Shown here: positions 1 to 64,000 of the stretch, in pieces
How the letters are laid out: every line of letters starts with the position of its first letter
How positions within the stretch are numbered: the stretch's first letter is position 1
Assembly (NCBI GenBank): GCA_965249025.1
Contig: OZ252215.1
Coordinates: 1,807,045-1,871,044 of the forward strand
Origin: Dehalococcoidia bacterium
Lineage (GTDB): Bacteria > Chloroflexota > Dehalococcoidia > Lucifugimonadales > CAYTFF01
Reading direction: 5' to 3'
Length of the DNA: 64,000 nucleotides
Translations under genes and position numbers: made by a program
The notes under the pieces: generated by a model
What the model was told of the DNA's origin: nothing
Database searches by the model: none
The model's input: the letters and a program-made list of their open reading frames with translations, nothing else

Positions 1-671
1 ACTTCCGCAGGGCCTTGGGCTTCGCTCTTGATCGTCAGGCGCTTGTGGATGTTATCTGGGAGGGCAACGCCGAACCTGCCTACTCGCCCATTGGGCCTGC
101 CAGTGGCACGTGGTACAACTCGGATATAACTCCTCTGAAGTTTGACCTCGCCAAAGCTAAAGAGGAACTGACCCTAGCCGGCTATGCTAACGGAGTCGAG
201 TTCAAGTTCCCTTGCGCCTCCACAGCTTCGAGCCTATTACATTGCGAAGCCATCCAGAGCGTATGGGAGCAAGCAGGCCTGGGTATCAAGGCGCAAATCG
301 ATCCGAAACCCGCTTCTGGACACTGGGGTTCGTGGGTTCAAGGTCAGATTCCTATGATTAGATCGTGGCGCGCCGGACGTCCAGACCCTCATATAAACAT
401 CCAGAGAATCTTCCACAGCAAGGGCTTCAGTAATCCCGGCCACTACAGCGATTCAGAGGTAGACGCTTGGATTGATGAGGCAGGGCGCGAGTATGATGTG
501 GCCAAGGCCAAATCCTTGTACGACAAGATCGTAGCGAAGGCCATGAGCGACGGCCACGAGATCACCCAGGTCTATCCCTTCACCTACGTAGCTATGCGTA
601 ACAACGTCCAGGGCTACGCCTTCTATATTGACCAGATCATAAGAGTCAGAGACCTGTGGCTGGAGAAGTAG
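1..671 (+). CDS. ABC transporter substrate-binding protein, family 5 (peptide/nickel type), C-terminal part; 5' end outside window
   Basis: Frame open from the window edge to TAG 669-671. The C-terminal sequence (..AKAKSLYDKIV..YPFTYVAMRNNVQGY..) is typical of family-5 solute-binding proteins. Confidence 0.75.
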   Translation, partial: FRRALGFALDRQALVDVIWEGNAEPAYSPIGPASGTWYNSDITPLKFDLAKAKEELTLAGYANGVEFKFPCASTASSLLHCEAIQSVWEQAGLGIKAQIDPKPASGHWGSWVQGQIPMIRSWRAGRPDPHINIQRIFHSKGFSNPGHYSDSEVDAWIDEAGREYDVAKAKSLYDKIVAKAMSDGHEITQVYPFTYVAMRNNVQGYAFYIDQIIRVRDLWLEK

Positions 672-696
672 CTTAGAGTAATATAGACCAAGCCTA

Positions 697-735
697 AAGG
701 AGGGCCACATCTCCAGTTATGATGTGGCCCTCCTT
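697..735 (+). terminator. Stem-loop downstream of the SBP gene (candidate intrinsic terminator)
   Basis: Perfect 14-bp inverted repeat AAGGAGGGCCACAT (697-710) / ATGTGGCCCTCCTT (722-735) with an 11-nt loop, 26 nt after the stop. Only a weak T-rich tail follows. Confidence 0.55.
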
Positions 736-924
736 CTTATGCAAATGTATACGTAAACGGTTATGCTGCCCAGATTAGCTCGTTATCGTAAGTAGACATA
801 GATATCACGGACTAATAGAATAGCGTCATACTTTATTGGTGCTGTGACGCGCTGGTAAACGCCTGATGTAAAAACTCTCCTGATATAAGGTTGGGACGTC
901 CAGACCTCAAGAGGGGGCAATGTC

Positions 925-1953
925 ATGTTCATAGAGTTCAGTGTGGGGCTAGGCAGAAATGAGAGGATCGATGAGATTGCTGGTCATGCCAAGGTGGCTG
1001 AACAGAGCGGTTTCTCTCACTTGGCCTTTGTCGACCAGCCTAACGTCTCTAGGGATATGTATGTAATGATGGCTATTGCGGCCATGAACACCAGCCGAAT
1101 TCAGATTGGCCAGGGGGTCACCGATCCAATTACGTACCATCCCTCTGTGACCGCCAACGCCACCGCAACGATAAACGAGCTTTCCGGCGGACGGGTGTTC
1201 CTGGGCATCGGAACAGGGGGGCCCTTTGGCAAGGAAATGAAGCCTCGTCCTTTGAGCGAGCTTCGGGAGGTCATTGAGTTTATCAGAACGTATGTCGACG
1301 GACAGGAGGCAGAGGTTAAGAGTACGCGAATGCACTCCAAATGGATACGTCGCCCCTTTCCTATCTACATGGCCTGCAACGGGCCCCGCTCATGTCAGTT
1401 AGCGGGCGAGGTCGCAGATGGGGCCATCATTGGAGGCGCTATGCTTCCAGAGGTTGTGAAGTGGAAAGTGGGGCTTATACGTGAAGAGGCCCTTAAGGCA
1501 GGCCGTGACCCTTCCAAGATAGATATCTGGGCGTTCACGCTTATATTCGTGGCCGAGTCTAAGGAGGCGGCGCAGCGGGAGGTGGCAGGATTCGCCATTA
1601 CCAAGGCTAGGGGTATGTACCACGTACTCCTGCAGGATAACCCGAACAGTCGCTATCTCTATCAGATGCTGGAACGTCATCATGAAGGGATAGTCGACGA
1701 GCTAAAGACTATTTACGAGGCTTACGATCCATACACCTTTGAGATGATGGATGCGCCTGAAAACAGGTTGGCGTCGCAGCGAATCATCGACCTGTCTTTA
1801 CTAACGGGTCCGCCAGGAGATATCTGTGAACAAATAGCCAGGTTGGGTGAGGTTGGAGTGAATAACATCTCAACTGTGCTGTACACTCTGGTCGACAAGA
1901 AAGGCATGATGAGAACCATAGGAGACGAGATCATGCCTCATTTTCGTAATTAG
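925..1953 (+). CDS. LLM-class (luciferase-like) flavin/F420-dependent oxidoreductase, type A
   Basis: 342 aa, ATG with GAGGGGG upstream. Shares GRNERI.EIAG and HPSVTANATAT blocks with the paralog at 11662-12702; ends ..MPHFRN like that paralog. Confidence 0.85.
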   Translation: MFIEFSVGLGRNERIDEIAGHAKVAEQSGFSHLAFVDQPNVSRDMYVMMAIAAMNTSRIQIGQGVTDPITYHPSVTANATATINELSGGRVFLGIGTGGPFGKEMKPRPLSELREVIEFIRTYVDGQEAEVKSTRMHSKWIRRPFPIYMACNGPRSCQLAGEVADGAIIGGAMLPEVVKWKVGLIREEALKAGRDPSKIDIWAFTLIFVAESKEAAQREVAGFAITKARGMYHVLLQDNPNSRYLYQMLERHHEGIVDELKTIYEAYDPYTFEMMDAPENRLASQRIIDLSLLTGPPGDICEQIARLGEVGVNNISTVLYTLVDKKGMMRTIGDEIMPHFRN

Positions 1954-1966
1954 CGAGGAGATGGTC

Positions 1967-2980
1967 ATGAAGATTAGCATCGGAGTGCCAACGTCTCATG
2001 AGGGGCCATACCTGCCTACATCCTTCGTTGGGCCTGAAGAGATCGTCCAGGTAACCCAGCTTGCAGAGCGGCTGGGCTTCTACGCCGCCTGGGCGCTGGA
2101 CATGATGACGCCTATTAATATCGGCCTCACCGAACCAGGAGAGCCCCCTAACTGGTATGAGGCGATGGTCAGCCTGTCCTATCTGGCGGCGGCAACGAAA
2201 ACAATCAAACTGGGCACCGCTACCATGGTACTGCTTCACAGGGATCCCGTCCTGTTAGCCAAGCAGGTGGCTACCCTGGACGTATTTAGCAAGGGAAGAC
2301 TGCTCCTTGGTGTCGGCCTAGGGCACTACCGCGAAGAGTTCGAGGCGATAATGCCAAGGCAACGTAAGTCCCACCGCGGCAGGATGTTTCTGGAGAGTCT
2401 GGAAGCTCTGGACGTGCTTCTAACTCAGGACGATGCCAGCTTCAAAGGGGAGTACTACGAATTTCAAGGAGTGTTCCTAAACCCAAAGCCAGTACAAAAC
2501 CCCCTTCCGATCTATATCTCTGGCAAGACCGATGATACTCCTAGGCGCGTTGCTCGGTATGGCGCTGGCTGGCTTCTGTCCCGCATGCAAAAGCGAACCG
2601 TTCAGGAAAGGATCGAAGAGCTTCCTCCATATTTGGAGGAAGCGGGCCGGAAGCGATCCGATATCGATATAGTCGTTACTAGAGGACTCAGCATAGGGAA
2701 AACGCACGAAGAGGCTATGGAGCGTTTCTACAGCAGCATTCTCCCCCGGCAGATGGATGTCTATGCGACAAGGGCAGGGATAGAGGGACGGCCCTCTGAG
2801 GATAGGGCGCTGGACCAGAATCTTATAGGCACGCCGCAGGAGATCGGCGAACAGATGCATAGGATAAAAGAGTATGGTGTCGACCACCTTGTCATATTCT
2901 ATTTTGCCGTAAACGAGTTCAAGGAGATGATGGAACAAACCCAGTGGTTTGGTGAAGAGGTCATGCCCCTTTTCAAGTAA
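1967..2980 (+). CDS. LLM-class flavin/F420-dependent oxidoreductase, type B
   Basis: The ORF-track start at 1961 abuts the GAGGAG RBS. ATG 1967 (MKISIG..) gives 6-nt spacing and matches the MKFG.. starts of paralogs 12733-13683 and 45505-46503. Shared block: LDVFSKGR..LGVGLG. Confidence 0.85.
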   Translation: MKISIGVPTSHEGPYLPTSFVGPEEIVQVTQLAERLGFYAAWALDMMTPINIGLTEPGEPPNWYEAMVSLSYLAAATKTIKLGTATMVLLHRDPVLLAKQVATLDVFSKGRLLLGVGLGHYREEFEAIMPRQRKSHRGRMFLESLEALDVLLTQDDASFKGEYYEFQGVFLNPKPVQNPLPIYISGKTDDTPRRVARYGAGWLLSRMQKRTVQERIEELPPYLEEAGRKRSDIDIVVTRGLSIGKTHEEAMERFYSSILPRQMDVYATRAGIEGRPSEDRALDQNLIGTPQEIGEQMHRIKEYGVDHLVIFYFAVNEFKEMMEQTQWFGEEVMPLFK

Positions 2981-3125
2981 CGTGGCGCTCATTTGGCGCA
3001 CTAGCCAAACGAGACCGTTGAGTGGCCTCTAGCGCTCGCCTGGTTGCTTCTTGCCACCCGCACGGAACTGGAGTACATTAGAGCCGTTAAGCTGAGAGCC
3101 AATTATCCCTTTGAGGAGGACCATT

Positions 3126-4484
3126 GTGGACACTAAAGGCGCAGCCGCTTTCGTTGCATCTCTGAACCTGGAGGCAACTCCGCAAAAGGTAGTGAAACAT
3201 GCCAAGCTCTGTGTGATGGATACCCTTGGTGTTATGCTGGGGGGCCTGGATACCGGGGCTGCGCGCATAGCTCGAGATGTGGTTTCTCTTTGGCCCAATC
3301 AGGATGGTGTTACCCTCTTCGGAAGCCAAAAGAGGGTTTCTCCACCCCAGGCTGCCTTCGCCAACTGTATTTCAGCCAGCGCCCTGGATATGGACGACGG
3401 CCACAACCTGGGTGGTCACCCTGGGGCCGTGATTGTGCCTGCTGTTCTGGCTGCTGCTGAAGCCACCGGAGCCTCAGGCAAGCTATTCCTGGAGGGCGTC
3501 GTCACCGGATACGAAATTGCCATTAGGGCAATGGAGACTATGGTGGCCCAGGAGTCTGGAGGCGCCGTTGCCTTTCCTGCTACAGGCGAGCCATACCACA
3601 GCACCGGCACTGGGGCCGCCTACGGAGCCGCAGCAGGTGCCGCTAAGGTGCTTGGCCTCGGAGTGGAAGGGATAGCCCAGGCCATCAACATAGCCTCCGC
3701 TCACACACCCAGCACTCGGCCGTACCAGATTCAGGTGCTGGGTCACAATGCCAAGGAGTGCATCGGCTGGGCTGGTATAACCGGTGTAGAGGCCGCCTAT
3801 TTGGCCAAACATGGCTTCACAGGCCCCAACTCCTTCTTCGATGATGAGCGTGCTAGAGGCACCAGCGTCGATAGCATTGGCTCTACCTTTGAGTTGGTGA
3901 ACAACTATTTCAAGGCCTATCCGTCGTGCCGGTATACCCACGCGGCCCTTGACGGCGCCCTGGTGCTAATAAAAGAGAAATCTCTCAACGGAGAAGGCAT
4001 AAGGCGCATAAGATTGTCCCTTAAGAAACATCATGCTGCTTTGAACAACCCTAGGCCAGCTACCATAGAGCAGGCCCAATACAGCTTTCCATTTGTTCTT
4101 GGGGCCGTCCTGGCCTACGGACACCATGGCCCGGACACCATGACCGACGAGAAGCTCAGGGACTCTGCCATTCTCAGGGAGGCCGAGAAGATTGTGCTGG
4201 AGCCCGATCCCTCTCTCGATAAGGATAGATGGCCTGCCCATGTCTCCATAGAAACCACAGATGGCAAGAACTATCAGCTTTATGTGCCTATACCTAAAGG
4301 AGACCCCAAGAACCTTTTGAGCGAGAGTGAGTTGACTTCGAAGTTCAACACCGTTTCGTTGCCTGCGTTGGGACAGGATGGCGCTAAGAAAGCTTTGGAC
4401 ACCATTAAGAGCCTGGAGTCCCTGGGAGATGTACGTGAGTTAACGGCTCTGCTGAACCAGGTTGTCCAGCAGCCGGTGGGCTAA
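3126..4484 (+). CDS. MmgE/PrpD family protein (2-methylcitrate dehydratase-like)
   Basis: N-terminal ..AKLCVMDTLGVMLGG.. and overall length are typical of MmgE/PrpD. GTG 3126 is preferred over the track start 3111 because GAGGAGG lies 6 nt upstream. Confidence 0.8.
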   Translation: MDTKGAAAFVASLNLEATPQKVVKHAKLCVMDTLGVMLGGLDTGAARIARDVVSLWPNQDGVTLFGSQKRVSPPQAAFANCISASALDMDDGHNLGGHPGAVIVPAVLAAAEATGASGKLFLEGVVTGYEIAIRAMETMVAQESGGAVAFPATGEPYHSTGTGAAYGAAAGAAKVLGLGVEGIAQAINIASAHTPSTRPYQIQVLGHNAKECIGWAGITGVEAAYLAKHGFTGPNSFFDDERARGTSVDSIGSTFELVNNYFKAYPSCRYTHAALDGALVLIKEKSLNGEGIRRIRLSLKKHHAALNNPRPATIEQAQYSFPFVLGAVLAYGHHGPDTMTDEKLRDSAILREAEKIVLEPDPSLDKDRWPAHVSIETTDGKNYQLYVPIPKGDPKNLLSESELTSKFNTVSLPALGQDGAKKALDTIKSLESLGDVRELTALLNQVVQQPVG

Positions 4485-4906
4485 CGCGAACCAACGTTTC
4501 GCTGAAGGATCTAAGTGGAAAACGGCTTCCTGGGCATCTGCTTGAGAGTGGCTTGTCTCATGCGTTCTGAACAGCTCTAAGAAGAAGTTGTAGAAGACGA
4601 GCGACGGCTACTCAATGAACTCAAGGACGGTAAGGCTAGGCCCCTGCATAACTAACAAACACCCCTTCGTTTTGAGCCTTGGGAGTTTTTCTGACAGCTA
4701 GTCCTAGTCGAAGAACTCATCTCGCGAATCGACGCTTCGGGCCGGATAAGAAGGGAAAATTCACGTTTCTAATCGTTAGTCAGGTGAGGGCTTAGCCTCA
4801 TAGTTCACTGCCTGTGCCTAAACAAGGTGATTGCAGTGCGAGACCTTGCCCTCTTCCTCCAACTCTTCTACAATCCACCTAACCTACTTGACCAAAGGGG
4901 TGTGTG

Positions 4907-5935
4907 ATGAAATTTGGCGCCTTTTTTCTCCTTCAATCGCCTGCAATGGAGTCTACAAAGGCAATATACGATAAAGCCTTGGATCAGATAGCCTATGCCG
5001 AGGAGTTAGGCTTCGACTCCGTGTGGCTGGCGGAGCACCACTTCTCCAACTACGGCTTCTCTCCTAATCCACTGCTTCTGGCCGTTAAGGCAGCCCAGGT
5101 AACTAAGAGGGTACGCATAGGCACCGCTGTATTGGTGTTGCCTCTGTGGCATCCAGTGCGCTTGGCCGAGGACATAGCCATGGTGGATGTCCTTACCGAA
5201 GGACGCCTGGAGGTAGGCATAGGCCGCGGCTATCAGATCCATGAGTTCGATGCCTTCGGGACCGACCTAAACGAGAGTCGTCTGATGTACGAGGAGTCAG
5301 TCGATATATTGCTGAATGCGTTCTCCTGTGAGAGCTTCTCCCATAGCGGCAGCTACTACAGAATTCCAGAGCTGGTTACTTATCCCAAAGTAGTCCAGAA
5401 GCCGCACCCTCCGATATGGGTCGCTGCCCAGAACCCCGATAGCGTCAAGAGCACGGCCGCCCACGGCTTCAACCTATTTACCTCTGGAGCCGGCCGTCCC
5501 TTTGAGATGCTTGCGACGGTTGGCCAGGCCTATCGGGAGGCGGCTGAGAAAGCTGGTCACAACGTTAACGACTTGGAGTTTTCGGTGCAAAACCAGATAT
5601 ATATTACCGAGACCGACGAAGAGGCTCTTGAGGCCGCGGAACACCATCGCTGGCAATACCGTATGGCCAATCACTTGCGCAGCGGAACCCTGAAGATAGA
5701 AAAGGGTGTGGCCTGTCCCGATTCTGTAAAGGAAGAGCCACCGTTAGGCGACTTCGTCAAAGGGCGTACCCTCTCAGGCACCCCCGACAAGGTCATTGCT
5801 CAGATAGAGCGCTACCGAGACGAGGTAGGCATAACCCAGCTCAACTGCTCCTTCTCCGTCGGTAGCCTGGAACACGACAAGGTCAAGAAGTCCATGCGCC
5901 TCTTCGCCGAACACGTCATGCCGCAGTTCAGGTAG
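4907..5935 (+). CDS. LLM-class flavin-dependent oxidoreductase, third type
   Basis: MKFGAFFLL..LGFDSVWLAEHHFSNYG.. luciferase-like signature. ATG 4907 lies 6 nt after AAAGGGG. Confidence 0.85.
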   Translation: MKFGAFFLLQSPAMESTKAIYDKALDQIAYAEELGFDSVWLAEHHFSNYGFSPNPLLLAVKAAQVTKRVRIGTAVLVLPLWHPVRLAEDIAMVDVLTEGRLEVGIGRGYQIHEFDAFGTDLNESRLMYEESVDILLNAFSCESFSHSGSYYRIPELVTYPKVVQKPHPPIWVAAQNPDSVKSTAAHGFNLFTSGAGRPFEMLATVGQAYREAAEKAGHNVNDLEFSVQNQIYITETDEEALEAAEHHRWQYRMANHLRSGTLKIEKGVACPDSVKEEPPLGDFVKGRTLSGTPDKVIAQIERYRDEVGITQLNCSFSVGSLEHDKVKKSMRLFAEHVMPQFR

Positions 5936-6060
5936 CTTAAGAATAGTGTGAAACTATGGCAAAGTTACTACTTATGGCTTTTGTTCCGAACTACGTTTCA
6001 AGTCGATAGCACAATTAATACGGTTTTGACATAGGTCAGGACGCGAGGCGTTATTAGGGT

Positions 6061-6255
6061 ATGGAATTCCAGAGAAATCAATCAGTTGATGAGCTGCTGC
6101 GAATTGTAGTCGGCGATACAAGCCACACCTGGCATTTGCGTATTGCCTCTTGGTTATTGCGGGTAATCTCAGCTGTGCCCAAGGAAATTCTATCCTTAGT
6201 ATCTGAGTATCTGCTGCCGCTAGCGGCTCCCCGGGTGGGATGGCACTCGCAATGA
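6061..6255 (+). CDS. Hypothetical small protein (64 aa), weak call
   Basis: ORF only. Overlaps the start of the next ORF by 16 nt and lies in a lower-GC segment. No recognisable motif. Confidence 0.2.
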   Translation: MEFQRNQSVDELLRIVVGDTSHTWHLRIASWLLRVISAVPKEILSLVSEYLLPLAAPRVGWHSQ

Positions 6256-7286
6256 CTCAACAGAATATATTGCCAATCCTTCGTGAGTGGGAGAGCCAAT
6301 TACATGAGCGTATCTCACTAAAGGAAACCTTGTCCAAGATTTCGGAGTACGAGCAGTTGTTGGCCAAGTCTCGAAGGCTTAGTTGGGGTGGGCCTCAGCT
6401 CAAGGTCGAGGCCTCAGCTTATGCTCAAGAGGCAGCCAACAAAGCGTGGACGTTGGTACATGACGCCGATAGGAGTAGGTGGTTGTGGGTGCCTCTTTGG
6501 ATTACAGCAGTGTCTGAACATGCCAGCCTTCAATTCTATGCCCAGAACTATGCTACTGCCCACGGTTTATTTCACCAAGCGGAGAAGTACTTACCAGATA
6601 TATCACAAGAGTTCCAGGGAATCAATGATAAAGAAGTGGGAGTACGTGGCTTTCACATCCCAACATTAGTAGCCTATTCTCATACGATGAAAGTGTCTAC
6701 AGGTGATTATCAAGATCAGTTGGATCATATCGCAGGCTCAACTTACCAACAAATCTCCAAGCTAATCCAATCAGGAGTCGGGCACGACAGCGGATTTGTG
6801 GATGTGTTAGCGCTATGGCTGCGTGATGCTGCCGAGAGACGATTGTTGAGGATACCAAATGATTTTGTAACTTTCAACCTAGAGCTTGCTTTTGCTGATA
6901 GGAGAGAGTTTATGACCACTTGCGGAGCCCTGATAGCCAACTATGCCTATGCTGAACTCTACTTATATAACAACACAGGAGACAAGCAATATTTTAACTT
7001 AGCTTCTATGAATTTTGAGCGAGCTATGGAAATGAATGTTGATGGCCTTTGCGGCACTAATGTGGGTTGGTATAGACCACAAGAGGGCATTCACCGAGCA
7101 TATGCCGCGAGTAGCTTCTACGATCCGATGGTTCAAAGGAGAGTAGGGCGTGTACTGGTATACAGGCTGGTGCTTGCAATGCTCGGAGGAGGGCTAGGAC
7201 TGGAAATGCGAGACGATAGTGCTGAACTGTTCGCCAGACTCTGGGAAAAGGAAAAGCACTGTGGATACAGCACGCAGCAATCTTGA
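6240..7286 (+). CDS. Hypothetical protein (348 aa), no recognisable family
   Basis: Long ORF in a visibly lower-GC segment between two metabolic genes. No motif I can assign. Confidence 0.5.
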   Translation: MALAMTQQNILPILREWESQLHERISLKETLSKISEYEQLLAKSRRLSWGGPQLKVEASAYAQEAANKAWTLVHDADRSRWLWVPLWITAVSEHASLQFYAQNYATAHGLFHQAEKYLPDISQEFQGINDKEVGVRGFHIPTLVAYSHTMKVSTGDYQDQLDHIAGSTYQQISKLIQSGVGHDSGFVDVLALWLRDAAERRLLRIPNDFVTFNLELAFADRREFMTTCGALIANYAYAELYLYNNTGDKQYFNLASMNFERAMEMNVDGLCGTNVGWYRPQEGIHRAYAASSFYDPMVQRRVGRVLVYRLVLAMLGGGLGLEMRDDSAELFARLWEKEKHCGYSTQQS

Positions 7287-7561
7287 AAAAATGGGCCTTC
7301 TTTATATCTGGCCTGAAGTAGTAAAGCACTTCCCCGCTGGATTTAAATGATCCTGGAATACCTGATTACAGAAATAATAACTCTTGTACAAGTTCTTTCT
7401 TTAAGAAAAAATGACGTTAAAATGGCGCATATTTGTACAGGGCTGGGGTGACCCCTGTTGTTCCAATTGTGGAGAAAAATGGTAAATCTTAGTAATTTTA
7501 CCCGCTCGTCCTGAGCCTGTCGAAGGGCGAGGCCTTCAAGAAACATAAGGTTACATAATCT

Positions 7562-8635
7562 ATGCGCACTTACAACATTGTCCTCATCCCAGGCGACGGC
7601 ATAGGCCCTGAAATAACGGACTCTGCCCTCGCTGTCCTCCATGCCCTTGAGCAACATAGGGGAGACTTCCATCTGGAATTGGACCGCCAGGAGGCCGGCG
7701 CCGCATGCTACCTCAAAAGCGGCACCCCCATGACCGACGACACCCTGGAGGCCTGCAAAAAGGCCGACGCCATATTCAAGGGGCCAACGGGTCTACCCAG
7801 CGTGCGTAAGCCCGATGGCACCGAGGCTGGCCTGCTGGGGGGTATCCTCCGCAACGGCCTAGACCTCTACGCCAACGTCCGACCCATCAAGCTCTATCCC
7901 AACGTAGAGACCCCGATAAAGGTCCAACCTGGCTCCATCGACTACGTCATCGTGCGAGAGAACACAGAGGGCCTCTACGCGTCCCGTGGCCTGGGGGTGG
8001 TCAATCGGTATGCCGCTGCCGATACGTTGCTCATGACCAGGCAGGGGGTCGAAAGGATCGTGCGATTCGCCTTCGATGTAGCGCGGAAGAGGAAGGGCGC
8101 TCCGGTAGACGGGACGCGCCGGGTGACTTGCGTCGCTAAGACCAACGTCCTTAAAAGTCACGTCTTCTTTCAGGGCATATTCGACGAAGTGGCCAAGGAC
8201 CATCCTGATATCGCAAAGGATTACCTTTATCCGGACGCTGCCGCTGCCGCTTTGATTACCCAGCCAGATCAGTTCGATGTGCTGGTCATGGAGAACTTTG
8301 TGGGAGACCTACTTAGCGACTTAGGGGGGGCTACTATCGGGGGGCTTGGTATATGCCCCTCAGGCAACTACGGGTCCGCTGGGGCGTACTTCGAGCCGGT
8401 TCACGGGTCTGCTCCCTCCATGGCAGGCAAGGGAGTAGCCAACCCTTTCTCTCAGGTGCTTTCTGGCGCTATGATGCTACGCTATTTGGGAGAGGGCGAC
8501 GCCGCTGATCAGCTAGAATTGCTGGTCATGGAGGCCTTGAAATCCCGTAGGATAGCTATCGGTAAGGATGGCTGCCCCCTAGGAGGTACCGACGCTGTCA
8601 CCAGGGCCTTGGTAAAACGCATACAAAAAGGATAA
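7562..8635 (+). CDS. Isocitrate/isopropylmalate dehydrogenase family protein (tartrate/3-isopropylmalate dehydrogenase-like)
   Basis: N-terminal IVLIPGDGIGPEI; ..VRENTEGLY..; ..MENFVGDLLSDLGG.. The C-terminal region is typical of the beta-decarboxylating dehydrogenase family. Confidence 0.85.
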   Translation: MRTYNIVLIPGDGIGPEITDSALAVLHALEQHRGDFHLELDRQEAGAACYLKSGTPMTDDTLEACKKADAIFKGPTGLPSVRKPDGTEAGLLGGILRNGLDLYANVRPIKLYPNVETPIKVQPGSIDYVIVRENTEGLYASRGLGVVNRYAAADTLLMTRQGVERIVRFAFDVARKRKGAPVDGTRRVTCVAKTNVLKSHVFFQGIFDEVAKDHPDIAKDYLYPDAAAAALITQPDQFDVLVMENFVGDLLSDLGGATIGGLGICPSGNYGSAGAYFEPVHGSAPSMAGKGVANPFSQVLSGAMMLRYLGEGDAADQLELLVMEALKSRRIAIGKDGCPLGGTDAVTRALVKRIQKG

Positions 8636-9153
8636 AATCTTATCAGCACACCTTGCCTTGGACGACTGGAATCCCGAGTAAGATGAGGAGATGCGTTACC
8701 TCTGTCATTCCGAGGAACGAAGTGACGAAGAATCTGGGGATACTGGGAGGGGTTGCCCTGCTCACTCCGGGTGAAGTCTGTAGTGAGCTTGCAGGGATAC
8801 TAAAGGAAATAGGAGGTGTCCTTCACCCGCACTGAACTTGATGAAGATGGTTGGCAGGCGAGAAGAAAAGCCAGTTGTGACAAGATCACGGGGGGATGGG
8901 CGGGTAAGAATACGCTTAACGCTTCATCATAAACACCGCTTCAAGATCGAATAAGATGGGTCAATGGCAAACTATGCAATGCAGGTATATAGTACAAATG
9001 CGATGATAATGGCTTATGTACTTGGCACAACGACTAGAAAATCAATCAAGAATGCTCTCGTATGAAATCTCATTTACCAGCTAGGGCAAAATAAAGATTT
9101 TTGAAAAACAAGGGGATTACGCCTAAACAATCAACCTCGGAGGTTATTCATAT

Positions 9154-9927
9154 ATGTACTCCATAGACCTCAAGGGCAAAAAGGCCGTAGTCTTCGGCGT
9201 CGCCAATCACAGGAGCATTGCCTGGAACATCGCCAGCATACTGGACGAGGCTGGGGCGTCAATTGTTCTCACCTATCAAAACGAGCGTTTCCAGTCGCCA
9301 GTCTCCAAGCTGGCTGCAACCCTGTCTGACGGCTTCGCTGTCGAGTGCGACGTAAGCAAAGACGAGAACGTCGTCGCGGCCTTTGCCCAAATCAAGGAGA
9401 GATTCGACACCATAGACATCCTCATACATAGCATCGCCTTCGCCAATCGTGACGACCTGGGTGGCAGCTTCCTGGATACCGACAGAGAGGGGTTCCGCCT
9501 TGCTCTGGACATCAGCGCCTACTCCCTCATATCCATAGCGCGAGAGGCGGCGCCTCTAATGGCGAATGGGGGCAGCATACTCACCATGACCTTCTACGCC
9601 TCGACACGGTATTTCCCCGGCTACAACGTCATGGGCACCGCCAAGGCCGCCCTGGAGCACGAGGTGCGTCAGCTTGCTGGGGAGCTAGGCCAGAAGAACA
9701 TCCGGGTAAACGCCATCTCTGCTGGGCCTCTGGACACCCTGGCTGCGCGAGGTATACCTGGCTTCATTACCATGAAGCAAGCCCACGCAGAGCGCGCTCC
9801 CCTGCGGCGCAACATCACCCATGTGGAGGTGGCCAAGACTGCCCTGTACCTTTGCAGCGACCTCGCCAGCGCAGTCACCGGTGCCATCATCCCGGTGGAC
9901 ACGGGATTCCACATCGTGGCGATGTAA
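9154..9927 (+). CDS. fabI: Enoyl-[acyl-carrier-protein] reductase (NADH), FabI
   Basis: 257 aa; ..GVANHRSIAWNIA.. and ..RVNAISAGP..T.A.. are typical FabI SDR motifs. Confidence 0.9.
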   Translation: MYSIDLKGKKAVVFGVANHRSIAWNIASILDEAGASIVLTYQNERFQSPVSKLAATLSDGFAVECDVSKDENVVAAFAQIKERFDTIDILIHSIAFANRDDLGGSFLDTDREGFRLALDISAYSLISIAREAAPLMANGGSILTMTFYASTRYFPGYNVMGTAKAALEHEVRQLAGELGQKNIRVNAISAGPLDTLAARGIPGFITMKQAHAERAPLRRNITHVEVAKTALYLCSDLASAVTGAIIPVDTGFHIVAM

Positions 9928-10002
9928 AGAAGATTCTAGATTGACTTTTAAGGCAGTGAGTAGATTTTGACTAAGGCTCTAGCAAAGGAGAATACGCCCT
10001 GG

Positions 10003-10386
10003 TCAGCGGATCATCCTCACTTTGGCGCGAGGTGAGAGATGCTCCCACGCCCTATCTGTGGTCAGCGCAGGCACGTCCAGTCGCTTAGCCAGGCTTAAAC
10101 AGCCACGATCGCCAAGGGATAAGCCCATGCCTTTAGTCGAGGCGCGCAACACGCCTGCTTGGAAAGCCTGCGCCTCGTCAAAAGGCACAACTTCCATCGG
10201 CAACCCCTCCAGTGCTGTACGGATTGCCTCCTCCGGCATCCCTGCGTCAGATAGCTTCGAGACCACTTCGGATAGGTTAATGGAGCTGATCGCTGCTTCA
10301 GGAAGCGATGCCATCACAATCTCTGCTCCGGGTTCGTTGTTAAGGAAGGCAAGCAGCGCCGAGGCGTCTAATACTACGTCAGGCAC
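10003..10386 (-). CDS. vapC: PIN-domain toxin, VapC family
   Basis: 127 aa; N-terminal VVLDASALLAFL acidic PIN signature. 8-nt overlap with the upstream antitoxin gene. Confidence 0.8.
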   Translation of the reverse strand: MPDVVLDASALLAFLNNEPGAEIVMASLPEAAISSINLSEVVSKLSDAGMPEEAIRTALEGLPMEVVPFDEAQAFQAGVLRASTKGMGLSLGDRGCLSLAKRLDVPALTTDRAWEHLSPRAKVRMIR

Positions 10387-10627
10387 TAGCGGCTTCCTCT
10401 CTGCGCTCTTGAAGCAACTCTTTAGTTAAGCTTCGCCCCTCTGGTATGTAGGATCTTACCAGGGCCTGGGCACGCTTAATTGCCCGCTCCAATGTAAGCA
10501 GTCGGACCTCTCCTTCCTCCAGCACGAGGATTAACTCATCACCAGGTCTAATCCCCAAGGCCTTACGATACTGAGCGGGAATAACGACCCTGCCACCTTT
10601 TCCTAGTATTGTCTTTACCTCTGTCAT
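10379..10627 (-). CDS. vapB: AbrB/MazE/SpoVT-family antitoxin, VapB
   Basis: 82 aa; ..GRVVIPAQYRKALGIRPGDEL.. looped-hinge-helix (SpoVT/AbrB) motif. Coupled to vapC. Confidence 0.8.
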   Translation of the reverse strand: MTEVKTILGKGGRVVIPAQYRKALGIRPGDELILVLEEGEVRLLTLERAIKRAQALVRSYIPEGRSLTKELLQERREEAASA

Positions 10628-10899
10628 CGGCCACCTCAGAGATATTCTACCATATTTCTATAGCAATGGCTCATACCCCTGGATTTCAAGGCTACTTGAG
10701 CTACGGAGTAAATCTAGACACAGAGTCAAGAATATCCTCAAAACGTAAGAGATGTGCGGTGCAAGCTTTCTTAGATGTGGCTCAGGCCAATGCTTGGATA
10801 TAGCTGAGGCTCCCATTCTGGTGCCCCTACATTCCAGAACAGGCGCCCGCAAAGGAGGAGGGTGGGAAGGAATGTCTAATTTGATTGGAGAAGGGCTAT

Positions 10900-11637
10900 C
10901 TATCTGCCGACTGGTCCAGCAGTGACTTTTTCAGCCTTATTTGCAGCGACCTTTTCAAAGTACTCTGTCGCTACGGCCAGGGAAATCACATCCGCGTACT
11001 TCTGATTCATATCGAAGAGATTGATGGCGTGGGAGGCCTCATGGCGGTCGAAGGTGCATTCCTCCACCACGCCCATACGCAGCCTGTAGGAGCACCCGTC
11101 CACGACGGTGGCTCTCACGCAGCCGCTGGTGGTCTCGCCGCAGGCTATTACCGTATCGATACCCTGATGTGTTAGGTACAACATCAGCGGCGTTCCGAAG
11201 AAGGCGCTGGGTGTCGCTTTTTGGATTACGAGCTCTTCTGGCTGAGGTGCTACCTCGTCCACGGTCTGATACTTCATCTTGTGAAGCTCCGGGGGAAGCT
11301 CAATCTGGCGTTTGCGCTTGGAACCCCAGGGCCAAGGACTTGGAAAGTCCGGTATATTGGCACAACAGATCACAGGTATCCTGTTCCCTCGGGCCGCCTT
11401 AAGCAACTCCTGTGTCCTGTATATGGCCTCCCATCCGTCTAGGCCGCAGCTGCTGGGCCACGTCTTTATGGACTCCAGAATAGGCTCTGGCTTGTTTCCC
11501 AGAGCGCCGTAGTAGTCGTCGATGACCAGCACGGCGGGGCTGTTCCCAAAGCCAAAAGGCTCCTTCTTGGCTCCACTTATCTCCAGGTGTTGCTTGTCTC
11601 GCTCCGTGAGAAACTTGTCCCAGACTGCCATATTCAT
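10900..11637 (-). CDS. Isochorismatase-family cysteine hydrolase
   Basis: ..AVLVIDDYYG.. and ..IACGETTSGCVRATVVD.. (catalytic Cys context) are typical of the isochorismatase/amidase family. Starts 24 nt after the upstream LLM gene. Confidence 0.8.
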   Translation of the reverse strand: MNMAVWDKFLTERDKQHLEISGAKKEPFGFGNSPAVLVIDDYYGALGNKPEPILESIKTWPSSCGLDGWEAIYRTQELLKAARGNRIPVICCANIPDFPSPWPWGSKRKRQIELPPELHKMKYQTVDEVAPQPEELVIQKATPSAFFGTPLMLYLTHQGIDTVIACGETTSGCVRATVVDGCSYRLRMGVVEECTFDRHEASHAINLFDMNQKYADVISLAVATEYFEKVAANKAEKVTAGPVGR

Positions 11638-11661
11638 CTCCTGAATAAAGGATGGATGTCC

Positions 11662-12702
11662 CTAGTTGCGGAAATGGGGCATAATCTTGTCCCCTACCGC
11701 TCTCATCATACCCTTCTTGTCAACTATGGTGTACAGGGTGGTGGCAATGGTCTCGATACCCAGTTCCCCTATTTTTTCGACCTTTTCACCGATATCGTCG
11801 GGGGTTCCGGCCATGTGGTAAATATCGATGAGTCGCTTGGTCACCCGCTTCGCTGCGGGCGTGTCAAACCTCTCATGCATGTATGGCTCGTAAACATCGT
11901 ATACACGCTGGCAGTCTTCCATTAGCCATGGGTAGGCCTTCACCATTCGTATTCGCAGCTCTTCTATGGCTGGGTTGTTGCGTTTGAACTGCATTATGGT
12001 GCTCAGGGCACTGTTAACGGCATAACCTGAGACCTCTTTTAGTGCCTCCTCTGTAGTATCCGCAACGTACATCATGGCCCGCGCCCAAACATCAATCTCG
12101 GAGGGGTCCCGTCCCGCCTTCTCTGCGCCTCTCTGTATGTGTTCCAGCTTCCACTTCATGGCGATGGGGTTAACGCCGAAGTTGCTGGACAGTATCACTC
12201 CGTCAGCGATCTCCCCCGCCAGCGCTAGCATACGTGGGCCGCCTCCGCCTATATAGACCTTCAGAGGACGCTTTATCCACTCGGAGTGCATCCTGGCTCC
12301 TTTGAACTCGGCCTCATCTCCGGCGGTGTACCTTTTGATGAACTCTACCGTTTCTCTGACTTCCTTCAGTGTGCTTGGCTTCATGCCCATAGTCCAGACG
12401 GCACTCCAGCCGGCGCCCAGGCCCACGAAGGCGCGTCCTCCGGACAGCTCATCCAAGGTAGCTGTGGCGTTGGCCGTGACCGATGGGTGGCGCGTCACTG
12501 GTACCGTGACGCCATGCCCAATGCGAATACGGTGTGTGTTCACCGCCGCGATGGTAAGCATGGCGTAGATGTCGCGAGACACGTTTTGGGAGTCCAGGAA
12601 GGTCAGGTAGGAAAAGCCACTCTCTTCAGCAGTCCTTGCGATGCCCGCTATCTCGTGAATCCTTTCGTTACGGCCGGTGCCGACGGCGAACTTTATCCTC
12701 AT
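11662..12702 (-). CDS. LLM-class flavin/F420-dependent oxidoreductase, type A paralog
   Basis: 346 aa, alignable end to end with 925-1953 (GRNERIHEIAG, HPSVTANATAT, ..MPHFRN). TGGAGG RBS. Confidence 0.85.
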   Translation of the reverse strand: MRIKFAVGTGRNERIHEIAGIARTAEESGFSYLTFLDSQNVSRDIYAMLTIAAVNTHRIRIGHGVTVPVTRHPSVTANATATLDELSGGRAFVGLGAGWSAVWTMGMKPSTLKEVRETVEFIKRYTAGDEAEFKGARMHSEWIKRPLKVYIGGGGPRMLALAGEIADGVILSSNFGVNPIAMKWKLEHIQRGAEKAGRDPSEIDVWARAMMYVADTTEEALKEVSGYAVNSALSTIMQFKRNNPAIEELRIRMVKAYPWLMEDCQRVYDVYEPYMHERFDTPAAKRVTKRLIDIYHMAGTPDDIGEKVEKIGELGIETIATTLYTIVDKKGMMRAVGDKIMPHFRN

Positions 12703-12732
12703 GGGAAGCCTCCATTCCTTTGTTGATTGGCA

Positions 12733-13683
12733 TTATTTGAAGGCGGGCATAACCTCTTCTGCTAAAATCTGGACCTGCTCTTTCAGTTCGCTATAGCTGG
12801 ATGCGGCGAACCTCTGTGCCGTAAAGTGGTTTATCCCGACATCCCCTAATTTCTGCACCTGTTCGATGACCTCAGAAGGCGTCCCTACTATGTGGTCCTT
12901 TCGATATGAGACGCGGCTCCTGTTAAGACTGTCTACGGCTTCTTGATGGGTCTTGGCTACAGTCAGTGTAACCGACAGGGCTATGTCTATCTCTGATAAG
13001 TCTCTGTTGTGGGTTTCCAACACTGGTTTGAGGGACCCAACTGCGTTTCTTATTTCCTCAGCATTGGGTTTCAAGAAAAGGCCGTTGCCCCACTTCGCTA
13101 CCCTCAACATTGATTGACTTGACGTTCCAGTGAAATATATAGGAAGGGGCTGCTGAACAGGTTTTGGATAGAAGGACAGACTGTCGATCTCGTAGTACTC
13201 GCCTTTGTACTTGGCGTTGTCCTGTGTCAACAACAGTCGCATTACCTCTATTTGCTCGCTCAGTATGTTGCCTCTGTGTCCATTCTTCCATTTCGGGTTG
13301 ACCGCCTCGAACTCGAATCGGCTGCCTCCAAGCCCGACTCCTAGCGCAATACGACCTTTGCTAAATACGTCCAGAGTTGCCAACTGTTTTGCCGCAAATA
13401 CAGGGTCTCGCCATATCAAAACCAAGACACCAATGCCTATACGAATCTTCTTGGTGACTGCGGCTACCTGGGAAATGGTGATGAATGGTTCAAAGAACTG
13501 AGGTGGTTGAGGATCACGGGTGCGAAGGGCCTCGTCTGGCGTTATGTGGTCGTCGGCCCATATGCTGTCGAAACCAGCCTCGTCTGCAAAGGTTGCAAGA
13601 TTGAGAATGTCTTCGGGCCTGGCGAAGCCCTGGGGGTAGTCTTTGCCTTCTCTACAGTTGTGAATCCCAATCCCAAACTTCAC
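12733..13683 (-). CDS. LLM-class flavin/F420-dependent oxidoreductase, type B paralog
   Basis: 316 aa, GTG start with GGGGG RBS. Alignable with 1967-2980 and 45505-46503 (LDVFSKGR.ALGVGLGG). Confidence 0.85.
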   Translation of the reverse strand: MKFGIGIHNCREGKDYPQGFARPEDILNLATFADEAGFDSIWADDHITPDEALRTRDPQPPQFFEPFITISQVAAVTKKIRIGIGVLVLIWRDPVFAAKQLATLDVFSKGRIALGVGLGGSRFEFEAVNPKWKNGHRGNILSEQIEVMRLLLTQDNAKYKGEYYEIDSLSFYPKPVQQPLPIYFTGTSSQSMLRVAKWGNGLFLKPNAEEIRNAVGSLKPVLETHNRDLSEIDIALSVTLTVAKTHQEAVDSLNRSRVSYRKDHIVGTPSEVIEQVQKLGDVGINHFTAQRFAASSYSELKEQVQILAEEVMPAFK

Positions 13684-13859
13684 ATCTTACCCCCTTTAAG
13701 CTCAGTATTCTTTAGGTTTCCTTTGATCAGTATGTATTGGCGCAGCCTCCAGGAGGGGTATTACCATTCTTGCGCAACGCCGTTAGTGTATAGACATACT
13801 AGGGTTTCGACAAGAAGCTGTCTAACTGGTCTTATGCCGATAATCAGCTAAGAAGTCGA

Positions 13860-16154
13860 TCAGTCTTTTTGCGTCAGGGCAAGGAGAACCCTTTCAGGGT
13901 TCATGGGTAGCTCCGTCAGACGTACTCCTATGGCTCTGGCGATGGCGTTTGCGATAGCGCCCATAGGAGTCACGATCCCTATTTCCCCGGTGCCCCGTAC
14001 TCCGTAGGGACTGGCAGGGTTGGGCACTTGGATGAGCTCGGCCTCTATCATCGGCAGGTCCAATGCGGTGGGCATCCGGTAGTCTAACCATGTGGGGTTT
14101 TGCATAATGCCGTCTTTGAAGTCGTACGCTTCATTCAGAGCCCAGCCGATGCCCTGAGCTACTCCGCCTTGTACCTGGCCCTCTACTTGCATTGGGTTAA
14201 TGGCGAACCCGCAGTCCTGGAAGGCGGTGTATTTCAGGATGGTAACCTTTCCAGTATCCGGGTCCACTTCCACATCTACGATATGTGCAGCAAATGAAGG
14301 CGCCAGGGGTAACGACCCCGTCCTGCCGGTCTTGATGATAGGATTTCCGCCAGCGGTGACGCTTGCCTGCCCTAAGTCTGAGAGGCCGACGGAGCGGTCT
14401 TGGTCTGCTTTGCTCTGAACGCGCCCCGACTCGTATTCCACTTGCTCCGTGGGTAAGTCTAGCTCTTCTGCCCCTCGCTTTAGCATCTCCTCCTTCAACT
14501 GGTCACAGGCGTCTTTTATGGCCACGCTCATGATGTAGGTGGTCTTGCTGCCCGCTGCCGTGGGGCCATAGGGTGCTGAGTGGGTATCCAACACCAAGAC
14601 GATGACCTCCTCTGGCGAAATGCCGAACTCCTCGGCCACCATCTGGGTGAAGGCGGTCCTAGTGCCTGTAAGGTCCACCACGCCGACGTTAAGGGAGAGA
14701 GTGCCGTCCGAGTTCAGTTTCAGCGTGGCGCTAGTCGGCTGTCTTCCTCCTATCCACATACCGCAGGCAAGGCCTCGTCCTCGATGCTTGCCAGATATGG
14801 GACGGGTCCAAGCAGGATGACCCTTAATGGCCTCCAGGGTCTCTTGGAAGCCCACCCGTGGCAGTGGAACGCCGTTGGGAAGCTCGTCACCCTCTTGAGA
14901 TACGTTCTTTAGCCTAATCTCCAAGGGATCGATGCCAAGGTTCTCAGCTAGCCTATCTAAGTGGGACTCGACGGCAAAGGCGGTCTGTGGTGCGCCAGGG
15001 GCCCTGTAAGCGCCTACAGGCGGCTTATTGGTCACCACATCGTAGCCTTGGATGTGCAAGTCTGGTATGTTATAGCGGCCTAGGCCAACTGTCGTGGCCG
15101 CGGCTACCGGGCCGCCCGGAAATGCCCCTCCGTCCATGATGACAGTCATGTCGGCGGCTACTATCTTGCCATCTCTGGTTGCCCCCATCTTAAGGTGGAT
15201 TACCGAGGATGCTCCTGGCCTTCCTGCCTGAAACTCCTCGTGTCGCGCCATTACCATCTTGATTGGCTTGCCCGTCTTTAGCGCTAGCAGCGCAGCTATT
15301 GGCTCAAGGATTCCTTGGGTCTTGGAGCCAAAACCTCCCCCGATCTCTGTAGGGATTACCTTTATATGAGTGTGAGGCATCTTCAGAATTTGCGAGAGCT
15401 GGGCTTGAATGCCAAAGGTGCCCTGGGAGCTACTCCAGACCACCAGTTTGCCATCGGCGTTTGGCTTTGCCAAGGTTGCCCTTGGCTCAATATAGCCCTG
15501 ATGCACCATGGCGGTGCGATACGTGTCCTCGATTATTGCATCTGCCTTTTTGAAGCCATCCTCTACGTTGCCTCTATCCATTTCAAGCAAGGTTGCTACG
15601 TTGCTTGGCTGAGTGGGCTGTTTTCCAAGGGTCTGGGTATAAAGCATAGGGTGTAGCAAGGGAGCATCGGGCTTCATTGCCTCCTCGACAGACGTGACCG
15701 CAGGAAGCAATTCATAGTCCACCTCGATGAGCTCAAGGGCTTCTTCAGCAGTGTATAGGCTGTTGGCAGCCACGGCAGCTACAGCTTGTCCCACCCACAG
15801 GACCTTGTTGCTGGCAAATACCGTCTTGGCGGAGCTAGGCCGTTCTCCCGATGACATCTCCTCTTCATGCCCTGGATCGTAGACCACTGGATGGGACACT
15901 TCTGGCGACTTTGCTTGGCCCTTACCGGGATGCCTCAAATCTCCGGCAGTGACGACTGCAGCCACTCCAGGCAAACGCAACGCCTTGGAGAAGTCGATTC
16001 GCTTTATTCTGGCGTGGGGATGAGGCGAGCGTAGTATCTTGCCGTGGAGCATGCCAGGAAGGCTCACATCCGCTCCGTAGACCGCCTGACCAGTTACACG
16101 TTCAAGGCCGTCGACCTTTGGCAGACTTTGACCTAAAGCAGTATGTCCATCCAT
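13860..16154 (-). CDS. Xanthine dehydrogenase/aldehyde oxidase/CO dehydrogenase family molybdopterin-binding large subunit
   Basis: 764 aa; N-terminal ..PKVDGLERVTGQAVYGADV..GMLHGKILRSPHPHARI.. is typical of the family. AGGAGG sits 6 nt before the ATG. Confidence 0.85.
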   Translation of the reverse strand: MDGHTALGQSLPKVDGLERVTGQAVYGADVSLPGMLHGKILRSPHPHARIKRIDFSKALRLPGVAAVVTAGDLRHPGKGQAKSPEVSHPVVYDPGHEEEMSSGERPSSAKTVFASNKVLWVGQAVAAVAANSLYTAEEALELIEVDYELLPAVTSVEEAMKPDAPLLHPMLYTQTLGKQPTQPSNVATLLEMDRGNVEDGFKKADAIIEDTYRTAMVHQGYIEPRATLAKPNADGKLVVWSSSQGTFGIQAQLSQILKMPHTHIKVIPTEIGGGFGSKTQGILEPIAALLALKTGKPIKMVMARHEEFQAGRPGASSVIHLKMGATRDGKIVAADMTVIMDGGAFPGGPVAAATTVGLGRYNIPDLHIQGYDVVTNKPPVGAYRAPGAPQTAFAVESHLDRLAENLGIDPLEIRLKNVSQEGDELPNGVPLPRVGFQETLEAIKGHPAWTRPISGKHRGRGLACGMWIGGRQPTSATLKLNSDGTLSLNVGVVDLTGTRTAFTQMVAEEFGISPEEVIVLVLDTHSAPYGPTAAGSKTTYIMSVAIKDACDQLKEEMLKRGAEELDLPTEQVEYESGRVQSKADQDRSVGLSDLGQASVTAGGNPIIKTGRTGSLPLAPSFAAHIVDVEVDPDTGKVTILKYTAFQDCGFAINPMQVEGQVQGGVAQGIGWALNEAYDFKDGIMQNPTWLDYRMPTALDLPMIEAELIQVPNPASPYGVRGTGEIGIVTPMGAIANAIARAIGVRLTELPMNPERVLLALTQKD

Positions 16155-16400
16155 GGCAGCCTCCTGATGAATTTGTAGACCTTCCTGTAGCAGATAATGT
16201 TACCACCTTTAAGGGTAACTTGAGAGGCAGCCTAGCGGTCAATCGGATGGATGTCAACATTCGATGGCTATGTAGGTGGAGTCTGAGTTGACTTTGTCGT
16301 AGGATGTGATTACGTTATTACCGCTTTGTGTGCTGGATCATTGCGTAGTGGCATTCGATCCCATAGACAGTTAGACAGTCGTAAGGAGGTAAAGAAATCT

Positions 16401-18188
16401 ATGACAAGCATTAAGGATCGTTTTCAGGGTATTCCTTCCAACGCAGCCTACGGCTCCGACATCGTTGTAGACATGATGAGGGCTTATGACATTGAGTATG
16501 TGGCCTTCAACCCCGGCGCTAGCTTCAGGTGGCTTCACGATTCTCTGGCAAACTACGGCGGCAACAAGATGCCGGAGATCATCACCTGCACCCATGAGGA
16601 GACCGCTGTAGCCATAGCCCACGGATACGGCAAGGCCAAAGGTAAGCCCATGGCCGTTATTTGTCACAACGTGGTGGGCCTTCAGCATGCGACAATGGCC
16701 ATTTTCAACGCCTGGTGCGACCGTGTCCCCATCGTCGTGCTTGGTGGGACTGGATATATGGATCATATCCGCCGTCGCCCCATAGAGTGGTACCACTCTG
16801 CCCTCGTCCAGGGGAACATTGTCAGAGACATTGTAAAATGGGACGACCAGCCCTTCTCCATAGGCAGCGTCCCTGAGTCGTTCATAAGGGGTTACAGGAT
16901 TGCAACTACCGAGCCACAGGGACCAGTTTACATATGCTACGATGCCGACATCCAAGCGCCCAAGCTGGAAGAGCCTATGGCAATATCTGATATTACGCGC
17001 TATCCTCCACCATCTCCACAACCAGCCGATCCCGAATCCATTGAGCGGCTAGCCCAGTGGCTGATTGAGGCTGAAAGCCCTGTAATAGTTGCTGACTATG
17101 TAGGAAGGACTGCCAAGGGATACAAGTTGTTGATTGAACTGGCGGATCTTCTTTCTGTGCCAGTGCTAGATAAGGGAGGGAGGCACAACTTCCCATCGAC
17201 TCACCCTCTGGACCTGACTGGGGCAGAAGCAGAGGTCCTGGGTCAGGCAGATCTGTTACTGGCACTGGACGTGAGAGACCTATACGGGACGACTCACTCT
17301 CAGGATATAGCAACTGGGCAATACACTCCTCTTATACACTCTGACATCAAGGTAGCCCATATCTCGCTGTGGGAGCAACGGTTTACCAGTCTGATACCAG
17401 ACCTGAATCGCCTTCATCAGATGGACCTCTTCATGCCGGCCGATACCACGGCCGCTTTGCCTCAGCTTGTAGAGGCTGCCAGGAATGCCTTGTCCAAGGC
17501 AGGATCATCTGTCAAGGAAAAGATGTCTAAGAGGTTTGCCTGGGCAGAAGAAAAACACAACGCCATGCGGCGGCAGTGGCTGGCAAAGGCAAATGAGGCA
17601 AGTAAGGAGAAGCCTATAGCCCTTTCGCACCTGGCGAAGCAGGTATGGGACCAAATAAAGGGCGAAGACTGGGTATTGGTAAACGGAAGCCTGAGGAGCT
17701 GGCCAAGGAACATATGGGACTTTTCTAAGCCAGGCCAATACCTTGGTACCAGTGCTGGTGGCGGACTGGGATATGGCATGGGCGCTTCAATTGGTGCGGC
17801 CCTTGCTCTTAAGGATACAGGTACTATATGCGTGAACTTCCAGAGTGATGGTGACATGCTATTCGCGAACAGTGCTCTGTGGACGGCGGCCCATCACAGA
17901 ATACCTCTTTTGATAGTCACGTATAACAACCGCAGCTACTATAATGATGAAGCACACCAATACAACACCGCCATTGCGCGGGACAGGGACCCTGAGAGAA
18001 GAGGCATTGGGATACACTTGAGAGACCCGGAGGTCAACTTTGCCAAACTCGCCCAGTCCTTTGGAGTTTACGGAGAGGGCCCCATCGAGTCTCCAAAAGA
18101 CATAGCCCCCGCTATAGAGAGGGCGCTGAAAGTCGTTAAAGAGCAGAGGCTCCCTGCCTTGGTGGACGTTGTCTGCCAGAACCAGTAG
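16401..18188 (+). CDS. Thiamine pyrophosphate-dependent enzyme (acetolactate synthase/benzoylformate decarboxylase-like)
   Basis: ATG 16401 is preceded by AAGGAGG (16383-16389); the track start 16326 is a spurious extension. Has the TPP-binding ..SDGDMLFANSALWTA..N.. motif. Confidence 0.85.
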   Translation: MTSIKDRFQGIPSNAAYGSDIVVDMMRAYDIEYVAFNPGASFRWLHDSLANYGGNKMPEIITCTHEETAVAIAHGYGKAKGKPMAVICHNVVGLQHATMAIFNAWCDRVPIVVLGGTGYMDHIRRRPIEWYHSALVQGNIVRDIVKWDDQPFSIGSVPESFIRGYRIATTEPQGPVYICYDADIQAPKLEEPMAISDITRYPPPSPQPADPESIERLAQWLIEAESPVIVADYVGRTAKGYKLLIELADLLSVPVLDKGGRHNFPSTHPLDLTGAEAEVLGQADLLLALDVRDLYGTTHSQDIATGQYTPLIHSDIKVAHISLWEQRFTSLIPDLNRLHQMDLFMPADTTAALPQLVEAARNALSKAGSSVKEKMSKRFAWAEEKHNAMRRQWLAKANEASKEKPIALSHLAKQVWDQIKGEDWVLVNGSLRSWPRNIWDFSKPGQYLGTSAGGGLGYGMGASIGAALALKDTGTICVNFQSDGDMLFANSALWTAAHHRIPLLIVTYNNRSYYNDEAHQYNTAIARDRDPERRGIGIHLRDPEVNFAKLAQSFGVYGEGPIESPKDIAPAIERALKVVKEQRLPALVDVVCQNQ

Positions 18189-18293
18189 TATTGGTTTCGC
18201 TGCATAGGTTAGTCTATCGTGGGGTGAATGGAGACAGGAGCCTCTTACTATATTGGCTTTACATACGGGGATGATAGAAAGATATATAAAGAA

Positions 18294-18322
18294 CAGTGCC
18301 CTCACAAATTGTGAGGGCACTG
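18294..18322. terminator. Bidirectional intrinsic terminator between convergent genes
   Basis: 12-bp perfect stem CAGTGCCCTCAC / GTGAGGGCACTG with loop AAATT. A-rich on the left and T-rich on the right. Confidence 0.7.
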
Positions 18323-18347
18323 TTGATTTCTACCTAGTGTCTATTGT

Positions 18348-19505
18348 TTACGATCTGCTCCGCCTCAGGAAGTAGCCTCCACCTAGTGCTACCATTAGAC
18401 CGGCTAGCGCTAGGATTGCTAGTAGGCCGGAACTAGGGGACACGTCCCCAGTGTCAGGCGGCTTGGCTGTTGGGGTGGGTGCGGCGGTGGCAATAGCCTC
18501 AGGAGTGGCGGTTGGTAGCACTGCCCCAGGCTGGGCCTTTAGAGTCAGGGCGAAGCTACTGAATCTGGAGACCTTAGTAGTAGCCGTCCTATTGGCAAGA
18601 TCTACCGTAGTGTTCAACTCCACCCATTGACCAAGGATCGTATCGTAGCGCAGGATAGCTATTTGACCTCCCGCTAATACCTGATCGACATCTGCCTTAT
18701 CTAGGTTCAGGGTTACTGTGATAGGACTCTTCGCTTCTATCGTAATGGAGTTGCCTGACACATCTTTGAAAGATATGTCTACTATCTTGCTTCCGAGAGC
18801 AAATCCTGCTGGAAGGGAAGGCACATCGCCTGAGCTTTGTGCCATAACGGTAACGAATGCAGACGTGCTGAGCGCTCCTGCTGGAATCGTTACAGATGAA
18901 CTACTGTCTGGGGTGCTCACCGTAGACTTCTCCTGAGGCGTAACGTAGGCCTGGGTAGCACCCTCAGGAGGCACTGGCGTTGTGGCCGGTGCGGCCGCTG
19001 GAGTAGGTGTGACCTCGGCTGGACCAGGCACGGCCGTAGGAGTGGGGGTGGGAAGTGTGACCGTGACCACAGAGTTACTACTCGGTTTGCATGTCTGATT
19101 TGTGGTGGTGTCCATTCCTGTAGCCGTTACCGTGACCGTTCCTCCCGGCACAGTTCCCAAGAAGTCTGTGGTCGCTTGGCCGCTGGAATTAGTGATGCCG
19201 CTGGTAGTGCTGAGGACGCCACTGATGCCAGACATGCTCCAGGTGACTACAACGCCGCTGATGACGGCACTGTTCTTATCCATGGCGGTGTAAGTAAAGG
19301 TCTGGGTCTGGCCAGGCTGAAGGCTTGCTGTATCGGGCAATACCGAACATGAGGCTAACTTGCCTGCTATGGTCGGCGCAGGCGAAACCGTTCCATTATT
19401 CGCCGATACAGAGGTAATCCCTCCATCCTGAATCACCAAAGCAAGCAGGGCTAGGGTGACTGCAATTACTGTCACGATTTTCCACTTATAATTAGTATCT
19501 TTCAT
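18348..19505 (-). CDS. Secreted Ig-like (Big-type) domain protein with Pro/Thr-rich linkers and a C-terminal sorting-signal-like anchor
   Basis: N-terminal signal/TM segment (KIVTVIAVTLALLALV), beta-rich T/S/V repeats and PTPTP linkers. C-terminus is PPDTGD + hydrophobic stretch + RRSRS. Confidence 0.65.
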   Translation of the reverse strand: MKDTNYKWKIVTVIAVTLALLALVIQDGGITSVSANNGTVSPAPTIAGKLASCSVLPDTASLQPGQTQTFTYTAMDKNSAVISGVVVTWSMSGISGVLSTTSGITNSSGQATTDFLGTVPGGTVTVTATGMDTTTNQTCKPSSNSVVTVTLPTPTPTAVPGPAEVTPTPAAAPATTPVPPEGATQAYVTPQEKSTVSTPDSSSSVTIPAGALSTSAFVTVMAQSSGDVPSLPAGFALGSKIVDISFKDVSGNSITIEAKSPITVTLNLDKADVDQVLAGGQIAILRYDTILGQWVELNTTVDLANRTATTKVSRFSSFALTLKAQPGAVLPTATPEAIATAAPTPTAKPPDTGDVSPSSGLLAILALAGLMVALGGGYFLRRSRS

Positions 19506-20019
19506 AGCGCTACCTCTTCCTTTTCTTCAGGCCGATTTTCTTGTTGGTTTGTTGCGAACAACAGTTCTGCGGAAAACATTCCTCAGGTTTATTGACATGA
19601 GACATCGCTCGTTAGTGCAGTAATCTCTCCTTTTATTACGTTTATTGCGTCTTTTGAAAGAGGGATCTACAATCGCTCCTTTATTTATGCCTATTAGGGC
19701 ACAACAATGCGGCTCTTACAAATTCCAACCAAGCTGAATACTAACAATCTTAACTTCCAATTGTCAAGACTCTTAGCGGTTACCTTGGCTTGTTGTATGC
19801 TTGGCAGAACTCTGACGTGATTCTTACGAATCTCTTTGTGTCGACTGGACGAGTATATACTCTAGTTCCAGGTAGTCCAATGTGGTAAGCTTTGGCCTTG
19901 GCGCCACGTACCGGGCTTGTGGTCTTAAAGGGAACCTATTGCGGAAGGTACTCTGGGTTGATATAGACTATCCTTATACGCTATAGAAGGAAGTATGATG
20001 AGCACAAGGTTGAGAGATA

Positions 20020-20048
20020 TTGACAGAATTCGTAGACCCTGCTATATT
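20020..20048 (+). promoter_or_regulatory. Sigma-70-like promoter upstream of the Lrp/AsnC gene
   Basis: TTGACA (20020-20025), 17-nt spacer, TATATT (20043-20048), about 35 nt before ATG 20084. Confidence 0.4.
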
Positions 20049-20083
20049 CCATTCGATACTTTAGTACAGTGGATGAGGTACAG

Positions 20084-20527
20084 ATGGACGAACTAGATAG
20101 AAAAATCGTCTCAATCTTGCAGTCCAATGGACGCGCTTCTAATGCTAAGATAGCACGACAGGTGGGAGTTAGCGAAGGAACGGTGCGTCGTCGTCTGAAA
20201 CGCCTTGTAGAAGACGGAATTATTCATGTGGTAGCTATCCCTGATCCGGCCAAGGTCGGCTACGGTTCGGAAGCAATCGTTGGGATACGTGTCGACCCCG
20301 ATAAGATAGACCAGGTTGCGGACAGCATTGCCCAACTGACGCCTGTCCATTGGGTCGCGGTCACCACTGGAGCCTACGATATCTTTGCTGCAGTGGCCAC
20401 ACCCTCTGCAGAAGAGCTTGGGAAGTTTCTGAGGACCAAGATAGGCACAATAACTGGAGTGCATAGGACGGAGACATTCGTCCAACTTGAAGTCAAGAAG
20501 CGAAACTTCGGCGTAGCCATACAGTAA
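20084..20527 (+). CDS. Lrp/AsnC family transcriptional regulator
   Basis: MDELDRKIVSILQSNGRASNAKIARQVGVSEGTVRRRLKRL.. HTH_AsnC plus a C-terminal RAM-like domain. ATG 20084 with GAGG upstream is preferred over GTG 20069. Confidence 0.85.
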   Translation: MDELDRKIVSILQSNGRASNAKIARQVGVSEGTVRRRLKRLVEDGIIHVVAIPDPAKVGYGSEAIVGIRVDPDKIDQVADSIAQLTPVHWVAVTTGAYDIFAAVATPSAEELGKFLRTKIGTITGVHRTETFVQLEVKKRNFGVAIQ

Positions 20528-20602
20528 AGTCAAGAGCAGACCAACTTTTATTTGCGAGGCTAATTGCGGCTTTCGTTGCTAAATTTGTTTTGGAGGTGTG
20601 CG

Positions 20603-21310
20603 TTGCAAGCCCGTACTCAGACCTTAGCTGACGTAGCGGTTCCCGCTTCAGGAATACTTCGCATCCCATGGATACGGGATGTTGTCTTGGTAGTTGGATT
20701 CTCATTATTTACGGCGCTGTTTGCCCAGATAGCCATCCGACTACCTTTCACCACAGTTCCCATTACAGGGCAGACCTTTGCTGTGTTGCTAACTGGTGGT
20801 GTCCTTGGTAGTAGGCGAGGGGCCTCCAGCATGTTTCTATACATGATCTGGGGATTGATCGGCATTCCCGTCTTCGCTCCGTCGGGAGCCTCGTTGCAGG
20901 GGGAATTGGTCCACTTCATTCTCCCGTGGAAGGGGTCTTCCGCATTGGTGTGGAACCTGACTAGCGGAGGTTATATAGTCGGGTTCATATTTGCCGCGTT
21001 TTTAGTGGGTAAGCTGGCTGAGAGGAGCTGGGATAGGGGCTGGCGAATAAACCTGGCAATGCTGGGCGGGAATGTCCTCGTCTATGTCTTTGGCCTTGCT
21101 TGGTTAGGTTACGTTATTGCTTCCCATAATCTGGACGCTTCATTGGGCTTCAACCTTTACGAAGCGATTCCTGGGAGAAACGCCGTGGACAAAACCTTGG
21201 TGGGAGGCCTATACCCCTTCATAGTTGGTGATCTGCTTAAACTTTTCTTGGCTGTCCTGATTCTTCCCGGGGCCTGGGAGATAGTGAACTGGTTCAAGAA
21301 GCGGGGCTAG
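20603..21310 (+). CDS. bioY: Biotin transporter BioY
   Basis: Multi-TM protein; ..LPFTTVPITGQTFAVLLTGGVLGSRRG.. is the BioY signature. TTG 20603 lies 6 nt after GGAGG. Confidence 0.8.
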   Translation: MQARTQTLADVAVPASGILRIPWIRDVVLVVGFSLFTALFAQIAIRLPFTTVPITGQTFAVLLTGGVLGSRRGASSMFLYMIWGLIGIPVFAPSGASLQGELVHFILPWKGSSALVWNLTSGGYIVGFIFAAFLVGKLAERSWDRGWRINLAMLGGNVLVYVFGLAWLGYVIASHNLDASLGFNLYEAIPGRNAVDKTLVGGLYPFIVGDLLKLFLAVLILPGAWEIVNWFKKRG

Positions 21311-21478
21311 AGGGTTGGACAGCCCCTGCTTAATGACGCGATTCTCTTAATATGATATAAAGGGCCGAAGATCTCGTCAGGTATTTTGGTTCCCTTGTGG
21401 GTTGGCTCACGGCACCCAACGCTCTTATTTGATATCCTTATGATCTGCTCCATAATCTTGCCCAAAACACCTTAGGGG

Positions 21479-23278
21479 ATGCCTGTGCTTAAAGACACAA
21501 ACTGCGGGGAACTGAGTAAAGACCATGTCGGAAAAGAGGTGACCCTGGCGGGTTGGGTGCATCGCCGTCGCGACCACGGTGGCCTCATATTCATCGACCT
21601 GAGGGACCGAAGCGGAATAGTACAGGTTACCTTTAACCCAGAGACCTTTCCTGAGCCTCACGAGGTCGCAGAGAGCCTGCGCAACGAGTGGGTGGTTCAG
21701 GTAACAGGCACCGTAACCGCCCGTCCATCTGGGACCGAAAACCCCAGTATACCTACTGGAGATGTGGAGATAGCAGCCCGTCATGCTCAGGTTCTGAATC
21801 CATCTAACACGCCTCCATTTTACATTAACGAGGAGTCCGAGGTTGACGAACTCCTACGACTGAAGTACCGCTACCTGGACCTACGCAAGCCCCGCATGCG
21901 CGATAATCTAATTCTTCGACACCGAGTGGTGAAGTTTATAAGAGACTTTCTGCATGCTAGGGACTTCCTGGAGATAGAGACGCCTATTCTGATCAAGAGC
22001 ACACCGGAAGGCGCTAGAGACTATCTGGTTCCAAGCAGGCTGTATGGGGGACACTTCTATGCCCTTCCCCAGTCTCCACAGCAGCTAAAGCAGCTTCTCA
22101 TGGTGGCCGGGATTGAAAAATACTTTCAGATTGCTCGCTGCTTCCGAGACGAGGATCTTCGGGCCGACCGCCAGCCGGAGCATACCCAGTTAGACTTGGA
22201 GATGAGCTTTGTGGAGGAGGATGATATATTAGCCCTGACGGAGGAGCTGTACGCTGCCATCGTGGAGAACATAACGCCCCACAAACGGATCCTAAAGCCC
22301 TTCCCGCGTTTGAACTATGACGAGGCCATGAATCGTTATGGCACCGACAAGCCCGATCTCCGCTTCGACCTTGAGCTGGCGGACATCTCTGACATAGCTG
22401 GGCGCTCAGGGGTTGGCGTTTTTGAAGCCGTGGTGTCGGATGGTGGAATCGTCAGGGGGTTTAGCGCTCCAGGATGCGCCGGCTACTCCCGTCGCCAGCT
22501 AGATGATCTCATCGAGTTCGCCAAGGCGAGAGGTGCCCAGGGACTGGTTACAGTGGCGCTGGACGGCGAAAGTAGGCCAATCAATGACTTAACCAGCGAG
22601 CAAGTCAGGTCGGTCCTGGCGCGCCACGTCTCTTTGGATGATGTAAAAGCTATGGCGAAACGTCTGAACGCGCAGGTTGGAGACCTGCTCCTAATAGTTG
22701 CTGGGTCTCCCAAGATAGTGAATGTCGCTCTGAGCCAGCTTAGAAATGAGATAGGACGGCGCCTTGAGCTTGCCAACCCTGACCTTCTGGCCTTCGCCTT
22801 CATAGTAGACTTCCCCCTCGTCGAATGGAATGAAGAAGAGAGCCGATGGGACCCCAGTCATCATCCCTTCACCATGCCCAGAGCCAGCGACTTGGACTAC
22901 CTTGAGTCCGATCCAGGAAGGGTAAGGGCCCATTGCTATGACCTGGTGGTCAACGGCTTGGAGCTAGCCAGCGGCAGCATCAGAGTCCACAAGCGTGAGT
23001 TGCAGGAAAGGATATTTGCTGTGTTGGGCTACTCAAAAGAGCAAGTCGCCGAAAGATTTGGCCATCTACTTAACGCCTTCGAGTACGGCGCTCCTCCCCA
23101 CGGAGGAATAGCTCCTGGAATAGATCGCCTTGTCATGGTATTGAGCGACGAGGAGAACATAAGGGAGGTCATTGCTTTCCCCAAGACCCAGAGCGCTATA
23201 GATCCGCTCTTTGAAGCCCCCTCTCCCGTCACCGACGCTCAACTCAAGGAACTGCATCTTAAGGTTGTGGATGATTAG
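21479..23278 (+). CDS. aspS: Aspartate--tRNA ligase
   Basis: 599 aa; [50 protein letters not shown] class-II motifs. Confidence 0.95.
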
Positions 23279-23518
23279 GTCTGTTGCCTGATTTGTGTAC
23301 CCATATCGTAGTGTGAACTCTTATCGCGCTAGGCTATTAGTGTTCTGCTGATTTCTCCGAAGGCGTGCCCTGAGCATCGCGCAACCCTCTACATTGGGCG
23401 AGTCGGTGAGAAATTGGGTCTCATTGCTGCCTTGAGTGTCTATCGACTGTAAATACTTTCACAACCCCAATACACATGCTATAATTAAACCTACATCCTC
23501 CTTTTAGGAGACCCCCTT

Positions 23519-24877
23519 TTGAAAGTTACTCAGGAAGATACTGTACAGAGCCAAACTGTGCTCCAAGTGGAACTGGAGCCAGATGATGTGGAGCGGTATC
23601 TTAGCTGGGCCTACAAGCGAGTTGTCCAGAAGGTAAACATTCCAGGCTTCCGTAAGGGCAAGGCCCCAAGAGCTATCGTCGAAAGATTCGTTGGGCGTGA
23701 AGCACTTCTCAATGACGCCTTAGATTATATGGTCTCCGATACGACACTTAGGGCTGTTGACCAGCAAGAACTGAAGGCAGCCGCATCCCCAGAGGTTGAG
23801 ATTGAGAAGCTAGACCCTACAATAGAATTGAAGATGACCGTTCCTCTGGTTCCAGACGTGGACCTAGGCAATTATAGGGAACTTCGCGTGCCTTTCCAGG
23901 AACCGGAGATAACTGATGAGCAGGTACAGGGGAGCCTGGAGCAACTCAGAAAGGAGATAGCTCCCTGGGAACCCGTCGACCGGCAGGTCCAGTTGGGTGA
24001 CATGCTCACCCTTGATGTCAATGGGCATATAGATGGCAAGCAAATCCTGGATGAAAAGGATGTTGTCTACATAGTTGAGGAGGATAATCAGCGGCCGTTC
24101 CCTGGATTCTCGCAAAAGCTGGCGGGACTGTCCAAAGGGCTAGAACAGGACTTCACTCTGACTATACCAGAAGACTACCCCAATCCGGATGTAGCAAGTA
24201 AGGAATGTCAATTTGTCGTTACCGCTAAAGAGATCAAGGAACAGAAGCTGCCAGATCTCGACGACGAGTTCGCCAAGAGCGTGGGGGAAGGATATGACGA
24301 CTTTAATACCCTGCAAGAGAAGATGCGTGAGAATTTGAAAGAACACGCTAATCTCCATGCCAAGCAAGAGTATAGAGAGGCTGCTGTAGATGTCTTGGTT
24401 AATCAAGCTCAGCTTGAGCTTCCTCCACTGCTGGTGGAGCGTGAGATGGACAAGATTGTTCAAGAAAACCAGGAGGCATTGGAGCGGCAGCAGATTGATA
24501 TGGAGCAGTACCTAGCTAGCGTCGGGAAGACTGAGGAGCAGCTTAGGGAAGAATCTAGAGAGGATGCAGTTAAGAGGTTGCAGCGCTCCTGGGTGCTGAC
24601 CAAGCTCTTGGAGTTGGAGAATATCAAAGTGGAAGAAGAAGAGGTAGAATCAAGAGTAGAGTCGATGACGGCTGGCTCCAGCCAGAACTCTCAGCAGTTG
24701 CGGCGACTGTTTGGCTCCGAGCGAGGCAAGGAGTCCATCCGCGGGTCGCTGCTGACGGAGAAGGTCATAGATAAGTTGGCGGTCATCACCAAAGGCGGAG
24801 CGGCCGAAGGGGAGGAGTCGGGGGAAGATAGGCATTCGGAAGAGGGCGTTGAAGCGCAGAAAGGAGAATCCTCTTAG
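23519..24877 (+). CDS. tig: Trigger factor
   Basis: TTG start after AGGAG; ..[10 protein letters not shown].. ribosome-binding signature. Sits in tig-clpP-clpX synteny. Confidence 0.9.
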
Positions 24878-24885
24878 GGGGTAGT

Positions 24886-25494
24886 ATGGATAAGAGACCA
24901 GAGAACATCATACCTATGGTTATAGAATCAGGGGCAAGGGGAGAGAGGGCATTTGATATTTTCTCCCTGCTTTTGAAGGAGCGCATAGTATTCTTGGGCA
25001 CGCCAATCACGGACCAGGTAGCTAGTCTTATAATAGCCCAGTTGCTTTACCTGGAACGTGAGGACCCAGACAAGGACATAAGCCTCTATATTAACTCTCC
25101 TGGAGGCATTATCAGCTCTGGCCTGGCAATTTACGACACCATTCAGCTAGTGCGGCCGGATATCTCTACTATATGCGTCGGCATGGCTGCAAGCATGGCC
25201 ACGGTGTTGCTATGCTCAGGATCTAAGGGCAAGCGCTATGCCCTTCCTAACTCTACCATTCACATGCACCAGCCTTTGGGCGGAGCCCAGGGACAGGCAG
25301 CCGATATTGAGATAGCGGCTAGGGAGATCCTGAGATTACAAGACAAGATACGTGATATACTTTCTCAAAACACCAGCCAGGCATACGAAAAGATTGCTAG
25401 AGACATAGACCGTGATTACTATCTGAGTGCGGAACAGGCCCTGGAATACGGCCTGGTAGACGAGGTCTTGACCAAGCCCAGTGACGGAAAATAA
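24886..25494 (+). CDS. clpP: ATP-dependent Clp protease proteolytic subunit
   Basis: 202 aa; ..CVGMAASMA.. (Ser) and ..IHMHQPLGG.. (His) active-site contexts. Confidence 0.95.
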
Positions 25495-25552
25495 AGCAAT
25501 TAGTGGAAGGCTGTGAGACAGTACGTAGGCTTTCTCCCAGACGACAGTCAAC

Positions 25553-26848
25553 ATGCCAACAAATCGCATTAACAAAAGCCAGTATCAGTGCTCCTTCTGT
25601 AGCAAGGCCCAGAGCCAAGTAAAACGGCTCATAGCCGGCCCAGGTAGAGTATTTATATGTGATGAGTGCGTCGTACTCTGCCAGCGTATAATCAGCGAAG
25701 AGAGCCACGATGCCCCACTGCCTGCAGATGCGTCTCAGGTCAAGTTTCTTACCCCCAAGGAGATATACAGCAAGCTCAACGAGTATGTAATGGCTCAGGA
25801 CAATGCTAAAAAGGTTCTGAGTGTAGCCGTCTATAACCACTACAAACGTATTTGGTATCCACCTCGAGAAGACGGGGTAGAGCTTTCCAAGAGCAACATA
25901 CTTCTTATAGGTCCTACAGGGTGTGGTAAGACCCTCTTCGCTCAGACACTAGCAAGGCTCCTCAATGTGCCCTTCGCCATTGCTGACGCCACCTCCCTGA
26001 CTGAGGCCGGATACGTGGGTGAGGATGTGGAGAACATCCTTCTTCGGTTGATTCAGGCTGCGGACGGGGATATTCCCCGTGCTGAGCAAGGTATCATATA
26101 TATAGATGAGATAGATAAAATATCCAGGAAGAGCTACAACCCCTCTATCACTCGGGACGTCTCAGGAGAAGGGGTTCAGCAGGCCCTGCTAAAGATTATC
26201 GAGGGGTGCGTAGCCAACGTGCCTCCTCAGGGTGGTAGGAAGCATCCCCATCAGGATTTTCTCCAGATTAGGACGGACAATATCCTCTTTATCTGCGGCG
26301 GCACCTTTGACGGCTTGCAAGAGATAGTAGAACGCCGTGTGTCCAAGGATCAAAGGAATATAGGGTTCAAGGCCAAATTCAGGAGTGTAGATGGCACTGA
26401 ACCATCGGAGAGCACGTATCATTTAGTTAATTCTGACGATCTTCTCCAGTACGGCTTTATTCCAGAGTTTGTGGGCAGGTTGCCTATACTGGCCACTTTA
26501 GATCATCTGGATAAGGACGCTTTGGTGAGGGTCCTCACTGAGCCTAAAAACGCCGTCGTGAAACAATACCAGAGCCTATTCGACTTGGACAACGTAAAGC
26601 TAGAGTTTACTCAGGACGCCTTAGAAACCGCCGCTGAAGAGTCCCTAAAAAGAAAGAGTGGGGCCAGAGCTTTGAGGGCCATAATCGAGGACGTCCTTTT
26701 GGGGGTGATGTACGAGTTGCCCTCTTTGAAAGACGTAAGTAAGTGTATCATCGATGGCGACGTCATCCATGGCCTTAAGTCGCCGACACTACTTACGGAG
26801 ACGGGGGACAGCATAGAGCTGCCCGTAGTTGAGGAGAGGTCGGCTTAG
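25553..26848 (+). CDS. clpX: ATP-dependent Clp protease ATP-binding subunit ClpX
   Basis: N-terminal zinc ribbon CSFCSK..CDEC, Walker A GPTGCGKT, ..IIYIDEIDK.. Confidence 0.95.
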
Positions 26849-27651
26849 CGAAGGGGCCTGGCAAGACGACCCTCAACCTCCCCGTTTAACAGAATAGGCA
26901 TTATAGCCTGCATGCCTCTATCCAGCACCTGACCGTTTGAAACCTTGATTCGTCCCTCTGCCACCGCCTTTAGCGTCTCCAGAAGAAGCGGCCGCTCACG
27001 TCTCATGCCCTCCTGGCGGATCAGCTTGAAAAGGGCGTTTTCCTCACCTTCCTCCGCCCTTACTTGTTCCATCTTCTTCCCTTCTATCTCATCCCACAAC
27101 TCGTTGTATGGCCCACCCGTGATGGGAAAGCTGCAATACGAGATGGGAGGTCCCTCGTCCACCGTCTCAGTAACAAGATGAACCATTGCTCCAGTCTCTT
27201 TGGCCCGTGTCTCTATAAGTTCCCAGATTACGTTTTGCCACTTCCCCTTGGGGCCGCCAGGCAATGCGGGATGAATGTTAATGGTGTTAAACAAGTGGCA
27301 GATCTCTGGGCTTACCACTAGCATGTATCCTGCCATGACACATATATCGACATCCATACATTCCAGCAATCGTAGCGCCTGCCTGTCGAAGTCTGCTCGA
27401 TGTTGGCTAAAGGGGCCTCCTCCCCGTTCCTTCCGAAACCTGGAGGACGAAAAAGCTACAAGGGGCATACCGTAGCCTCTTACCAGTTGGATGAACTGGT
27501 CGCTGCCTTTGGCCTCTCCAGGCCCACGATTGGTGAAGACGAACTCGATGCGAGCCTTAAGCTCGCCCCTTTGGATGCTGCTCTGCACTGTGCTAAGGAG
27601 GCCCCTGGAGCCTTCGCCGCGCCCTGTGGAGAACCAACCGAGTCTAAGCAT
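26845..27651 (-). CDS. Formyltransferase family protein (phosphoribosylglycinamide formyltransferase-like)
   Basis: ..[20 protein letters not shown].. formyl-transferase core with a long C-terminal extension. Stop overlaps the clpX stop by 4 nt (convergent). Confidence 0.7.
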
Positions 27652-27659
27652 AGCGTATC

Positions 27660-28328
27660 CTATCGAACGCCGATGCGCCTGAGCAGGCGCTTCTTGATCT
27701 TGTTGTACGTAGAGATAGTGTGCACCAGAGGGTGGCTGGGCCGACCTACAATCTTACCTTGAGCCAGGGCCTCTTTGAGCCCCTGAGCCGTGCCGTCGAA
27801 TTCTGGTATCTCTGTGTAAGTCCAGCCCACTTCTAGGATAGAGTGTGAGTCCGTAACTCCCTGCGTTAGAAGACCGTGCTCCCCAGCGAAGGCCTGGGCC
27901 TTCTGGTTGTCCTCCCCTCTGATGTTTCTGGCGTTGAACCCCTCTATTATGTCGATGTAGGGCAGAACAGAATGGAGCCCTTCCCTTGTGATGACGTTTC
28001 GCCTGAACCGGTCGAAAGGGTGGGGAATGGAGACCAGTCCCCCTTGTTCCTTTATGTGCTTGGCCGTCTCTACTGTGCTGAGTCCGCTGGGGACGTCTTC
28101 TTTAATAAACAGCCCAACGATTTCGCCCTGGGACGACTTTATCTCACTACCTATGATTACCATAAAGGGAGCGATTTTGCTGACCTCTACTGCGCCTCGG
28201 ATGGTGTTATGGTCGGTGACGGCTATGCAGTTGAGTCCTACTCTAAGGCACTTGGCTACTAGGCTTTCTGGCGACATAGAGCTGTCTGGGGAGAACTTGG
28301 AGTGGATATGGAAGTCTGCTTTCAACAA
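27660..28328 (-). CDS. PHP-domain metal-dependent phosphoesterase
   Basis: N-terminal DFHIHSKFSPDS and ..CIAVTDHNT.. PHP motifs. Confidence 0.8.
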   Translation of the reverse strand: MLKADFHIHSKFSPDSSMSPESLVAKCLRVGLNCIAVTDHNTIRGAVEVSKIAPFMVIIGSEIKSSQGEIVGLFIKEDVPSGLSTVETAKHIKEQGGLVSIPHPFDRFRRNVITREGLHSVLPYIDIIEGFNARNIRGEDNQKAQAFAGEHGLLTQGVTDSHSILEVGWTYTEIPEFDGTAQGLKEALAQGKIVGRPSHPLVHTISTYNKIKKRLLRRIGVR

Positions 28329-28330
28329 GT

Positions 28331-28594
28331 CTACCCGCCTGAGGATGCGTCTTCGCCCATGAATCGCATCTGCTCGCCGAAGGCCGTTTGAAGACGGGTC
28401 ATCTTTAGCTCCGTTGCGCTTAGAAACTCATTGCACAGGCGGGCCAGCTTCATTCCATCCTCAAACAGGCGAGTAGCCTCATCGAGGGTCAGGCCGCCTT
28501 CCTCTAGCTTCTGCACCGTCTCCTCTAGGCGTTTGAAGACCTCCTCAAAAGAGAGGTCTTCAGGCTTTGGTTCCACTTTGGTGTTCTTGGCCAC
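28331..28594 (-). CDS. xseB: Exodeoxyribonuclease VII small subunit
   Basis: ..LSFEEVFKRLEETVQKLEEGGLTLDEATRLFEDGMKLARLC.. is the XseB signature. The track start 28696 overlaps the upstream gene by 61 nt; GTG 28594 after AAGGAT gives the usual length. The start is uncertain. Confidence 0.8.
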   Translation of the reverse strand: MAKNTKVEPKPEDLSFEEVFKRLEETVQKLEEGGLTLDEATRLFEDGMKLARLCNEFLSATELKMTRLQTAFGEQMRFMGEDASSGG

Positions 28595-28635
28595 TAATTT
28601 GCCATCCTTTGACTGACTGACCGAAATGAGGTCAG

Positions 28636-29748
28636 CTATTCCACTATTACCTCTACTCGTTGCGCCATGTTGTTGCCCATTCCTTGGAAGTTCCATGGCT
28701 GTTCAATTGGCTGGGTGTTGCCTTCTGAGTCTGTGGCTCGCACACTTAGTATATGTTTGCCAGGAATAGCCTGCCACTGGAAGGACCAACCTCGCCACGC
28801 ATAAGTTGAGACTGGTTCCGCTAGCTGGGCCTCGGGCCAGGTAGCGCCGCCATCGGTGCTCACCTCCACCCGCGACACCTCAAGAAGTCCAGCCCAGGCT
28901 CTTCCCCTTAGCGTCAACAGCCCGGCTTCGACGAGTCGAGTGCGGGTTACGAAGTCGGGTATGCCGGGCGGTATCATGAGCGCCCGCACCTTGATGGTCG
29001 TCACTGGCTCTCCTGGGTCATCTGCCGATTGGGAGTAACGATAGGTCTTAGTCACCTGGTAGCCTTGAAACGGTTGCTGTATGACTTCGATGCGGTCAAG
29101 CCATTTAACACTGGCCATGCCATACCAGCCAGGCGCTATGAGGCGCAACGGATACCCGTGCTGAGGCTGCAAGGGAGCGCCGTTCATCTCGTAGGCCAGG
29201 AGTGTGTCTGGGTGGGTCGCCTCTTCTATGGTGAGGCTGCGCTGGTAATACTGTGTCTCTTCTCCCTGTATGCCCTTGTCTATTCCTGTGAAAAGCGCCT
29301 CAGCAGCATCCTCTTTTGTCCCGGCGTCGTGTAGTATTTCTCTGAGAGGCGTTCCCGTCCATTCGACGGTGCCGATGGCCTCCAGTAGCCAGGGCTGACT
29401 TACTGCCCGTGGCATCAGAAGTGCACGGCCGTTGCCTGCGCACTCCATGGTCACGGTTAGGGTGGATATGGGCCTTTCCTTGATGTCGTCAAGTGACAGG
29501 GTCAAGGGGTTAGAGACCAACCCACCAACCTTCAGTCTCCATGTGACGGTGTCTACATAGGGAATATCGAAGTGGGTAAGCAAATAGTGCATCCCAGTAG
29601 GGGTAATGGGGTAGCGAAGCCCCTCCAAGGGCATTCCACTGTTGCGAAGGGCTAGCTGGACTTCTTCTTTATAGAAATTGTCTCCCTGGGCAAGACCATC
29701 CCTATTGCCAGGGGTCCGGAAACGCTTCTGTGTTCTTTGCTGAACCAT
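28636..29748 (-). CDS. Molybdopterin-dependent oxidoreductase, sulfite-oxidase family (Moco-binding plus dimerisation domains)
   Basis: 370 aa; ..TMECAGNGR.. (Moco Cys ligand context). No signal peptide evident. AGGTGA RBS. Confidence 0.8.
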   Translation of the reverse strand: MVQQRTQKRFRTPGNRDGLAQGDNFYKEEVQLALRNSGMPLEGLRYPITPTGMHYLLTHFDIPYVDTVTWRLKVGGLVSNPLTLSLDDIKERPISTLTVTMECAGNGRALLMPRAVSQPWLLEAIGTVEWTGTPLREILHDAGTKEDAAEALFTGIDKGIQGEETQYYQRSLTIEEATHPDTLLAYEMNGAPLQPQHGYPLRLIAPGWYGMASVKWLDRIEVIQQPFQGYQVTKTYRYSQSADDPGEPVTTIKVRALMIPPGIPDFVTRTRLVEAGLLTLRGRAWAGLLEVSRVEVSTDGGATWPEAQLAEPVSTYAWRGWSFQWQAIPGKHILSVRATDSEGNTQPIEQPWNFQGMGNNMAQRVEVIVE

Positions 29749-29835
29749 AGATCACCTGCTGACATGTACTATAACCAGCGGCCAAGGTTACTTAACCTTG
29801 ATGTGCCCGCTCTGATTCTCGATGCTTACTGGCTC

Positions 29836-31041
29836 TCAGTTGTCATCTTGCTGTCTTGGTGAAGTAAAAGTCACCTTGGCTCCGAAGCTACCGTCGCTGA
29901 CGGTAACCTTTATGGGGTCATTCTTCTCGACCTGGATTACATGGTGTACAACGTCGCCTGGTTCGCCTTTTTGTACTATGGCATAGCCTCTAGACAGGAC
30001 TGCCGTTGGGCTTAGTGCCGAAAGGCGCAGTTCCAGACCATTCAGGCGCTCTTGGGTCACCCCCAGATATCGAGATGCGTATGCCGTGGAGGCTCTGAGA
30101 AGATCGTCGACTCGCAATCTCATTACCGCTATGTCAGGCGCGTTGTTTTGTAGCCTTTGATAGAGTTGATACAGGTCACTGTAATGCTGGATTAGTTGCC
30201 TGGACATGCTGGAAATCAGGTCTTCTCCCCAAGACAAGACATCTGAGAATAGCTGCGACTTATCTGGCACCACAACCTCGGCAGCGGCGGAGGGCGTAGG
30301 CGCGCGGACATCGGACACAAGATCAGCTATGGTAACGTCGGTCTCGTGACCTATGCCACTGACAATGGGGACCTTGCTTCTGTAGATAGTATGGGCCACC
30401 CTCTCGTCGTTGAAAGCCATAAGGTCCTCTAGGGAACCGCCTCCCCTGGCCACGATTATTACGTCGATGCCATCTTCGTCGTTAAGAACCTCCAGGGCTT
30501 CTATGATTCCCTCTGCGGCGCCGTCGCCCTGAACATTAGTGGGCGCTAGGACCAGCTCTGCTAGGGGATAGCGCCTCTTTAGCACGTTCTGTATATCGTG
30601 GAGGACGGCTCCGGTGGGTGATGTAACTAGGCCTATGCGTTTTGGGAATTGGGGCAAATGTCGCTTTCGAGTGGGTTCAAAGAGGCCCTCTTGCTCCAGC
30701 TTCAGTTTCAGCTGCTCTAGCTGCAAGTGTAGCTCACCGACTCCCTCCGGCTGTACGATGTCCACGTAGAACTGCATGTCGCCGCGAGTTTCGTAAAGAG
30801 AGATCCTACCGTGGGCAAGCACCGCTGCCCCTTTGGACAGCAGGTCGCCTCCGTGGGCAGGTTTGAACATGACGCAACGCAGGGCGCCTGATTCGTCCTT
30901 GAGGGTGAAATAATAGTGTCCGGAACCGGAGCGGGACAGATTAGATATCTCGCCGCTGATCCATAAGTCTCGCAGCAGGGGGTCCCTTTCCAAAGACTCC
31001 TTAAGATATCTGGTTATCTGCGAGACAGAGTAGATTGACAT
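29836..31041 (-). CDS. xseA: Exodeoxyribonuclease VII large subunit
   Basis: 401 aa; N-terminal OB-fold ..GHYYFTLKDE.. and ..ARGGGSLEDLMAFNDE.. Confidence 0.9.
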   Translation of the reverse strand: MSIYSVSQITRYLKESLERDPLLRDLWISGEISNLSRSGSGHYYFTLKDESGALRCVMFKPAHGGDLLSKGAAVLAHGRISLYETRGDMQFYVDIVQPEGVGELHLQLEQLKLKLEQEGLFEPTRKRHLPQFPKRIGLVTSPTGAVLHDIQNVLKRRYPLAELVLAPTNVQGDGAAEGIIEALEVLNDEDGIDVIIVARGGGSLEDLMAFNDERVAHTIYRSKVPIVSGIGHETDVTIADLVSDVRAPTPSAAAEVVVPDKSQLFSDVLSWGEDLISSMSRQLIQHYSDLYQLYQRLQNNAPDIAVMRLRVDDLLRASTAYASRYLGVTQERLNGLELRLSALSPTAVLSRGYAIVQKGEPGDVVHHVIQVEKNDPIKVTVSDGSFGAKVTFTSPRQQDDN

Positions 31042-31044
31042 ACA

Positions 31045-31608
31045 TTAGGCTCTGGACAAATATTCGCCCGTACGAGTGTCCACCTTTACTTTGTCGCCTT
31101 TGTTGACGAAGAAGGGCACCTGTATGATTATCCCCGTCTCAAGGGTAACGGGCATGGTGCCACCTTGAGCTGTGTCGCCCTTCACCCCGGGAGGCGCTTC
31201 CGTCACTGTCAAGTCAATTTTGTTAGGCAGCTCGACTGCTATGGCCTTCTCTTGGTAAAAAAGCACCTCAACGGTCATCTCCTCCACCAGATATTTAAGG
31301 GCATCTCCAAGCTGGTCGCCAGATAATGGAAACTGCTCAAAGTTCTCTGTGTCCATGAAGTAGTAAAGATCGCCGTCGTCGTAAATATACTGGGCGCTGC
31401 GGTGTTCCACTGAGGCCGAAGTCAGCTTTACGTCGTAGCCTTGATAGGTCTTGTCTATTACCCTGCCTGTCTTCAAGTCCTTGAGCCTGATGCGCATCAC
31501 CGGTGCCCGTTGCTGCATCTTGGAACGCTCGTACTCCACTACTAGGTAGGGGACACCATCCATCTCTATGGTTATGCCTTTCTTCAGGTCGCTATAGCCT
31601 AGGGTCAT
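31045..31608 (-). CDS. efp: Elongation factor P
   Basis: 187 aa with a three-domain EF-P pattern (..DGVPYLVVEYE.., ..VPFFVNKGDKVKVDTRTGEY..). Confidence 0.9.
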   Translation of the reverse strand: MTLGYSDLKKGITIEMDGVPYLVVEYERSKMQQRAPVMRIRLKDLKTGRVIDKTYQGYDVKLTSASVEHRSAQYIYDDGDLYYFMDTENFEQFPLSGDQLGDALKYLVEEMTVEVLFYQEKAIAVELPNKIDLTVTEAPPGVKGDTAQGGTMPVTLETGIIIQVPFFVNKGDKVKVDTRTGEYLSRA

Positions 31609-31649
31609 CTAAGTCTCCTGGTTGCTTTGATATGAAGGGAATACTGAGT

Positions 31650-32729
31650 TTACGTGAACTTTCCAATCTTTCTAGCCTTGCTCAATACGCGAGCGCGCCC
31701 ATTCTCCAGCACGGCCACATCTTCGATTCTAACACCGCCCCAGCCAGAGATATATATCCCAGGCTCTACGGTGAAGACCATCCCGTTTTCCATTACCGCT
31801 GTCGATTTTGGGCCTATGCCAGGGTATTCATGGATAGCTAACCCTACGCCGTGACCGAGGCCGTGGCCGAAGTTCTCCCCGAAGCCTGCCTCCGTTATGA
31901 CATCTCTCGCTAGCTTATCAACGTCACTCGTGGTCATGCCTGCCTCTACAGTGGCCTCGGCTATGAGTTGAGCGCCTAGCACTAGGTCATAGACTTTGCG
32001 AAAAGTATCGTCTGGCTCGCCTATGAAGATGGTTCGAGTTAGGTCGCTACAATACCCTTTATATTTAGCTCCCATGTCAATAACCACGGGCTGGCCTTCT
32101 TGTATCGGTACGTCAGCAGCCCTATGGTGGGGCAACGCTCCGTTCGGACCGGCCCCCACGATAATATCAAAGGACAGGCTCTCTGCCCCCTTGTCTCGCA
32201 TAGCCTTCTCTAGCTTCCAGGCAACCTGTGCCTCCGTCTGCCCAGGCTCTATGCTAAGGGTTATCTCGTCGATGGCCTTATCAGCTATCTCTACAGCCCT
32301 GGTCAATAGCCGAAGCTCCTCTTCATCCTTGATAGCCCTTATCTTCTCCACTAGACCATTGGTGGCCTTTAGCGATAGGTCGTTGCCTCCGGCATCTTTA
32401 ATGGCATTCACAAGGCTTTGGTACGTATTGACGGTCAAATCAGACCCCTCGAAGCCGACCGTAGTGGCATCTAGCTTGACGCACAGCTTGGGGAGCCATT
32501 CCACAGTCCCCTTGATACGCTCTATCTGAAACTCCGTCGCTTGCGTTTCCGCTTGCTCTATGTAGCGAAAGTCGGTACATAGAACGGCCTCTTTTTGTGA
32601 TATCAGAAGGTATCCAGCGGAGCCGGTGAAGCCAGAGAGATATCGCCTGTTCTCTGGAGATGATATGAGGATGGCGTCTAGCCCCATCCCTTGAAATCTG
32701 GCCCTCAGCTTATCCAGCCGTAAGCTCAC
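31650..32729 (-). CDS. Xaa-Pro aminopeptidase/dipeptidase, M24B family
   Basis: ..HGLGHGVGLAIHE.. and ..EPGIYI..GGVRIED.. metal-ligand motifs. GTG 32729 (GTGA overlap with the aroQ stop) is preferred; the track start 32849 would run 120 nt into aroQ. Confidence 0.85.
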   Translation of the reverse strand: MSLRLDKLRARFQGMGLDAILISSPENRRYLSGFTGSAGYLLISQKEAVLCTDFRYIEQAETQATEFQIERIKGTVEWLPKLCVKLDATTVGFEGSDLTVNTYQSLVNAIKDAGGNDLSLKATNGLVEKIRAIKDEEELRLLTRAVEIADKAIDEITLSIEPGQTEAQVAWKLEKAMRDKGAESLSFDIIVGAGPNGALPHHRAADVPIQEGQPVVIDMGAKYKGYCSDLTRTIFIGEPDDTFRKVYDLVLGAQLIAEATVEAGMTTSDVDKLARDVITEAGFGENFGHGLGHGVGLAIHEYPGIGPKSTAVMENGMVFTVEPGIYISGWGGVRIEDVAVLENGRARVLSKARKIGKFT

Positions 32730-33172
32730 ACAAGTCCTCCCCTTTTCAGATGGTCTGCCAAAAACTCCAGCGCATAGACATATCCACGCCAGCCCAGTCC
32801 GCTGATCTGTCCGACGGCTATAGGAGCCACCACGGACTTCTTGCGCCACTCCTCCCGACTGTAAATATTCGATAAGTGCACTTCTATCACGGGAAGTCGA
32901 GAGCCCGCTAGGGTGTCGGCCAGCGACAGGCCGTAGTGCGTTAGGGCACCGGGGTTAATGACTATTCCAGCCGCTGGTGAGGAGCTGGACTGTAGATAGT
33001 CTATGAGCGCTCCCTCGCTGTTTGACTGGAAGAACTCAAGTTCCACATCCAGGTCCTTTGCCTTTTCCCTGAGGACCCCTTCGATGTCCTCTAAAGATTT
33101 CGTCCCGTAGACGGATGGCTCGCGCCTGCCCAATGTATTGAGGTTTGGCCCGTTAATTATGAGAATCTTCAT
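32726..33172 (-). CDS. aroQ: 3-dehydroquinate dehydratase, type II
   Basis: MKILIINGPNLNTLGRREPSVYG.. The track start 33238 is an extension into xerC. Confidence 0.9.
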   Translation of the reverse strand: MKILIINGPNLNTLGRREPSVYGTKSLEDIEGVLREKAKDLDVELEFFQSNSEGALIDYLQSSSSPAAGIVINPGALTHYGLSLADTLAGSRLPVIEVHLSNIYSREEWRKKSVVAPIAVGQISGLGWRGYVYALEFLADHLKRGGLV

Positions 33173-34109
33173 GGCCTGTCTCCAACTTTTCCTTCTCTTT
33201 TCTCGCCCTGGCCCTCGGATGAGCCGAGAGATAAACATGTCGCGCCTGAGCCTGACTCACGTGGGTGTATATTTGAGTTGTTGCTGGTGATGAGTGGCCG
33301 AGTAGCTCCTGCACTACCCGCAGGTCGGCGCCGCCGTCCAACAGATGGGTGGCGAAGGAGTGCCTCAGGGTGTGTGTATGCACTCCCGACATGAGTCCTG
33401 CTTTGGCAGAGTAGAATCTAACTTTCATTTGCACACTTCGCTGGCTCAGCCTGTATCCCCGACGGCTGAGGATGAGGGCGTCCTTGCTAGCCCTATTGGC
33501 CCATAGGAATCGCACTTGAGTGAGGTACGTGTCCATGGCCAGCTTTGCGTCCAGTCCAAAGAGCACTATTCTCATTTTTGAGCCTTTACCCAGCACCCTC
33601 AACTCTTGATTCGCCAGGTTGATGTCGTCCAAATTCAACCCTACAACTTCGCTTACCCTGAGCCCGCCTCCATAGACCAGCTCTAGGATTGCTTTGTCCC
33701 GCACTCCAACGGGCGTCGATGTGTCGGGCGCTTCCAGAAGAAGCTCCATGTCAGACACTGACAGAGGAGACGGTAGCCTACGTTCCATCTTTGGAGACGA
33801 CACTAGGACCGTCGGGTCGTCAGCCAAGAGGTCCTGCCAAGCCAACCACCTAAATAGAGTGCGTAGAGTGCTCAATTTCCTTACCACACTGCTTCTGACA
33901 TATCCCAGCCTGATTAGCCAAGCCAGATAGCTGCGTATGAAAATTCGGTCCACTTCCTCCAAGCTGGGAACGTCGGTCTCTTTGAGATATTCGTAAAATG
34001 GCCCAAGATCAGTGAGATAATTGCGAATCGTCAATGGAGCTAGGGCCTTCCCAACCTTAAGGAAGGTCTTGAACTCATTCAGCGTAGAGACCCACTCTTG
34101 TTCGTTCAT
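33153..34109 (-). CDS. xerC: Site-specific tyrosine recombinase XerC/XerD
   Basis: 318 aa; ..LRHSFATHLLDGGADLRVVQELLGHSSPATTQIYTHV.. catalytic R-H-R-Y context. Confidence 0.85.
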   Translation of the reverse strand: MNEQEWVSTLNEFKTFLKVGKALAPLTIRNYLTDLGPFYEYLKETDVPSLEEVDRIFIRSYLAWLIRLGYVRSSVVRKLSTLRTLFRWLAWQDLLADDPTVLVSSPKMERRLPSPLSVSDMELLLEAPDTSTPVGVRDKAILELVYGGGLRVSEVVGLNLDDINLANQELRVLGKGSKMRIVLFGLDAKLAMDTYLTQVRFLWANRASKDALILSRRGYRLSQRSVQMKVRFYSAKAGLMSGVHTHTLRHSFATHLLDGGADLRVVQELLGHSSPATTQIYTHVSQAQARHVYLSAHPRARARKEKEKLETGHEDSHN

Positions 34110-34111
34110 GA

Positions 34112-36265
34112 CTACACTGCTACCTCAAGGGACTCTTCTTCAGGTAGAGGGACCTTGTAATCACATGCGGTGCACTTTCCTTGACCTCTGCCGTAGGCCA
34201 CTAGGAGGCCACTACAGCTAGGACAGGGCTGGGGCAAGGGTCTCTGATTGATGGCAAAGTCGCAGTTGGGATAGTTAGAGCACCCGTAGAATCTCTTGCC
34301 GCCCTTGCCTCTTTGTCTGCGCTCCACCAGGTCGCCTCCGCACTTCGGGCATTCGACGCCTGTTTTAGTCAGGAACGGCTTTGAGTTACGGCACTCTGGG
34401 AAGCCGCTACATGACAGGAACTTACCGAACCGTCCTGTTTTGATGACCATGGGGCGTTCGCATTTCTCGCACGTTTCCTCTGTCTCTTCATCTATTGCGG
34501 ATCGTGGCACCCGCTCGGCCTTCTCCATAGCTGTGGCAACTGCCTTCTCGAAGGGGCTGTAGAACCTCTTCAACATAGGAACCCACTCCAACTCCCCCTG
34601 GGCTATATCGTCCAGGTCCTTCTCCATCTGGGCAGTAAAATCCGTGTTCATTACGTTGGGGAAGTGGGTGATTAGCAGGTCGCAGATGACGGTGCCTAGC
34701 TTTGTTGGGATGAATTGGCCTCGGGTTTTTTCTACGTAGCTCCGATCCTGAATGGTGGATATTGTTGGAGCGTAGGTGCTGGGCCTCCCGATTCCCTTCT
34801 CTTCGAGAGCCTTTATTAGGCCTGCCTCTGTGTAGCGAGGGGGCGGCTGGGTGAAATTCTGGTCAGATTTCAATCCAAGACAGTCCAATGGTTCGCCCTT
34901 TGAGAGCTTTGGAAGCTTCGATTCCTCATCCTCCTCATTCTTTTGCTCTTCATCCTTGCTCTCGATGTACAGGACACGAAATCCAGCGAACTTGAGGACA
35001 GAACCCTTGGCTTTGAAGAGGTAGCGAGTGTCCGATTGTTGGTTGGTTGCCTCTATATCTACGTTCGTTGAGTCGGAAAGGGCGTCCGCCATTTGACTGG
35101 CCAGCATACGCTTCCATATCAGCTCGTACAGCTTCTGTTGGTCCCAGTTCAAGTATGGACGGACGATCTCAGGCTCCCTTTGTATCGAGGTGGGCCTGAT
35201 GGCTTCGTGGGCCTCCTGAGCGCCCTTCACCTTCTTAGCAAAGACCCTTGGCGACTTGGGTGCGTACTCTGCACCGAACTTCTTTACAATGTAGGAGTTC
35301 GCTTCTCTTAAGGCAGATGCGGCCACGTTAGTTGAGTCGGTGCGCATGTATGTGATGAGACCAACTTCCCCTTCTTTACCTATTGGCAACCCCTCGTACA
35401 GTTGTTGGGCTACCTGCATCGTCTTCCTAGAGGAGAACCTTAGCTTGCGCGATGCCTCTTGCTGTAGTGTGCTGGTGATAAAGGGAGGAGCCGGCCTTGT
35501 GTGGGTCTCCTTCTTAGCTACCTCTAGGACTGTATAGGAGGCTCCATCCAGGTCCGCGGTGATGGATCTGGCCTGCTGACCGTTCTCGATGGACAGTCGT
35601 TTCCTCTGCCCCTTGAGGGAATGGAGCTTCCCTTTGAAGGTAGCGCGTTTGCTCTTGGCGCCCTCTTGCTTAGCAAGATTCGCTATGATGCTCCAGTACT
35701 CTTGGGGCACGAAGGCCTGAATCTCTCGCTCCCGGTCTACCACCAGACGCAGTGCTACAGACTGCACTCTTCCAGCGGACAGTCCTTTTCTCACCTTGCC
35801 CCACAGCAATGGGCTGAGGCGATAGCCCACCAGCCTGTCTAGAATGCGACGGGCCTGCTGGGCGTTCACCAAGCGCATATCAATGTCACGGGGATGTTTG
35901 AAAGCCGACTGTATGGCCTCTTGGGTGATCTCGTGAAAGGCCACGCGATGGACCTCCTTGCCCTTTAGCCCTGCGGCGTTGATGAGATGCCAGGATATGG
36001 CCTCTCCCTCTCGATCTGGGTCCGTGGCGAGGTAAACGACTGACGCCTCCCTTGAAGCGTCCTTTAGATCTTTGACCACCTTCTTCTTATCAGACATGAT
36101 GACGTAACTGGGTTCAAAGCCATCGTCTACTGCTACTCCCAACTCGCCTTTGGGTAGGTCTCTGACGTGTCCCATGGACGCCTTTACAACGTATTTGTTC
36201 CCCAGGTAGCGACCCATAGTGCGGGCCTTAGCTGGGGATTCTACTATTACTAGGTCTTTAGCCAT
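34112..36265 (-). CDS. topA: DNA topoisomerase I
   Basis: 717 aa; Toprim LVIVESPAKARTM; C-terminal Cys4 zinc fingers (CEKCERPM.., CPKCGGDL.., CPSCSGLL..). Confidence 0.95.
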   Translation of the reverse strand: MAKDLVIVESPAKARTMGRYLGNKYVVKASMGHVRDLPKGELGVAVDDGFEPSYVIMSDKKKVVKDLKDASREASVVYLATDPDREGEAISWHLINAAGLKGKEVHRVAFHEITQEAIQSAFKHPRDIDMRLVNAQQARRILDRLVGYRLSPLLWGKVRKGLSAGRVQSVALRLVVDREREIQAFVPQEYWSIIANLAKQEGAKSKRATFKGKLHSLKGQRKRLSIENGQQARSITADLDGASYTVLEVAKKETHTRPAPPFITSTLQQEASRKLRFSSRKTMQVAQQLYEGLPIGKEGEVGLITYMRTDSTNVAASALREANSYIVKKFGAEYAPKSPRVFAKKVKGAQEAHEAIRPTSIQREPEIVRPYLNWDQQKLYELIWKRMLASQMADALSDSTNVDIEATNQQSDTRYLFKAKGSVLKFAGFRVLYIESKDEEQKNEEDEESKLPKLSKGEPLDCLGLKSDQNFTQPPPRYTEAGLIKALEEKGIGRPSTYAPTISTIQDRSYVEKTRGQFIPTKLGTVICDLLITHFPNVMNTDFTAQMEKDLDDIAQGELEWVPMLKRFYSPFEKAVATAMEKAERVPRSAIDEETEETCEKCERPMVIKTGRFGKFLSCSGFPECRNSKPFLTKTGVECPKCGGDLVERRQRGKGGKRFYGCSNYPNCDFAINQRPLPQPCPSCSGLLVAYGRGQGKCTACDYKVPLPEEESLEVAV

Positions 36266-36290
36266 CTTCTCCTCATACTTGTCACTTGTC

Positions 36291-37403
36291 CTAAGCTGGT
36301 GTTTCGTATTCGGCTACAGTTTCCTTTAGCCTCACATAATTCATGCCGCCCACCTGTCTTATCAGTCCTTTGACCTCCATCATCGCGAGGGCACCGCTTG
36401 CGGTGGCGATAGGTAGGCCCGCATTTCTGATTACATCATCAATATGGATGGGTTCATATGTTATGTAGCGTAACAAAAGGGACTCCGTATCATCTTTGGG
36501 AAAGAGCGCCTTCATCTCCATCTGCTGCCCCACTGCGGAAAGATTCAACTCCTCTAATATATCATTATAGTCTATAACTAGCTTTGCCCCCTCCTGTATG
36601 ATTCTATTGGACCCTCGGCTGGCGGGAGAGAATATGCTCCCAGGTAGGGCAAATACCTCCCTATCCTGCTCCAGAGCGTGTCTCACGGTCCACAATGCTC
36701 CGCTTGCTTCTCCTGCCTCAACTACCAAAGTGCCCAATGTCATTCCGCTCATTATTCGGTTGCGCCGGGGAAAGTTCCTGGCGTCGGGCCTGGTGCCAAT
36801 TGGGAACTCGCTTATCACAGCACCCCTCTCTGATATTTGCTGGGCTAGGTCGGTGTGCTCCCTGGGATATATCACGTTCACACCGCTTCCCAGGACGGCA
36901 ATGGTTCTCCCTCCTCCTTCCAAAGTCGCACGGTGGGCTATGCCGTCGATTCCTCGAGCCAGCCCGCTGACTATCGTTATCTGATTGCGGGCCAGGTCTG
37001 AGACCAGCCTATAAGTTACCTCTCTTCCGTATGCGGTGGCCTTGCGTGTCCCTACCACCGCCACGGAGCGCTCGTCCTCAGGCAGTATGGAGCCGCTAAC
37101 ATAGAGCACTGGAGGGGGGTCGTATATCTCTTTTAGCCTGGGTGGATATTCATCGCCGTTCCAGTTGATAGCCCTAACATTCAACTTCTCCATTTGCTCC
37201 ATCTCGTCATCTGGGTCGATGGATGGCCGTTTCGTCTGAATGGCTGTTACTGTCGCTCGGTCCAAGCCGGCCGCCTTGAACTCAGACGAAGGGGCGCGCC
37301 ACGCCTTCTCCATAGAGCCAAAGTGACGCTCCATTTTGGAGAAGCGGGCTGGCCCCAGCCTGGGGATGCGGTTGAAGGCTATCCAGAATCTTATGTCTGA
37401 CAT
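36291..37403 (-). CDS. dprA: DNA-processing protein DprA
   Basis: 370 aa; ..VSGLARGIDGIAHRATLEGGGRTIAVLGSGVNVIYPREH.. Confidence 0.9.
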   Translation of the reverse strand: MSDIRFWIAFNRIPRLGPARFSKMERHFGSMEKAWRAPSSEFKAAGLDRATVTAIQTKRPSIDPDDEMEQMEKLNVRAINWNGDEYPPRLKEIYDPPPVLYVSGSILPEDERSVAVVGTRKATAYGREVTYRLVSDLARNQITIVSGLARGIDGIAHRATLEGGGRTIAVLGSGVNVIYPREHTDLAQQISERGAVISEFPIGTRPDARNFPRRNRIMSGMTLGTLVVEAGEASGALWTVRHALEQDREVFALPGSIFSPASRGSNRIIQEGAKLVIDYNDILEELNLSAVGQQMEMKALFPKDDTESLLLRYITYEPIHIDDVIRNAGLPIATASGALAMMEVKGLIRQVGGMNYVRLKETVAEYETPA

Positions 37404-37553
37404 CTTTTAGCTGAAATGGGTATGAACTGTTATAAAATAGTACGGCTAATACTATTCAAATGGCTTAGAGCCTTATACTATTGCAATTGGAAGAGTAACC
37501 AAAGAAGTAGGCACGTGTCAACATTAGCCGTACTTACATATGCCCAAAAACAG

Positions 37554-37582
37554 TTGACAGGGAACATCACTCATTGTATGTT
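37554..37582 (+). promoter_or_regulatory. Sigma-70-like promoter upstream of the RDD/DUF2339/DUF3999 genes
   Basis: TTGACA (37554-37559), 17-nt spacer, TATGTT (37577-37582). Confidence 0.35.
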
Positions 37583-37708
37583 GCGTCCGTCGTAATTAGA
37601 GAAGAGACGTATAACTATGCTAACAAATGGAGCATGAGATTTGCGTGACTGAGGAAAGACGCTGCTAATCTAGCCGTTATTACGAATATCGGATGGCAGG
37701 TGTGTGAA

Positions 37709-38287
37709 ATGAGATGCCCCAACTGTAGCGTTGAAAACCCTCCTGAGGCTCAATTCTGTGACAACTGCGGCACTCAATTAGTTGAGCCTCGATCTGAGGA
37801 AGCTCGCCAGTCTGTACCTACTGCAGATGTAGCAACTGGGGAAACAAGGTATGCGGGTTTTTGGATTCGACTTGGGGCCTGGGCCATAGACGTATTTGTT
37901 CTGGCTGTGTCATTTTTCATTTTTCAAATTGGGATCCAACTTTTGGTTCTCGGTCTTGACTTTTTCGACCTATCCGGCTCTTTTGGTAATTTAGGCGTCG
38001 TTATCTTCCTAAACTTTCCAGTTGTGGTATTTGGGCCGAGGATATACTATGTTTTGCTGACTGGCTTGAGGGGACAGACTGTAGGCAAGATGGCTTTGGG
38101 AATCAAGGTGGTGATTGGTGGGAATCGGAACCCAGGGATCGGACGCGCCGCCCTTCGAGAGACCATCGGGAAGTTAATTTCCATAATTGCTTTCTTTTTA
38201 GGTATTCTGTGGATCGTCTGGGACCCGCGGAAGCAGGGCTGGCACGACAAAATAGCTAACACCTATGTTGTTGTAGTTCGACGCTAA
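37709..38287 (+). CDS. RDD-family membrane protein with N-terminal zinc ribbon
   Basis: MRCPNCSVENPPEAQFCDNCG zinc ribbon; ..YAGFWIRLGAWAIDVFVL.. and ..WDPRKQGWHDKIANTYVV.. RDD signature. Confidence 0.75.
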   Translation: MRCPNCSVENPPEAQFCDNCGTQLVEPRSEEARQSVPTADVATGETRYAGFWIRLGAWAIDVFVLAVSFFIFQIGIQLLVLGLDFFDLSGSFGNLGVVIFLNFPVVVFGPRIYYVLLTGLRGQTVGKMALGIKVVIGGNRNPGIGRAALRETIGKLISIIAFFLGILWIVWDPRKQGWHDKIANTYVVVVRR

Positions 38288-38301
38288 CGAAGGAGGTTCA
38301 T

Positions 38302-40275
38302 ATGGAATGCCCAAATTGCCATAATGTCAATGAAGAAGGCAATAAGTTCTGCATCTCTTGCGGCACACCCTTGACGCCTCCTCAAGAGGAGTCCTCTTCA
38401 GAAGTTACGGGAGAAGTCACCGAGCCTGACGAAGTCGCCTCTATAGACTTGCAGACGTTGCACAGCGAGCTGCGTCGCCTCCGCGATGACCTCACTCAAA
38501 TGAACAGACGGATCGTCGCATTAGAGCGCAGTCAATCTGCATCTATTCCTGCCACACATCGCCTGGAAGGGCCTGCTCCTGGTGTTCAAGGAGGTATGCC
38601 TCCACCTGAAGGGGAGGACATCCTCGGTAGGATTAGGGAGTGGGACTGGGAGCGCATCCTAGGAGGCAACTGGCTTGCCAGAATAGGCGTCCTTGCCCTG
38701 ATTATAGGTGTCGCCTTCTTCCTCAAGCTGGCCTTTGACAACGACTGGATCGGTCCCACAGGACGGATCGTTCTAGGCATCGTCGGAGGTTTGGCGTTGC
38801 TGGGAGCCGGCCAGTTTTGGTGGAAGAAGTACCCTGCGTACTCCCAGGCCATCACGGGTGGTGGTATAGCCTTACTCTATCTCTCCTTCTTCGCCGCCTT
38901 TGCTATATACAGCCTGATAGATATTTATTCAGCAACGGCCTTGCTACTGATGGTCAGCGTGGCCTCGGCGGCTCTGTCCCTGCAACATGAATCAAAGAGC
39001 CTGGCCATTATCGGTATCCTCGGAGCCTTTAGCGCTCCCTTCATCCTGGGAGGTTTTGACCAGGAAGCTAGGGGAGTGGTACGGACAGGACAGAACATCC
39101 AGCTACTGGCATATATTATAGGTGTGGACCTAGGGGTGCTCGTTCTGTCCACCTTCCGCAACTGGCGATGGTTCACCCTACTGGCCCTCATTGGGTCTCT
39201 CGCGGCCTATGGCGGATGGTTCGCGGAGTTTGGGGACGATGCCAGCCTCCTTACCACTCAAGGGGGGCTTACCCTTATATTCCTGATATTCGTAGGTGCT
39301 ACCACCCTCTTCCATGTAGTTTGGCGTAGGGCTCCTCGTGATTTTGACCAGTTTCTTATGGTGCTCAACGCCGCCGCCTACTTCGGCATAAGCTACAGCC
39401 TCCTGTGGAACGACTTCCGCCCCTGGATGGGCGGATTCTCGCTGGCCATGTCTCTCTTTTATGGAGGCCTGGCTTACCTTGCCCTTAAGCGCAGCACAGA
39501 GAACGTCACCCTTAGCTTCTTTGCCTTGGGAATTGCTCTAGTTTTCCTCACCATAGCCGTCCCTGTCCAGTTAGGAGACAAGGCCTGGACCACTATTGCC
39601 TGGGCTGCAGAGGGAGCCATCCTGCTGTGGATATCCTTCCATCTGCGCATGCCTCGGATTCGCTACTTTGGCTACGCAATCTTTGTCATTACCGCCATAA
39701 GGCTGGTCTTCTTCGATACGCCGGTGGACGCAGCTACCTTCCGCTCCATAGTCAACGAGCGATTTCTGGCTTTCCTGGTCGGCATTGGGGTCATGTACTT
39801 GTCCGCTTACATGGTAAATCGCAATAAGGATGCCCTTATGGAATGGGAGAGGGGCAAGTCATCGGTCTATGGCATTTTCCTGGTAGCTGCCAACGTGCTT
39901 ACGCTATGGATTTTGACCGCGGAGGTCATAGCCTACTTCGACGCCCGAATAAGCGACTTGGGCCGCCCGGACAGGTTCGGCGTCGTCGGCAGGGGCCTAA
40001 GGAACGCCCAGAATCTGTCCCTGACAGCCCTCTGGGCGGTCTACGCCTTGATACTGATGGTCGTCGGTATTGCCAAGGGATCAAAGCCAGTACGCATAGC
40101 AGCTTTGGCCCTCCTGACTATTCCAATAGCCAAGGTTTTCGTTTACGATGTTTTTACGTTGGAGCGCATATACAGAGTAGTCGCCTTTATGGGATTAGGA
40201 GCGCTTCTCCTGATAGGAGGCTATCTATATCAGCGGTACAGCAGCAAAATAAAGGGGTTCATTCTTGCTAAGTAA
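38302..40275 (+). CDS. DUF2339-like polytopic membrane protein with N-terminal zinc ribbon and coiled coil
   Basis: AAGGAGG RBS. CPNCHNVNEEGNKFCISCG, then ..LRRLRDDLTQMNRRIVALE.., then about 15 or more TM segments. The family call is from memory of the architecture. Confidence 0.55.
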   Translation: MECPNCHNVNEEGNKFCISCGTPLTPPQEESSSEVTGEVTEPDEVASIDLQTLHSELRRLRDDLTQMNRRIVALERSQSASIPATHRLEGPAPGVQGGMPPPEGEDILGRIREWDWERILGGNWLARIGVLALIIGVAFFLKLAFDNDWIGPTGRIVLGIVGGLALLGAGQFWWKKYPAYSQAITGGGIALLYLSFFAAFAIYSLIDIYSATALLLMVSVASAALSLQHESKSLAIIGILGAFSAPFILGGFDQEARGVVRTGQNIQLLAYIIGVDLGVLVLSTFRNWRWFTLLALIGSLAAYGGWFAEFGDDASLLTTQGGLTLIFLIFVGATTLFHVVWRRAPRDFDQFLMVLNAAAYFGISYSLLWNDFRPWMGGFSLAMSLFYGGLAYLALKRSTENVTLSFFALGIALVFLTIAVPVQLGDKAWTTIAWAAEGAILLWISFHLRMPRIRYFGYAIFVITAIRLVFFDTPVDAATFRSIVNERFLAFLVGIGVMYLSAYMVNRNKDALMEWERGKSSVYGIFLVAANVLTLWILTAEVIAYFDARISDLGRPDRFGVVGRGLRNAQNLSLTALWAVYALILMVVGIAKGSKPVRIAALALLTIPIAKVFVYDVFTLERIYRVVAFMGLGALLLIGGYLYQRYSSKIKGFILAK

Positions 40276-41563
40276 ACGCTCAAGATTGTCGCTAGGGCTA
40301 GCCGCCGCCCTTCTCACTTCGCTCTTAGCACCATTGGGAGTATTGGCGGACTTCTCCTTGAAGGACTGGCATTACTACAAGCCCATCACTCTGTCTTCTA
40401 CCATCAACGTGGAGGAGTTTGTCGAGCTACTTCCTGACGTCGAGATATTCGCCGGCTCCTCGTCTACACTGACGGACCTGCGGATAATCGCTGACGACGG
40501 CACAGAGGTTCCCTACAAACTCGAAGTAAGCAGAAGCGAGCGTCAGAGCCAGACATTGTCTGCGCAGATGAGAGACCAGGGCTATATTGTGGGCCAGTAC
40601 ACCACCTTTATTGTCGACCTTGGCCGTAGGGGGATCCTCCACAACCAGATTGAAATAACAATCGATGATTCCGACTTCAGGCGAACCGCCACCGTCGAGA
40701 CCAGCGACGACGGCGATATGTGGGCCGAGGTAGTCGACAAGAAGATCTACGATTTCACCGTTGAGGAGCGAAGCTTTACTGCCCGTGACACACGAGTAGC
40801 ATACCCTGACAGCACTGCTCGTTTCCTGAGAGTGAAAATAGCCGATGAAGGCGAGGGGCCGCTGGAGGTAGCTGCCGCCTCCGTCTTCTTTGTCAGGGAG
40901 AGGCCTGCTAAAGAGGTCAGATGGCCCAGGCCAGATATGAGCGCACACGTAGACGCTGATAGGCAGGCGACTATTGTAGATCTGGACTTGGGTACCCCTG
41001 GTATTCCTACCTCTCGAATGGTTCTTGAGATTGGTGACGACAATTTCTATAGAGAAATTACCCTGGAGGAGAGCGACGACCGAGGGCGATGGACAACGGT
41101 GTCGAATAGCAACATCTTCAGTTACAACACCTCCAAGTTTGTGGGGAATAGGCTTGAGTTTAGCTACCGCGAGACCACTAGCCGAAATCTCCGCCTGGTT
41201 ATCCATGACCAGGACAGCCCGCCCCTGGATATCAAAGGCACAGACGTCTGGGGCTTTCAGCGAAGGCTCGTCTTTGAGGCAGACCCGTCTAAGACCTACA
41301 CGGTCTATTACGGCAATTCAGACGCCCGAAAACCGAATTACGATATAGAGCAGGTGTTTCCGTACTTGGAAACGGAAGACCTGCCTAGAGTCCAGGTAGG
41401 ACAGCAGTTCAGCAACTCGGATTTTGTGGAGAAGAAGCCGCCTGTGAGCGAGCGGTTTCCCTGGCTGTTACCCTTCGTTATAGGCATAGTTGCCCTATCG
41501 GTTGCCCTGATCCTCTTTGGGGTGATAAGGCAGGCCAGAAAGGTGCTCCCCCCACCTGCTTAG
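40265..41563 (+). CDS. DUF3999-like exported protein with C-terminal TM anchor
   Basis: Overlaps the upstream stop by 11 nt. Signal peptide, beta-rich body, C-terminal TM + RQARK. The DUF2339/DUF3999 gene pairing is recalled from other genomes. Confidence 0.5.
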   Translation: MLSKRSRLSLGLAAALLTSLLAPLGVLADFSLKDWHYYKPITLSSTINVEEFVELLPDVEIFAGSSSTLTDLRIIADDGTEVPYKLEVSRSERQSQTLSAQMRDQGYIVGQYTTFIVDLGRRGILHNQIEITIDDSDFRRTATVETSDDGDMWAEVVDKKIYDFTVEERSFTARDTRVAYPDSTARFLRVKIADEGEGPLEVAAASVFFVRERPAKEVRWPRPDMSAHVDADRQATIVDLDLGTPGIPTSRMVLEIGDDNFYREITLEESDDRGRWTTVSNSNIFSYNTSKFVGNRLEFSYRETTSRNLRLVIHDQDSPPLDIKGTDVWGFQRRLVFEADPSKTYTVYYGNSDARKPNYDIEQVFPYLETEDLPRVQVGQQFSNSDFVEKKPPVSERFPWLLPFVIGIVALSVALILFGVIRQARKVLPPPA

Positions 41564-41743
41564 AGGAAGAGACTGTCTAGAAATACCCTGTTCTGAAGCA
41601 TAGGGCATGAATGCTACCTCTTTTAGGGGTGGTCTAATTAAGCAGCCTTATAAAACAGCCCTCTTGTAACGCAACCATTGGAACTATAAAATAGCCCTAT
41701 CTTGTATCCTAATAGCCTATAGCCTTGTTGAAAGGAGACGGCC

Positions 41744-42781
41744 ATGCCTCAAGGCTCCCTCGCTTCACAGCGATACCAAGTAGACGGCCTTTATGAGGCC
41801 ATCGAGTTCTATTACGAACGAGGCTGGACCGACGGCCTGCCTGTGATACCGCCGACGGAAGAATTGGTTCACGCCTCTTTAGAGGCCGCTGGTAGGCAGC
41901 CCTCCGATGTCCTGGGCGTAGAACCCGTGAAAGGACGGGTTATAACCGCGGAGAAGGCAGCTGTCAACGCCGTCATGGCTGGATGCAGGCCGGAGTACTT
42001 TCCCGTGGTGGTAACGGCGGTAGAGGCCATTTGCGAGGAGCCCTTTAACCTGCACGCCATAACAGTGAGTACCGCAGGAGCCGCTATCATGGTGTTGGTT
42101 AACGGGCCTGTAGCAAAAGAGCTAGGAATGAACTCTGGCATTAGCCTCTTCGGGCCGGGCAACAGGGCCAACGCCACCATTGGACGGGCCATGGGACTCA
42201 TTGTACGCAACGTGACCGGAGCCATACCTGGCGAGTTGGACAAGGCTACCCTTGGCCATCCTGGTAAATTCAGCTTATGCATCGCGGAGGCAGAAGACGT
42301 AAGCCCTTGGGACCCCCTGCACGTCGAGAGGGGGCTGTCGAAGGATGCCAGTGCTGTGACCGTCTTTGCCGCTCTAGCGCCTTGGCAGGTGCGTAACCAC
42401 GTCGGCAATACCCCTGAGACAGTCCTCATAAGCTTTGCGGACCTACTTAAAGATTGGGAACCCAGCCAGGGTGAAGTAGTAGTGGTCTTGTCTCCGCAAC
42501 ACTTAGGACACATCAAGGCTGCTGGGTGGAGCAAAGCACAGGTCAAGGAGTATCTGTGTAAAAAGGCCCAGCGCCCTATTAAAGACTTGGAGGAGGCTGG
42601 CAATCTGGGGGCAGACATTGGTAAGCTCCTTAGCGTTTGCCGTAGCTCAGACTCCATCACTGTGATAGTGGGGGGAGGGACTGCCGGAGGGTTTTCGTCT
42701 ATAATCGGCCTATGGGGTAAAGGGATTAACTCCCGTTCAGTTACAAAGGAGATAAGCTTTCCCAACGGCAAACAACCATGA
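41744..42781 (+). CDS. Conserved-looking hypothetical protein (345 aa), family not recognised
   Basis: AAAGGAGA RBS; motifs GWTDGLPVIPPT, NAVMAGC, GPGNRANATIGRA. Ends 61 nt upstream of the UGSC gene. Confidence 0.6.
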   Translation: MPQGSLASQRYQVDGLYEAIEFYYERGWTDGLPVIPPTEELVHASLEAAGRQPSDVLGVEPVKGRVITAEKAAVNAVMAGCRPEYFPVVVTAVEAICEEPFNLHAITVSTAGAAIMVLVNGPVAKELGMNSGISLFGPGNRANATIGRAMGLIVRNVTGAIPGELDKATLGHPGKFSLCIAEAEDVSPWDPLHVERGLSKDASAVTVFAALAPWQVRNHVGNTPETVLISFADLLKDWEPSQGEVVVVLSPQHLGHIKAAGWSKAQVKEYLCKKAQRPIKDLEEAGNLGADIGKLLSVCRSSDSITVIVGGGTAGGFSSIIGLWGKGINSRSVTKEISFPNGKQP

Positions 42782-42842
42782 ATGTTACACTTATAGCTCG
42801 ACTTAGCTAGGTATCGGAATCTGGATATTTCAGGAGGTGATT

Positions 42843-43394
42843 ATGGTCGTATCGACAAGTTCATTAGAGGTCCTCGACCCGACAGCCGAGGCGGCATCCG
42901 CTGAGGGCATAGTAGCTGACCGTCCTGGAGACCTCGATGGCAAGCGACTGGGGCTATTGGCCAATGGAAAGCGCAACTCGGAGGAGCTTCTAGAGGCAGT
43001 GTACGATCTGCTGTCAGAGCGATACCAGTTCTCCGGTGTGGTACGCCGAAACAAGGTCAACGCCTCCAGGCCGGCGCCCAAGGAGATGATCGAGGATCTG
43101 GTCAGAGAATGCGACCTGGTCGTCACTGCAACTGGCGACTGAGGGTCCTGCTCTTCGTGCAGTGTGCACGATGGCATAACCCTGGAGCAGAGAGGAGTCC
43201 CATCTGCAGTCATATGCACTGAGCCGTTCATAACCAGCGCCAAGGCTATGAACCGGCTTAGGGGCGTTCCAGACTATCCCTTCGCTGTTGTCGAGCATCC
43301 CATCGGCAGCCTCACGCCAGAGGGTCTTAGAGAAAGCGCCAAAACGGCTCTTCCGCAAGTCCTTCAACTCCTGTTGAACAAGGTGGAGAGGTAG
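42843..43394 (+). CDS. UGSC-family candidate selenoprotein (in-frame TGA 43140-43142 read as Sec)
   Basis: Track ORFs 42837-43142 and 43164-43394 share one frame. Read-through gives ..VVTATGD-U-GSCSSCSVHDGITLEQRGVPSAVICTEPF.. AGGAGGTG RBS before ATG 42843; hairpin 13 nt after the TGA. Confidence 0.65.
43140..43142 (+). other. In-frame UGA, candidate selenocysteine codon
   Basis: TGA sits directly before GGG TCC TGC (G-S-C). The coding signal continues in the same frame for 84 more codons. Confidence 0.6.
43155..43171 (+). promoter_or_regulatory. Candidate bacterial SECIS hairpin
   Basis: 7-bp stem TCGTGCA / TGCACGA with apical loop GUG. The loop starts 22 nt after the U of UGA. Confidence 0.45.
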
Positions 43395-43446
43395 GCGGAT
43401 ATCTCTAGCCTGGCCATCAAACGGGTTTGATGGTATGACATAGCTG

Positions 43447-43476
43447 AGGCCCTCCATGACGTTTCATGGAGGGCCT
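43447..43476. terminator. Bidirectional intrinsic terminator between convergent genes
   Basis: 13-bp perfect stem AGGCCCTCCATGA / TCATGGAGGGCCT with loop CGTT, followed by TATACTTT. Confidence 0.7.
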
Positions 43477-43537
43477 TATACTTTAAAGCATCGAGGAAAA
43501 TTTACGGGTCTCCTGGATAATTCTGGTCACTATACCT

Positions 43538-43753
43538 CTAAACTAGACTGTTCACCTCTACGATGTTTTCTTTGCTTTGGGGTACACCTGCAGCCTCATG
43601 TGACTTGATCACTGCCTCGGCGTTTGGGGCCTCGGATAGGCAATAGGCCTGTCCTTCCGTACCCATGAAGATGTTGAGACCCTTGGCATCAAACTGGTTT
43701 TGCTCCCCTGCTTGCATTTTGGCCCGCATCTCGTCTATAGCCTCTGGCGGCAT
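43538..43753 (-). CDS. Small DUF4242-like protein (71 aa from first ATG)
   Basis: C-terminal ..AYCLSEAPNAEAVIKSHEAAGVPQSKENIVEV.. resembles that small alpha/beta family (from memory). The N-terminus is uncertain; see rejected notes. Confidence 0.5.
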   Translation of the reverse strand: MPPEAIDEMRAKMQAGEQNQFDAKGLNIFMGTEGQAYCLSEAPNAEAVIKSHEAAGVPQSKENIVEVNSLV

Positions 43754-43887
43754 AGGGGGCAGGCTTTCGTGATAATCTATGAACTTTGGATTTTGCCTCC
43801 TTCGGTAGCTATATATAGAAAACTCTCATTTGAGTGGATTTCTTAGGTTAAGAGACCCGTAAAGACCCTCCACGCTAAAATAGGAAT

Positions 43888-44235
43888 TTACATTTCCTTT
43901 ACTAGGCCTATCACATTACCATCGAGGTCTGAGAACATGGCCAGAGTCACCATGTTTGGTATTTCAGTGGGAGGCATTACCGCCTTGCCCCCCAGTTTCT
44001 CTGCCTTGTCCAGATACGCTTGCAGGTCGTCGACCTGGATAAATATGGTTACCCCTGGTTTCTCGTCAGTCTGTGGTATACCACCATTGATACCACCCTC
44101 GCCGTGGGTATCAACTAAGCCATAGTTCATTGGATTGCTACTATCTACGTGCCATCCAAAGAGATTGGCGTAGAAGTCTTGTGCCTTTTTGGCATCTTTG
44201 GCGGATATCTCCCAGTGGACAACAGGGTTTGGCAT
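43888..44235 (-). CDS. VOC-family (glyoxalase/bleomycin-resistance fold) protein
   Basis: 115 aa; MPNPVVHWEISAKDAKKAQDFYANLFGW.. AAAGGAGA RBS. Confidence 0.8.
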   Translation of the reverse strand: MPNPVVHWEISAKDAKKAQDFYANLFGWHVDSSNPMNYGLVDTHGEGGINGGIPQTDEKPGVTIFIQVDDLQAYLDKAEKLGGKAVMPPTEIPNMVTLAMFSDLDGNVIGLVKEM

Positions 44236-44383
44236 GATGAAATTCTCCTTTCGCTGTTCTTATTTCGTTGCTCCCTGATTAATCTGATCTGGATAGCGTG
44301 TCTTGGCTTCGAGTTCTATCTTGGTCTCAATAAAACGACGAACGGCTTGAAAAAATTCGACAGGCTACGTCTTGCTCCTAACC

Positions 44384-44833
44384 CTAGTTTTTGATCCAAG
44401 GGTCTGGTCCAGGGTCACGTCCTTCGCCTGCGATAGCAAGGCGTGCCAAGTAGTGCTCCCAGCCCTCTGTGTGGCCGGCTTGCTCACTAGCCGGCAAGTC
44501 GTAATGTCTAAGCCGTACAATAGTGCCGTCGCCGTCTGGAATAAGGGTGATCTCCACCTTACTAGAGCCTGGGGGTACGGGGTTTCCCTCAGCTTCCCAG
44601 CCCCACGTAAACACTACTTTTTCATTAGGGACTATCTCTACATACTCGCCACGTGCGATATCTCGGCCAGTGACGTTGCAGCGATAGATTCCTCCAGGAC
44701 GAGGGTCCAGCTCCGCCTCGACGCCCTTCCACTGCACCATCTTTTTGGGGTCAGTGAAGAAGGGGAAAATGGTCTCCTGGCGCGCAGCTATGCGCACCTG
44801 CCTTTCTACTGCGTTGCTGTCACTCTGAGTCAC
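44384..44833 (-). CDS. SRPBCC/Aha1-domain protein
   Basis: 149 aa; typical partner of ArsR-family regulators. 14-nt overlap with the arsR-like gene. Confidence 0.7.
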   Translation of the reverse strand: MTQSDSNAVERQVRIAARQETIFPFFTDPKKMVQWKGVEAELDPRPGGIYRCNVTGRDIARGEYVEIVPNEKVVFTWGWEAEGNPVPPGSSKVEITLIPDGDGTIVRLRHYDLPASEQAGHTEGWEHYLARLAIAGEGRDPGPDPWIKN

Positions 44834-45149
44834 TGCTCTCTAACCTCCGTTCTTCAGCTTCTGCGGCCTGTGCCAAACGGCGAAGCCCCTCGTCCCAGAA
44901 CTGCTCCAGGAAACTTCTTAACTCTTCTAGTCCTTCTGGCCTGGCCCTGTACAAGTGACGCGTTCCATCCTTTCGCATCGCTACTAGGCCTGAGTCCATT
45001 AAGACCCTCAGGTGCTGTGAAATCGCAGGGCGCGTCACATCGAAGTAAGAGGCAATCGCTCCTGAAGAAAGTTCATCTGTTTGTATGAGACGGAGCAGAA
45101 TTTCCCTACGCCGAGGCTCGGAAATTGCACGCAACACCTGGTTAACCAC
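44820..45149 (-). CDS. ArsR/SmtB-family transcriptional regulator
   Basis: ..ISEPRRREILLRL..LSSGAIASYFDVTRPAISQHLRVLMDSGLV.. winged HTH; GTG start. Confidence 0.85.
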   Translation of the reverse strand: MVNQVLRAISEPRRREILLRLIQTDELSSGAIASYFDVTRPAISQHLRVLMDSGLVAMRKDGTRHLYRARPEGLEELRSFLEQFWDEGLRRLAQAAEAEERRLESSDSE

Positions 45150-45167
45150 AAGTTAATATTAGCATTT

Positions 45168-45179
45168 ACTTACGTAAGT
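45168..45179. promoter_or_regulatory. Perfect 12-bp palindrome, candidate ArsR-family operator
   Basis: ACTTACGTAAGT lies 19-30 nt upstream of the arsR-like start. It is flanked by a partial outer repeat TTAG..CTAA. Confidence 0.4.
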
Positions 45180-45504
45180 GTCAACTAATTCTCCAATTGC
45201 CATTGGCTCTTTGTTTATTCAGTGAGATCTATGATTCAATTATGTGACATGAGGGCTTTTTGTGGTACCTATTCAGTCTCTTAGATATTTGATAGCCTAT
45301 TATGAAGTAGTGTCAATATGGGATTCACCGAACCAATAACCGTTGCCAGTGGTCTCAATTGCAAAACTATATGTGCTTGATACCTTGGGTGCGATGCCGC
45401 GGGAGCTTTTCACCGCCTATACTGTGTCGCTAGAGAGGTGATGTTGCATTGAGGTGTCTATGATCAATAGAAACAGCGAGTGACTATGAAGCGGGGCAGA
45501 AGCT

Positions 45505-46503
45505 ATGAAGTTTGGCTTTCCCATTCCCACCTGCCGGGAAGCTCGAGATAACCTTACCGGAATTGTCAACCCCAAGGACATCATCAAGATTTCTCAGGAT
45601 TGTGAGCGCCTGGGCATCGATTCCATATGGGGCAACGACTTTATCAACCCACCCAAGTCTACCCTGGAGAAATTCAACCCCCCACCTAGCTGGTACGAGA
45701 TAATTACCAGCTTTGCGGCGGTCGCTATGATGACGGAACGCATCAAGCTGGGCTTGGGACTCATTGTCATGCCCGTTAGAGAACCAGTTATCCTGGCCAA
45801 GCAAATAATAACATTAGACCATTTCAGCAATGGGCGTGTACTGTTGGGGCTTGGGTTGGGTGGCGACAGAGAGGTGTTCGTTTCTATCAAACCCAAAGAA
45901 GCCAAGGCCTATCGCGGCAGAATGCTGGACGAGGGACTGGAGTCGGTCAATAGGCTACTGACTCAGACGAGGGCTAGCTTCGATGGCGAATACTATGCCT
46001 TCACAGATGTCTCCTTGTATCCTCGACCCGTCCAGAACCCCATACCTATCTATATCTCCGGCCATAGCGAGTCTACGCCTCAGAGAATAGCCAAGTACGC
46101 CCATGGGTGGCTGGTGTCCTATCCTAGCCTGGAGAGCTTCAAGGAGTTATGGCATGGAGTAGAGGAAGCCATGGAGAAGGAGGGACGGAGCATGTCGGAG
46201 CTGGACATAACGATAAGCTGGGGCATGAGGCTGGCCAAATCACGGAAAGAGGCCATTGAGCAGTTCAATAACAGCGTCCAAGGTGGCCTGCCACGGCCGG
46301 AGGAGTGGTACCGAAGCCCATTTCCCCCTGAGAACAACCTGTTAGGCACGCCCGCCGAAGTGGCGGAGTACATCATCGGCTTTGAGATGGCGGGAGCCAC
46401 CCACTGCGTCCCGATTCATGTTGCAGCCGATACTCTACCTGAGCTAGAGGAGCAGATGCACATCTATGCGGAAGAGGTCATCCCAATAGTCAAGTCCGCG
46501 TGA
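45505..46503 (+). CDS. LLM-class flavin/F420-dependent oxidoreductase, type B paralog (solo)
   Basis: 332 aa; MKFGFPIP..; LDHFSNGRVLLGLGLGG. Alignable with 1967-2980 and 12733-13683. Confidence 0.85.
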   Translation: MKFGFPIPTCREARDNLTGIVNPKDIIKISQDCERLGIDSIWGNDFINPPKSTLEKFNPPPSWYEIITSFAAVAMMTERIKLGLGLIVMPVREPVILAKQIITLDHFSNGRVLLGLGLGGDREVFVSIKPKEAKAYRGRMLDEGLESVNRLLTQTRASFDGEYYAFTDVSLYPRPVQNPIPIYISGHSESTPQRIAKYAHGWLVSYPSLESFKELWHGVEEAMEKEGRSMSELDITISWGMRLAKSRKEAIEQFNNSVQGGLPRPEEWYRSPFPPENNLLGTPAEVAEYIIGFEMAGATHCVPIHVAADTLPELEEQMHIYAEEVIPIVKSA

Positions 46504-46814
46504 TGAAGAGTTCATGGATTTTTTCTCTTAACCGCTACCGGTAGTGTCAAGAAGAGTGTGTGAATCCAATGAAGGTTTGTCCTCTCAGTATTTGTTGAGA
46601 TGGCTGATGACACCATTCTCTTACAGGTGGCTGTTTTAGCACTATACCCTACTTTATTGAGGTGCGCTGTTCAATCGTCGTCGGTAGATTTGGGTGGACT
46701 CTTTGACTCTCTACCAGCGAACCTGCCATACTATGTATGGGCACGCATCACATCTCTTGAAGCAGAGGTTTTACCGGTCTTGAGAGGTTAATTGACTGGG
46801 GGATAGATTTTGAA

Positions 46815-47135
46815 ATGCGCATTAGCATAGTGTACATAGGTCGTATCAGGACACGGGTCGGCAGCAGGGAGGAGGTCGTGGAAGCAGAGCCGAGTGGCAC
46901 CGTCCTCCAAATGCTGGAGCGGCTGGTGGAAAGGCATGGCAAGGAGTTCAGACAGTTGGTGTTTGGTAATGGCGACTTGGCCGCCGGCGTAAACGTAATC
47001 GTAGATGGACTCAATGTCACAAATAGGGTGATGAGCAGCGATTCTGAGGAAGTGGCGCGTCTGCCTAGCCAAGATAGCGAGGCCATAGAGGTGGAGCTGG
47101 TCATACTAGATGCTCCGCCCAGCGGAGGCCACTAG
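46815..47135 (+). CDS. MoaD/ThiS-family beta-grasp (ubiquitin-like) protein ending ..PPSGGH
   Basis: 106 aa; the ..VELVILDAPPSGG tail matches the MoaD/ThiS C-terminus but has one extra residue (His) after Gly-Gly. Confidence 0.65.
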   Translation: MRISIVYIGRIRTRVGSREEVVEAEPSGTVLQMLERLVERHGKEFRQLVFGNGDLAAGVNVIVDGLNVTNRVMSSDSEEVARLPSQDSEAIEVELVILDAPPSGGH

Positions 47136-47291
47136 GCCAGCTGCTCCATACCCGGATTGTTGTGGTTTTAGAGGCAACGAATGATGGTAACTGCTCACGA
47201 ACAAGCCGATAGGTCTACCAGTCCAAAGAGGATGCGCATGGCAGGGAAAGGGGCGCATATTGCGCAAAGCTCTGCTGGCAAAGAGAGGTAG

Positions 47292-47365
47292 GTGCCGATG
47301 GTATGCACCATGTGCTACAATTCCTGTTCGGTGCAGGTGCTAGTGAGGGATGGAGTGGCAGGGAG
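47292..47365 (+). pseudogene. N-terminal remnant of a bis-MGD molybdo/tungsto-oxidoreductase (4Fe-4S CxxCxxxC domain)
   Basis: Translates VPMVCTMCYNSCSVQVLVRDGVAG, the classic start of Mo/W bis-MGD enzymes. Similarity stops there and the frame ends 25 codons later. Confidence 0.4.
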
Positions 47366-47607
47366 TTCACCTGAACAGCTTCCTGTCTTACCGTATCGAG
47401 CGAGTGGATATGCTATCTGGGGCCTTCGATGCCTGTGTTAAGGTGCGCATCAGAAAAGTGCAAGACAGAAACGGCTCAAAGATAGCGGGGATGTTCAAAA
47501 AGGCCTTTGGGTTGAGATGAGGCAGGTGTTTGAGTCTCCTTAGCTCCACTTGTAAGCATATGTGAAACGAGTGCAAGCGGCGAGCCCAACAAACAAAGGA
47601 GTAGGCC

Positions 47608-48297
47608 ATGAAATTCTTTCTACTTTGGATAACGACACGTCTAAAGGAAAGGGGCTGGCCGAAAGCACGGGGGTTGCTGAGAAGAAGGAAGGTCATCACT
47701 GACGAAGCGCTTATTGCCGCTACGCAAGATGCCATACGTGTCGCAATAACTATTGGGGGAAGCCTGCCTGAAGTAGCTAGAGCCATCGCGATAACTTTTT
47801 TCGTGGATACAGGGGAACCTGTAACACGAAAAGCCATTGATGAGTGGATAGATGAGGCTGCCGCAATGGGTGATCAAAAAATGACGGCCCTATCAGATAT
47901 CTATCCCAAGTGGCTGAGGTTTTGCTCGATAACAGTATCAAGCGATGGTGATGTGCAACATCACCCATGGGTCGGTGGCCCTGAATATGACGTGGAACCT
48001 CCCATAATCAATAAAATTTATGCGCAAAGCACGGCGTTAGCTGGGATCGCAATGTGCTGGACTCTCAGGCACTCCAATGAAGCTGAAAGGTTGTTCATCA
48101 ACCCAGATGCCTCCGAGGCGATTGAACCGGAACTACAAGAATTGGTCAGTGGCCCTGAAATATACTCCGCCTGGCTACATATGGCGAGATGCTGGTCTCA
48201 TTGTATTCTGAGGAGGAAGGATTACCGAGGTATGAGGACCTGGCTTGATTCTTCGCGAACAGAATTGTCACACGCTGGGTTTGGACAGATTCCATGA
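47608..48297 (+). CDS. Hypothetical protein (229 aa), possible N-terminal HTH
   Basis: AAGGAG sits 7 nt before the ATG. No family recognised. ATGA overlap with the next ORF. Confidence 0.6.
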   Translation: MKFFLLWITTRLKERGWPKARGLLRRRKVITDEALIAATQDAIRVAITIGGSLPEVARAIAITFFVDTGEPVTRKAIDEWIDEAAAMGDQKMTALSDIYPKWLRFCSITVSSDGDVQHHPWVGGPEYDVEPPIINKIYAQSTALAGIAMCWTLRHSNEAERLFINPDASEAIEPELQELVSGPEIYSAWLHMARCWSHCILRRKDYRGMRTWLDSSRTELSHAGFGQIP

Positions 48298-48839
48298 CTA
48301 CTCCCGCTACGATAGAGATCTTCATCGTGATGAAGGATGGCTCCTCTCAGTATTATCTTTTGAAAGTTGTGCGTCGTGGCTTCGATGTCTACTGCATCCC
48401 GCCACATTTAGGGGCGCACTACTCTGTGCACCAGAGCGGTAAAGCCCATTTTCGTTTTGAAGAGAACGCAGGGACATCCGCAGAGGAACTGCCAGTGGCT
48501 CTGGTTGAGGGTGAAGCAGGAACCCCTCTCGGCAATGGTACCATACGTGCGCCTCTCGGTAACCTGGGCCGGGCTTCTTGCATTTGTACTGCAATCTATC
48601 CGATTGATTCACTCAGCGGCGATTTCCGGGTGTTCAATCGAAATCCAAGGGAATGTTTCGTGATTGATAAAGGCCTGTTTTCAGAGGGCGCCAGCTCTGT
48701 TGAGATCGGTGTTTGGGTAGTTCCCGAAAGAAACAAGGTTAGCTTCGAGTTCAACAATCCAAACATTCCACCAGATTTGTTATATAAAGTAGCTTATGTT
48801 GACCCTCAGATTTGGATATACGCTCGGTCATTTTCTTAA
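48294..48839 (+). CDS. Hypothetical protein (181 aa), beta-rich, no recognisable family
   Basis: Translationally coupled (ATGA) to 47608-48297. Confidence 0.6.
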   Translation: MTTPATIEIFIVMKDGSSQYYLLKVVRRGFDVYCIPPHLGAHYSVHQSGKAHFRFEENAGTSAEELPVALVEGEAGTPLGNGTIRAPLGNLGRASCICTAIYPIDSLSGDFRVFNRNPRECFVIDKGLFSEGASSVEIGVWVVPERNKVSFEFNNPNIPPDLLYKVAYVDPQIWIYARSFS

Positions 48840-48937
48840 TCGTGGTCAATTGGCATTGTGCCGAAACTGTCCCAGCTTCTCTGCCTGGTCGTCGTATCCA
48901 AGCTCAAGAGTGCGATTATGTCTCCACCCAGCTCACC

Positions 48938-50545
48938 CTAAAACGGCGATGGCATAGGCCCTACCGGCACCTCTATCAGAACTGGCTTGTCCATGCCGAT
49001 GGCCTTTCTCAAGGAAACGCCTAGCTCTTCCGGGCCGTTGACCCTCATCCCCACTACGCCGTAGGCCTCCGCCAGCTTCACGAAGTCAGGATTCCGAAGC
49101 TCGGCTCCCAAAGCCCTGCCGTTGAATATGGACTTCATGTCCCTGAGCACGTTCCCATAGGCCTGGTCGTTGAACACTATGGCCACCACGTTGATCCCAA
49201 ATTGAACGGACGTTGCCAGTTCCTGGGAGTTGAAGAGGAACCCTCCGTCTCCAGATATGGATACCACAGCCTTGTTGGGCATCGCCACCTTTGCTCCGAG
49301 AGCCGTTGGGAAGGCTGACCCCAGGTTCCCGTTATATGAAGACGTGAAGAAGCTTCTGGGGTGATATACGTGGAAATGGGTGCGAGCATAGTAGCCAACC
49401 TGGGTCATATCGGGTACTAAAATACCGTCCTCAGGCAGACTATCCCTTATTGTTCTAACAAAAGAGGCCTGGGGCTCTATCTGTCTGGCTGGATTGTTGT
49501 ATCTTTCCGCTCTCATAGACTCGAACTTGTCTCTCATAAAGGGCCTGGCTGGCCCTAAAGACTTGAGGGCTTCTAGGAGGTCTGCTAGCGCGACCCGTGC
49601 GTCTCCAGCAATCCCCAGTGTATTGCCGTGATTTCGGCCTATCTCCTCCTGGTCGATGTCAATGTGGATTACCTTTTGGGTCCTGTTCGCCTGGGCGCTA
49701 GCGAAACGCGTGCCTACCGCCAGTACCACATCGCATGTGTAGAAGAAGTCTCTGAGAGGGTCTTTGCTTTCTCCTGTAGACCTGCCCCTCGTTACGCCTA
49801 ACGAGAGGTGGTGGCGGTCCGAAATTGCTCCCTTGCCCTCTCCAGTAGTGATGACGGGCATTGCAAGATATTCCGCTATCTGTAAAAGCTCTTGAGAAGC
49901 TCCGGAGGAGTGTATGCCTCCCCCTGCCCAAATGACAGGCTGCTTTGATTTGGTGAGCAGTTCCGCCGCCTTCTCTATTGCCCTGTCGTCCATGGTAATC
50001 GGGGAAGCCTCCTCGGGGTCGTAGGGCTCTACCTCGGTTACCTCAGCTAGCGTTTCGGGAGGGATTTCTATCTCTACTGGTCGTGGCCGTCCTGTCCGAA
50101 GTTGGGAAAAGGCTTCTCGCACGGCGGACGATATCTTCCCAGCCTCGAGGACCCTAGCTTGCCACTTGGTCACTGGCCTTACGATGTCTAACTGATCGTT
50201 TACCTCATGGAGCATTCCGACGTTCTTGCCTATCATGTCTCTATTTATCTGACCGGAGATAATCAGCACTGGCGACGAGGCGGCATATGCGTTCGTTATT
50301 CCTGCCGAGGCGTTCTGAAGTCCAGGCCCTGGAACCACCATGGCGGTCCCCACGTTTCCGCTGGCTCTGGCGTAGCCGTCGGCCATATAAGTGGTGGCCT
50401 GCTCATGGCGCGTCGTTACGAATCTCATATCGGGAAAATCGAGTATCGGGTTCACGGCGTGATACATCTGGACCCCCGGCAGGCCAAAGATCACGCGAAC
50501 TCCCTCTCGATAGACGCAGTGAATGAGCGCTTGTCCGCCGGTCAT
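48938..50545 (-). CDS. Thiamine pyrophosphate-dependent enzyme, acetolactate synthase large-subunit-like
   Basis: MTGGQALIHCVYREGVRVIFGLPG..; TPP motif ..ISGDGGFLFNSQELAT..N.. The track start 50638 adds 31 uncharacteristic residues. Confidence 0.85.
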   Translation of the reverse strand: MTGGQALIHCVYREGVRVIFGLPGVQMYHAVNPILDFPDMRFVTTRHEQATTYMADGYARASGNVGTAMVVPGPGLQNASAGITNAYAASSPVLIISGQINRDMIGKNVGMLHEVNDQLDIVRPVTKWQARVLEAGKISSAVREAFSQLRTGRPRPVEIEIPPETLAEVTEVEPYDPEEASPITMDDRAIEKAAELLTKSKQPVIWAGGGIHSSGASQELLQIAEYLAMPVITTGEGKGAISDRHHLSLGVTRGRSTGESKDPLRDFFYTCDVVLAVGTRFASAQANRTQKVIHIDIDQEEIGRNHGNTLGIAGDARVALADLLEALKSLGPARPFMRDKFESMRAERYNNPARQIEPQASFVRTIRDSLPEDGILVPDMTQVGYYARTHFHVYHPRSFFTSSYNGNLGSAFPTALGAKVAMPNKAVVSISGDGGFLFNSQELATSVQFGINVVAIVFNDQAYGNVLRDMKSIFNGRALGAELRNPDFVKLAEAYGVVGMRVNGPEELGVSLRKAIGMDKPVLIEVPVGPMPSPF

Positions 50546-51045
50546 TTGTCGTACATCGCCACCTGCTTTCCGGGATTTTGACCGACCCTCAGTCGATATC
50601 TGATTTCCGTGCAGTGCGGTTGAACGTATGGAGTCCATAGTTATCTTTAGCCCTTCTTACATAATTGCGTCGACATTAGTGTCAAAGCCAGCAGCCAGAT
50701 TTGATGGAGTCAGGGGTTCTACCTATGTCACTTCCACTTGAAGTAACGACGCCTCATCTAAGTTTTAATCTTAGCATATATGGCATATAAAGTTTAAGAG
50801 TGCACTCACTCACCTATTATAATTGCAAATCTACATAGGAGGAGCAAGGCGCATTCCGCTGCATGGCGGATGGGTATTTTGTTCTTGCTAGGCGTTGCCT
50901 TGCCATCAAGGCGTCCTTCTACAAGACGTTTGGCCTGCCATGAGGTATGACGCACAGCCTTACTAGAAAATGAGTGGAGCTAGAATGAAGGGGGCGCTTG
51001 ATAGCCGCCATCGGCGCGGGGAGTCAGCTTACAAATGGGACTAGC

Positions 51046-51780
51046 ATGACTGTGGAAAGCCGCCTGGTAATAGTGTCTAATCGCTTACCATCGCTTAGAC
51101 TTCCTACCAACGAGGCAGAATGCAGAACCGCTCCCGTAGGTGGTCTGGTGACGGCACTTCAGGCTGCTCTCGAAATGACGGATGGTCTTTGGTTTGGGTG
51201 GAGTGGTGAGACAGAAGAGGGTGATTCCAAGAGTGCCCCAAAGTTGTCTAAGGTGGGTCAAATTCAACTGGCTTCCATGGATCTATCCGAGGAAGATGTC
51301 GACCTATTCTATAACGAGTTCTGCAACAGAACCCTCTGGCCCCTGCTTCACAGCTTTCCGTCAAAGACTAATATCCGCCGCGATGCTTTCAGCGCATATC
51401 TTGAAACCAATCGTAAGTACGCCGAAGCCCTCTTCTGTGTGCTTAAGGAAGGGGATCTGATCTGGGTCCATGACTATCATCTCATACCTCTAGGCCATGA
51501 GCTAAGACGCCTGGGTTGGGAAAGAAAGATAGGGCATTTTATACATACTCCGTTCCCGCCGTCGGAGATATTTACGGTCTTGCCTTGGGCCAGCCAACTG
51601 TTGAATATGTTTCTAGGCTACGATCTGGTCGGCCTACACACCCGCCGTTACGTTAATAACTTTCATGACAGCCTATGTTATGAGTTGCCAGGCGATATCA
51701 TAGGGGATATGTTCACCGATGGCAGCCGCTTCCTCAAGGTAAGCACTTGTCCTATCGGCATAAACCCAAAGGCCTTCCAG
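51046..51780 (+). pseudogene. otsA: Trehalose-6-phosphate synthase (GT20), N-terminal half only
   Basis: ..LVIVSNRLP..GGLVTAL..LWFGWSG..LWPLLHSF..IWVHDYHLIPL..FIHTPFPPSEIF..PIGINP.. Similarity ends at about 51780. Confidence 0.75.
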
Positions 51781-52449
51781 CACGTGACAGGCCAGTTCGC
51801 CTACTACGTCTGCGGGACATTGTTCCGGGAGGGAGCGGGGACGTGCAGCGCCCGCTACCTGAACGCCCCCAGGGTGGAGGACTTCATTGTTGAGAAGATA
51901 CGGGAGCGAATCCTCACCGAGGAGACCATCGTGGAGCTGGTGACGCTGGTGGCGGAAGAGATCGACGCAATGGCCGGTGAGCTGTCCGGCAGGCTGGAGG
52001 TCATCGAGGCCGAGCTGGGGGACGTGAGGAAGCGTCTTGAGCGGCTCTACGAGGCCATTGAGACCAGCAAGCTGACCCTAGAGGTCCTGTCGCCCCGCAT
52101 CATGTCTCTGAGGCACCGTGAGGAGCAGCTTGAGGCTGCGCGTGACGACGCCGCAACTCAGTTGGAGCAGCGAAGGGTTGAGCTACCGACCACCGAGGAG
52201 ATCAAGGGGTACGTTGCGGACTTCCGGGACTTCTTGCAGGAGGGGACGATCCCCGAGTGCAAGGCGCTCATCCGCAACTTCGTGGAGGGCATCGAGGTAG
52301 TCGGAGACGAGGCGACCCTGACGTACACCGTCCCCATGCCAAACGACGGCGTAACCAGCGAATCGGCCTCGGTTCTTGATTTCGTCAAGTCCGGCCCACC
52401 AAACTTGACGGTAGACAGTACCATCTTTGAATTGTGCGTGGTCTTGTGA
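51781..52449 (+). pseudogene. Large serine recombinase, C-terminal fragment (zinc-ribbon/coiled-coil part), fused in frame to the otsA fragment
   Basis: ..YYVCGT..GTCSARYLNAPRVEDFIVEKIRERIL.. plus a long coiled coil. The N-terminal resolvase catalytic domain is absent. GC content visibly rises at the junction. Confidence 0.7.
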
Positions 52450-52699
52450 GCTTCTCAGACCCAGCAACTTAGTCGTAGCGACAGGATCGGAGTGAGCAAC
52501 GGCAACCCCCAGATATAAGGCTACGGCACCCTTAGACGGTGGGACTGGATCGGCCCCGTGTCTTCGGGAAAGGAGAAATCAGCTGACTTCTGCGTGAGCG
52601 CTCCAAGAGGTGAAGGTCGTTGTACGTTAGGGTAACGGGCGGGCGGCACTACGTTGGCGATCATCCCGAAATCCATTGTTTCCTCGTACCTCGACCGAG

Positions 52700-53482
52700 C
52701 TATTGGCTTGCCGGCTTTAGCGCCAGAAGGACCTCGACCCGTATTTCGTTTTCCACGCTAGCCACGGAGCGGGCCGTGGGGACAGGGATATCCAGTTGCT
52801 GCCATGTAACGGTGGTACGCCCTACGACATACATGACTTCACCATCATCCCGCGCCTCAACGTCGAATTCTAGCGGATAGGTATTCCCGCGAATATCGAG
52901 CGAGCCGGTGACCCGGCCGCTAACTTCTTCTCCGGAGACCAGGCCATCTGGTATGGACTCAAGGTTAGAAACGGTGAAAATGCCGATAGGGTGCTCGCCG
53001 AACATGCGGGTTCTGACGTACCTGTCTCTAAACTCCTGGTCGCTGGAAAGCTGTTGCAAGTCGATTTCGATTACGGAAGGTCTGCCATCGAGCTGGACCT
53101 CTCCGGAGAGGGCAGTGGTCCTCATGACGGCATCGTTAGGCAAGGGCAGCCTTACCAGCTGCTCTTCCACGGTGAAAGTAGCCTCGGAACCTTCAGAAAC
53201 TACGAAGGGGATCCCCTGATAGTGATCCGCTCCGCTTGGCCTGGTGACTTGTGGGGGCGTGGGTGTTGGTGCAACGGTCTCTTCCTTGGGGACAATCGTC
53301 GGCCCGGGAGCAGTGGAAGCGGCTGGCTGGGTCCCCGCAGGCCGCGATGTGGCCGTGAGAGTAGGTTGGGGAAGCGTCTGGGGGTCTTCCGAGGTTCCGC
53401 AGCCTATTGGCAACAGGAGTGCGGCGGATAGTAGAGAGGCTCCTAGCAGGGCTGGAATACCCCACTTTCTAGCTACCTTCAT
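52700..53482 (-). CDS. YceI-like domain lipoprotein
   Basis: Signal + lipobox ..LLLPIGC; Pro/Thr-rich linker; C-terminal YceI-like beta-barrel pattern (..TFTVEE..SGEVQLDG..FTVSN..). Confidence 0.65.
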   Translation of the reverse strand: MKVARKWGIPALLGASLLSAALLLPIGCGTSEDPQTLPQPTLTATSRPAGTQPAASTAPGPTIVPKEETVAPTPTPPQVTRPSGADHYQGIPFVVSEGSEATFTVEEQLVRLPLPNDAVMRTTALSGEVQLDGRPSVIEIDLQQLSSDQEFRDRYVRTRMFGEHPIGIFTVSNLESIPDGLVSGEEVSGRVTGSLDIRGNTYPLEFDVEARDDGEVMYVVGRTTVTWQQLDIPVPTARSVASVENEIRVEVLLALKPASQ

Positions 53483-53642
53483 GCTTATCGCTCCAGTGAT
53501 GCTGCGTCAGAAAAGAGAAATTCAGGGTTATGGTTGATGCGGCCCTGGGAGGCAATTCCAGCCTACCGCTTTTCTGGTCGCCTTGGCCAGCAAGCCCTAT
53601 ACCAAGACCCACTGCTATGAGGAGGGCTATGAGAGTTAACCG

Positions 53643-54047
53643 CTAAGACCTAGCAAAGGGTGTTGGCAGGAGAAGGACGGTAAAGATGCCTGTCAGTCCT
53701 AACACAAGGGCGGCAAGAGGGACGATATAGGATACGGAGCGCTCCAGGTTGGTTTCGCTAACCAAGGAAGTCAGTAGAACGAGGCAGAAGATTGCAATAA
53801 TTGCGATGGCAAAGGCGAAATGACGCCTGCGAAAATCCCGCAGACTGGACCAGAGGAGAGGGACGCCGATCCCCGTTGCTAAGGAACCCACTGTTACGGA
53901 GGCGCTGTTGAAGAAGGCATCGGTGGGGGCATGCAACGGAAGGTTGATGAGGGAGGCCACGACAGCGGCGATGGAGCTGGCAACGAGGCCGGAGCGCAGC
54001 GCCAGGGTATCCTTTACAATCCACCTGAAAGCGTTTTCGTTGCTCAT
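53643..54047 (-). CDS. Hypothetical membrane protein (134 aa, about 4 TM)
   Basis: ORF with four hydrophobic segments. No family recognised. Confidence 0.5.
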   Translation of the reverse strand: MSNENAFRWIVKDTLALRSGLVASSIAAVVASLINLPLHAPTDAFFNSASVTVGSLATGIGVPLLWSSLRDFRRRHFAFAIAIIAIFCLVLLTSLVSETNLERSVSYIVPLAALVLGLTGIFTVLLLPTPFARS

Positions 54048-54217
54048 CTATGCGCTACCGTTTGGAGGGAGGGCCTGCTCCCTCTTAATAATGGGAGGCC
54101 ACGCTGGAAAATGATTTACCCGCTGTCTATTATATCAGGATCGGTCCCTGGCTGTGTAGACCGTCAGCGAAAATGGGACTGAGATAATCTCACCTGGGCC
54201 TCCCTCGGCTCGGGCCT

Positions 54218-54368
54218 GACCCTAAATGGGACCGGCGCAATGCCCTCAATGTGATCTGTCATGGTTGGTCTCGGCGAAGATTCTGTAGCTGCCGTTGCCA
54301 AGTTGCGATCATTGCTGGCAAGCGACCCGTCCATTCATGGCTCCAATAAGCCGGAGTTGCCGGGTTGA
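54218..54368 (+). pseudogene. 3'-terminal remnant of a paralog of the 952-aa methyltransferase-like gene (frameshifted)
   Basis: Translates DPKWDRRNALNVI / (shift) / VMVGLGEDSVAAVAKLRSLLASDPSIHGSNKPELPG*. Compare ..DPVRIELDERIVRDLLGLGEDAVTSVARLRQLLASDPSIHGSKSPELPI* at 57529-57650 (minus strand). Confidence 0.7.
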
Positions 54369-54489
54369 GAAGTGTAGACGTTAGCGCCATTGCCGACTCC
54401 GGTCGCCAGGGTAAAGCCTACCTAAGCAGGAAACACCTATCGAGCGCCGGACGATAGTGGCGGTGTAGGTTTAACTCGAAAGGGGAACT

Positions 54490-54645
54490 ATGTCAGTTAC
54501 CTTGCTGACCGTCACTGGCTACAAAGGATTCTCTCAAGAGCAAGCTTTGCACCTTGCGCAGCCAACTGGCAAAGCTGGCAGTGGTCTCACTATCTTGGTC
54601 GGTCCTAATAGTTGTGTTTGTCCAACCAGATACTTGATATACTGA
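54490..54645 (+). pseudogene. 5' remnant of an AAA/ABC-type ATPase gene, cut inside the P-loop
   Basis: MSVTLLTVTGYKGFSQEQALHLAQPTGKAGSGLTILVGPN then unrelated sequence in place of (x)GKS/T. AAAGGGGA RBS. Confidence 0.55.
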
Positions 54646-54649
54646 CTGA

Positions 54650-55069
54650 GTGATGTACGTCCTAAGAGCGCGTCGACGGATCGGCGGCATAAGTCTCGTT
54701 CTGGCTATCACACTAGCCGCGCTGCTCCCCTATTGGGGACAGTTCTTAGACCATCATTTTGTGGAGCGGGTGCCCCTCCACCATCATGTCTATCATGGGG
54801 CCGTCCCCTCTGAGCATCTTCACTCTTATGAGATGGGGCACATTCATGGTGAGGCCATAAATGGCTCAGAAGATGGTATCATCTTCCTGCCGCCAGGCAA
54901 AGAGGGTGCTACTGGGTTTAGCGGCCTCGAACTGATACCCGGGTTGCTTACCGTGTCCTTTGTTCTCGTGATTCCCGCTGTTGTAGCGCTGATCCTCTCA
55001 CTATGTCATAAGAGACCCCATGCCTTCAGCCCTCCACCGTTGAGACCACCCCCACGACTGATCTCCTGA
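54650..55069 (+). CDS. His-rich membrane protein (139 aa)
   Basis: N-terminal TM, His-rich segment HHFVERVPLHHHVYHGAVPSEHLHSYEMGHIHGE, second TM, Pro-rich tail. Confidence 0.5.
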   Translation: MMYVLRARRRIGGISLVLAITLAALLPYWGQFLDHHFVERVPLHHHVYHGAVPSEHLHSYEMGHIHGEAINGSEDGIIFLPPGKEGATGFSGLELIPGLLTVSFVLVIPAVVALILSLCHKRPHAFSPPPLRPPPRLIS

Positions 55070-55170
55070 GTCCCTGTCTAGCTGAGAACATCCCACCAGC
55101 TTCCTTTGAAACACTCCAACCTGGAGTCATAATCGTCTCTTAACCCTCGTAACTTGGAGCTTAGGGGAGA

Positions 55171-55752
55171 ATGTCGGCACACTGGCAACATCTTGTAGCT
55201 AGATCCGCACGGTTGGTGGTGCTTTCGTTAAGCGTGATTGTAGCAACGTTGGCTCCACTGACCGAGGTTAGCGCCAACGGCCCCCATATAAGACCGGAAG
55301 AGCTCTTCTCTGGTTCCGTTGGTCCCTACACCATTAAAGTGGAGGTGATTCCCATAGTCGGCCCAGTCCACATGACTGTCGTGGTGTTCGATGCTGTTAG
55401 TCATTTCCCTGTGAGTGACGCCACGATTAAGGTGACCGGCCGGGGGTCGGAGAGCGGCATCCAGGCCGGCCCGGTACTCGGCACCTACATTGCCAGGTCA
55501 CAAACCTATACGATGACGGTCCCCGCAGAGGAACCGGGCGACTGGGTGTTTACGATGGTGGTGACCAGCACTCTCGGTGAAGAGGTGCTGGATATGCCGG
55601 TGGTTCTTGTTCGAGGTGAATCAGGGGTTGGCTGGACCGTCATAGGCACGGCAGTCGTTCTGATCGGCCTGTTGCTTTGGTTCGCTGGGAAGGCGTTGAG
55701 GAAAGGTAAACAGCGCATGTCGCCTAGACCCCAAGGCCGCAAGAAACGGTGA
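55171..55752 (+). CDS. FixH/YtkA-like Ig-fold protein with C-terminal TM anchor
   Basis: Signal peptide; ..GPYTIKVEVIP..VHMTVVVFD..PVSDATIKVTG..GDWVFTMVV.. pattern; C-terminal TM + basic tail. The family call is tentative. Confidence 0.4.
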   Translation: MSAHWQHLVARSARLVVLSLSVIVATLAPLTEVSANGPHIRPEELFSGSVGPYTIKVEVIPIVGPVHMTVVVFDAVSHFPVSDATIKVTGRGSESGIQAGPVLGTYIARSQTYTMTVPAEEPGDWVFTMVVTSTLGEEVLDMPVVLVRGESGVGWTVIGTAVVLIGLLLWFAGKALRKGKQRMSPRPQGRKKR

Positions 55753-55781
55753 TTCTTACTCTAAAGGCAGGAGCATCTGTG

Positions 55782-56018
55782 ATGAAACTGATCAACACGA
55801 GAGTGATTACGACAGCCCTGACAGTGGTGACCGCTCTGGTCGTCGCCGCCTGTGCTGGAGGAGAACTGAAGGAACACAGGTTCGAGTTGCAGGTACAAAA
55901 GCAGTCGTTGACACAAGGGGACTCCGTCCTTCGAGTAAAGAAGGACGACACGGTGACGATAGTGGTCACTTCGGACGAGCCCATCTCCTTCCATCTGCAC
56001 GGCCGCATAGAAGACTAG
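55782..56018 (+). pseudogene. Cupredoxin-like lipoprotein, 3'-truncated right after the HLHG motif
   Basis: Lipobox ..LVVAAC; ..LRVKKDDTVTIVVTSDEPISFHLHG then 4 unrelated codons and a stop. AGGAG RBS before ATG 55782. Confidence 0.5.
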
Positions 56019-56153
56019 GAATGCAGCGACCCATGCGAAGAGCTTGGCGTCCTCCTTGACCGTACCCAGTGTCGTAACAGCAGCTAGGCTTGCTGCGACT
56101 GCTGTAGAGAGTACAGAAGTCAAGGTGAGCATGGCGACGAGCTTGGACTCCAT
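56004..56153 (-). pseudogene. Small membrane-protein gene downstream of the ATP-grasp gene, apparently 3'-truncated at the same junction
   Basis: MESKLVAMLTLTSVLSTAVAASLAAVTTLGTVKEDAKLFAWVAAFLVFYAA.. then reads antisense through the cupredoxin fragment. Weak RBS. Confidence 0.25.
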
Positions 56154-56212
56154 GGACTTATTACGTTCCTCCACCTGGGTTAGACGAGATGGAAGGATAC
56201 TGATTACGTCGG

Positions 56213-57244
56213 CTAGGCTTCCAGCGTGTTTAGCACTGAAGCGATCCTGGTCTTTGGGAGCAGGCTTCGCATGCCCGGCAAGGTGCGGCCATATCCAGTC
56301 CGATATTCGATCATAGAGTCTGAGATGGGCAATCCAAGTTGATCTTCGAGCCAGAGCCACTCGCCGTTTGGATTGATTTCAAAGAACACGTAGGTCCCGT
56401 CCGGCTTGAGTGCGGAGTCTATTGCCCCAAATATGAGTCCTAGGCGAGATACCAGACGTAGGCAGCGATGAGCGAGTGCCGGGGGCAACTCATGCGTCCT
56501 ATGCTCCAAGTCAGGATCGTCGGTCGCCCGCCAATCCACTTTGCTCGACTCTCGGTCCTCGGACATGATTTCGGCAGCGAAGACCTCCTCCCCCACTACC
56601 GTCAAGCGGATGTCCGAGGATTTCTCCACGTTCTCTTGAAAGGTGACTGGAGCGAGCACCAATCCATCAAGGTCTTCAAGATCAGCCGGGGCCAGGGCGC
56701 TGGTGAAGACCGCCTGATTCCCATCGGGACCCGCAATGTAGCCTGAACTCACAGGCTTGGCCACGAGCCGGCGTTCCTCGGCAAATTCCCTTACGGCTGC
56801 TTGGTCATTCGTCACGATTGTGTATGGCAACGTGAAGCCTAGCTGGGCAGCCACCGCAAGTTGATAGGGCTTCCGTTCCGCGCGCCAGATGGCCTGTGGA
56901 GAGCTTAACCAGCATTGCGTTGGCAATGCTGCCAGGGTCCCTTCTAGGAGCGTGCGCGCCTCTCGTTTACAGAACTCCCGAGTGCCCGGGTCCAGGTCGT
57001 CAGGTAGGTTCGGAACGACGTTGCGCCGATACCAGACGGACTTGATCTCCTTATCTGAAATGCTCCGCGTCCCATCAGAGATCGTAAGGCCCTCCTGCGG
57101 ATCGAAGCTCGCACGGACCCCTGACGGAAACTGATCGGTGTCCAGCCTGAAGGAAGGAATGCCACGGCGCTCCAAAGTCGAACCGACGTACCTGGGGGCC
57201 GGGTCATAAGAGGTCGTCACAAGAAGAACAGTACCAGCGGTCAT
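56213..57244 (-). CDS. ATP-grasp ribosomal peptide maturase (MvdC/MvdD-like graspetide ligase)
   Basis: 343 aa from ATG 57244 (MTAGTVLLVTTSYD..); ..KSVWYRR.., ..FFEINPNGEWLWLE.. ATP-grasp C-terminal motifs. The track start 57364 is an out-of-frame shadow of the peptide gene. Confidence 0.75.
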   Translation of the reverse strand: MTAGTVLLVTTSYDPAPRYVGSTLERRGIPSFRLDTDQFPSGVRASFDPQEGLTISDGTRSISDKEIKSVWYRRNVVPNLPDDLDPGTREFCKREARTLLEGTLAALPTQCWLSSPQAIWRAERKPYQLAVAAQLGFTLPYTIVTNDQAAVREFAEERRLVAKPVSSGYIAGPDGNQAVFTSALAPADLEDLDGLVLAPVTFQENVEKSSDIRLTVVGEEVFAAEIMSEDRESSKVDWRATDDPDLEHRTHELPPALAHRCLRLVSRLGLIFGAIDSALKPDGTYVFFEINPNGEWLWLEDQLGLPISDSMIEYRTGYGRTLPGMRSLLPKTRIASVLNTLEA

Positions 57245-57374
57245 CAGTCGTTTCGCGGTTGACCCTGGTTGAGATGGTTCCCTTCTCAGAAGTTGCGTTG
57301 CCCGAGTTGGACTTTGCCTCTTCTTTGGAGGGACGCTTGACGAACCTCGCCAAGAACGGTGCATTTGCAGACAT
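57204..57374 (-). CDS. Graspetide (microviridin-like) precursor peptide, 56 aa, not in the ORF track
   Basis: AAGGAGG sits 6 nt before ATG 57374. My translation: MSANAPFLARFVKRPSKEEAKSNSGNATSEKGTISTRVNRETTDDRWYCSSCDDLL*. PFLARF leader motif. Overlaps the ligase start by 41 nt. Confidence 0.7.
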   Translation of the reverse strand: MSANAPFLARFVKRPSKEEAKSNSGNATSEKGTISTRVNRETTDDRWYCSSCDDLL

Positions 57375-57528
57375 GAATGTCCTCCTTAAGTAAGTGCCGA
57401 CATCTCCCTATTACCATTATCCTATTTCACTTTTTAGTGCGGCTGCTCAGCTAAACCGCACTAGTGCACTGGCAGTCGTCCATCAACAGCAACCAATACC
57501 ACCCGCACTTCCAAGACCGGATACTTCC

Positions 57529-60387
57529 TCAAATCGGCAACTCCGGACTCTTGGAGCCATGAATAGACGGGTCACTGGCCAGTAGCTGGCGCAGCCGGGC
57601 TACTGATGTCACGGCGTCTTCACCGAGGCCCAGCAGGTCTCTAACTATGCGCTCATCCAACTCGATACGCACGGGATCGACTGCGCACTGATGGAAGGAC
57701 AGGAACTTCCGGTCATTAAAGTCTTGCCAGATTGCTAGGGCCTCGTCGAGTTGCCAAGCTTCGAGCTTCCGCACGTCAAGTCCGACGAGTTCCTCCAGCA
57801 TCGCCCTGTTGCCTGTACCCCTACCTGCTTGCGCCCTATTGGAGTGATTAGCGTGTAGCAGCATTCCAAGAGTGGAGTTGCACCAAAGAGCCAAAGCGAT
57901 TTCTCGGCGAGACCTGACCATGGGGTTAGTCTCTTGCACAACCAGGGTGAACCATGCTCGCACTCCCAGCGCTCGGACGTTAGTGCACGTTGTCATTATT
58001 CGCTGCGAGTTGTATCTAACATCCCCTGTAAAGTGGAGCGCGCCTGCCTGCGACCAAATTGGCTGATAGTCAATGCCGGGCTTGGGGATAAGCCAAGCGT
58101 TAGGTTCCGCAACCATACTCTGATGAACTGACGCCGATTGTCCCCAAATTGCAGGCAGTTGGGCTTGCTCATTGTATCCGTGATAAGCCTCGAAGGCCCC
58201 ATGTGAGCCACGAATGCTTCGATGTTCTGGTCCCACGTTGCAGATTTCGGCCATGTCGGCGACCGGGAAATGACCGACAAGCTGAACTCCATCATCGGCC
58301 CACAACTCGCCCCGCTCGACAGCTACGGCGAACTGACCCGTTAAGACTCGCTTCCACCGGGCAGCTGTCCAAGGTCCCTCTCCTACAGGGCCGTCCACGA
58401 CCTCGCCCCACTGCTCTCCACCGATGATCAACGGATTGCCCCCTACCGGCGGCCCATCGGACTGGAGCAGAGGCATTGAGGCCGCCGCGTTCACAGCCCG
58501 GACCAGAGCCAAGGCGTCCGTCTCCTGGTAAGGCGCACGCCAGAGGTTGACGAATCTCCCACGCCCGGACGGGTGCTCACCCTCCCTAAGCCGACGGGCG
58601 ACAAGCAGCGCCTCGGCTATGGCTGTGTCGTAGGACATCGATAGAAGCGCAGGGTCGTGGGATGAGACCACGAACTCGATTTCATACTTGGAGGACAGCA
58701 TCCGGCGGACCTCACGCCAAGACTCGCCGAATAATGCTGTTACCGGCAACACCAGTGCGATCCGTCCTCCGGGAGTTACCAGACGATCAGCCAGGACAGT
58801 AAATGATGAAGCGTGTCCGGCAACCTTGTTTGCTGGGGTGCCTTGGAGTAGGCTAGATATGTGATCCACCATAGATATCAGCGAGTCCGCATTGTCGGCC
58901 GGTAAAGAGAACACGCTTGCCAACGAAGAACGGTCCTTGCCTCCGTCATTTCCACTTCTAGTGTACGGGGGATTACTTATGACTAGATCGGCCATCGGAC
59001 GCTGGACGATGCCTCCGGTACCGCTTGCCGCCCCTATCTGTTCTTCTGTCGTGGAGAAGAAAGATTGGGTTTCGGGAGCCTCTAGCCAGTCCAGAGACCC
59101 GAAATGAGCGTGGCCTGATGAGTCCATGCCATATTGAAGGGTGTGGAGCTGCATCTGCTCGAATCTCACCGAGGGAGACATCGCCGCGAGAGTTGCCGCG
59201 GTCAGGTGGATAGCAGCCTGCACTACGTCAGCCCCGGTAATGACCCTCTCCACCAGAGCCTGATGAAGAAACGGGTCATCGGAATAGTCGGGAGTCGCAG
59301 CCGAGTGGTTCTGGACTATCTGCCGGTACGCAGCCATGAGCAGGGTCCCTGTCCCGCAGGCTGGGTCAACCACGCGCAGTTGGGAGATTCCCTCGGCGCT
59401 GCTCCAATCAACGTGGGACCATCTGGCTGGGTGCAGAGCCAGCCCCGCAAGGAGAGTGGACGCGGGGATGCTCGTATAGAAGGCAGCCAGCAGCTTCCGC
59501 TCCGAAATCAGCCGGTTGAAAATCCTCCCAGCCAGGTCGTGGCGTCCAACGGCTCCCATGCCCAGCAGCGCAGCGGCAGTCCTGGCGCACTCGCCCAGTA
59601 CCTCCGCCGCTTCAACTTCGGAAAGCTCCTGCACTACGTCCCGAGCCATGCTGAATATGGGGTAGTAGTCGATGCTAAGGATGTGCTCCCATACCTGCAG
59701 CAGCGTCATGCGTGAGAAGCGTCCGTCTCGCATCGCTACACTCACCGGCTGGAATGCCACCTCATTGCTGGCCAGCCTCTCTTGGAAGACCATAGCGTTG
59801 ATAATGACCAGCGCGGCCATGTTAGCTGCTTCGTCGCCGGGATCTGCGCCGAAGATCTTTGAGACCCGGCCCAACGTACCGGGGGAGGAGTAGAGCCAGG
59901 AACCGGCGCGCCTGGCCCCCTCGTCAAGGGCGTCAACCGCTTCATCGAGGTCGCCAGCTGGCGGGCTTGTCCGCTCGACAGCATTCCCGAGTTCCATTGC
60001 AGTCCCACTGAGCTTGGGGCCGGAAGTGCCGTCTATGCGCCATTCCTGCCACACCAGCGTCGCGCCTGCCATACGCGCGTACAGGTGCTGCTGGCCCGTC
60101 GAGCGCAGCCCTACAGGAACCGTGACGGCGAAGACGTTCTGAACCTTATGACCGTCTATCTCCATACCAAGTCGGGAGAGGGCGTCCGCTTCCACGGTCA
60201 AGGCAGGTTCAAGCTCGGTTTCCAGAATCACAGGGCCTTCGGGTTGACGGACGATGATGTCTGGACGCCTGCCATCGTGCAGCGTCTCAGCGACCGCGGA
60301 CAGACTGCACCGTTCCCGAAGGAACCGGGCCAGCGTGTCGTTGATGATGCTTTCGTGGCTGCGGTCTTTGCGATTAGCGATTGTCAT
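57529..60387 (-). CDS. Large fused restriction-endonuclease-like / gamma-class N6-adenine DNA methyltransferase protein (Type IIG/IIL-like)
   Basis: 952 aa. N-terminal ..RRPDIIVRQPEGPVILETELE.. (PD..ExK-like, Lys replaced), motif I VVDPACGTGTLL, motif IV VISNPPYTRS. The C-terminal ~400 aa are TRD-like (..ALWCNSTLGMLLH..). Confidence 0.7.
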   Translation of the reverse strand: MTIANRKDRSHESIINDTLARFLRERCSLSAVAETLHDGRRPDIIVRQPEGPVILETELEPALTVEADALSRLGMEIDGHKVQNVFAVTVPVGLRSTGQQHLYARMAGATLVWQEWRIDGTSGPKLSGTAMELGNAVERTSPPAGDLDEAVDALDEGARRAGSWLYSSPGTLGRVSKIFGADPGDEAANMAALVIINAMVFQERLASNEVAFQPVSVAMRDGRFSRMTLLQVWEHILSIDYYPIFSMARDVVQELSEVEAAEVLGECARTAAALLGMGAVGRHDLAGRIFNRLISERKLLAAFYTSIPASTLLAGLALHPARWSHVDWSSAEGISQLRVVDPACGTGTLLMAAYRQIVQNHSAATPDYSDDPFLHQALVERVITGADVVQAAIHLTAATLAAMSPSVRFEQMQLHTLQYGMDSSGHAHFGSLDWLEAPETQSFFSTTEEQIGAASGTGGIVQRPMADLVISNPPYTRSGNDGGKDRSSLASVFSLPADNADSLISMVDHISSLLQGTPANKVAGHASSFTVLADRLVTPGGRIALVLPVTALFGESWREVRRMLSSKYEIEFVVSSHDPALLSMSYDTAIAEALLVARRLREGEHPSGRGRFVNLWRAPYQETDALALVRAVNAAASMPLLQSDGPPVGGNPLIIGGEQWGEVVDGPVGEGPWTAARWKRVLTGQFAVAVERGELWADDGVQLVGHFPVADMAEICNVGPEHRSIRGSHGAFEAYHGYNEQAQLPAIWGQSASVHQSMVAEPNAWLIPKPGIDYQPIWSQAGALHFTGDVRYNSQRIMTTCTNVRALGVRAWFTLVVQETNPMVRSRREIALALWCNSTLGMLLHANHSNRAQAGRGTGNRAMLEELVGLDVRKLEAWQLDEALAIWQDFNDRKFLSFHQCAVDPVRIELDERIVRDLLGLGEDAVTSVARLRQLLASDPSIHGSKSPELPI

Positions 60388-60546
60388 GCCAAAAGTGAAT
60401 CACCTGGGTTAATCTATGACGCCCTAGGGTCTTCGTTCTCTATTGCTGCCTTTGCTCAACAGCTGATCGCTTCGTCTGCGTACCCAGAGAACCGATACCG
60501 TCCGTCCCCTGACTAGTGGTACTCTGGGACGGATGGCTTCAACTTC

Positions 60547-60843
60547 CTACGATGTTGGCTGCGGCTGGTAGCGTTCGACCCGTATCAGGTCTTCGCCCTT
60601 GCGCGCTTGCGCTAGGTCGTAGGAAGTCTGCCTGCGCAGCCAGAAATCCGCGCTGGACCACCCAGCCTTTTCAAGGCGAATGGCCATGTCGGGCGAGATT
60701 GCGGCGTGGCCATTCAATACCCGCGAAAGGGTGTGGCGGGCAACGTCCAGAACCTCCGCTGCCTCGGTGACACTTAGACCAAGGGGCTCCAGGCAGTTTT
60801 CCCTGATGCCTCGGCCCGGATGGGGTGGATTCTTCATAGCCAT
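60547..60843 (-). CDS. higA: HigA-family antitoxin (XRE HTH)
   Basis: 98 aa; ..[40 protein letters not shown].. Confidence 0.85.
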
Positions 60844-60859
60844 CGTCTTTTCCCTCTCG

Positions 60860-61138
60860 CTAGTGATAGTCGACTAGATCAACGTCATACACGTCGCCAT
60901 CTTCGAATCGGAAGGTGATCCGCCAGTTGCCCGATATCGAAATGCTCCACGAACCTCTCCGGTCACCCCTGAGGGGATGCAGTCTGTACCCCGGCAAATC
61001 AAGGTCGCTCGGCTTGCTGGCGACATCGAGGTCCGCCAGGGCGAGAGTAATCCGATCCAGTTGGTCGGCACCTATCCTGCTGGGATCGCCTCGCTCATAG
61101 AGCCGCCTCAGTCCTCGATGGCGAAAGGACTGGATCAT
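60860..61138 (-). CDS. higB: HigB-like RelE/ParE-superfamily toxin (plasmid maintenance system killer)
   Basis: 92 aa; [58 protein letters not shown]. Confidence 0.85.
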
Positions 61139-61144
61139 GGAAAG

Positions 61145-61173
61145 ATTATACCGTGTTCCGGTACACCTATCAA
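61145..61173 (-). promoter_or_regulatory. higBA promoter (near-consensus) with embedded inverted repeat; predicts a leaderless mRNA
   Basis: On the minus strand: TTGATA (61173-61168), 17-nt spacer containing TACCG-n5-CGGTA, TATAAT (61150-61145), then 6 nt to ATG 61138. Confidence 0.5.
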
Positions 61174-61389
61174 CAGCTTCATCGCTGCTCCAAACTCTTC
61201 GACACCCCTTTGTGTGTCCTCTTCAGGGCTCCCACCAGTATGACGTCGGTGCCGCTTCCTGTGACGAACACAGGAGACAGCGGGTCTCCTGTGTTCGACT
61301 TATAGAAGGCCCTTACCGCGCACTCCTCGTATCTGGTGGACCCCGGGTCGGGGAGCTCCGCCATCGTTCTGCTAGGACAAGTGGGACGG

Positions 61390-61815
61390 GAAGGATCCGG
61401 GTCGTCGACTTTCCCGGAGGTCCAGCCTGGGGACCTGCACCTGGTGGGCATCAGGCACATCCTGGCAGCACCCTTCCACCCTCAGACCAATGGCAAGCTG
61501 GAGCGCTATCACCAGACTATCAAGCAGGACGTTAACCAGGTCCCCTACGAGGTGCCGTCCGACCTCGAGGAGGCAATCGCCGCTTTTGTGGGCTACTACA
61601 ACCACAAGCGCTATCACATGGCCCTGGGCAACGTCACGCCTGCTGACGTGCTCAACGGGAGGCGGGAGCAGATCCTACAACGGAGGAAGGAGGTGCAGGT
61701 CCAGACGATCGAACGGAGAAGACGCTATAACAGGACCCTCAAGGAGCTCGCCCGACACTCCTCATAACAATAACCTTCTCGGGTCTCAAAGTGTCCCACT
61801 TTTGCTGATTGACAA
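61390..61815 (+). mobile_element. 5'-truncated DDE (rve-type) transposase fragment with probable terminal inverted repeat
   Basis: ..HLVGIRHILAAPFHPQTNGKLERYHQTIK..YYNHKRYHMALGNVTPADV.. to stop 61767. The N-terminal two thirds are absent. The ..AAAGTGTCCCACTTTTGCTGATTGACA end is about 45 nt after the stop. Confidence 0.7.
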
Positions 61816-61993
61816 CACATGTGGGCCAGCTGCTTTATCTTGATGAACTCAGGATGCTCTTGGAGCGCACGCTGGGGCCTTCACTCCCACCACCGACGGT
61901 GGCTCCGGCTCAGGCGGAGCAATGAAAGATTGCGATTCCCCAAATACCCTGTGATAAATGGGAGCCTGGTCAAGGTCCTTGGTAAGTAACTAA

Positions 61994-62161
61994 CTAGCCT
62001 CGAACAGCGTCCCCTGATCTGATCTTGCCACCGCACGCGCATCGACCTGAGAAGAAACCAGTCTTGATGCAACAGTTGCAGTACAGACCCTTACATCTGG
62101 GACATCTCCAGACCACGCAGCTTCCCGTTGAATGACTGCAATTCTGGCACGAAAACGCCAT
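61994..62161 (-). CDS. Cys-rich zinc-ribbon mini-protein (55 aa), not in the ORF track as such
   Basis: GGAGGG sits 6 nt before ATG 62161. MAFSCQNCSHSTGSCVVWRCPRCKGLYCNCCIKTGFFSGRCACGGKIRSGDAVRG*, with 11 Cys. Confidence 0.55.
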   Translation of the reverse strand: MAFSCQNCSHSTGSCVVWRCPRCKGLYCNCCIKTGFFSGRCACGGKIRSGDAVRG

Positions 62162-62365
62162 AACTTGCCCTCCGATACTGTCAGAGTACAAAACACCTAG
62201 GCGAATACTAGCACAGCGATTCAATCCACTCCAAGTGAGTCTGATTGTCCTCCCACTCCGCACAATAGTGCCGGAATACCTGCTCGGCATCTGAATGACT
62301 GCCCTGGTCTCAGATGTGAACAGACCTAGTTGGAAATGGCGCCAACAGTACAGTTCGGTCGATCT

Positions 62366-63385
62366 TCACCAGACCGCCGTCAATATAGTGGCAGCCAAAG
62401 AACTGATCGCTCCAGCAACAAGGGAGCTGAGAAACCCGCTTCTAGCAATCGCGCCTGCCAGACCTGAAGCTCCAGTCCCTGCGGCCGTGCCTGCCAGAAC
62501 GCCCAGAACCACTGCTATACTTCGAGGCACACCGGAGCCAGTGACTCCAAAGACGATCTCATATCCGACCATCCCACCCACGATAGCTCCGCATAGCCCG
62601 AACACCGCAACCCGGGATCCGTACCAAGTTCGATAGTCACGAACCATCCGGACGATAAGCCAGCTGACAGCCGCCACTATCATGCCAATACCCAGGCCGC
62701 CGAGCACATTTGCCTGAGGCGGTATCCGGCCTACGGCCGTCGGTCCTGAAAAGGCGTCGACCCTTTCCACCTCCCACGGAGCATTGCAGGCCCAGGAGAG
62801 GCTGAGACCTGGCCTGAAAGGAATTCGAGGGAGCCTTTCCAGTTGTGAGTTGATCATGTTCAATGAGTCTGAGGTTAGAGGTTCGAACTGCCCGCTGCCG
62901 AGCTTCTCGCCTACAGGTTCCTGCGACGGCTTGAATGCATGCGTTCCGGATACAACTTCGAAATGAGCGTTCGAGGTCGATCGAGCGCGGTAGTGTCCCG
63001 CATCATATATATAGGCTCTTGCCCGCGACTCTTTATCGACTCTTACGATTATGGGTTCATAGTCCCAACGATGGCCCGGGTATCCTAGAGCCCGGCTGAC
63101 TAAGGGTGAATCGCTGAAGGACCAGACGTAAACGTAGGTGAAATAGGTTGCTTCACGGTTTTCACTCTGGCAATACAACACTTTCGGGATCCCGGTATTC
63201 TTCTCCAAGTCCTCGGGTGGGAGCCGGAGCAATGGTTGTTCGGTGACTATTTCGCCGGGCACTCCCAGGGCCATGCTATAATGTGCCGGCGATGCCGGCA
63301 CATTACCCCAGCCCACGGATGCTACCAAGAGTATGGCGGCGCCTATCAAAAATAATGTGGACGATATTCTCTCTGGAGTTGACAT
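62366..63385 (-). CDS. Membrane protein: N-terminal TM, central domain with a GHRWDYE motif (NPP1/Vps62-like?), Gly-rich C-terminal TM bundle
   Basis: The track ORF (to 63967) runs antisense through the IS3 orfA, so it is trimmed to ATG 63385 (alternative 63433). ..YFTYVYVWSFSD..GYPGHRWDYEPIIVRVD..; C-terminal glycine-zipper-like TMs. Confidence 0.5.
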   Translation of the reverse strand: MSTPERISSTLFLIGAAILLVASVGWGNVPASPAHYSMALGVPGEIVTEQPLLRLPPEDLEKNTGIPKVLYCQSENREATYFTYVYVWSFSDSPLVSRALGYPGHRWDYEPIIVRVDKESRARAYIYDAGHYRARSTSNAHFEVVSGTHAFKPSQEPVGEKLGSGQFEPLTSDSLNMINSQLERLPRIPFRPGLSLSWACNAPWEVERVDAFSGPTAVGRIPPQANVLGGLGIGMIVAAVSWLIVRMVRDYRTWYGSRVAVFGLCGAIVGGMVGYEIVFGVTGSGVPRSIAVVLGVLAGTAAGTGASGLAGAIARSGFLSSLVAGAISSLAATILTAVW

Positions 63386-63545
63386 TGTAGATTCTACTAT
63401 TCGCAATAGGCGCCCAATGTGAGTCTCTCCCATTATAGGTGGCCCAAAGACCTGCTCCTCAGTATAGACCAAAGCAACAGGCTGAGGTAGGATGGAAAGA
63501 ATGGACACCAAAGTCGGAGTAAGATAATGCGACGGAGGTGTCAGA

Positions 63546-64000
63546 ATGAAAGGGGTCCCGCAAGGAAGGTACACCAGGGAATTCCGGCAGGAAGCAGCCC
63601 GCCGGTTGTCCTTGCCGCCATCGACATTAGGGTACTGGGTGAAGGCATATAGGGCTGGCAAACTGGGAGATGTCGGTAAGACGTACAGGCCATTGACCGA
63701 AGTAGAGATGGATCTTGCCCGGACGAAGAAGGAATTGGCGGAAGTGAAGATGGAGCGGGACATATTAAAAAAAGCAGCCGCGTACTTTGCCAGGGAGTCG
63801 CTGCCCGGTACGCGATGATGAAAGAACTGCGGTTCGACTACCCCAAATGTGTCTTGGGCCGGTTGTTGAACGTATCGGCCAGTGGCTACTACGCCTGGGT
63901 GGATCGACCACCGTCCAGGCGAGCACAGGAGGAAGTGCGCCTGGAGCTGGAGATCAGGGCAGCCCACAAGCGGACTAGGCAGACCTATGGCCCTGAACGG
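63546..64000 (+). mobile_element. IS3-family element, orfA plus start of orfB; continues beyond the window
   Basis: orfA ..RYTREFRQEAARR..YWVKAYR..MERDILKKAAAYFA.. -1 frame orfB ..MMKELRFDYPKCVLGRLLNVSASGYYAW..RQTYGPER. A7 slippery run present. Confidence 0.8.
63767..63773 (+). promoter_or_regulatory. Programmed -1 ribosomal frameshift site of the IS3 element
   Basis: A AAA AAA heptamer in the correct phase (TTA AAA AAA GCA). orfB is open in the -1 frame from here. Confidence 0.65.

Follow-up and report, generated by a model that had tools for sequence, protein, structure and literature searches.

A UGSC-family selenoprotein gene and its upstream partner gene in a Dehalococcoidia genome, probably encoding a two-component thiol/selenol oxidoreductase

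Positions 41744 to 43394 of a 64-kb stretch of contig OZ252215.1 from a Dehalococcoidia bacterium (64,000 nucleotides, hereafter the window) contain two genes on the forward strand. The upstream gene (41744-42781, +) stands in the ORF list as a 345-aa protein gene with TGA as its stop codon. The downstream gene (42843-43394, +) has, from its sequence and translation, 183 codons including a selenocysteine (Sec) at position 100, and closes with TAG 43392-43394. The ORF list divides this second gene into ORFs 42837-43142 (+, 101 aa, GTG) and 43164-43394 (+, 76 aa, GTG), which lie in one frame and are separated only by TGA 43140-43142 and the 21 nt (seven sense codons) that follow it. Translation of the frame 42837-43394 returns exactly the read-through peptide quoted in the initial annotation, ..CDLVVTATGD*GSCSSCSVHDGITLEQRGVPSAVICTEPFITSAK.., in which the in-frame UGA (43140-43142, +) corresponds, by homologous column, to the Sec that is residue 1 of U-G-S-C-S-S-C. 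In other words, as judged from the shared frame and from a Pfam model which aligns across the TGA, the two ORFs are a single gene broken by TGA 43140-43142 alone, as had been proposed. The likely start of this gene is ATG 42843 rather than GTG 42837, since a Shine-Dalgarno-like AGGAGG (42832-42837, +), read from the sequence and presumably functioning as such, lies 5 nt upstream of the ATG and is itself overlapped by the GTG. The spacing of 61 nt given earlier between the two genes is the distance to ATG 42843.

About 50 nt past the stop codon, and before a convergent ORF (43538-43753, -), there is a perfect 15-bp hairpin (43445-43478) with a folding energy of -28.1 kcal/mol (z -6.9; 0/200 shuffles as stable), which is probably a transcription terminator closing the two-gene unit. 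It was not called in a consensus terminator scan, because no U-run follows it, and the promoter and terminator scans of the window gave counts at chance level.

The read-through product belongs to the UGSC family, as had been suggested from its motif, and scores above the cut-offs of both curated models: PF24696 with 203.4 bits (cut-off 25; profile positions 1-171 of 172, covering residues 11-180 and therewith the TGA) and NF041046 with 159.3 bits (cut-off 125; profile positions 1-146 of 147). It is a full-length member without essential difference from the rest of the family. Indeed, the selenoprotein family is already known, UGSC-containing proteins having been found in the Sargasso Sea and GOS selenoproteome surveys (the family is listed in the 2008 GOS survey), and the window gene is an ordinary member of it. 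The family motif stands at the conserved column as D-U-G-S-C-S-S-C, and across UGSC alignments the columns for D, C/U, G, S and C vary little or not at all. Homologues continue past the TGA: identity is 53-64% on both sides of it, amino-acid conservation runs on downstream, and both gene halves are under purifying selection across the Sec loci.

With respect to the column itself, where homologues might be expected to have either Sec or Cys, every one of the 82 distinct homologous loci of Sec type that were examined has TGA, and these come from many lineages. Nine of the 12 full genome loci carry it, as do 72/72 real UGSC genes of metagenome loci, and TGC takes its place in three genome loci (Alphaproteobacteria, Nonomuraea and Nocardioidaceae), with Cys in 32 protein-database homologues. 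Sec forms dominate the family in environmental DNA, the GOS survey having found 255 of them and 21 Cys forms; among selenoprotein families of aquatic habitats, UGSC is one of the most abundant. About 10 of the 32 Cys-form proteins have a C-terminal NifU-like domain, and the named sources of these are actinobacterial. Taken together, the sequence comparisons support UGA 43140 as the Sec codon of a known, uncharacterised selenoprotein family.

Downstream of the UGA lies a core bacterial SECIS hairpin (43155-43171, +), which consists of a 7-bp stem, UCGUGCA/UGCACGA, and a GUG loop, and from which an extended stem reaches over 43142-43183. The hairpin is within the coding sequence, 12 nt past the UGA, such that its loop begins 19 nt after it. 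The bSECISearch criteria (PMC13188914) specify a loop of 3-9 nt with G among its first two positions, a stem of 4-16 bp, a position 16-37 nt from the UGA and a minimum free energy of at most -7.5 kcal/mol, and the GUG loop, 7-bp stem, 19-nt distance and -8.2 kcal/mol found here agree with all four of these published properties. The initial annotation, which had drawn the hairpin and held its distance from the UGA to be compatible with a bacterial SECIS element, was therefore right on both counts: the hairpin is real and more stable than shuffled sequences (z -3.3 for the core, and z -3.8 at -22.8 kcal/mol for the 46-nt element counted from the UGA, with 0/200 shuffles as stable in either case).

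Moreover, the hairpin keeps one register in 82/82 Sec loci, and synonymous-codon identity is 1.00 over 43155-43166 as against about 0.35 elsewhere. Across the 82 loci, 96.9% of cells are paired, and 39 cells are changed on both sides of the stem, compared with 10.3 +/- 2.3 in shuffles (0/500); among the compensatory changes are purely synonymous ones, in loci L017 and L048. In the three Cys-form loci examined there is no hairpin in the SECIS register. The element resembles the bacterial SECIS consensus in its 3-nt loop (G then U), 7-bp stem, 19-nt spacing and stability, but differs from it in matching no Rfam family and in having its stem wholly inside conserved codons. Codon choice is therefore fixed there and two amino-acid positions are coupled.

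The window as a whole contains no tRNA and gave no Rfam match, no sel genes were seen among the 20 large ORFs scanned, and no second TGA-split ORF with a redox motif was found in a scan of it. In Paracoccus ferrooxidans a Sec-form pair and selB are 3.3 kb apart. A 454-aa ORF beside that selB, considered as a SelA candidate, turned out to be a DctP-type binding protein.

The 345-aa protein, which carries GWTDGLPVIPPT and GPGNRANATIGRA and which the initial annotation could not assign, does indeed belong to an orphan family. It matched nothing in Pfam or NCBIfam, even at E values up to 10, lenient scans yielded nothing consistent, and a sequence-profile search of the PDB likewise gave no match. 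The family is nevertheless large (6,828 clusters at 50% identity) and has a well-defined set of invariant features, namely GWTDGLPxxPPT, MAGC (Cys81), His104, RxNAxxGR and KxxxC(Cys179)xxE, which include two invariant cysteines. An AlphaFold2 model (pLDDT 80.8, pTM 0.84) found no PDB structure with E < 0.01 in Foldseek. The nearest structure was barbiturase, of the Toblerone fold, with a TM of 0.2.

The suggestion that this gene and UGSC genes occur together was borne out from both search directions. In all 13 genome loci the partner is immediately upstream of UGSC, and metagenome loci found via the partner have UGSC in 69 of 71 cases, while no third gene is broadly conserved at these loci. 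The two are sometimes fused, and in both orders: L103 contains two single ORFs, each opening with UGSC(Sec) and continuing into the partner domain, with one such fusion at 4677-6281, and P0168 has the partner followed by UGSC(Sec). In P0196 and P0205 an AhpC/TSA CxxC domain precedes the partner domain, thereby replacing UGSC in these relatives of the partner. An apparent fusion in L012 proved not to be real, its frame being open only through GC-rich sequence. The 2008 GOS paper mentions a 'UGSC/Unknown_1' fusion, and its 'Unknown_1' may be the same partner. Because the partner is near-constant beside UGSC, the two proteins are, on comparison of the loci, most likely the parts of one two-part redox enzyme.

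The neighbouring genes suggest what such an enzyme might work with. Genes of the thioredoxin system are immediate neighbours of the pair in only some 7 of about 100 loci, across several unrelated lineages: the order is trxB-trxA-partner-UGSC in Arthrobacter and in the Nocardioidaceae locus L014, trxA-partner-UGSC in L013, and partner-UGSC-trxB in Roseovarius and L051, and in Variovorax trxB is two genes upstream of the pair. The 64-kb window contains no thioredoxin or trxB gene. In hosts known from culture, where the Sec form is found in Paracoccus versutus/ferrooxidans and the Cys form in Arthrobacter, Roseovarius, Variovorax and haloarchaea, the surroundings are mostly catabolic islands that carry genes for organic-acid transporters, CoA transferases, SDRs and amidohydrolases, together with trxB/trxA. 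Genes for TTT, TRAP and ABC binding proteins and phosphosulfolactate-synthase-like genes are also found near the pair, and with the CoA transferases they hint at organic acids, amines and sulfonates as candidate substrates. The natural fusions and the trxB/trxA operons point to a thioredoxin-dependent two-subunit enzyme.

As regards the fold of the UGSC domain, the GOS paper ascribed to it 'likely a Trx-like fold' along with its UxxC motif. AlphaFold2 instead models a Cys-form homologue (pLDDT 91.5) as a five-stranded parallel beta/alpha/beta sandwich, flavodoxin-like, with the Sec-Gly-Ser-Cys motif at the N-terminus of a helix. The PDB neighbours of this model in Foldseek belong to flavodoxin-like, SIS, PTS-IIB and lumazine-synthase folds, with TM up to about 0.5, and none of the 50 matches listed is described as a thioredoxin. 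The domain does share with the Trx-fold selenoproteins (Trx-, Prx-, Grx-, DsbA- and SelW-like) both the two-residue-spaced Sec/Cys at a helix N-terminus and the existence of Cys homologues at the Sec position, but the parallel five-stranded topology predicted for it is not that of a thioredoxin fold. A flavodoxin-like rather than thioredoxin-like fold is thus predicted from the model, which would be a small correction to the literature view.

A further likeness is to selenoprotein B of the Stickland reductases (GrdB, GrdF, GrdH and PrdB; TIGR01917, TIGR01918, NF040794, NF040795 and TIGR04483), with which profile similarity is weak but recurrent. Over the Sec region, 13 of 32 UGSC members match the GrdB model (best E 1.7e-5) and others match GrdF, GrdH or PrdB; the window protein itself stays far below the selenoprotein B cut-offs, at 22.3/602 bits for TIGR01917, 16.4/65.45 for TIGR01918 and 15.6/300 for TIGR04483. 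The link to GrdB and PrdB is confined to these NCBIfam matches, and when proteins were searched with a UGSC profile for GrdB and PrdB, the best 120 of 799 matches were UGSC members only. A U-x-x-C-x-x-C motif has been reported for GrdB. Sec-x-x-Cys is shared by the UGSC family, and the longer Sec-x-x-Cys-x-x-Cys by the window's subfamily (UGSCSSC) and by part of the family, though most Sec forms have Gly, Ser or Trp instead of the third Cys. In both systems, too, the gene adjoins that of a second, larger subunit, and the operon of selenoprotein B contains thioredoxin-system genes, as do UGSC loci of several lineages.

The differences from these reductases are, however, considerable. The protein has about 180 aa, compared with 238 for the PrdB model and 431 for the GrdB model, no GrdA or GrdC accompanies UGSC, and the partner has no likeness to a pyruvoyl proprotein (GrdE/PrdA) in Pfam or NCBIfam, insofar as these libraries hold such models. 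Moreover, the UGSC hosts found in culture include Paracoccus, Arthrobacter and haloarchaea, which are generally regarded as aerobic heterotrophs, and not amino-acid-fermenting clostridia. On profile similarity, the UGSC domain bears only a weak resemblance to the selenoprotein B of glycine and proline reductases.

Other explanations of the locus have to be weighed against a two-part selenoenzyme. It might be argued that TGA 43140 is a true stop, the gene being split, decayed to a pseudogene or wrongly sequenced, or that TGA is globally reassigned to Trp or Gly, since gene callers do split or truncate the gene at this point (in Paracoccus and in the metagenome contig of P0168) and the database entry P0001 gives W for the codon. 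Such an explanation is extremely improbable in view of a TGA that recurs at one column across 82 distinct loci with both halves under purifying selection, of a downstream hairpin that covaries, and of the Cys at this column in other homologues. Nor does TGA lack its ordinary meaning here, as it stops 9 of the 36 long ORFs of the window, among them the partner gene just before UGSC. A second explanation, the default one in the selenoproteome literature, accepts the selenocysteine but takes UGSC to be a free-standing thioredoxin-like antioxidant or disulfide reductase, to which the upstream gene is merely a neighbour. The fold proposed in the GOS paper, and the position of Sec at the N-terminus of a helix, which CxxC redox proteins share, speak for it; the flavodoxin-like model, with no thioredoxin described among its 50 listed matches, and the almost constant co-occurrence in both directions, with fusions in both orders, make it very unlikely.

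A role for the pair in the trafficking or maturation of sulfur, selenium or iron-sulfur clusters, in which the UxxC motif and the partner cysteines would carry persulfide, perselenide or cluster, is a third explanation. It finds encouragement in the NifU-like domain of Cys-form proteins and in the Paracoccus pair, which lies near cysteine desulfurase, TusA and DsrE genes. However, the NifU fusion is found in Cys forms only, with actinobacterial sources where these are named, the Paracoccus context is a single case, and the contexts in cultured hosts are mostly of the catabolic and trxB/trxA kind, such that this role, too, appears unlikely.

The two-component thiol/selenol oxidoreductase, by comparison with these explanations, is what we regard as the probable product of the two-gene unit 41744-43394. 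By analogy with other bacterial selenoproteins, SelB carrying Sec-tRNA would bind the hairpin 43155-43171 and recode UGA 43140. The Sec-Gly-Ser-Cys centre of the UGSC protein would then cycle between selenol/thiol and selenenylsulfide, with the partner (41744-42781) as the putative substrate-binding or catalytic subunit. Judging from related loci, the oxidised U-x-x-C centre would be re-reduced by thioredoxin and thioredoxin reductase, and the Sec domain could be remotely related to the selenoprotein B found in glycine, sarcosine, betaine and D-proline reductases. Because of this distant relationship, the enzyme may cleave a small organic acid or amine reductively.

In practical terms, the main result is a corrected annotation, in which one Sec-containing gene replaces two fragments. 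The same mis-annotation is present in public records, where the gene of Paracoccus pFER4 appears as two 'hypothetical proteins' and a Tara Oceans entry has Trp at the Sec position. For the UGSC family, what is new here is the near-obligate partner, the fusions in both orders, the recurrent trxB/trxA neighbours and the flavodoxin-like model, which together give a concrete handle on a family that has been functionally obscure since the metagenome selenoproteome surveys. Culturable hosts, moreover, make the question of function testable at the bench. A tentative reading, to which we give somewhat less than an even chance, is that the pair is a very widespread and hitherto uncharacterised two-component selenoenzyme, that is, a minimal, thioredoxin-driven relative of the selenoprotein B reductases with a catalytic subunit of new fold, reducing a small organic substrate in marine, soil and hypersaline heterotrophs. 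If this were true, the users of such an enzyme would include SAR202-like Chloroflexota, Paracoccus and haloarchaea.

The two open reading frames at 42837-43142 and 43164-43394 lie, as the initial annotation claimed, in a single frame, with only TGA 43140-43142 and seven sense codons between them, and reading through the TGA reproduces the proposed peptide, ..VTATGD-U-GSCSSCSVHDGITLEQRGVPSAVICTEPF... The claimed membership of the UGSC family also stands, the 185-aa read-through product, with Sec replaced by Cys, scoring above both curated models: 159.3 bits against NCBIfam NF041046, 'UGSC family (seleno)protein' (cut-off 125), and 203.4 bits against Pfam PF24696. The latter is a single match of profile positions 1-171 of 172 to residues 11-180 and, therefore, the TGA lies inside one domain. 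The start of the gene is likely ATG 42843, which an AGGAGG Shine-Dalgarno sequence (42832-42837) precedes by 5 nt; GTG 42837 overlaps that sequence. Counted from this ATG, Sec is residue 100. A reassigned genetic code is excluded because TGA works as a normal stop in the window (GC content 53.4%), where it ends 9 of the 36 long ORFs, the partner gene directly upstream among them.

In a recent review (PMC13188914) the bacterial SECIS (bSECIS) is described as an apical loop of 3-9 nt on a stem of 4-16 bp, with a G in the first two loop positions (usually G then G or U), a UGA-to-loop distance of 16-37 nt and an MFE of <= -7.5 kcal/mol. The hairpin at 43155-43171 (UCGUGCA-GUG-UGCACGA), previously noted to lie at a distance compatible with such elements, has all four properties: its loop begins 19 nt past the UGA and its core folds at -8.2 kcal/mol (z -3.3), with the 46-nt element at -22.8 kcal/mol (z -3.8), neither being equalled in stability by any of 200 shuffles. 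In a comparison of 11 close Sec-type genes, synonymous-codon identity reaches 1.00 over the four codons 43155-43166, 0.82 in the two codons that follow and ~0.35 elsewhere. The register of the hairpin is identical across 82 distinct Sec-type loci, and their ungapped alignment was tested for covariation against shuffles and slid controls. In this alignment 96.9% of stem cells are paired, 39 stem cells have changes on both sides (10.3 +/- 2.3 in shuffles; 0/500), and the covariation score is 0.233, as against 0.072 in shuffles and at most 0.05 in all slid controls. Moreover, two loci have both stem arms altered with the peptide kept (TCA TGT AGT GTA CAT GAC, SCSVHD, in L017; GGG..GTC for G..V in L048) and, therefore, the constraint acts on the RNA. 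None of the three Cys-form loci examined has a hairpin in the SECIS register. Overall, the comparative evidence supports a functional SECIS hairpin.

Within the stem (43158-43169), base 1 of codon +6 from Sec pairs with base 2 of codon +9. The residues at (+6,+9) in the 82 Sec-form loci are (Cys,His) in 46, (Gly,Leu) in 24, (Trp,His) in 8, (Ser,Leu) in 3 and (Gly,His) in 1; in the Cys forms, which are without the SECIS, a Cys at +6 is accompanied by Val (10), His (5) or Phe (4). The structure of the SECIS RNA seems to dictate part of the peptide.

Examination of the Sec column in homologues gives TGA in Sec-type loci and TGC or Cys in the others. A genome scan returned 13 loci, 12 of them full-length, with TGA in nine (Chloroflexota, Dehalococcoidia, SAR202 and one 'Acidobacteria' MAG) and TGC in three (an alphaproteobacterial MAG, Nonomuraea and a Nocardioidaceae MAG), while 80 metagenome loci retrieved via the partner gene contain 72 real UGSC genes, all with TGA. 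Full-length protein-database matches have Cys here (CGSC). The closest match, P0001 from a Tara Oceans assembly (55% identity), has 'W', and it was translated with the wrong code, since the DNA behind it reads TGA at that position. Public records accordingly render one Sec-form TGA as Trp (L001 128-658, the locus of P0001), and another Sec-form gene, on Paracoccus ferrooxidans pFER4 (L097 7387-7956), is deposited as two 'hypothetical proteins'. Homologues do not end at the TGA; the gene continues past it and both halves are conserved, with 53-64% identity on either side in the closer homologues. Decoding of the window TGA as Sec is shown, at the level of sequence comparison.

The suggestion that this gene and the 345-aa gene upstream (41744-42781, +) form a functional pair is borne out by two-way co-occurrence and by natural fusions. 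The partner is directly upstream of UGSC in all 13 genome loci, with partial matches at the contig ends of L002 and L004, and UGSC is found in 69 of the 71 partner-seeded metagenome loci with >= 400 nt downstream, mostly adjoining the partner on its downstream side and in a few upstream. Clustering of all ORFs of these loci gave no third broadly conserved gene. In the metagenome contig L103, two single ORFs each have UGSC, with its in-frame TGA, running directly into the partner domain; P0222 and P0273 each join a UGSC domain and a partner domain in one full-length fusion; and P0168 is a reverse-order fusion, partner then UGSC, whose gene call stops exactly at ..AIGD, before Sec. The existence of these fusions settles the functional link. 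On these genomic grounds the pairing is shown, and the upstream gene is to be read as an obligate partner of UGSC, near-obligate by the counts. In P0196 and P0205 the partner domain carries an AhpC/TSA-type CxxC (redoxin) domain fused at its N-terminus (CATC motif in P0196), such that a thioredoxin-fold CxxC module apparently replaces, or supplements, the UGSC module in some partner relatives.

The initial annotation could not assign the 345-aa protein, and nor could we: it matches nothing in Pfam or NCBIfam at E up to 10 and has no sequence relative in the PDB, and its AlphaFold2 model (pLDDT 80.8, pTM 0.84) gives no significant Foldseek match there. The family is large, with more than 7,900 clusters at 90% identity among the matches scored and 6,828 at 50% identity in a profile search. 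Conserved features are GWTDGLPxxPPT, MAGC (Cys81), His104, RxNAxxGR, Cys179 and a D-K-x-T-x-G-H-x-G-K loop. The closest source-named relatives, among the matches listed, are Chloroflexota, some labelled SAR202, and the window is therefore probably part of a SAR202-like Chloroflexota genome. Six polypeptides of ~710-740 aa (P0160, which has no Pfam match, P0164, P0165, P0167, P0174 and P0182) contain two to three matched stretches of the domain, which suggests tandem duplication; the single-domain protein perhaps works as a dimer. A 348-aa ORF in the window (6240-7286), also with no Pfam match (E up to 1e-5), is unrelated to the partner.

From the GOS survey, UGSC has a 'likely Trx-like fold'. 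The AlphaFold2 model built for a Cys-form homologue (pLDDT 91.5) does not support this, being a five-stranded parallel beta/alpha/beta sandwich with Sec/Cys at the N-terminus of the helix after strand 3; its neighbours in the PDB are generic flavodoxin-like folds (TM up to ~0.5), with no thioredoxin by description among the matches listed. Like the window protein, 13 of 32 other UGSC members match the model of glycine reductase selenoprotein B (GrdB), and some members match those of the sarcosine, betaine and D-proline reductases. These matches span the Sec region yet are far below cut-offs (best E 1.7e-5). The U-x-x-C-x-x-C motif described for GrdB is present in the window protein, its third Cys being subfamily-specific within UGSC. 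From such sub-threshold profile matches we infer that UGSC may be related to GrdB/PrdB.

In the window the pair stands alone, between a membrane-protein pair and small unrelated genes. Directly upstream, a zinc-ribbon/DUF2339 membrane protein gene (38302-40275) and a DUF3999 gene (40265-41563) overlap by 11 nt and look like a separate two-gene unit. Downstream, a perfect 15-bp hairpin (43445-43478; -28.1 kcal/mol, z -6.9) lies between the selenoprotein gene and a convergent SCO4226-like ORF (43538-43753, -) and is probably a bidirectional terminator; a consensus terminator scan did not call it. The window also contains four luciferase-like (LLM) flavin monooxygenase paralogues (925-1953, 1961-2980, 4904-5935 and 45505-46503) and an MmgE/PrpD protein (3111-4484).

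Elsewhere, in annotated records from cultured organisms and in related loci, the order is trxB-trxA-partner-UGSC in Arthrobacter sp. ERGS1:01 and a Nocardioidaceae MAG (L014), trxA-partner-UGSC in Nonomuraea (L013), partner-UGSC-trxB in Roseovarius sp. THAF8 and a metagenome locus (L051), and trxB-binding protein-SDR-partner-UGSC in Variovorax sp. SRS16. On P. ferrooxidans pFER4 Sec-form UGSC precedes the partner, with selB 3.3 kb off, and on haloarchaeal plasmids (Natrinema, Halalkalicoccus) the pair is inside catabolic islands. Around the pair, these records mostly show genes for organic-acid transporters, CoA transferases, SDRs and amidohydrolases. Two gene families, phosphosulfolactate synthase and isocitrate lyase/PEP mutase, recur near the pair in two hosts each (L099 4674-5462, Arthrobacter; L096 4886-5353 and 11843-12781, Natrinema; L101 5269-6222, Acidovorax), which may hint at a substrate class or be coincidence. 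The two paralogous Sec-containing fusions of L103 (1-11278) neighbour a fumarate-reductase-like flavoprotein, a ferredoxin, two SBP_bac_5 binding proteins, an isochorismatase-like hydrolase, a 2-hydroxyacid dehydrogenase and an amidohydrolase.

The 2008 GOS survey lists the 'UGSC-containing protein' among its major selenoprotein families (255 Sec and 21 Cys sequences), and the window gene therefore belongs to an already known family, which reviews of 2022 and 2026 still place among those of largely uncharacterised function. The survey mentions a 'UGSC/Unknown_1' fusion, and 'Unknown_1' may be the partner described here. Within the papers searched we did not find the near-obligate pairing, fused forms with both domain orders, how large the unnamed partner family is, the trxB/trxA operons, the flavodoxin-like model or the weak selenoprotein-B link. 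The best explanation of the pair is a two-subunit reductase, for which we infer the electron donor and the type of chemistry: the partner would bind or activate the substrate, the U-x-x-C centre would provide the nucleophile and electrons, and the thioredoxin system would recycle that centre.

What the first reader, a model, noticed from the sequence alone, without database searches (positions are those of the whole stretch)
56004..61173. Co-directional block higB-higA / 952-aa nuclease-methyltransferase fusion / RiPP precursor / ATP-grasp / small TM gene: cargo coincidence or a composite conflict system?
All six genes are on the minus strand. They have short gaps (16, 159, 154, -41 and 59 nt) and lie inside the GC-richer island.

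I know of no described system that combines a Type IIG-like enzyme with a graspetide ligase-precursor pair. A decayed second copy of the methyltransferase 3' end (54218-54368) is instead followed by an AAA-ATPase start. So the position downstream of this methyltransferase type appears to be a variable slot.

Either the RiPP pair is independent cargo in a defence island, or the modified peptide has a role linked to the neighbouring conflict genes (effector, regulator or immunity).
Basis: inference. Interest (0 to 1): 0.6.

Follow-up and report, generated by a model that had tools for sequence, protein, structure and literature searches.

The report
Graspetide cassette beside defence-island methyltransferase
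A toxin-antitoxin pair, a large DNA methyltransferase and a peptide-cyclising gene cassette sit side by side probably because the tail end of this methyltransferase gene repeatedly collects mobile, mostly anti-phage genes, not because they form one machine, and in this genome the peptide cassette is already decaying.

Summary
The co-directional block is real. It lies in a Dehalococcoidia (Chloroflexota) genome and resolves into three separable modules.

1. An intact HigB/HigA pair.
2. An intact 952-aa single-chain enzyme: a nuclease-like N-terminus, a gamma-class N6-adenine methyltransferase and a large C-terminal part. It belongs to a widespread, uncurated family.
3. A three-gene graspetide cassette, not two genes plus a "small TM gene". 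It holds a precursor, an ATP-grasp ligase and a roughly 210-aa three-helix membrane protein that I call c36.

The window's cassette is degraded. The precursor has lost its stop codon (+10 aa). A 42-nt deletion removes the ligase's end and c36's start. c36 is cut off at about 55993. A 98.5%-identical sister contig lost nearly the whole cassette in a different way.

Across 66 genomes the methyltransferase's 3' flank is a variable slot. It holds Cas4-Cas1, GmrSD, Dsr2, NACHT, KAP NTPase and others, and the cassette in only 2.

The reverse view differs. About 9 of 20 cassette loci lie next to or near a member or remnant of this methyltransferase family, with different junctions and orientations. 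Each module also survives intact without the other.

Verdict: independent cargo in a defence hot spot, not an obligate composite. The recurrent adjacency remains unexplained.

The parts
61145..61173 (-). Promoter-like site upstream of higB (TTGATA-17-TATAAT, 11 of 12 matches)
   Evidence: Consensus scan. It is the only promoter-like site found on the minus strand of the block. The total number of such sites was no higher than in shuffled sequence, so this is weak evidence.
60860..61138 (-). higB, a RelE-fold toxin of a type II toxin-antitoxin pair (92 aa, intact)
   Evidence: Pfam PF05015, E = 2.8e-16. Copies 86-99% identical lie directly upstream of the methyltransferase in about 20 of 66 related loci.
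60547..60843 (-). higA, the helix-turn-helix antitoxin (98 aa, intact)
   Evidence: TIGR02607, E = 3.5e-29, 100.5 bits against a cut-off of 47.7. Pfam HTH_3 also matches.
57529..60387 (-). 952-aa single-chain enzyme: nuclease-like N-terminus, gamma-class N6-adenine methyltransferase and a C-terminal ~370 aa of unassigned function (intact)
   Evidence: Pfam N6_Mtase, E = 8.1e-7 (above its cut-off). MmeI_Mtase, Eco57I, PglX and type IIG models match only below their cut-offs. 937 homologs were found, the closest 73-84% identical and full length. The top Foldseek matches are LlaBIII and DrdV at E about 1e-3, but on a low-confidence model.
59968..60387 (-). N-terminal domain (residues 1-140) with motif P42-D43 ... 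E56-x-E58. Predicted alpha-beta-beta-beta-alpha-beta-beta fold, resembling a PD-(D/E)xK nuclease
   Evidence: The motif is conserved down to homologs of about 30% identity. This part of the model has pLDDT mostly 70-90, with D43 at the start of strand 2 and E56/E58 in strand 3. No family or PDB sequence match was found.
59347..59367 (-). Methyltransferase motif I (D341-PACGTG-347, the SAM-binding loop)
   Evidence: Read directly from the translation. These residues are invariant in alignment A4.
58963..58974 (-). Methyltransferase motif IV (N472-P-P-Y475). The family consensus is NPPF
   Evidence: Read from the translation and alignment A4. Motif I precedes motif IV, which is the gamma-class order.
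57375..57528 (-). 154-nt spacer between the methyltransferase stop and the precursor start. Only the last ~36-50 nt are shared with cassettes found elsewhere
   Evidence: Alignment A3 and blastn. There is no terminator-like site, no significant RNA structure (z = -0.5) and no Rfam match. Other methyltransferase-linked cassettes have a 21-nt spacer at this position.
57204..57374 (-). Graspetide precursor: leader MSANAPFLARF and core GTISTRVNRETTDDR, followed by a 10-aa read-through tail
   Evidence: 22 precursor copies across 17 loci share the leader PFL[AE][RK]F and the core T-x-x-T-x-V-x-RETTD[DE]. An AAGGAGG ribosome-binding site lies 7 nt upstream.
57234..57236 (-). Lost stop codon of the precursor (TGA in relatives, TGG here). 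The same base change turns Asp4 of the overlapping ligase into Gly
   Evidence: The change is also present in the independent contig L067, so it is not a read error.
56213..57244 (-). ATP-grasp graspetide ligase (343-aa ORF). Residues 1 to ~308 are homologous. The canonical last 9 residues are replaced by 35 out-of-frame residues
   Evidence: PF21068, E = 1e-20. TIGR04187, TIGR04185 and TIGR04184 match at 1e-70 to 1e-75 but below their cut-offs. Homologs are 317 aa long and cover 92% of the query. The C-termini are compared.
56319..56320 (-). Site of a 42-nt deletion that removes the ligase's last 9 codons and stop, together with the start and first codons of c36
   Evidence: DNA alignment A2 against L068, L070 and L060.
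55993..56320 (-). Remnant of c36, the third cassette gene (full length ~210 aa, a three-helix membrane protein). Only about residues 8-114 remain
   Evidence: tblastn, 72% identity over residues 8-114. Full-length c36 follows the ligase in every cassette with enough flank whose ligase is at least ~59% identical to the L070 reference ligase. Homology ends after ...GTGCAGAT at 55993.
55749..56018 (+). 3'-truncated cupredoxin-like lipoprotein gene that abuts the c36 breakpoint. It is foreign to the block
   Evidence: Pfam Cu-oxidase_2, E = 7.9e-4, below its cut-off. The translation shows a lipoprotein signal peptide. It explains why the minus-strand ORF runs on to 55761.
54261..54375 (+). Remnant of the last ~35 codons and stop of a second, different methyltransferase allele
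   Evidence: tblastn, 73.5% identity over residues 918-951. blastn gives 80-82% identity to L002 and L033, against 85% over only 60 nt to the resident copy.
54490..54645 (+). 51-aa ORF that looks like the N-terminus of a P-loop ATPase (...LVGPNS), truncated. It may be the former cargo of the second methyltransferase copy
   Evidence: Motif resemblance only. No Pfam or NCBIfam match and no homolog in any fetched locus.

Best explanation
The block is a mosaic of three separable modules in a decaying mobile or defence island of a Dehalococcoidia genome.

1. HigBA is an ordinary type II toxin-antitoxin pair. It often travels directly upstream of the methyltransferase.
2. The 952-aa protein belongs to a widespread, often multi-copy family of single-chain enzymes. 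Each has a PD...ExE nuclease-like N-terminus, a gamma-class N6-adenine methyltransferase and a large C-terminal part. By inference it works like a type IIG/IIL restriction-modification enzyme.
3. The 3' flank of this methyltransferase gene is a cargo hot spot. It collects different self-sufficient defence genes in either orientation.
4. The graspetide cassette is one such cargo. It is a self-contained three-gene unit.

How the cassette works is inferred from its families:
- The ATP-grasp ligase docks on the leader motif PFLA(R/K)F.
- It then forms side-chain ester cross-links between Thr and Asp/Glu in the core T-x-x-T-x-V-x-RETTDD.
- The membrane protein c36 most likely exports the peptide, gives immunity to it, or is its membrane partner.

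In this window the cassette is being lost: the precursor stop is gone, the ligase C-terminus and the c36 start are deleted, and c36 is truncated. HigBA and the methyltransferase remain intact. No step here needs the methyltransferase and the cassette to act together.
For: Variable slot:
- In 66 genome loci the gene after the methyltransferase stop differs from locus to locus. Examples are Cas4-Cas1 (gap 2 nt), GmrSD, NACHT/DUF4062, KAP NTPase, Dsr2 (E = 2.7e-160), Schlafen/AlbA_2, PDC-M02B and an FRG-TPR protein matching PDC-S15.
- Some loci have unknown genes, housekeeping genes or convergent genes there.
- The cassette occupies the slot only in L016 and L060.

Separability:
- The cassette is intact with no methyltransferase in L070, L071 and L078/L079.
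- It is intact with only methyltransferase remnants in L072, L077 and L081.
- HigBA and the methyltransferase are intact while the cassette is degraded in the window.
- The cassette is almost wholly deleted in the 98.5%-identical sister contig L067. Its breakpoint is different from the window's.

Discordant histories:
- The window's methyltransferase is closest to L002, L033 and L038 (82%), which lack the cassette.
- It is only 75-76% identical to the methyltransferases of the cassette-bearing loci L016, L060 and L074.
- The window's ligase is closest to copies in other contexts: L068 91%, L070 86% and L071 82%. It is only 75-77% identical to the methyltransferase-linked clade.

Different junctions: one cassette clade has a conserved 21-nt junction, whereas the window has a 154-nt spacer.

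Cassette as a unit: the order precursor, ligase, c36 with overlapping reading frames is conserved in all loci with enough flank.

Graspetide identity: PF21068 and TIGR04184/5/7 match the ligase. The leader motif fits the PFFARFL-type ligase-docking motif described in PMC8939145.
Against: - The adjacency is far more frequent from the cassette's side than random placement would give. Of 9 cassettes picked without regard to the methyltransferase, 4 have the gene or its 3' remnant directly upstream (L072, L076, L077, L081). Two more have a 28-34% identical homolog within 6 kb (L068, L080).
- 3 of about 11 JGI contigs have a 30-31% identical homolog lying tail-to-tail 65-100 nt after c36.
- In one cassette clade the precursor's ribosome-binding site starts 8 nt after the methyltransferase stop. 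That looks operonic.
- I found no mechanism for the hot spot. Synonymous-site conservation at the methyltransferase's 3' end is not raised (0.44 against 0.47 overall).
- No transcript, methylation or peptide data exist.
- Many of the MAGs are long-read assemblies, so some frameshifts in relatives may be sequencing errors.
Confidence: 0.7

Rival explanations
1. The graspetide cassette is itself a stand-alone conflict or anti-phage module. The cyclised peptide would sense or inhibit a target such as a phage protease. Alternatively it would hold a toxic PycTM- or 2TM-like membrane effector (c36) in check. Under this reading the cassette sits next to the methyltransferase family because both are defence-island residents that work better together, without being obligately coupled.
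For: - Recognised defence or toxin-antitoxin genes lie within 7 kb of 9 of the 11 cassette loci inspected from the ligase side. These include CBASS patatin+SMODS (L074), GmrSD_N and KAP NTPase (L072), HsdR and PIN (L077), SIR2_2+DUF87 (L080), AbiE and HEPN_Swt1 (L081), Cas3_HD (L078) and PIN pairs (L068, L076).
- 18 of 29 c36 homologs match the PADLOC PycTM model PDLC02364 (best E = 2.7e-5). 12 match the CBASS 2TM 'Effector' model and a few match SLATT models.
- Five homologs carry a precomputed PF18967 tag.
- The cassette lies next to methyltransferase homologs of 28-85% identity in several geometries.
- Full-text searches found no paper that describes a graspetide anti-phage system or that links PycTM with RiPPs.
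Against: - The PycTM-like matches are weak and cover only the helix plus the transmembrane hairpin.
- A direct Pfam scan does not reproduce them.
- They vanish in more distant c36 homologs, which match only collagen repeats or CorA-like models.
- The c36 model has no significant match to any solved structure.
- The cassette contains no cyclase or other signal generator.
- No close relative occurs in viral contigs.
- Three loci show no evident defence context (L070, L071, L078/L079 in part).
- According to a 2026 preprint, all characterised graspetides are protease inhibitors.
- I measured no background rate of defence genes in these genomes.
Confidence: 0.2
2. The block is an obligate composite system. 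The modified peptide or c36 would act as effector, regulator or immunity factor of the 952-aa restriction-modification-like enzyme, and the genes would be co-transcribed from the higBA or methyltransferase promoter.
For: - The genes are co-directional and tightly spaced. No terminator-like site lies between them, and the only promoter-like site found is upstream of higB.
- A 21-nt junction between the methyltransferase stop and the precursor start is conserved in L016, L060, L074, L076 and L077.
- The full arrangement higBA, methyltransferase, cassette is replicated in L074.
Against: - At least 60 of 66 methyltransferase loci lack the cassette, and other cargo sits equally tightly after the stop. 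The Cas4-Cas1 gene starts 2 nt after it.
- The cassette is intact beside dead methyltransferase remnants (L072, L077, L081) or with no methyltransferase at all.
- The window and L067 keep the methyltransferase but are losing the cassette.
- The gene trees are discordant.
- Convergent arrangements (L093, L094, L107) rule out co-transcription there.
Confidence: 0.07
3. The juxtaposition is an assembly chimera of a metagenome-assembled genome, and the truncations are sequencing errors.
For: The region from 52 to 56 kb is a patchwork of gene fragments. Many related MAGs are long-read assemblies with frameshifts.
Against: - An independent ENA contig (L067) shares 4,048 nt at 98.5% identity, from upstream of higB through the methyltransferase, the spacer, the read-through precursor and the first 17 ligase codons.
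- The same gene order occurs in L016, L060, L074 and L076.
- A 42-nt deletion and clean breakpoints are not typical read errors.
Confidence: 0.03

Closest known systems
Microviridin-type graspetide gene clusters (MdnA precursor with MdnB/MdnC or MvdC/MvdD ATP-grasp ligases)
   Same: - The ligase has the MvdD pre-ATP-grasp domain and aligns end to end with the TIGR04184, TIGR04185 and TIGR04187 models.
- The small precursor lies directly upstream, with its reading frame overlapping the ligase's.
- Its leader motif PFLA(R/K)F resembles the ligase-docking PFFARFL motif.
- Its core is rich in Thr and Asp/Glu.
   Different: - The ligase scores below all three curated cut-offs (252, 236 and 235 bits against 350, 425 and 475).
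- There is one ligase, not two.
- The core T-x-x-T-x-V-x-RETTDD has no Lys for an amide bond and does not fit the TxKxPSDxxE microviridin motif.
- There is no GNAT or ABC-transporter gene. The invariant third gene is instead a 210-aa three-helix membrane protein with no Pfam family.
- The host is Dehalococcoidia, and the term 'Chloroflexi' does not occur in the main text of the 2022 survey (PMC8939145).
Type IIG / IIL single-chain restriction-modification enzymes (MmeI, Eco57I, DrdV) and the type ISP enzyme LlaBIII
   Same: - A single polypeptide of about 950 aa.
- A nuclease-like alpha/beta domain at the N-terminus.
- Gamma-class N6-adenine methyltransferase motifs in the order I then IV.
- A long C-terminal part in the position where a target-recognition domain would sit.
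- The best structural matches are LlaBIII and DrdV.
   Different: - All curated type IIG, MmeI, Eco57I and PglX models match far below their cut-offs.
- The putative catalytic motif is PD...ExE rather than PD...(D/E)xK.
- The C-terminal part is as conserved as the rest of the protein (0.60-0.78 amino-acid identity), instead of diversifying.
- The structure model is of low confidence (mean pLDDT 51).
- No activity or methylation motif is known.
Defence-island hot spots anchored on a conserved gene (from general knowledge: variable defence cargo at fixed positions in P2/P4 prophages and in E. coli integration hot spots)
   Same: A conserved anchor gene is followed by a short junction and then by mutually exclusive, unrelated defence systems. 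Here these include CRISPR adaptation genes, GmrSD, Dsr2, NACHT and KAP NTPase. Toxin-antitoxin pairs and IS elements lie alongside.
   Different: - The anchor is itself a mobile, multi-copy restriction-modification-like gene rather than a core or phage gene.
- No integrase or att-like conserved DNA was found at its 3' end.
- One of the cargo types is a RiPP cassette.
HigBA type II toxin-antitoxin modules
   Same: The toxin gene comes first, followed by the helix-turn-helix antitoxin 16 nt later. Both genes match their family models and are full length.
   Different: Nothing unusual. The only notable point is its recurrent position directly upstream of the methyltransferase. In other loci Phd/PIN or PIN pairs take that place (L076, L077, L068).
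Pycsar PycTM and CBASS 2TM (SLATT-like) membrane effectors
   Same: c36 has a long cytoplasmic helix that runs into a transmembrane hairpin. 18 of 29 homologs give weak matches to PycTM models, and 12 of 29 to a CBASS 2TM effector model.
   Different: - The matches are weak (best E = 2.7e-5) and are not reproduced in Pfam or in distant homologs.
- c36 has a third transmembrane helix and a conserved N-terminal DRIPDWxWPHLTG motif.
- No nucleotide cyclase is present in the cassette.

Membership tests
HigBA type II toxin-antitoxin | RelE-fold HigB toxin encoded upstream of an HTH (Xre-type) HigA antitoxin | tested here: met
   PF05015 matches at 60.2 bits (cut-off 27). TIGR02607 matches at 100.5 bits (cut-off 47.7). 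The toxin gene comes first, with a 16-nt gap.
HigBA type II toxin-antitoxin | Toxin cleaves ribosome-bound mRNA and is neutralised by the antitoxin | not testable with these tools
   This needs an experiment.
Graspetide (ATP-grasp RiPP) gene cluster | ATP-grasp ligase of the MvdD/MdnC type with a pre-ATP-grasp domain | tested here: met
   PF21068 matches at 74.5 bits (cut-off 27). TIGR04187, TIGR04185 and TIGR04184 align over their full length at E = 1e-70 to 1e-75.
Graspetide (ATP-grasp RiPP) gene cluster | Membership of a curated ligase subfamily (MvdC, MvdD or SAV_5884 type) | tested here: not met
   Scores of 236, 235 and 252 bits fall below the cut-offs of 425, 475 and 350. The ligase is therefore a distinct subfamily.
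Graspetide (ATP-grasp RiPP) gene cluster | Adjacent small precursor with a conserved leader (Pro, two hydrophobic residues, then an aromatic residue) and a core holding Thr/Ser with Asp/Glu | tested here: met
   The leader PFL[AE][RK]F and the core T-x-x-T-x-V-x-RETTD[DE] occur in 22 copies. The motif definition comes from PMC8939145.
Graspetide (ATP-grasp RiPP) gene cluster | Side-chain ester or amide macrocycles actually formed | not testable with these tools
   This needs mass spectrometry of the co-expressed precursor and ligase. In the window the precursor is extended and the ligase's C-terminus is replaced, so activity here is doubtful.
Type IIG / IIL restriction-modification enzyme | Gamma-class N6-adenine methyltransferase domain (motif I before motif IV, NPPY/F) | tested here: met
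   DPACGTG lies at residues 341-347 and NPPY at 472-475. Pfam N6_Mtase matches at 29.1 bits (cut-off 20.4).
Type IIG / IIL restriction-modification enzyme | N-terminal PD-(D/E)xK endonuclease domain in the same chain | tested here: inconclusive
   The motif PD43...E56xE58 is conserved across the family, and the N-terminal 140 residues have a predicted alpha/beta fold. However, there is no Lys in the motif, no family match and no PDB sequence match.
Type IIG / IIL restriction-modification enzyme | Match to curated type IIG, MmeI or Eco57I models | tested here: not met
   MmeI_Mtase scores 25.1 bits (cut-off 27) and Eco57I 20.6 (cut-off 25.3). PADLOC REase_MTase_IIG models score at most 19 bits.
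Type IIG / IIL restriction-modification enzyme | C-terminal target-recognition domain and sequence-specific cleavage and methylation | not testable with these tools
   The model is of low confidence beyond residue 380. Foldseek matches to LlaBIII and DrdV reach only E about 1e-3. Methylome or enzyme assays are needed.
BREX (PglX methyltransferase) | PglX-type methyltransferase together with PglZ, BrxC and other BREX genes | tested here: not met
   The best NCBIfam PglX score is 26.8 bits against a cut-off of 400. The ORFs next to the methyltransferase that I scanned (53.6-56.4 kb and 60.5-64 kb) match no BREX partner family.
Pycsar PycTM / CBASS 2TM effector | Significant match of the membrane protein to effector models | tested here: inconclusive
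   18 of 29 c36 homologs match PDLC02364 at E up to 1, with a best E of 2.7e-5. Pfam does not reproduce this, nor do distant homologs. The window's remnant gives no match.
Pycsar PycTM / CBASS 2TM effector | Adjacent nucleotide cyclase that makes the activating signal | tested here: not met
   No cassette contains a cyclase. The SMODS gene in L074 belongs to a separate patatin-type CBASS.

The most novel reading that the evidence does not exclude
The three-gene cassette (precursor, ATP-grasp ligase and a PycTM- or 2TM-like membrane protein) is a previously unrecognised RiPP-based conflict or anti-phage system of Dehalococcoidia. It preferentially partners, in cis but not obligately, with one family of single-chain restriction-modification-like methyltransferases. 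In this reading a cyclised peptide would control or arm a membrane effector.
Probability: 0.2. Interest if true: 0.8.

Novelty: new member of a known kind. Interest (0 to 1): 0.42.

Why it matters
For this window the result is sobering. The six-gene 'system' is a toxin-antitoxin pair and a methyltransferase with a dying piece of cargo behind them, so it should not be annotated as a composite system.

Three things of wider use come out of the comparison.

1. An abundant, uncurated family of ~951-aa methyltransferases marks defence hot spots in Dehalococcoidia. Such an anchor is a practical handle for mining new defence genes in an uncultured, environmentally important group. Several slot occupants have no known family: the 345-aa and 344-356-aa proteins, the 637-aa protein in L068 and the 546-aa protein in L065.

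2. It defines a new graspetide family. The family has a fixed three-gene architecture that includes a conserved membrane protein of unknown function.

3. The cassette's repeated landing beside members of one methyltransferase family, in several geometries, is a testable hint that a graspetide could have a role in genetic conflict. The papers I could search report no such role for graspetides.

Tried and rejected
- **c36 as a PycTM/SLATT effector.** A precomputed PF18967 tag on 5 homologs was not reproduced by a direct Pfam scan. PADLOC gave weak PycTM and 2TM matches. 51 distant homologs from the profile search matched only collagen repeats or CorA-like models. I kept this as a weak lead, not a finding. 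From memory, PF18967 is the PycTM family. A full-text search for the accession found no paper, so I could not verify this.
- **Fold of the 952-aa protein.** The alignment was shallow (all rows at least 73% identical) and gave a mean pLDDT of 51. Only the N-terminal domain is usable, and the Foldseek matches are marginal. phmmer against PDB sequences found nothing.
- **A conserved DNA site at the methyltransferase's 3' end.** This could have been an att site or a cargo promoter. Third-codon-position identity in the last 35 codons is 0.44 against 0.47 overall, within the spread of windows along the gene. Rejected.
- **Independent promoters or terminators inside the block.** The consensus scans found none between the genes, and site counts were no higher than in shuffled sequence. 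The spacer RNA has no significant structure. There are no Rfam matches. These scans are of limited value for Chloroflexota.
- **The 'AAA-ATPase start'.** No family match and no homolog in any fetched locus, so I could not assign it to any cargo class.
- **Phage origin of the cassette.** The only viral-contig match is 25% identical.
- **Assembly chimera.** Rejected because the independent contig L067 shares the junctions.
- **Literature.** Full-text searches found no paper linking graspetides with anti-phage defence, SLATT with ATP-grasp RiPPs, or PycTM with RiPPs.

Full report
**1. What is in the window**

- higB lies at 60860-61138 and higA at 60547-60843.
- A 952-aa ORF lies at 57529-60387.
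- A 56-aa ORF with a strong ribosome-binding site lies at 57204-57374.
- An ATP-grasp ORF lies at 56213-57244.
- The stated gaps (16, 159, 154, -41 and 59 nt) are correct.
- The region from 52 to 62 kb is modestly GC-richer than the rest: 0.55-0.61 against roughly 0.47-0.58.

Homologs of the 952-aa protein place the window in a Dehalococcoidia (Chloroflexota) genome.

The sixth 'small TM gene' (56004-56153) does not exist as described. There is no stop codon at 56004. The frame continues to 55761 through the antisense of a truncated + strand cupredoxin lipoprotein gene at 55749-56018.

**2. The graspetide module is a three-gene cassette, and here it is damaged**

The ligase has 341 homologs at E up to 1e-10. 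The typical length is 317 aa, and these cover only 92% of the window ORF. I inspected their genomic contexts. Every context with enough flank shows the same unit:

- one or two precursors of 41-46 aa;
- a 317-aa ligase whose frame overlaps the precursor's;
- a ~210-aa gene (c36) whose frame overlaps the ligase's end.

All 20 precursor copies from other loci share the leader M-x-x-x-x-PFL[AE][RK]F and the core T-x-x-T-x-V-x-RETTD[DE]. They stop one residue after this acidic pair.

The window copy differs in three ways.

- *Lost stop codon.* The precursor's stop TGA has become TGG, which adds 10 residues. The same base change alters residue 4 of the overlapping ligase. The independent contig L067 has it too.
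- *42-nt deletion at 56319/56320.* It removes the ligase's last nine codons and stop, together with the start of c36. The ligase therefore ends in 35 out-of-frame residues, and c36 has no start.
- *Truncated c36.* Homology to c36 ends at 55993, where unrelated sequence begins. Only about residues 8-114 of ~210 remain.

The sister contig L067 is 98.5% identical over 4,048 nt, from upstream of higB to the 17th ligase codon. At that point it jumps to sequence that in L068 lies downstream of c36. Two near-identical lineages have thus lost the cassette in different ways, while both keep HigBA and the methyltransferase intact.

**3. The 952-aa protein**

- It carries methyltransferase motif I (DPACGTG, residues 341-347) before motif IV (NPPY, 472-475). 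This is the gamma-class order.
- It passes the Pfam N6_Mtase threshold.
- The MmeI, Eco57I, type IIG and PglX models all match below their cut-offs.
- The N-terminal 140 residues carry a motif, PD43...E56-x-E58, that is conserved down to homologs of about 30% identity.
- In the structure model these residues form a confident alpha-beta-beta-beta-alpha-beta-beta unit, with the acidic residues on strands 2 and 3. That layout is the one expected of a PD-(D/E)xK-type nuclease. From my own knowledge, an ExE variant is known from BamHI.
- The rest of the model is poor (mean pLDDT 51). The best Foldseek matches are marginal: the type ISP enzyme LlaBIII and the type IIL enzyme DrdV, both at E about 1e-3.

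'Works like a type IIG/IIL single-chain restriction-modification enzyme' is therefore a reasonable inference. Membership of any curated family is not shown.

The family is large. It has 937 homologs, with the nearest 120 at 73-84% identity and full length. Some genomes carry several copies, and many copies are split by frameshifts or IS elements.

**4. The methyltransferase's 3' flank is a variable slot**

In 66 genome loci I tabulated the neighbours and annotated the first gene after the methyltransferase stop. The occupants were:

| Occupant | Loci |
|---|---|
| Cas4-Cas1 fusion, starting 2 nt after the stop | L001, L035, L038 |
| GmrSD | L003, L042 |
| NACHT/DUF4062 protein | L006, L012 |
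| KAP NTPase | L015 |
| Dsr2 (E = 2.7e-160) | L013 |
| Schlafen/AlbA_2 proteins | L027, L029 |
| FRG-TPR protein matching PDC-S15 | L007 |
| PDC-M02B (second gene after the stop) | L025 |
| Unknown 345-aa family | four loci |
| Unknown 344-356-aa family | three loci |

Other loci have housekeeping genes or convergent genes at this position. The graspetide cassette occupies the slot only in L016 and L060.

HigBA lies directly upstream in about 20 loci. Phd/PIN or PIN pairs replace it in L076, L077 and L068.

The window's second methyltransferase remnant (54261-54375, + strand) is the 3' end of a different allele. A truncated ATPase-like ORF follows it. This fits the same pattern of a methyltransferase 3' end followed by cargo.

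**5. From the cassette's side the adjacency is frequent**

I picked nine cassettes by ligase similarity and contig length alone.

- *Full-length methyltransferase directly upstream:* L076 (80% identity, one internal stop).
- *Methyltransferase 3' remnant directly upstream:* L077 (internally deleted), L081 (residues 726-952, 56% identity) and L072 (about 70-100 nt).
- *Distant homolog nearby:* L068 has a split 29-34% identical homolog with one gene in between. L080 has a 28% identical homolog 5.6 kb away on the other strand.
- *None within 7 kb:* L070, L071 and L078/L079.

Two further loci came up when I matched contig lengths between the two homolog lists. L074 carries the complete series: higBA, methyltransferase, two precursors, ligase and c36, followed by a patatin/SMODS CBASS. 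L073 has the methyltransferase and the cassette separated by two IS copies.

In JGI contigs, 3 of about 11 cassettes with enough downstream flank (L093, L094, L107) have a 30-31% identical family member lying convergently, 65-100 nt after c36. None of 10 with enough upstream flank has one upstream.

The contact point is always the methyltransferase's 3' end, whichever way the cassette faces.

**6. The two modules have different histories**

- The window's methyltransferase groups with L002, L033 and L038 (82%), which lack the cassette.
- It is 75-76% identical to those of L016, L060 and L074.
- L016 and L074 are themselves closest to L006 (88-90%), which carries NACHT cargo.
- The window's ligase groups with L068 (91%), L070 (86%) and L071 (82%).
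- L016, L060, L073 and L074 form another ligase clade together with the methyltransferase-free L072.

The junctions differ as well. In that second clade the methyltransferase stop is followed by 21 nt that contain the precursor's ribosome-binding site. L072 still carries the remnant of this junction. In the window there is a 154-nt spacer, and only its last ~36-50 nt are shared with cassettes elsewhere.

At least two structurally distinct juxtapositions therefore exist, besides the arrangements with distant homologs.

**7. Interpretation**

The simplest reading is a hot spot. The 3' flank of this mobile, multi-copy methyltransferase gene accumulates self-sufficient cargo, and the graspetide cassette is one recurrent occupant.

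Neither partner needs the other to stay intact. The cassette is whole beside dead or absent methyltransferases. The methyltransferase is whole beside dead cassettes, including this window. An obligate composite system is therefore unlikely.

I could not find the mechanism of the hot spot. Synonymous-site conservation is not raised at the gene's 3' end (0.44 against 0.47). No recombinase is consistently present. Promoter, terminator, RNA-structure and Rfam scans of the block gave nothing informative.

**8. What the cassette does**

The chemistry is inferred from the family. The ligase docks on the leader. PMC8939145 describes the PFFARFL-type motif and its role. The ligase then makes Thr to Asp/Glu ester cross-links in the core.

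c36 is a conserved membrane protein.

- It has an invariant N-terminal D-x-x-W-P motif, within a region whose consensus is DRIPDWxWPHLTG.
- It has three long helices (model pLDDT 81).
- It has no match among solved structures and no Pfam family.
- Uncharacterised membrane proteins are known companions of some graspetide clusters and have been proposed to act in export (PMC8939145).
- 18 of 29 c36 homologs weakly match PADLOC PycTM models, and 12 match a CBASS 2TM effector model (best E = 2.7e-5). This signal is absent from Pfam and from 51 more distant homologs drawn from a family of 545 representative clusters.

Recognised defence or toxin-antitoxin genes lie within 7 kb of most cassette loci: CBASS, GmrSD, KAP NTPase, HsdR, SIR2+DUF87, AbiE, HEPN and Cas3. 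A stand-alone conflict role is therefore possible but unproven. I measured no background rate. According to a 2026 preprint, all characterised graspetides are protease inhibitors.

**9. Novelty and score**

The individual parts are new members of known kinds: HigBA, a single-chain restriction-modification-like methyltransferase and a graspetide cluster. The arrangement in this window is decaying cargo.

The more interesting products are comparative:

- an uncurated methyltransferase family that marks defence hot spots in Dehalococcoidia;
- a new three-gene graspetide family;
- an unexplained, recurrent, non-obligate association between the two.

Full-text searches found no description of a graspetide-based defence system, or of a graspetide cassette paired with a methyltransferase or with a PycTM-like protein.

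Noticed in passing
window 50998-52449 (+): A chimeric ORF. The N-terminal ~263 residues are a family-20 glycosyltransferase (trehalose-6-phosphate synthase type). They are fused in frame to the C-terminal part of a large serine recombinase (Zn_ribbon_recom). This is probably the left edge of the GC-richer island, where an element inserted into the sugar-synthase gene and then decayed.
   Followed up: partly
window 61336-61767 (+) and 63546-63818 (+): Fragments of IS3-family transposase genes (rve_3 integrase core and HTH_Tnp_1) flank the higB side of the block. A 533-aa ORF between them (62366-63967, minus strand) matches no family.
   Followed up: partly
window 54650-55752 (+) and 55749-56018 (+): A histidine-rich membrane ORF (139 aa), a 193-aa membrane ORF and a truncated cupredoxin-like lipoprotein gene lie in a row. 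They may be the remains of a copper-handling locus that the rearrangements cut into.
   Followed up: no
L001, L035, L038 (about 2 nt after the methyltransferase stop): A Cas4-Cas1 fusion gene starts 2 nt after the stop of the methyltransferase homolog. Runs of short repeated ORFs that look like a translated CRISPR array lie a little further on, after one or two small ORFs. So even a CRISPR adaptation module sits in operon-like contact with this gene.
   Followed up: partly
L074:8753-10622: A patatin phospholipase and a SMODS/CD-NTase gene (CBASS) directly follow c36. This gives the series HigBA, methyltransferase, graspetide cassette and CBASS within 8 kb.
   Followed up: partly
L067:5853-6469 versus L068:8747-9262: The flank after the truncated ligase in L067 is 97-99% identical to the flank after the cassette in L068. 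The cassette parts of the two loci are only about 79% identical. Both contigs come from sample ERZ26167216, so the loci seem to have recombined within one population.
   Followed up: partly
proteins P0380-P0457 (distant c36 homologs): The c36 superfamily is much larger than the cassette family, with 545 representative clusters at E up to 1e-3. In 23 of 51 distant members a collagen-like GxxGxx repeat tail follows the last membrane helix.
   Followed up: partly
L001-L066 (methyltransferase loci): The ~951-aa methyltransferase family occurs in two or three copies in several MAGs (for example L027, L043 and L048 in one assembly). It is often split by frameshifts or IS insertions (L035, L039, L042, L044). 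Its C-terminal third is as conserved as the rest, which is unusual for a specificity domain.
   Followed up: partly
L068:1757-6605: A 29-34% identical homolog of the methyltransferase is split into 287-aa and 636-aa ORFs. A 637-aa protein with no family match follows it, and a PIN toxin-antitoxin pair precedes it. Only then comes the cassette most similar to the window's.
   Followed up: partly
L004, L008, L010, L033 and L011, L032, L052 (first gene after the methyltransferase): Two recurrent slot occupants are protein families of 345 aa and 344-356 aa. They have no Pfam match, and the only PADLOC signal is one weak match to PD-T7-5 (E = 4e-4). They are candidates for undescribed defence genes.
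   Followed up: partly

What the first reader, a model, noticed from the sequence alone, without database searches (positions are those of the whole stretch)
56213..57374. Unannotated microviridin-like precursor peptide plus ATP-grasp ligase: a graspetide cluster with a non-canonical, Cys-containing core
A 56-codon ORF starts at ATG 57374 on the minus strand and ends at TGA 57204-57206. It falls below the 60-aa cut-off of the supplied track. A perfect AAGGAGG sits 6 nt upstream of the ATG. My translation is MSANAPFLARFVKRPSKEEAKSNSGNATSEKGTISTRVNRETTDDRWYCSSCDDLL.

The ORF lies directly upstream of an ATP-grasp gene and overlaps its start by 41 nt. That gene resembles MvdC/MvdD-type RiPP macrocyclases (KSVWYRR, FFEINPNGEWLWLE).

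The peptide carries PFLARF, very close to the PFFARFL leader helix that microviridin ligases recognise. ISTR recalls the start of the microviridin J/K core (ISTRKYPSDWEEW, from memory). The remaining C-terminus, RETTDDRWYCSSCDDLL, is not the TxKxPSDx(D/E)(D/E) core. It has Thr/Ser donors and Asp acceptors, no Lys and two Cys. Only one ligase is present, which fits ester-only crosslinks.

The 40-residue N-terminal extension the ORF track gives the ligase is an out-of-frame shadow of this peptide gene.
Basis: partly seen in the sequence, partly recalled or inferred. Interest (0 to 1): 0.78.

Follow-up and report, generated by a model that had tools for sequence, protein, structure and literature searches.

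The report
Decayed copy of a graspetide cassette
The small peptide gene and its ATP-grasp cross-linking enzyme are real and belong to a large three-gene family of ribosomal-peptide (graspetide) cassettes that I found described nowhere, but the copy in this window is damaged and its cysteine-rich tail comes from a lost stop codon.

Summary
The 56-codon ORF, the AAGGAGG 6 nt upstream, the 41-nt overlap with the ligase and the ligase start at ATG 57244 are all as described.

The graspetide reading is right in kind. At least 22 homologous loci carry 1-3 small ORFs before the ligase. Their pattern is M..PFL(A/T)(K/R)F(A/S)..TxxTxVxxETTD(D/E)x-stop.

The "non-canonical Cys-containing core" is not a family feature. 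All 45 homologous precursors stop one residue after TTDD (at most; one has none). In the window that stop (TGA/TAA/TAG) has become TGG. The peptide then reads 10 more codons (WYCSSCDDLL) out of frame through the ligase N-terminus.

It encodes a ~210-aa three-helix membrane protein and follows the ligase in every homologous locus.

The window copy carries three lesions. A 42-nt deletion removes the ligase's last 8 codons and stop, plus the third gene's start. The third gene is cut off at ~55993. The ligase lineage shows raised dN/dS, about 0.4 against about 0.1 for the family.

The ligase is roughly equidistant from the MvdC, MvdD and SAV_5884 subfamilies and falls below all their cut-offs. No curated precursor family matches.

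The cassettes sit next to restriction-modification, SIR2, TIR, GmrSD, toxin-antitoxin and transposase genes.

Verdict: an eroded member of a large, apparently undescribed graspetide group.

The parts
57381..57387 (-). Shine-Dalgarno-like AAGGAGG, 6 nt upstream of the precursor ATG
   Evidence: A similar motif precedes 20 of 25 homologous precursor starts.
57204..57374 (-). Precursor peptide ORF as it now reads (56 aa plus TGA)
   Evidence: Homologous ORFs occur in at least 22 loci.
57342..57359 (-). Leader motif PFLARF (residues 6-11). The family consensus is PFL(A/T)(K/R)F, a counterpart of the microviridin PFFARFL recognition helix.
   Evidence: P6 and L8 are invariant; F7 and F11 are at least 90% conserved in 34 precursors. 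The motif's role is taken from PMC8939145.
57237..57278 (-). Family core TISTRVNRETTDDR (residues 33-46), pattern TxxTxVxxETTDDx. Homologues end here.
   Evidence: T33, T36, V38, E41, T42 and D44 are invariant; T43 and D45 are at least 90% conserved.
57234..57236 (-). TGG codon (W47) at the position where all homologues have the precursor stop codon (TGA, TAA or TAG). This is the stop-loss. The same change makes ligase residue 4 Gly instead of Asp/Asn.
   Evidence: DNA comparison with 9 loci.
57207..57236 (-). Read-through extension WYCSSCDDLL, specific to this sequence. It is an out-of-frame reading of ligase codons 3-13.
   Evidence: Absent from all 45 homologous precursors.
56318..57244 (-). 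ATP-grasp graspetide ligase, the family-homologous part (residues 1-309)
   Evidence: PF21068 74.8 bits. TIGR04187 252, MvdC 236 and MvdD 235 bits, all below their cut-offs. MdnC 5ig9 E=1e-54. More than 340 homologues at 58-89% identity among the 120 listed.
56213..56317 (-). Aberrant ligase tail (34 aa plus stop) that replaces the conserved C-terminal RIAAWLxx. It arises from reading on after the deletion.
56318..56321 (-). Junction of a 42-nt deletion, flanked by AGAC microhomology in homologues. The deletion removed the ligase's last 8 codons and stop, plus the ATG of the third gene.
   Evidence: Alignment with L001, L002, L005 and L017; sequence.
55993..56321 (-). Remnant of the third cassette gene (a ~210-aa three-helix membrane protein). 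It has no start codon and is cut after about residue 130, so it lacks the conserved cytoplasmic helix and TM3.
   Evidence: tblastn and blastn homology ends at 55993-55995 in all loci. Full-length gene in 22 loci.
55993..55993 (.). Rearrangement breakpoint. The truncated third gene abuts an unrelated, apparently also truncated, convergent ORF (55749-56018, +).
   Evidence: Weak Cu-oxidase_2 match for the + ORF.

Best explanation
The region is an eroded copy of a conserved three-gene graspetide (omega-ester RiPP) cassette: precursor peptide(s), one MvdD-type ATP-grasp ligase, and a ~210-aa three-helix membrane protein.

**How intact copies most likely work (inferred by analogy)**
1. The N-terminal leader helix PFL(A/T)(K/R)F docks on the ligase, as PFFARFL does on MdnC.
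2. The ligase uses ATP to activate Asp/Glu side chains.
3. It joins them to Thr hydroxyls within the C-terminal core TxxTxVxxETTDDx, forming side-chain ester macrocycles. No amide forms, because there is no conserved Lys and only one ligase.
4. The membrane protein is translationally coupled to the ligase. It acts as partner, scaffold, exporter or immunity protein.

**What the sequence comparison shows for the window copy**
- The precursor's stop codon mutated to TGG, adding 10 residues (WYCSSCDDLL) read out of frame from the ligase start.
- A 42-nt deletion replaced the ligase's C-terminal helix and removed the third gene's start.
- A rearrangement at ~55993 removed the third gene's distal ~80 codons.

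The copy is therefore probably non-functional or only partly functional.
For: **Family identity**
- PF21068 lies above its cut-off. The nearest curated families are RiPP maturases, and RimK is far weaker. MdnC, MdnB, AMdnB and CdnC are the best solved relatives.
- Precursor conservation: 41 ORFs in 20 loci plus 4 in two distant loci. All have the leader motif and the ETTD(D/E)x-stop ending.
- Ligase dN/dS across the family is 0.08-0.13, which indicates purifying selection.

**Third gene**
- It is present directly after the ligase, with overlapping stop and start, in all 22 family loci.
- Its family has 576 clusters at 50% identity. The two distant members examined again follow an MvdD-type ligase and ETTDD precursors.

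**Erosion of the window copy**
- Stop-loss.
- 42-nt deletion.
- Homology to every locus ends at ~55993.
- Pairs that include the window give dN/dS 0.20-0.21. A three-taxon branch estimate from the distances gives about 0.42 for the window, against 0.09 for L001 and 0.13 for L052.
- The window ligase deviates at 7 of 115 columns that are at least 95% conserved. The 115 homologues have a median of 1 and a maximum of 6.
Against: - No chemistry is shown. Ester formation, ring topology, leader removal and the third protein's role are all inferred.
- The ligase ORF is still open for 309 homologous residues with its catalytic motifs intact. The precursor keeps its ribosome-binding site, leader and core. 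Peptide and ligase might therefore still work without the third gene.
- Four of the seven deviant ligase positions are conservative or lie outside known catalytic motifs.
- The junction at 55993 could be an assembly chimera rather than biology. I could not check reads.
- The dN/dS branch estimate is crude: Nei-Gojobori distances, three taxa.
Confidence: 0.72

Rival explanations
1. One reading: a functional graspetide cluster whose product has a novel Cys-containing core. The extension WYCSSCDDLL would be part of the mature peptide and might add a disulfide or extra Ser/Asp esters.
For: The ORF is intact with a strong Shine-Dalgarno motif. The extension supplies 2 Cys, 2 Ser and 2 Asp. The ligase is open for 309 homologous residues.
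Against: - The tail is unique among 46 precursors.
- It arises from a change in the stop codon.
- Its sequence is dictated by the overlapping, conserved ligase N-terminus TVLLVTTSYD. It has therefore not been selected as a peptide.
- The rule of one residue after TTDD also holds for upstream tandem copies that do not overlap the ligase, so the short C-terminus is itself constrained.
- The same locus carries two further lesions.
Confidence: 0.1
2. The cassette family is not a conventional secreted natural-product cluster. It would be a defence-island conflict module, anti-phage or abortive-infection-like. The ligase-modified peptide would regulate, or act together with, the three-helix membrane protein as effector.
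For: - Seven of the 8 loci with precomputed Pfam neighbours carry restriction, defence or toxin-antitoxin genes within about 8 kb (several also transposases or an integrase). These include GmrSD, KAP NTPase, DUF1156+DUF499, SIR2+DUF87, type I and type IIG R-M, TIR/ThsB_TIR, AbiEii, HEPN and PIN.
- The window, L001, L002 and L017 have a large N6-methyltransferase directly upstream.
- The window also has HigB/HTH and an rve remnant.
- A related ligase plus third-protein pair sits in a Leptospira phage genome.
- A few third-gene proteins have a faint PycTM (Pycsar effector) match.
- The cassette has no protease or ABC exporter.
- There is a precedent for anti-phage RiPPs: lanthipeptides, bioRxiv 10.1101/2024.06.26.600839.
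Against: - The ligase and the third protein hit no PADLOC model.
- The PycTM match is 11 bits, E=0.45, in 1 of 7 proteins rescanned, so it is noise level.
- Neighbours also include ordinary metabolic genes.
- Bacteriocin and RiPP clusters are themselves often carried in mobile or defence regions (PMC12715929, title and abstract). Co-location is therefore not specific.
- I ran no control for the background frequency of defence genes.
Confidence: 0.15
3. The apparent erosion is an artefact of metagenome assembly or consensus errors, and the real genome carries an intact cassette.
For: Related loci come from metagenome-assembled genomes. Several homologues also show split ligase ORFs (L012, L015, L017). 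Some third-gene proteins in the database look frameshifted (P0121-P0123). The tail-to-tail junction of two truncated genes at 55993 is what a chimeric join would look like.
Against: The stop-loss is a substitution embedded among other substitutions (GCTGACACGGTG to GCTGGTACTGTT). The deletion is a clean 42-nt loss between AGAC repeats, which is typical of replication slippage and not of read errors. The raised dN/dS and the excess of deviations at conserved sites are independent of assembly.
Confidence: 0.08

Closest known systems
Microviridin-type (group 1) graspetide systems: MdnA precursor with MdnC/MdnB (MvdD/MvdC) ligases
   Same: The ligase has the MvdD pre-ATP-grasp domain. MdnC (189 bits) and MdnB (185 bits) are its best solved relatives. 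The leader carries PFL(A/K/R)F in the place of PFFARFL. The precursor gene lies directly upstream of the ligase.
   Different: - One ligase, not two.
- The core is TxxTxVxxETTDDx, not TxKxPSDx(D/E)(D/E), and it has no conserved Lys.
- The precursors do not match any Pfam precursor model, the microviridin model included (0 of 34).
- The ligase scores 236 against a cut-off of 425 (MvdC) and 235 against 475 (MvdD).
- There is no GNAT or ABC-transporter gene. A three-helix membrane protein is present instead.
Thuringinin/plesiocin-type single-ligase graspetide clusters (groups 2, 3, 5, 6; the 'thuringinin branch' of Makarova et al. 2022, PMC8939145)
   Same: [quoted passage not shown] This is stated for plesiocin and thuringinin in bioRxiv 10.1101/2021.05.19.444834. 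'Cluster 18' membrane proteins are described in PMC8939145.
- The core is a Thr...Thr...Glu...Asp...Asp arrangement.
- A Leptospira phage cassette has a third protein homologous to the one here (E=1e-9). Its two-core precursor resembles, by my reading of the two sequences, that of Leptospira sp. B5-022, whose ligase that paper assigns to the thuringinin branch.
   Different: - Similarity of the ligase to PsnB is weak (50 bits).
- The leader is of the microviridin type.
- There is a single C-terminal core ending one residue after DD, not repeated cores.
- I could not test whether the third protein is homologous to the thuringinin or plesiocin membrane proteins themselves.
SAV_5884 / TgmB graspimiditide systems (TIGR04187 ligase, TIGR04186 precursor, PIMT-type O-methyltransferase)
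   Same: This is the best-scoring NCBIfam model for the ligase (252 bits, full length). Streptomyces tgmB genes are about 36% identical to a family ligase (P0001).
   Different: The score is below the 350-bit cut-off. No O-methyltransferase appears in any locus. The precursors do not match TIGR04186.
Leptospira phage vB_LalZ_80412-LE1 cassette (KF114876.1, LEP1GSC193_0768-0770)
   Same: Three overlapping genes in the same order: a small ORF, a ligase annotated 'RimK-like ATP-grasp' (35% identical to a family ligase, P0001), and a 207-aa protein that matches the third-gene profile (E=1e-9).
   Different: The precursor has a different, two-part core (TKTDTIREVDDD...TKTEENKEQDE) and no PFL leader is evident. 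It is carried by a phage.

Membership tests
Graspetides (omega-ester/amide RiPPs made by ATP-grasp ligases) | ATP-grasp ligase of the MvdD/MdnC type with a pre-ATP-grasp domain | tested here: met
   PF21068 74.8 bits against a cut-off of 27. MdnC 5ig9 E=1.3e-54. RimK_fam scores only 40.5 bits.
Graspetides (omega-ester/amide RiPPs made by ATP-grasp ligases) | Small precursor gene next to the ligase, conserved across homologous loci | tested here: met
   41 ORFs in 20 loci plus 4 in 2 distant loci. Eight invariant positions.
Graspetides (omega-ester/amide RiPPs made by ATP-grasp ligases) | Leader with a P-h-h-x(1,2)-h / PFFARFL-like recognition motif in the first ~30 residues (as defined in PMC8939145) | tested here: met
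   PFL(A/T)(K/R)F at residues 6-11. P6 and L8 are invariant.
Graspetides (omega-ester/amide RiPPs made by ATP-grasp ligases) | Core with conserved Thr/Ser donors and Asp/Glu acceptors | tested here: met
   T33, T36, E41, T42 and D44 are invariant; T43 and D45 are at least 90% conserved.
Graspetides (omega-ester/amide RiPPs made by ATP-grasp ligases) | Side-chain macrolactone or macrolactam links actually formed (-18 Da per link) | not testable with these tools
   Needs co-expression and mass spectrometry.
Microviridins (graspetide group 1) | Core motif TxKxPSDx(D/E)(D/E) | tested here: not met
   The core is TxxTxVxxETTDDx. There is no conserved Lys, Pro or Ser.
Microviridins (graspetide group 1) | Precursor matches a curated precursor model; ligase reaches the MvdC or MvdD equivalog cut-off | tested here: not met
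   0 of 34 precursors match any Pfam or NCBIfam precursor model. Ligase scores are 236 against 425 and 235 against 475 bits.
Microviridins (graspetide group 1) | Two ATP-grasp ligases (ester- and amide-forming) | tested here: not met
   One ligase per cassette in every locus.
SAV_5884 / graspimiditide systems (TIGR04187, TIGR04186, TIGR04188) | Ligase above the TIGR04187 cut-off; TIGR04186 precursor; adjacent PIMT-type O-methyltransferase | tested here: not met
   252 bits against a 350 cut-off. No precursor hit. No such methyltransferase in the neighbourhoods.
Thuringinin/plesiocin-type clusters (single ligase plus membrane protein) | [quoted passage not shown] | tested here: met
   The third gene is present in 22 of 22 family loci. 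The architecture of the known clusters is taken from bioRxiv 10.1101/2021.05.19.444834.
Thuringinin/plesiocin-type clusters (single ligase plus membrane protein) | Sequence homology of the ligase and the membrane protein to PsnB/TgnB and their membrane partners | tested here: inconclusive
   PsnB (7drm) scores only 49.9 bits. The membrane partners of thuringinin and plesiocin were not available. There is an indirect link through a Leptospira phage homologue (E=1e-9).
Known or candidate anti-phage defence systems (PADLOC-DB 2.0) | Component proteins match a defence-system model | tested here: not met
   No hit for the ligase or the third protein. Only the neighbouring genes hit.
Numbered graspetide groups 1-43 (RODEO/SSN; Ramesh 2021, Carter 2026) | Ligase falls in a named SSN group; precursor scored by RODEO | not testable with these tools
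   RODEO and the SSN were not available. Ramesh 2021 is not held. The supplement of PMC13097080 is truncated, and the ETTDD, PFLAKF and Chloroflexota strings are absent from the part held.

The most novel reading that the evidence does not exclude
The ETTDD cassette (precursor(s), ATP-grasp ligase, three-helix membrane protein) is a new defence-island system, not a classical secreted natural product. The cross-linked peptide would either inhibit a phage-encoded target such as a protease, or gate the membrane protein as an abortive-infection effector. That would explain why the cassette has no protease or exporter, travels with R-M, SIR2, TIR, GmrSD and toxin-antitoxin genes, has a relative in a phage genome, and decays readily, as in this window.
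Probability: 0.15. Interest if true: 0.8.

Novelty: new member of a known kind. Interest (0 to 1): 0.42.

Why it matters
**For this window.** It corrects an attractive but wrong reading. The Cys-rich "core" is a read-through artefact in a decaying locus. It is a useful warning for RiPP mining from single sequences with overlapping genes.

**For the field.**
- The comparison exposes a large, coherent graspetide family that I could not find named or described in any text or model library I could search.
- The third protein alone forms 576 clusters at 50% identity.
- The family has a strict C-terminal core, TxxTxVxxETTDDx, a microviridin-like leader, a single ligase and an obligatory membrane partner.
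- It is found mainly in Dehalococcoidia and other uncultured lineages.
- Intact members such as the L001 and L052 versions are ready targets for heterologous expression to define a new ring topology.

**Ecological question.** The cassette sits consistently among defence and mobile genes. This raises a testable question: do some graspetides act in phage or mobile-element conflicts, as has been reported for a family of lanthipeptides?

Tried and rejected
- **Chance ORF:** rejected by conservation.
- **RimK or glutathione-synthetase-type ATP-grasp:** rejected.
- **Exact-sequence look-up of the window ligase:** not on record.
- **Third-gene families:** no Pfam, NCBIfam or PADLOC hit. The precomputed PycTM flag did not hold up on rescanning (11 bits). 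Longer family members carry no informative fused domains.
- **Searching with the truncated window fragment of the third gene:** this found only 3 truncated proteins. The profile search was needed.
- **Plasmid collection:** no match to the third protein. Ligase relatives there are at most 38% identical.
- **Promoter and terminator scan of 55800-57700:** nothing.
- **Literature:**
  - ETTDD plus ATP-grasp gave 0 papers.
  - Graspetide plus Dehalococcoidia gave 0 papers.
  - The motif is absent from the held supplements of PMC8939145 and PMC13097080.
  - Ramesh et al. 2021 is not held.
  - I therefore cannot exclude that the family sits in an unnamed RODEO group.
- **Large methyltransferase as a fixed fourth component:** rejected. 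It is adjacent in the window, L001, L002 and L017, and in a different form in L061, but not elsewhere.
- **Ring topology:** not assigned. The core positions are invariant, so covariation gives no information.
Full report
**1. The observation**

AAGGAGG lies at 57381-57387, 6 nt upstream. The heptamer alone is weak evidence, with 18 copies in the window against 11.8 expected.

The ATP-grasp gene starts at ATG 57244 (MTAGTVLLVT...), which gives the 41-nt overlap. The 383-aa ORF from 57364 is an over-extension. More than 100 homologues are about 317 aa long, and those aligned begin at MTA(D/N)TVLLVT.

**2. The ligase**

- Pfam places residues 5-118 in the MvdD pre-ATP-grasp domain (PF21068, 74.8 bits, cut-off 27).
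- The NCBIfam models for RiPP maturases score 252 bits (SAV_5884 type), 236 (MvdC) and 235 (MvdD). All match over the full length, and all fall below their curated cut-offs of 350, 425 and 475. RimK_fam scores 40 bits.
- The best solved relatives are the microviridin ligases MdnC (189 bits) and MdnB (185 bits), then AMdnB and CdnC. PsnB (plesiocin) scores only 50 bits.
- The enzyme is therefore a RiPP ATP-grasp ligase from a clade of its own.
- The clade is large. There are 341 database clusters at E<=1e-10; the 120 listed are 58-89% identical. Most are from Dehalococcoidia and other Chloroflexota genomes assembled from metagenomes. One is from an Acidobacteriota genome.
- Family dN/dS is 0.08-0.13.

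**3. The precursor is real, but its tail is not**

In the related loci fetched from genomes, a small ORF precedes the ligase. A pattern search found 41 such ORFs in 20 loci, in 1-3 tandem copies. Four more lie in two distant loci.

An alignment of 34 precursors has these features:
- P6, L8, T33, T36, V38, E41, T42 and D44 are invariant.
- F7, F11, T43 and D45 are at least 90% conserved.
- The pattern is M..PFL(A/T)(K/R)F(A/S)(K/R), then a variable and often Pro-rich linker, then TxxTxVxxETTD(D/E)x, then stop.

Every homologue ends at most one residue after the acidic pair. This holds for upstream tandem copies that do not overlap the ligase, so the short C-terminus is a property of the peptide.

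At the DNA level, nine homologues read ...GAT GAC CGC TGA, or TAA or TAG. The window reads ...GAT GAC CGC TGG TAC TGT.... The stop codon has been lost. The extra WYCSSCDDLL is the ligase's own N-terminal coding sequence (TVLLVTTSYD) read in another frame. The same change gives the ligase Gly4 where relatives have Asp or Asn.

The "two-Cys non-canonical core" is therefore a lineage-specific read-through, not a designed core. The "ISTR" resemblance to microviridin J reduces to one conserved Thr.

**4. A third gene, and the damage in this window**

*The third gene in intact loci.* In every family locus the ligase is followed by a gene of about 206-219 codons, and the stop and start overlap. A profile of it finds the gene in all 22 family loci, and weakly in a deltaproteobacterial relative.
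- AlphaFold2 models it confidently (pLDDT 85) as an all-helical protein.
- From the hydrophobic stretches in the alignment and the basic residues after the second one, I infer three membrane helices (about residues 70-92, 100-128 and 188-210) and conserved cytoplasmic parts.
- It matches no Pfam, NCBIfam or PADLOC model, and no solved or viral predicted fold.

*The lesions in the window.*
- A 42-nt deletion between two AGAC repeats removed the ligase's last 8 codons and stop (..ISD|RIAAWLCV*), and also the ATG of the third gene. The ligase now runs on for 34 unrelated residues to 56213.
- Homology of the third gene to all loci stops at 55993-55995, about residue 130. There it abuts a convergent, apparently also truncated, ORF.

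*Signs of relaxed constraint.*
- Ligase pairs that include the window give dN/dS 0.20-0.21, against 0.12 for L001-L052.
- Splitting those three distances into branches gives about 0.42 for the window branch, 0.09 for L001 and 0.13 for L052 (my arithmetic, crude).
- The window ligase departs from the family at 7 of 115 columns that are at least 95% conserved. These are F99L, A164P, V214L and Q229E, plus three in the replaced tail. That is more than any of 115 homologues (median 1, maximum 6).

Taken together, the window holds an eroding copy.

**5. Breadth of the family**

An exhaustive profile search with the third protein found 576 clusters at 50% identity (E<=0.001), of which 365 score at E<=1e-10. 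I looked up two distant members. Both again lie directly after an MvdD-type ligase and two small ORFs ending ...ETTDDN...ETTDDE and ...ETTDES.

A Leptospira phage genome (KF114876.1) carries the same three-gene order. Its ligase is 35% identical, and its third protein matches the profile at E=1e-9. Its precursor core is different. By my reading of the two sequences, that precursor resembles the precursor of Leptospira sp. B5-022. Makarova et al. assign the B5-022 ligase to the "thuringinin branch".

**6. Genomic setting**

The cassette has no fixed fourth gene. Of the 8 loci returned with precomputed Pfam annotation, 7 have restriction, defence or toxin-antitoxin genes within about 8 kb, and several also have transposases or an integrase. 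These include GmrSD, KAP NTPase, DUF1156+DUF499, SIR2+DUF87, type I and type IIG R-M, TIR/ThsB_TIR, AbiEii, HEPN, PIN pairs and an integrase. The eighth has a giant Calx-beta protein.

In the window the upstream neighbour is a 952-aa N6-adenine methyltransferase-like protein. It is shared at 75% amino-acid identity with L002 and L017. Beyond it lie a HigB/HTH pair and an integrase-core remnant.

A pooled scan of 109 neighbouring ORFs also shows ordinary metabolic genes. I ran no background control, so the association is suggestive, not proven.

**7. Mechanism**

*Shown by sequence:* a conserved leader motif, a conserved Thr/Glu/Asp core at the extreme C-terminus, one ligase, translational coupling of all three genes, and no conserved Lys.

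*Inferred from established knowledge of MdnC and microviridin (PMC8939145 and references therein):*
- The PFL..F helix binds and activates the ligase.
- The ligase phosphorylates Asp/Glu carboxylates with ATP and couples them to Thr hydroxyls.
- With four Thr and three acidic residues conserved, two or three esters are possible, for example nested T1/T4 to D12/D13 plus a local T-to-acid ring. I could not assign them.

*The third protein.* It is most simply a membrane partner, scaffold, exporter or immunity protein. [quoted passage not shown] Makarova et al. propose that the "cluster 18" membrane proteins of the thuringinin loci act in peptide transport (PMC8939145). Partner-dependent graspetide ligases are now known (PMC13097080).

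**8. Comparison and novelty**

The cassette works like a single-ligase graspetide system. It is not a microviridin. The core motif, the precursor models, the ligase cut-offs and the two-ligase rule are all not met. It is not a SAV_5884 or graspimiditide system either.

Its architecture matches the thuringinin/plesiocin type. Its leader and ligase similarity lean towards group 1.

I found no mention of the ETTDD core, of this partner protein, or of graspetides in Dehalococcoidia in the searchable literature and supplements. None of the database members carries a name beyond "hypothetical protein" or a generic ATP-grasp label.

The 2026 RODEO survey lists 43 groups and 21,584 predicted peptides. 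Its supplement is only partly held. The family may therefore already sit in an unnamed group.

I rate it a new member of a known kind. The window's own copy is a degraded example.

Noticed in passing
window 50998-52449 (+): A single 483-aa ORF joins the N-terminal half of a trehalose-6-phosphate-synthase-like protein (Glyco_transf_20, profile positions 2-254 of 473) in frame to a recombinase zinc-ribbon and a C-terminal region. It looks like a rearrangement or integration scar at the edge of the island. L001 has a matching remnant of the same C-terminal sequence about 700 nt downstream of its cassette.
   Followed up: partly
window 54262-54369 and 57528-57635: A 108-nt inverted repeat (72%). 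The lower arm is a 35-codon remnant of the 3' end of a second methyltransferase gene, on the + strand. It faces the cassette from the other side of the 55993 breakpoint. This suggests recombination between two related islands.
   Followed up: partly
window 57529-60387 (-): A 952-aa protein with an N6-adenine methyltransferase core (N6_Mtase, MmeI_Mtase; weak PglX, mad2 and type IIG matches). It lies directly upstream of the precursor. It is conserved at 75% amino-acid identity in the same position in L002 and L017, and at 31% in L001. It is not a constant partner of the cassette.
   Followed up: partly
window 60547-61138 (-) and 61336-61767 (+): A HigB-like toxin (60.2 bits) with an HTH_3 antitoxin. 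The pair is shared at 84-89% amino-acid identity with L017, in the same order relative to the methyltransferase. Next to it is an rve_3 integrase-core fragment.
   Followed up: partly
window 55749-56018 (+): An 89-aa ORF with a weak multicopper-oxidase (cupredoxin-like) match (19.6 bits, cut-off 20.4). It ends just past the 55993 junction and appears cut off at its 3' end. The upstream + strand ORFs 54650-55069 and 55171-55752 have no family match.
   Followed up: partly
L003, L005, L010-L019, L043, L053, L056, L058: Many intact cassettes carry two or three tandem, diverged precursor genes, each with its own leader motif and ETTDDx ending. The window has only one.
   Followed up: yes
L012, L015, L017 (ligase); P0121-P0123 (third protein): Several other members also look disrupted. 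Their ligase ORFs are split, or their third-gene products diverge from the family midway. This reflects either recurrent decay of the cassette or indel errors in long-read assemblies.
   Followed up: no
L063 (KF114876.1, Leptospira phage) 2892-4586; L064 (MT835913.1, unverified phage contig) ~3001-3918: MvdD-type ligases occur in two phage records. The Leptospira phage has the full small-ORF, ligase and third-protein arrangement. The faecal phage contig has a ligase 40% identical and a possible upstream ORF ending ...SNGESDDEDSLVH, but no detectable third protein.
   Followed up: partly
window 57440-57470 (-), between the methyltransferase gene and the precursor: A short hairpin-forming repeat (AGTGCGG...CCGCACT) followed by AAAAAG lies in the 155-nt intergenic region, seen by eye in the sequence. 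The promoter and terminator scan reported nothing here.
   Followed up: no
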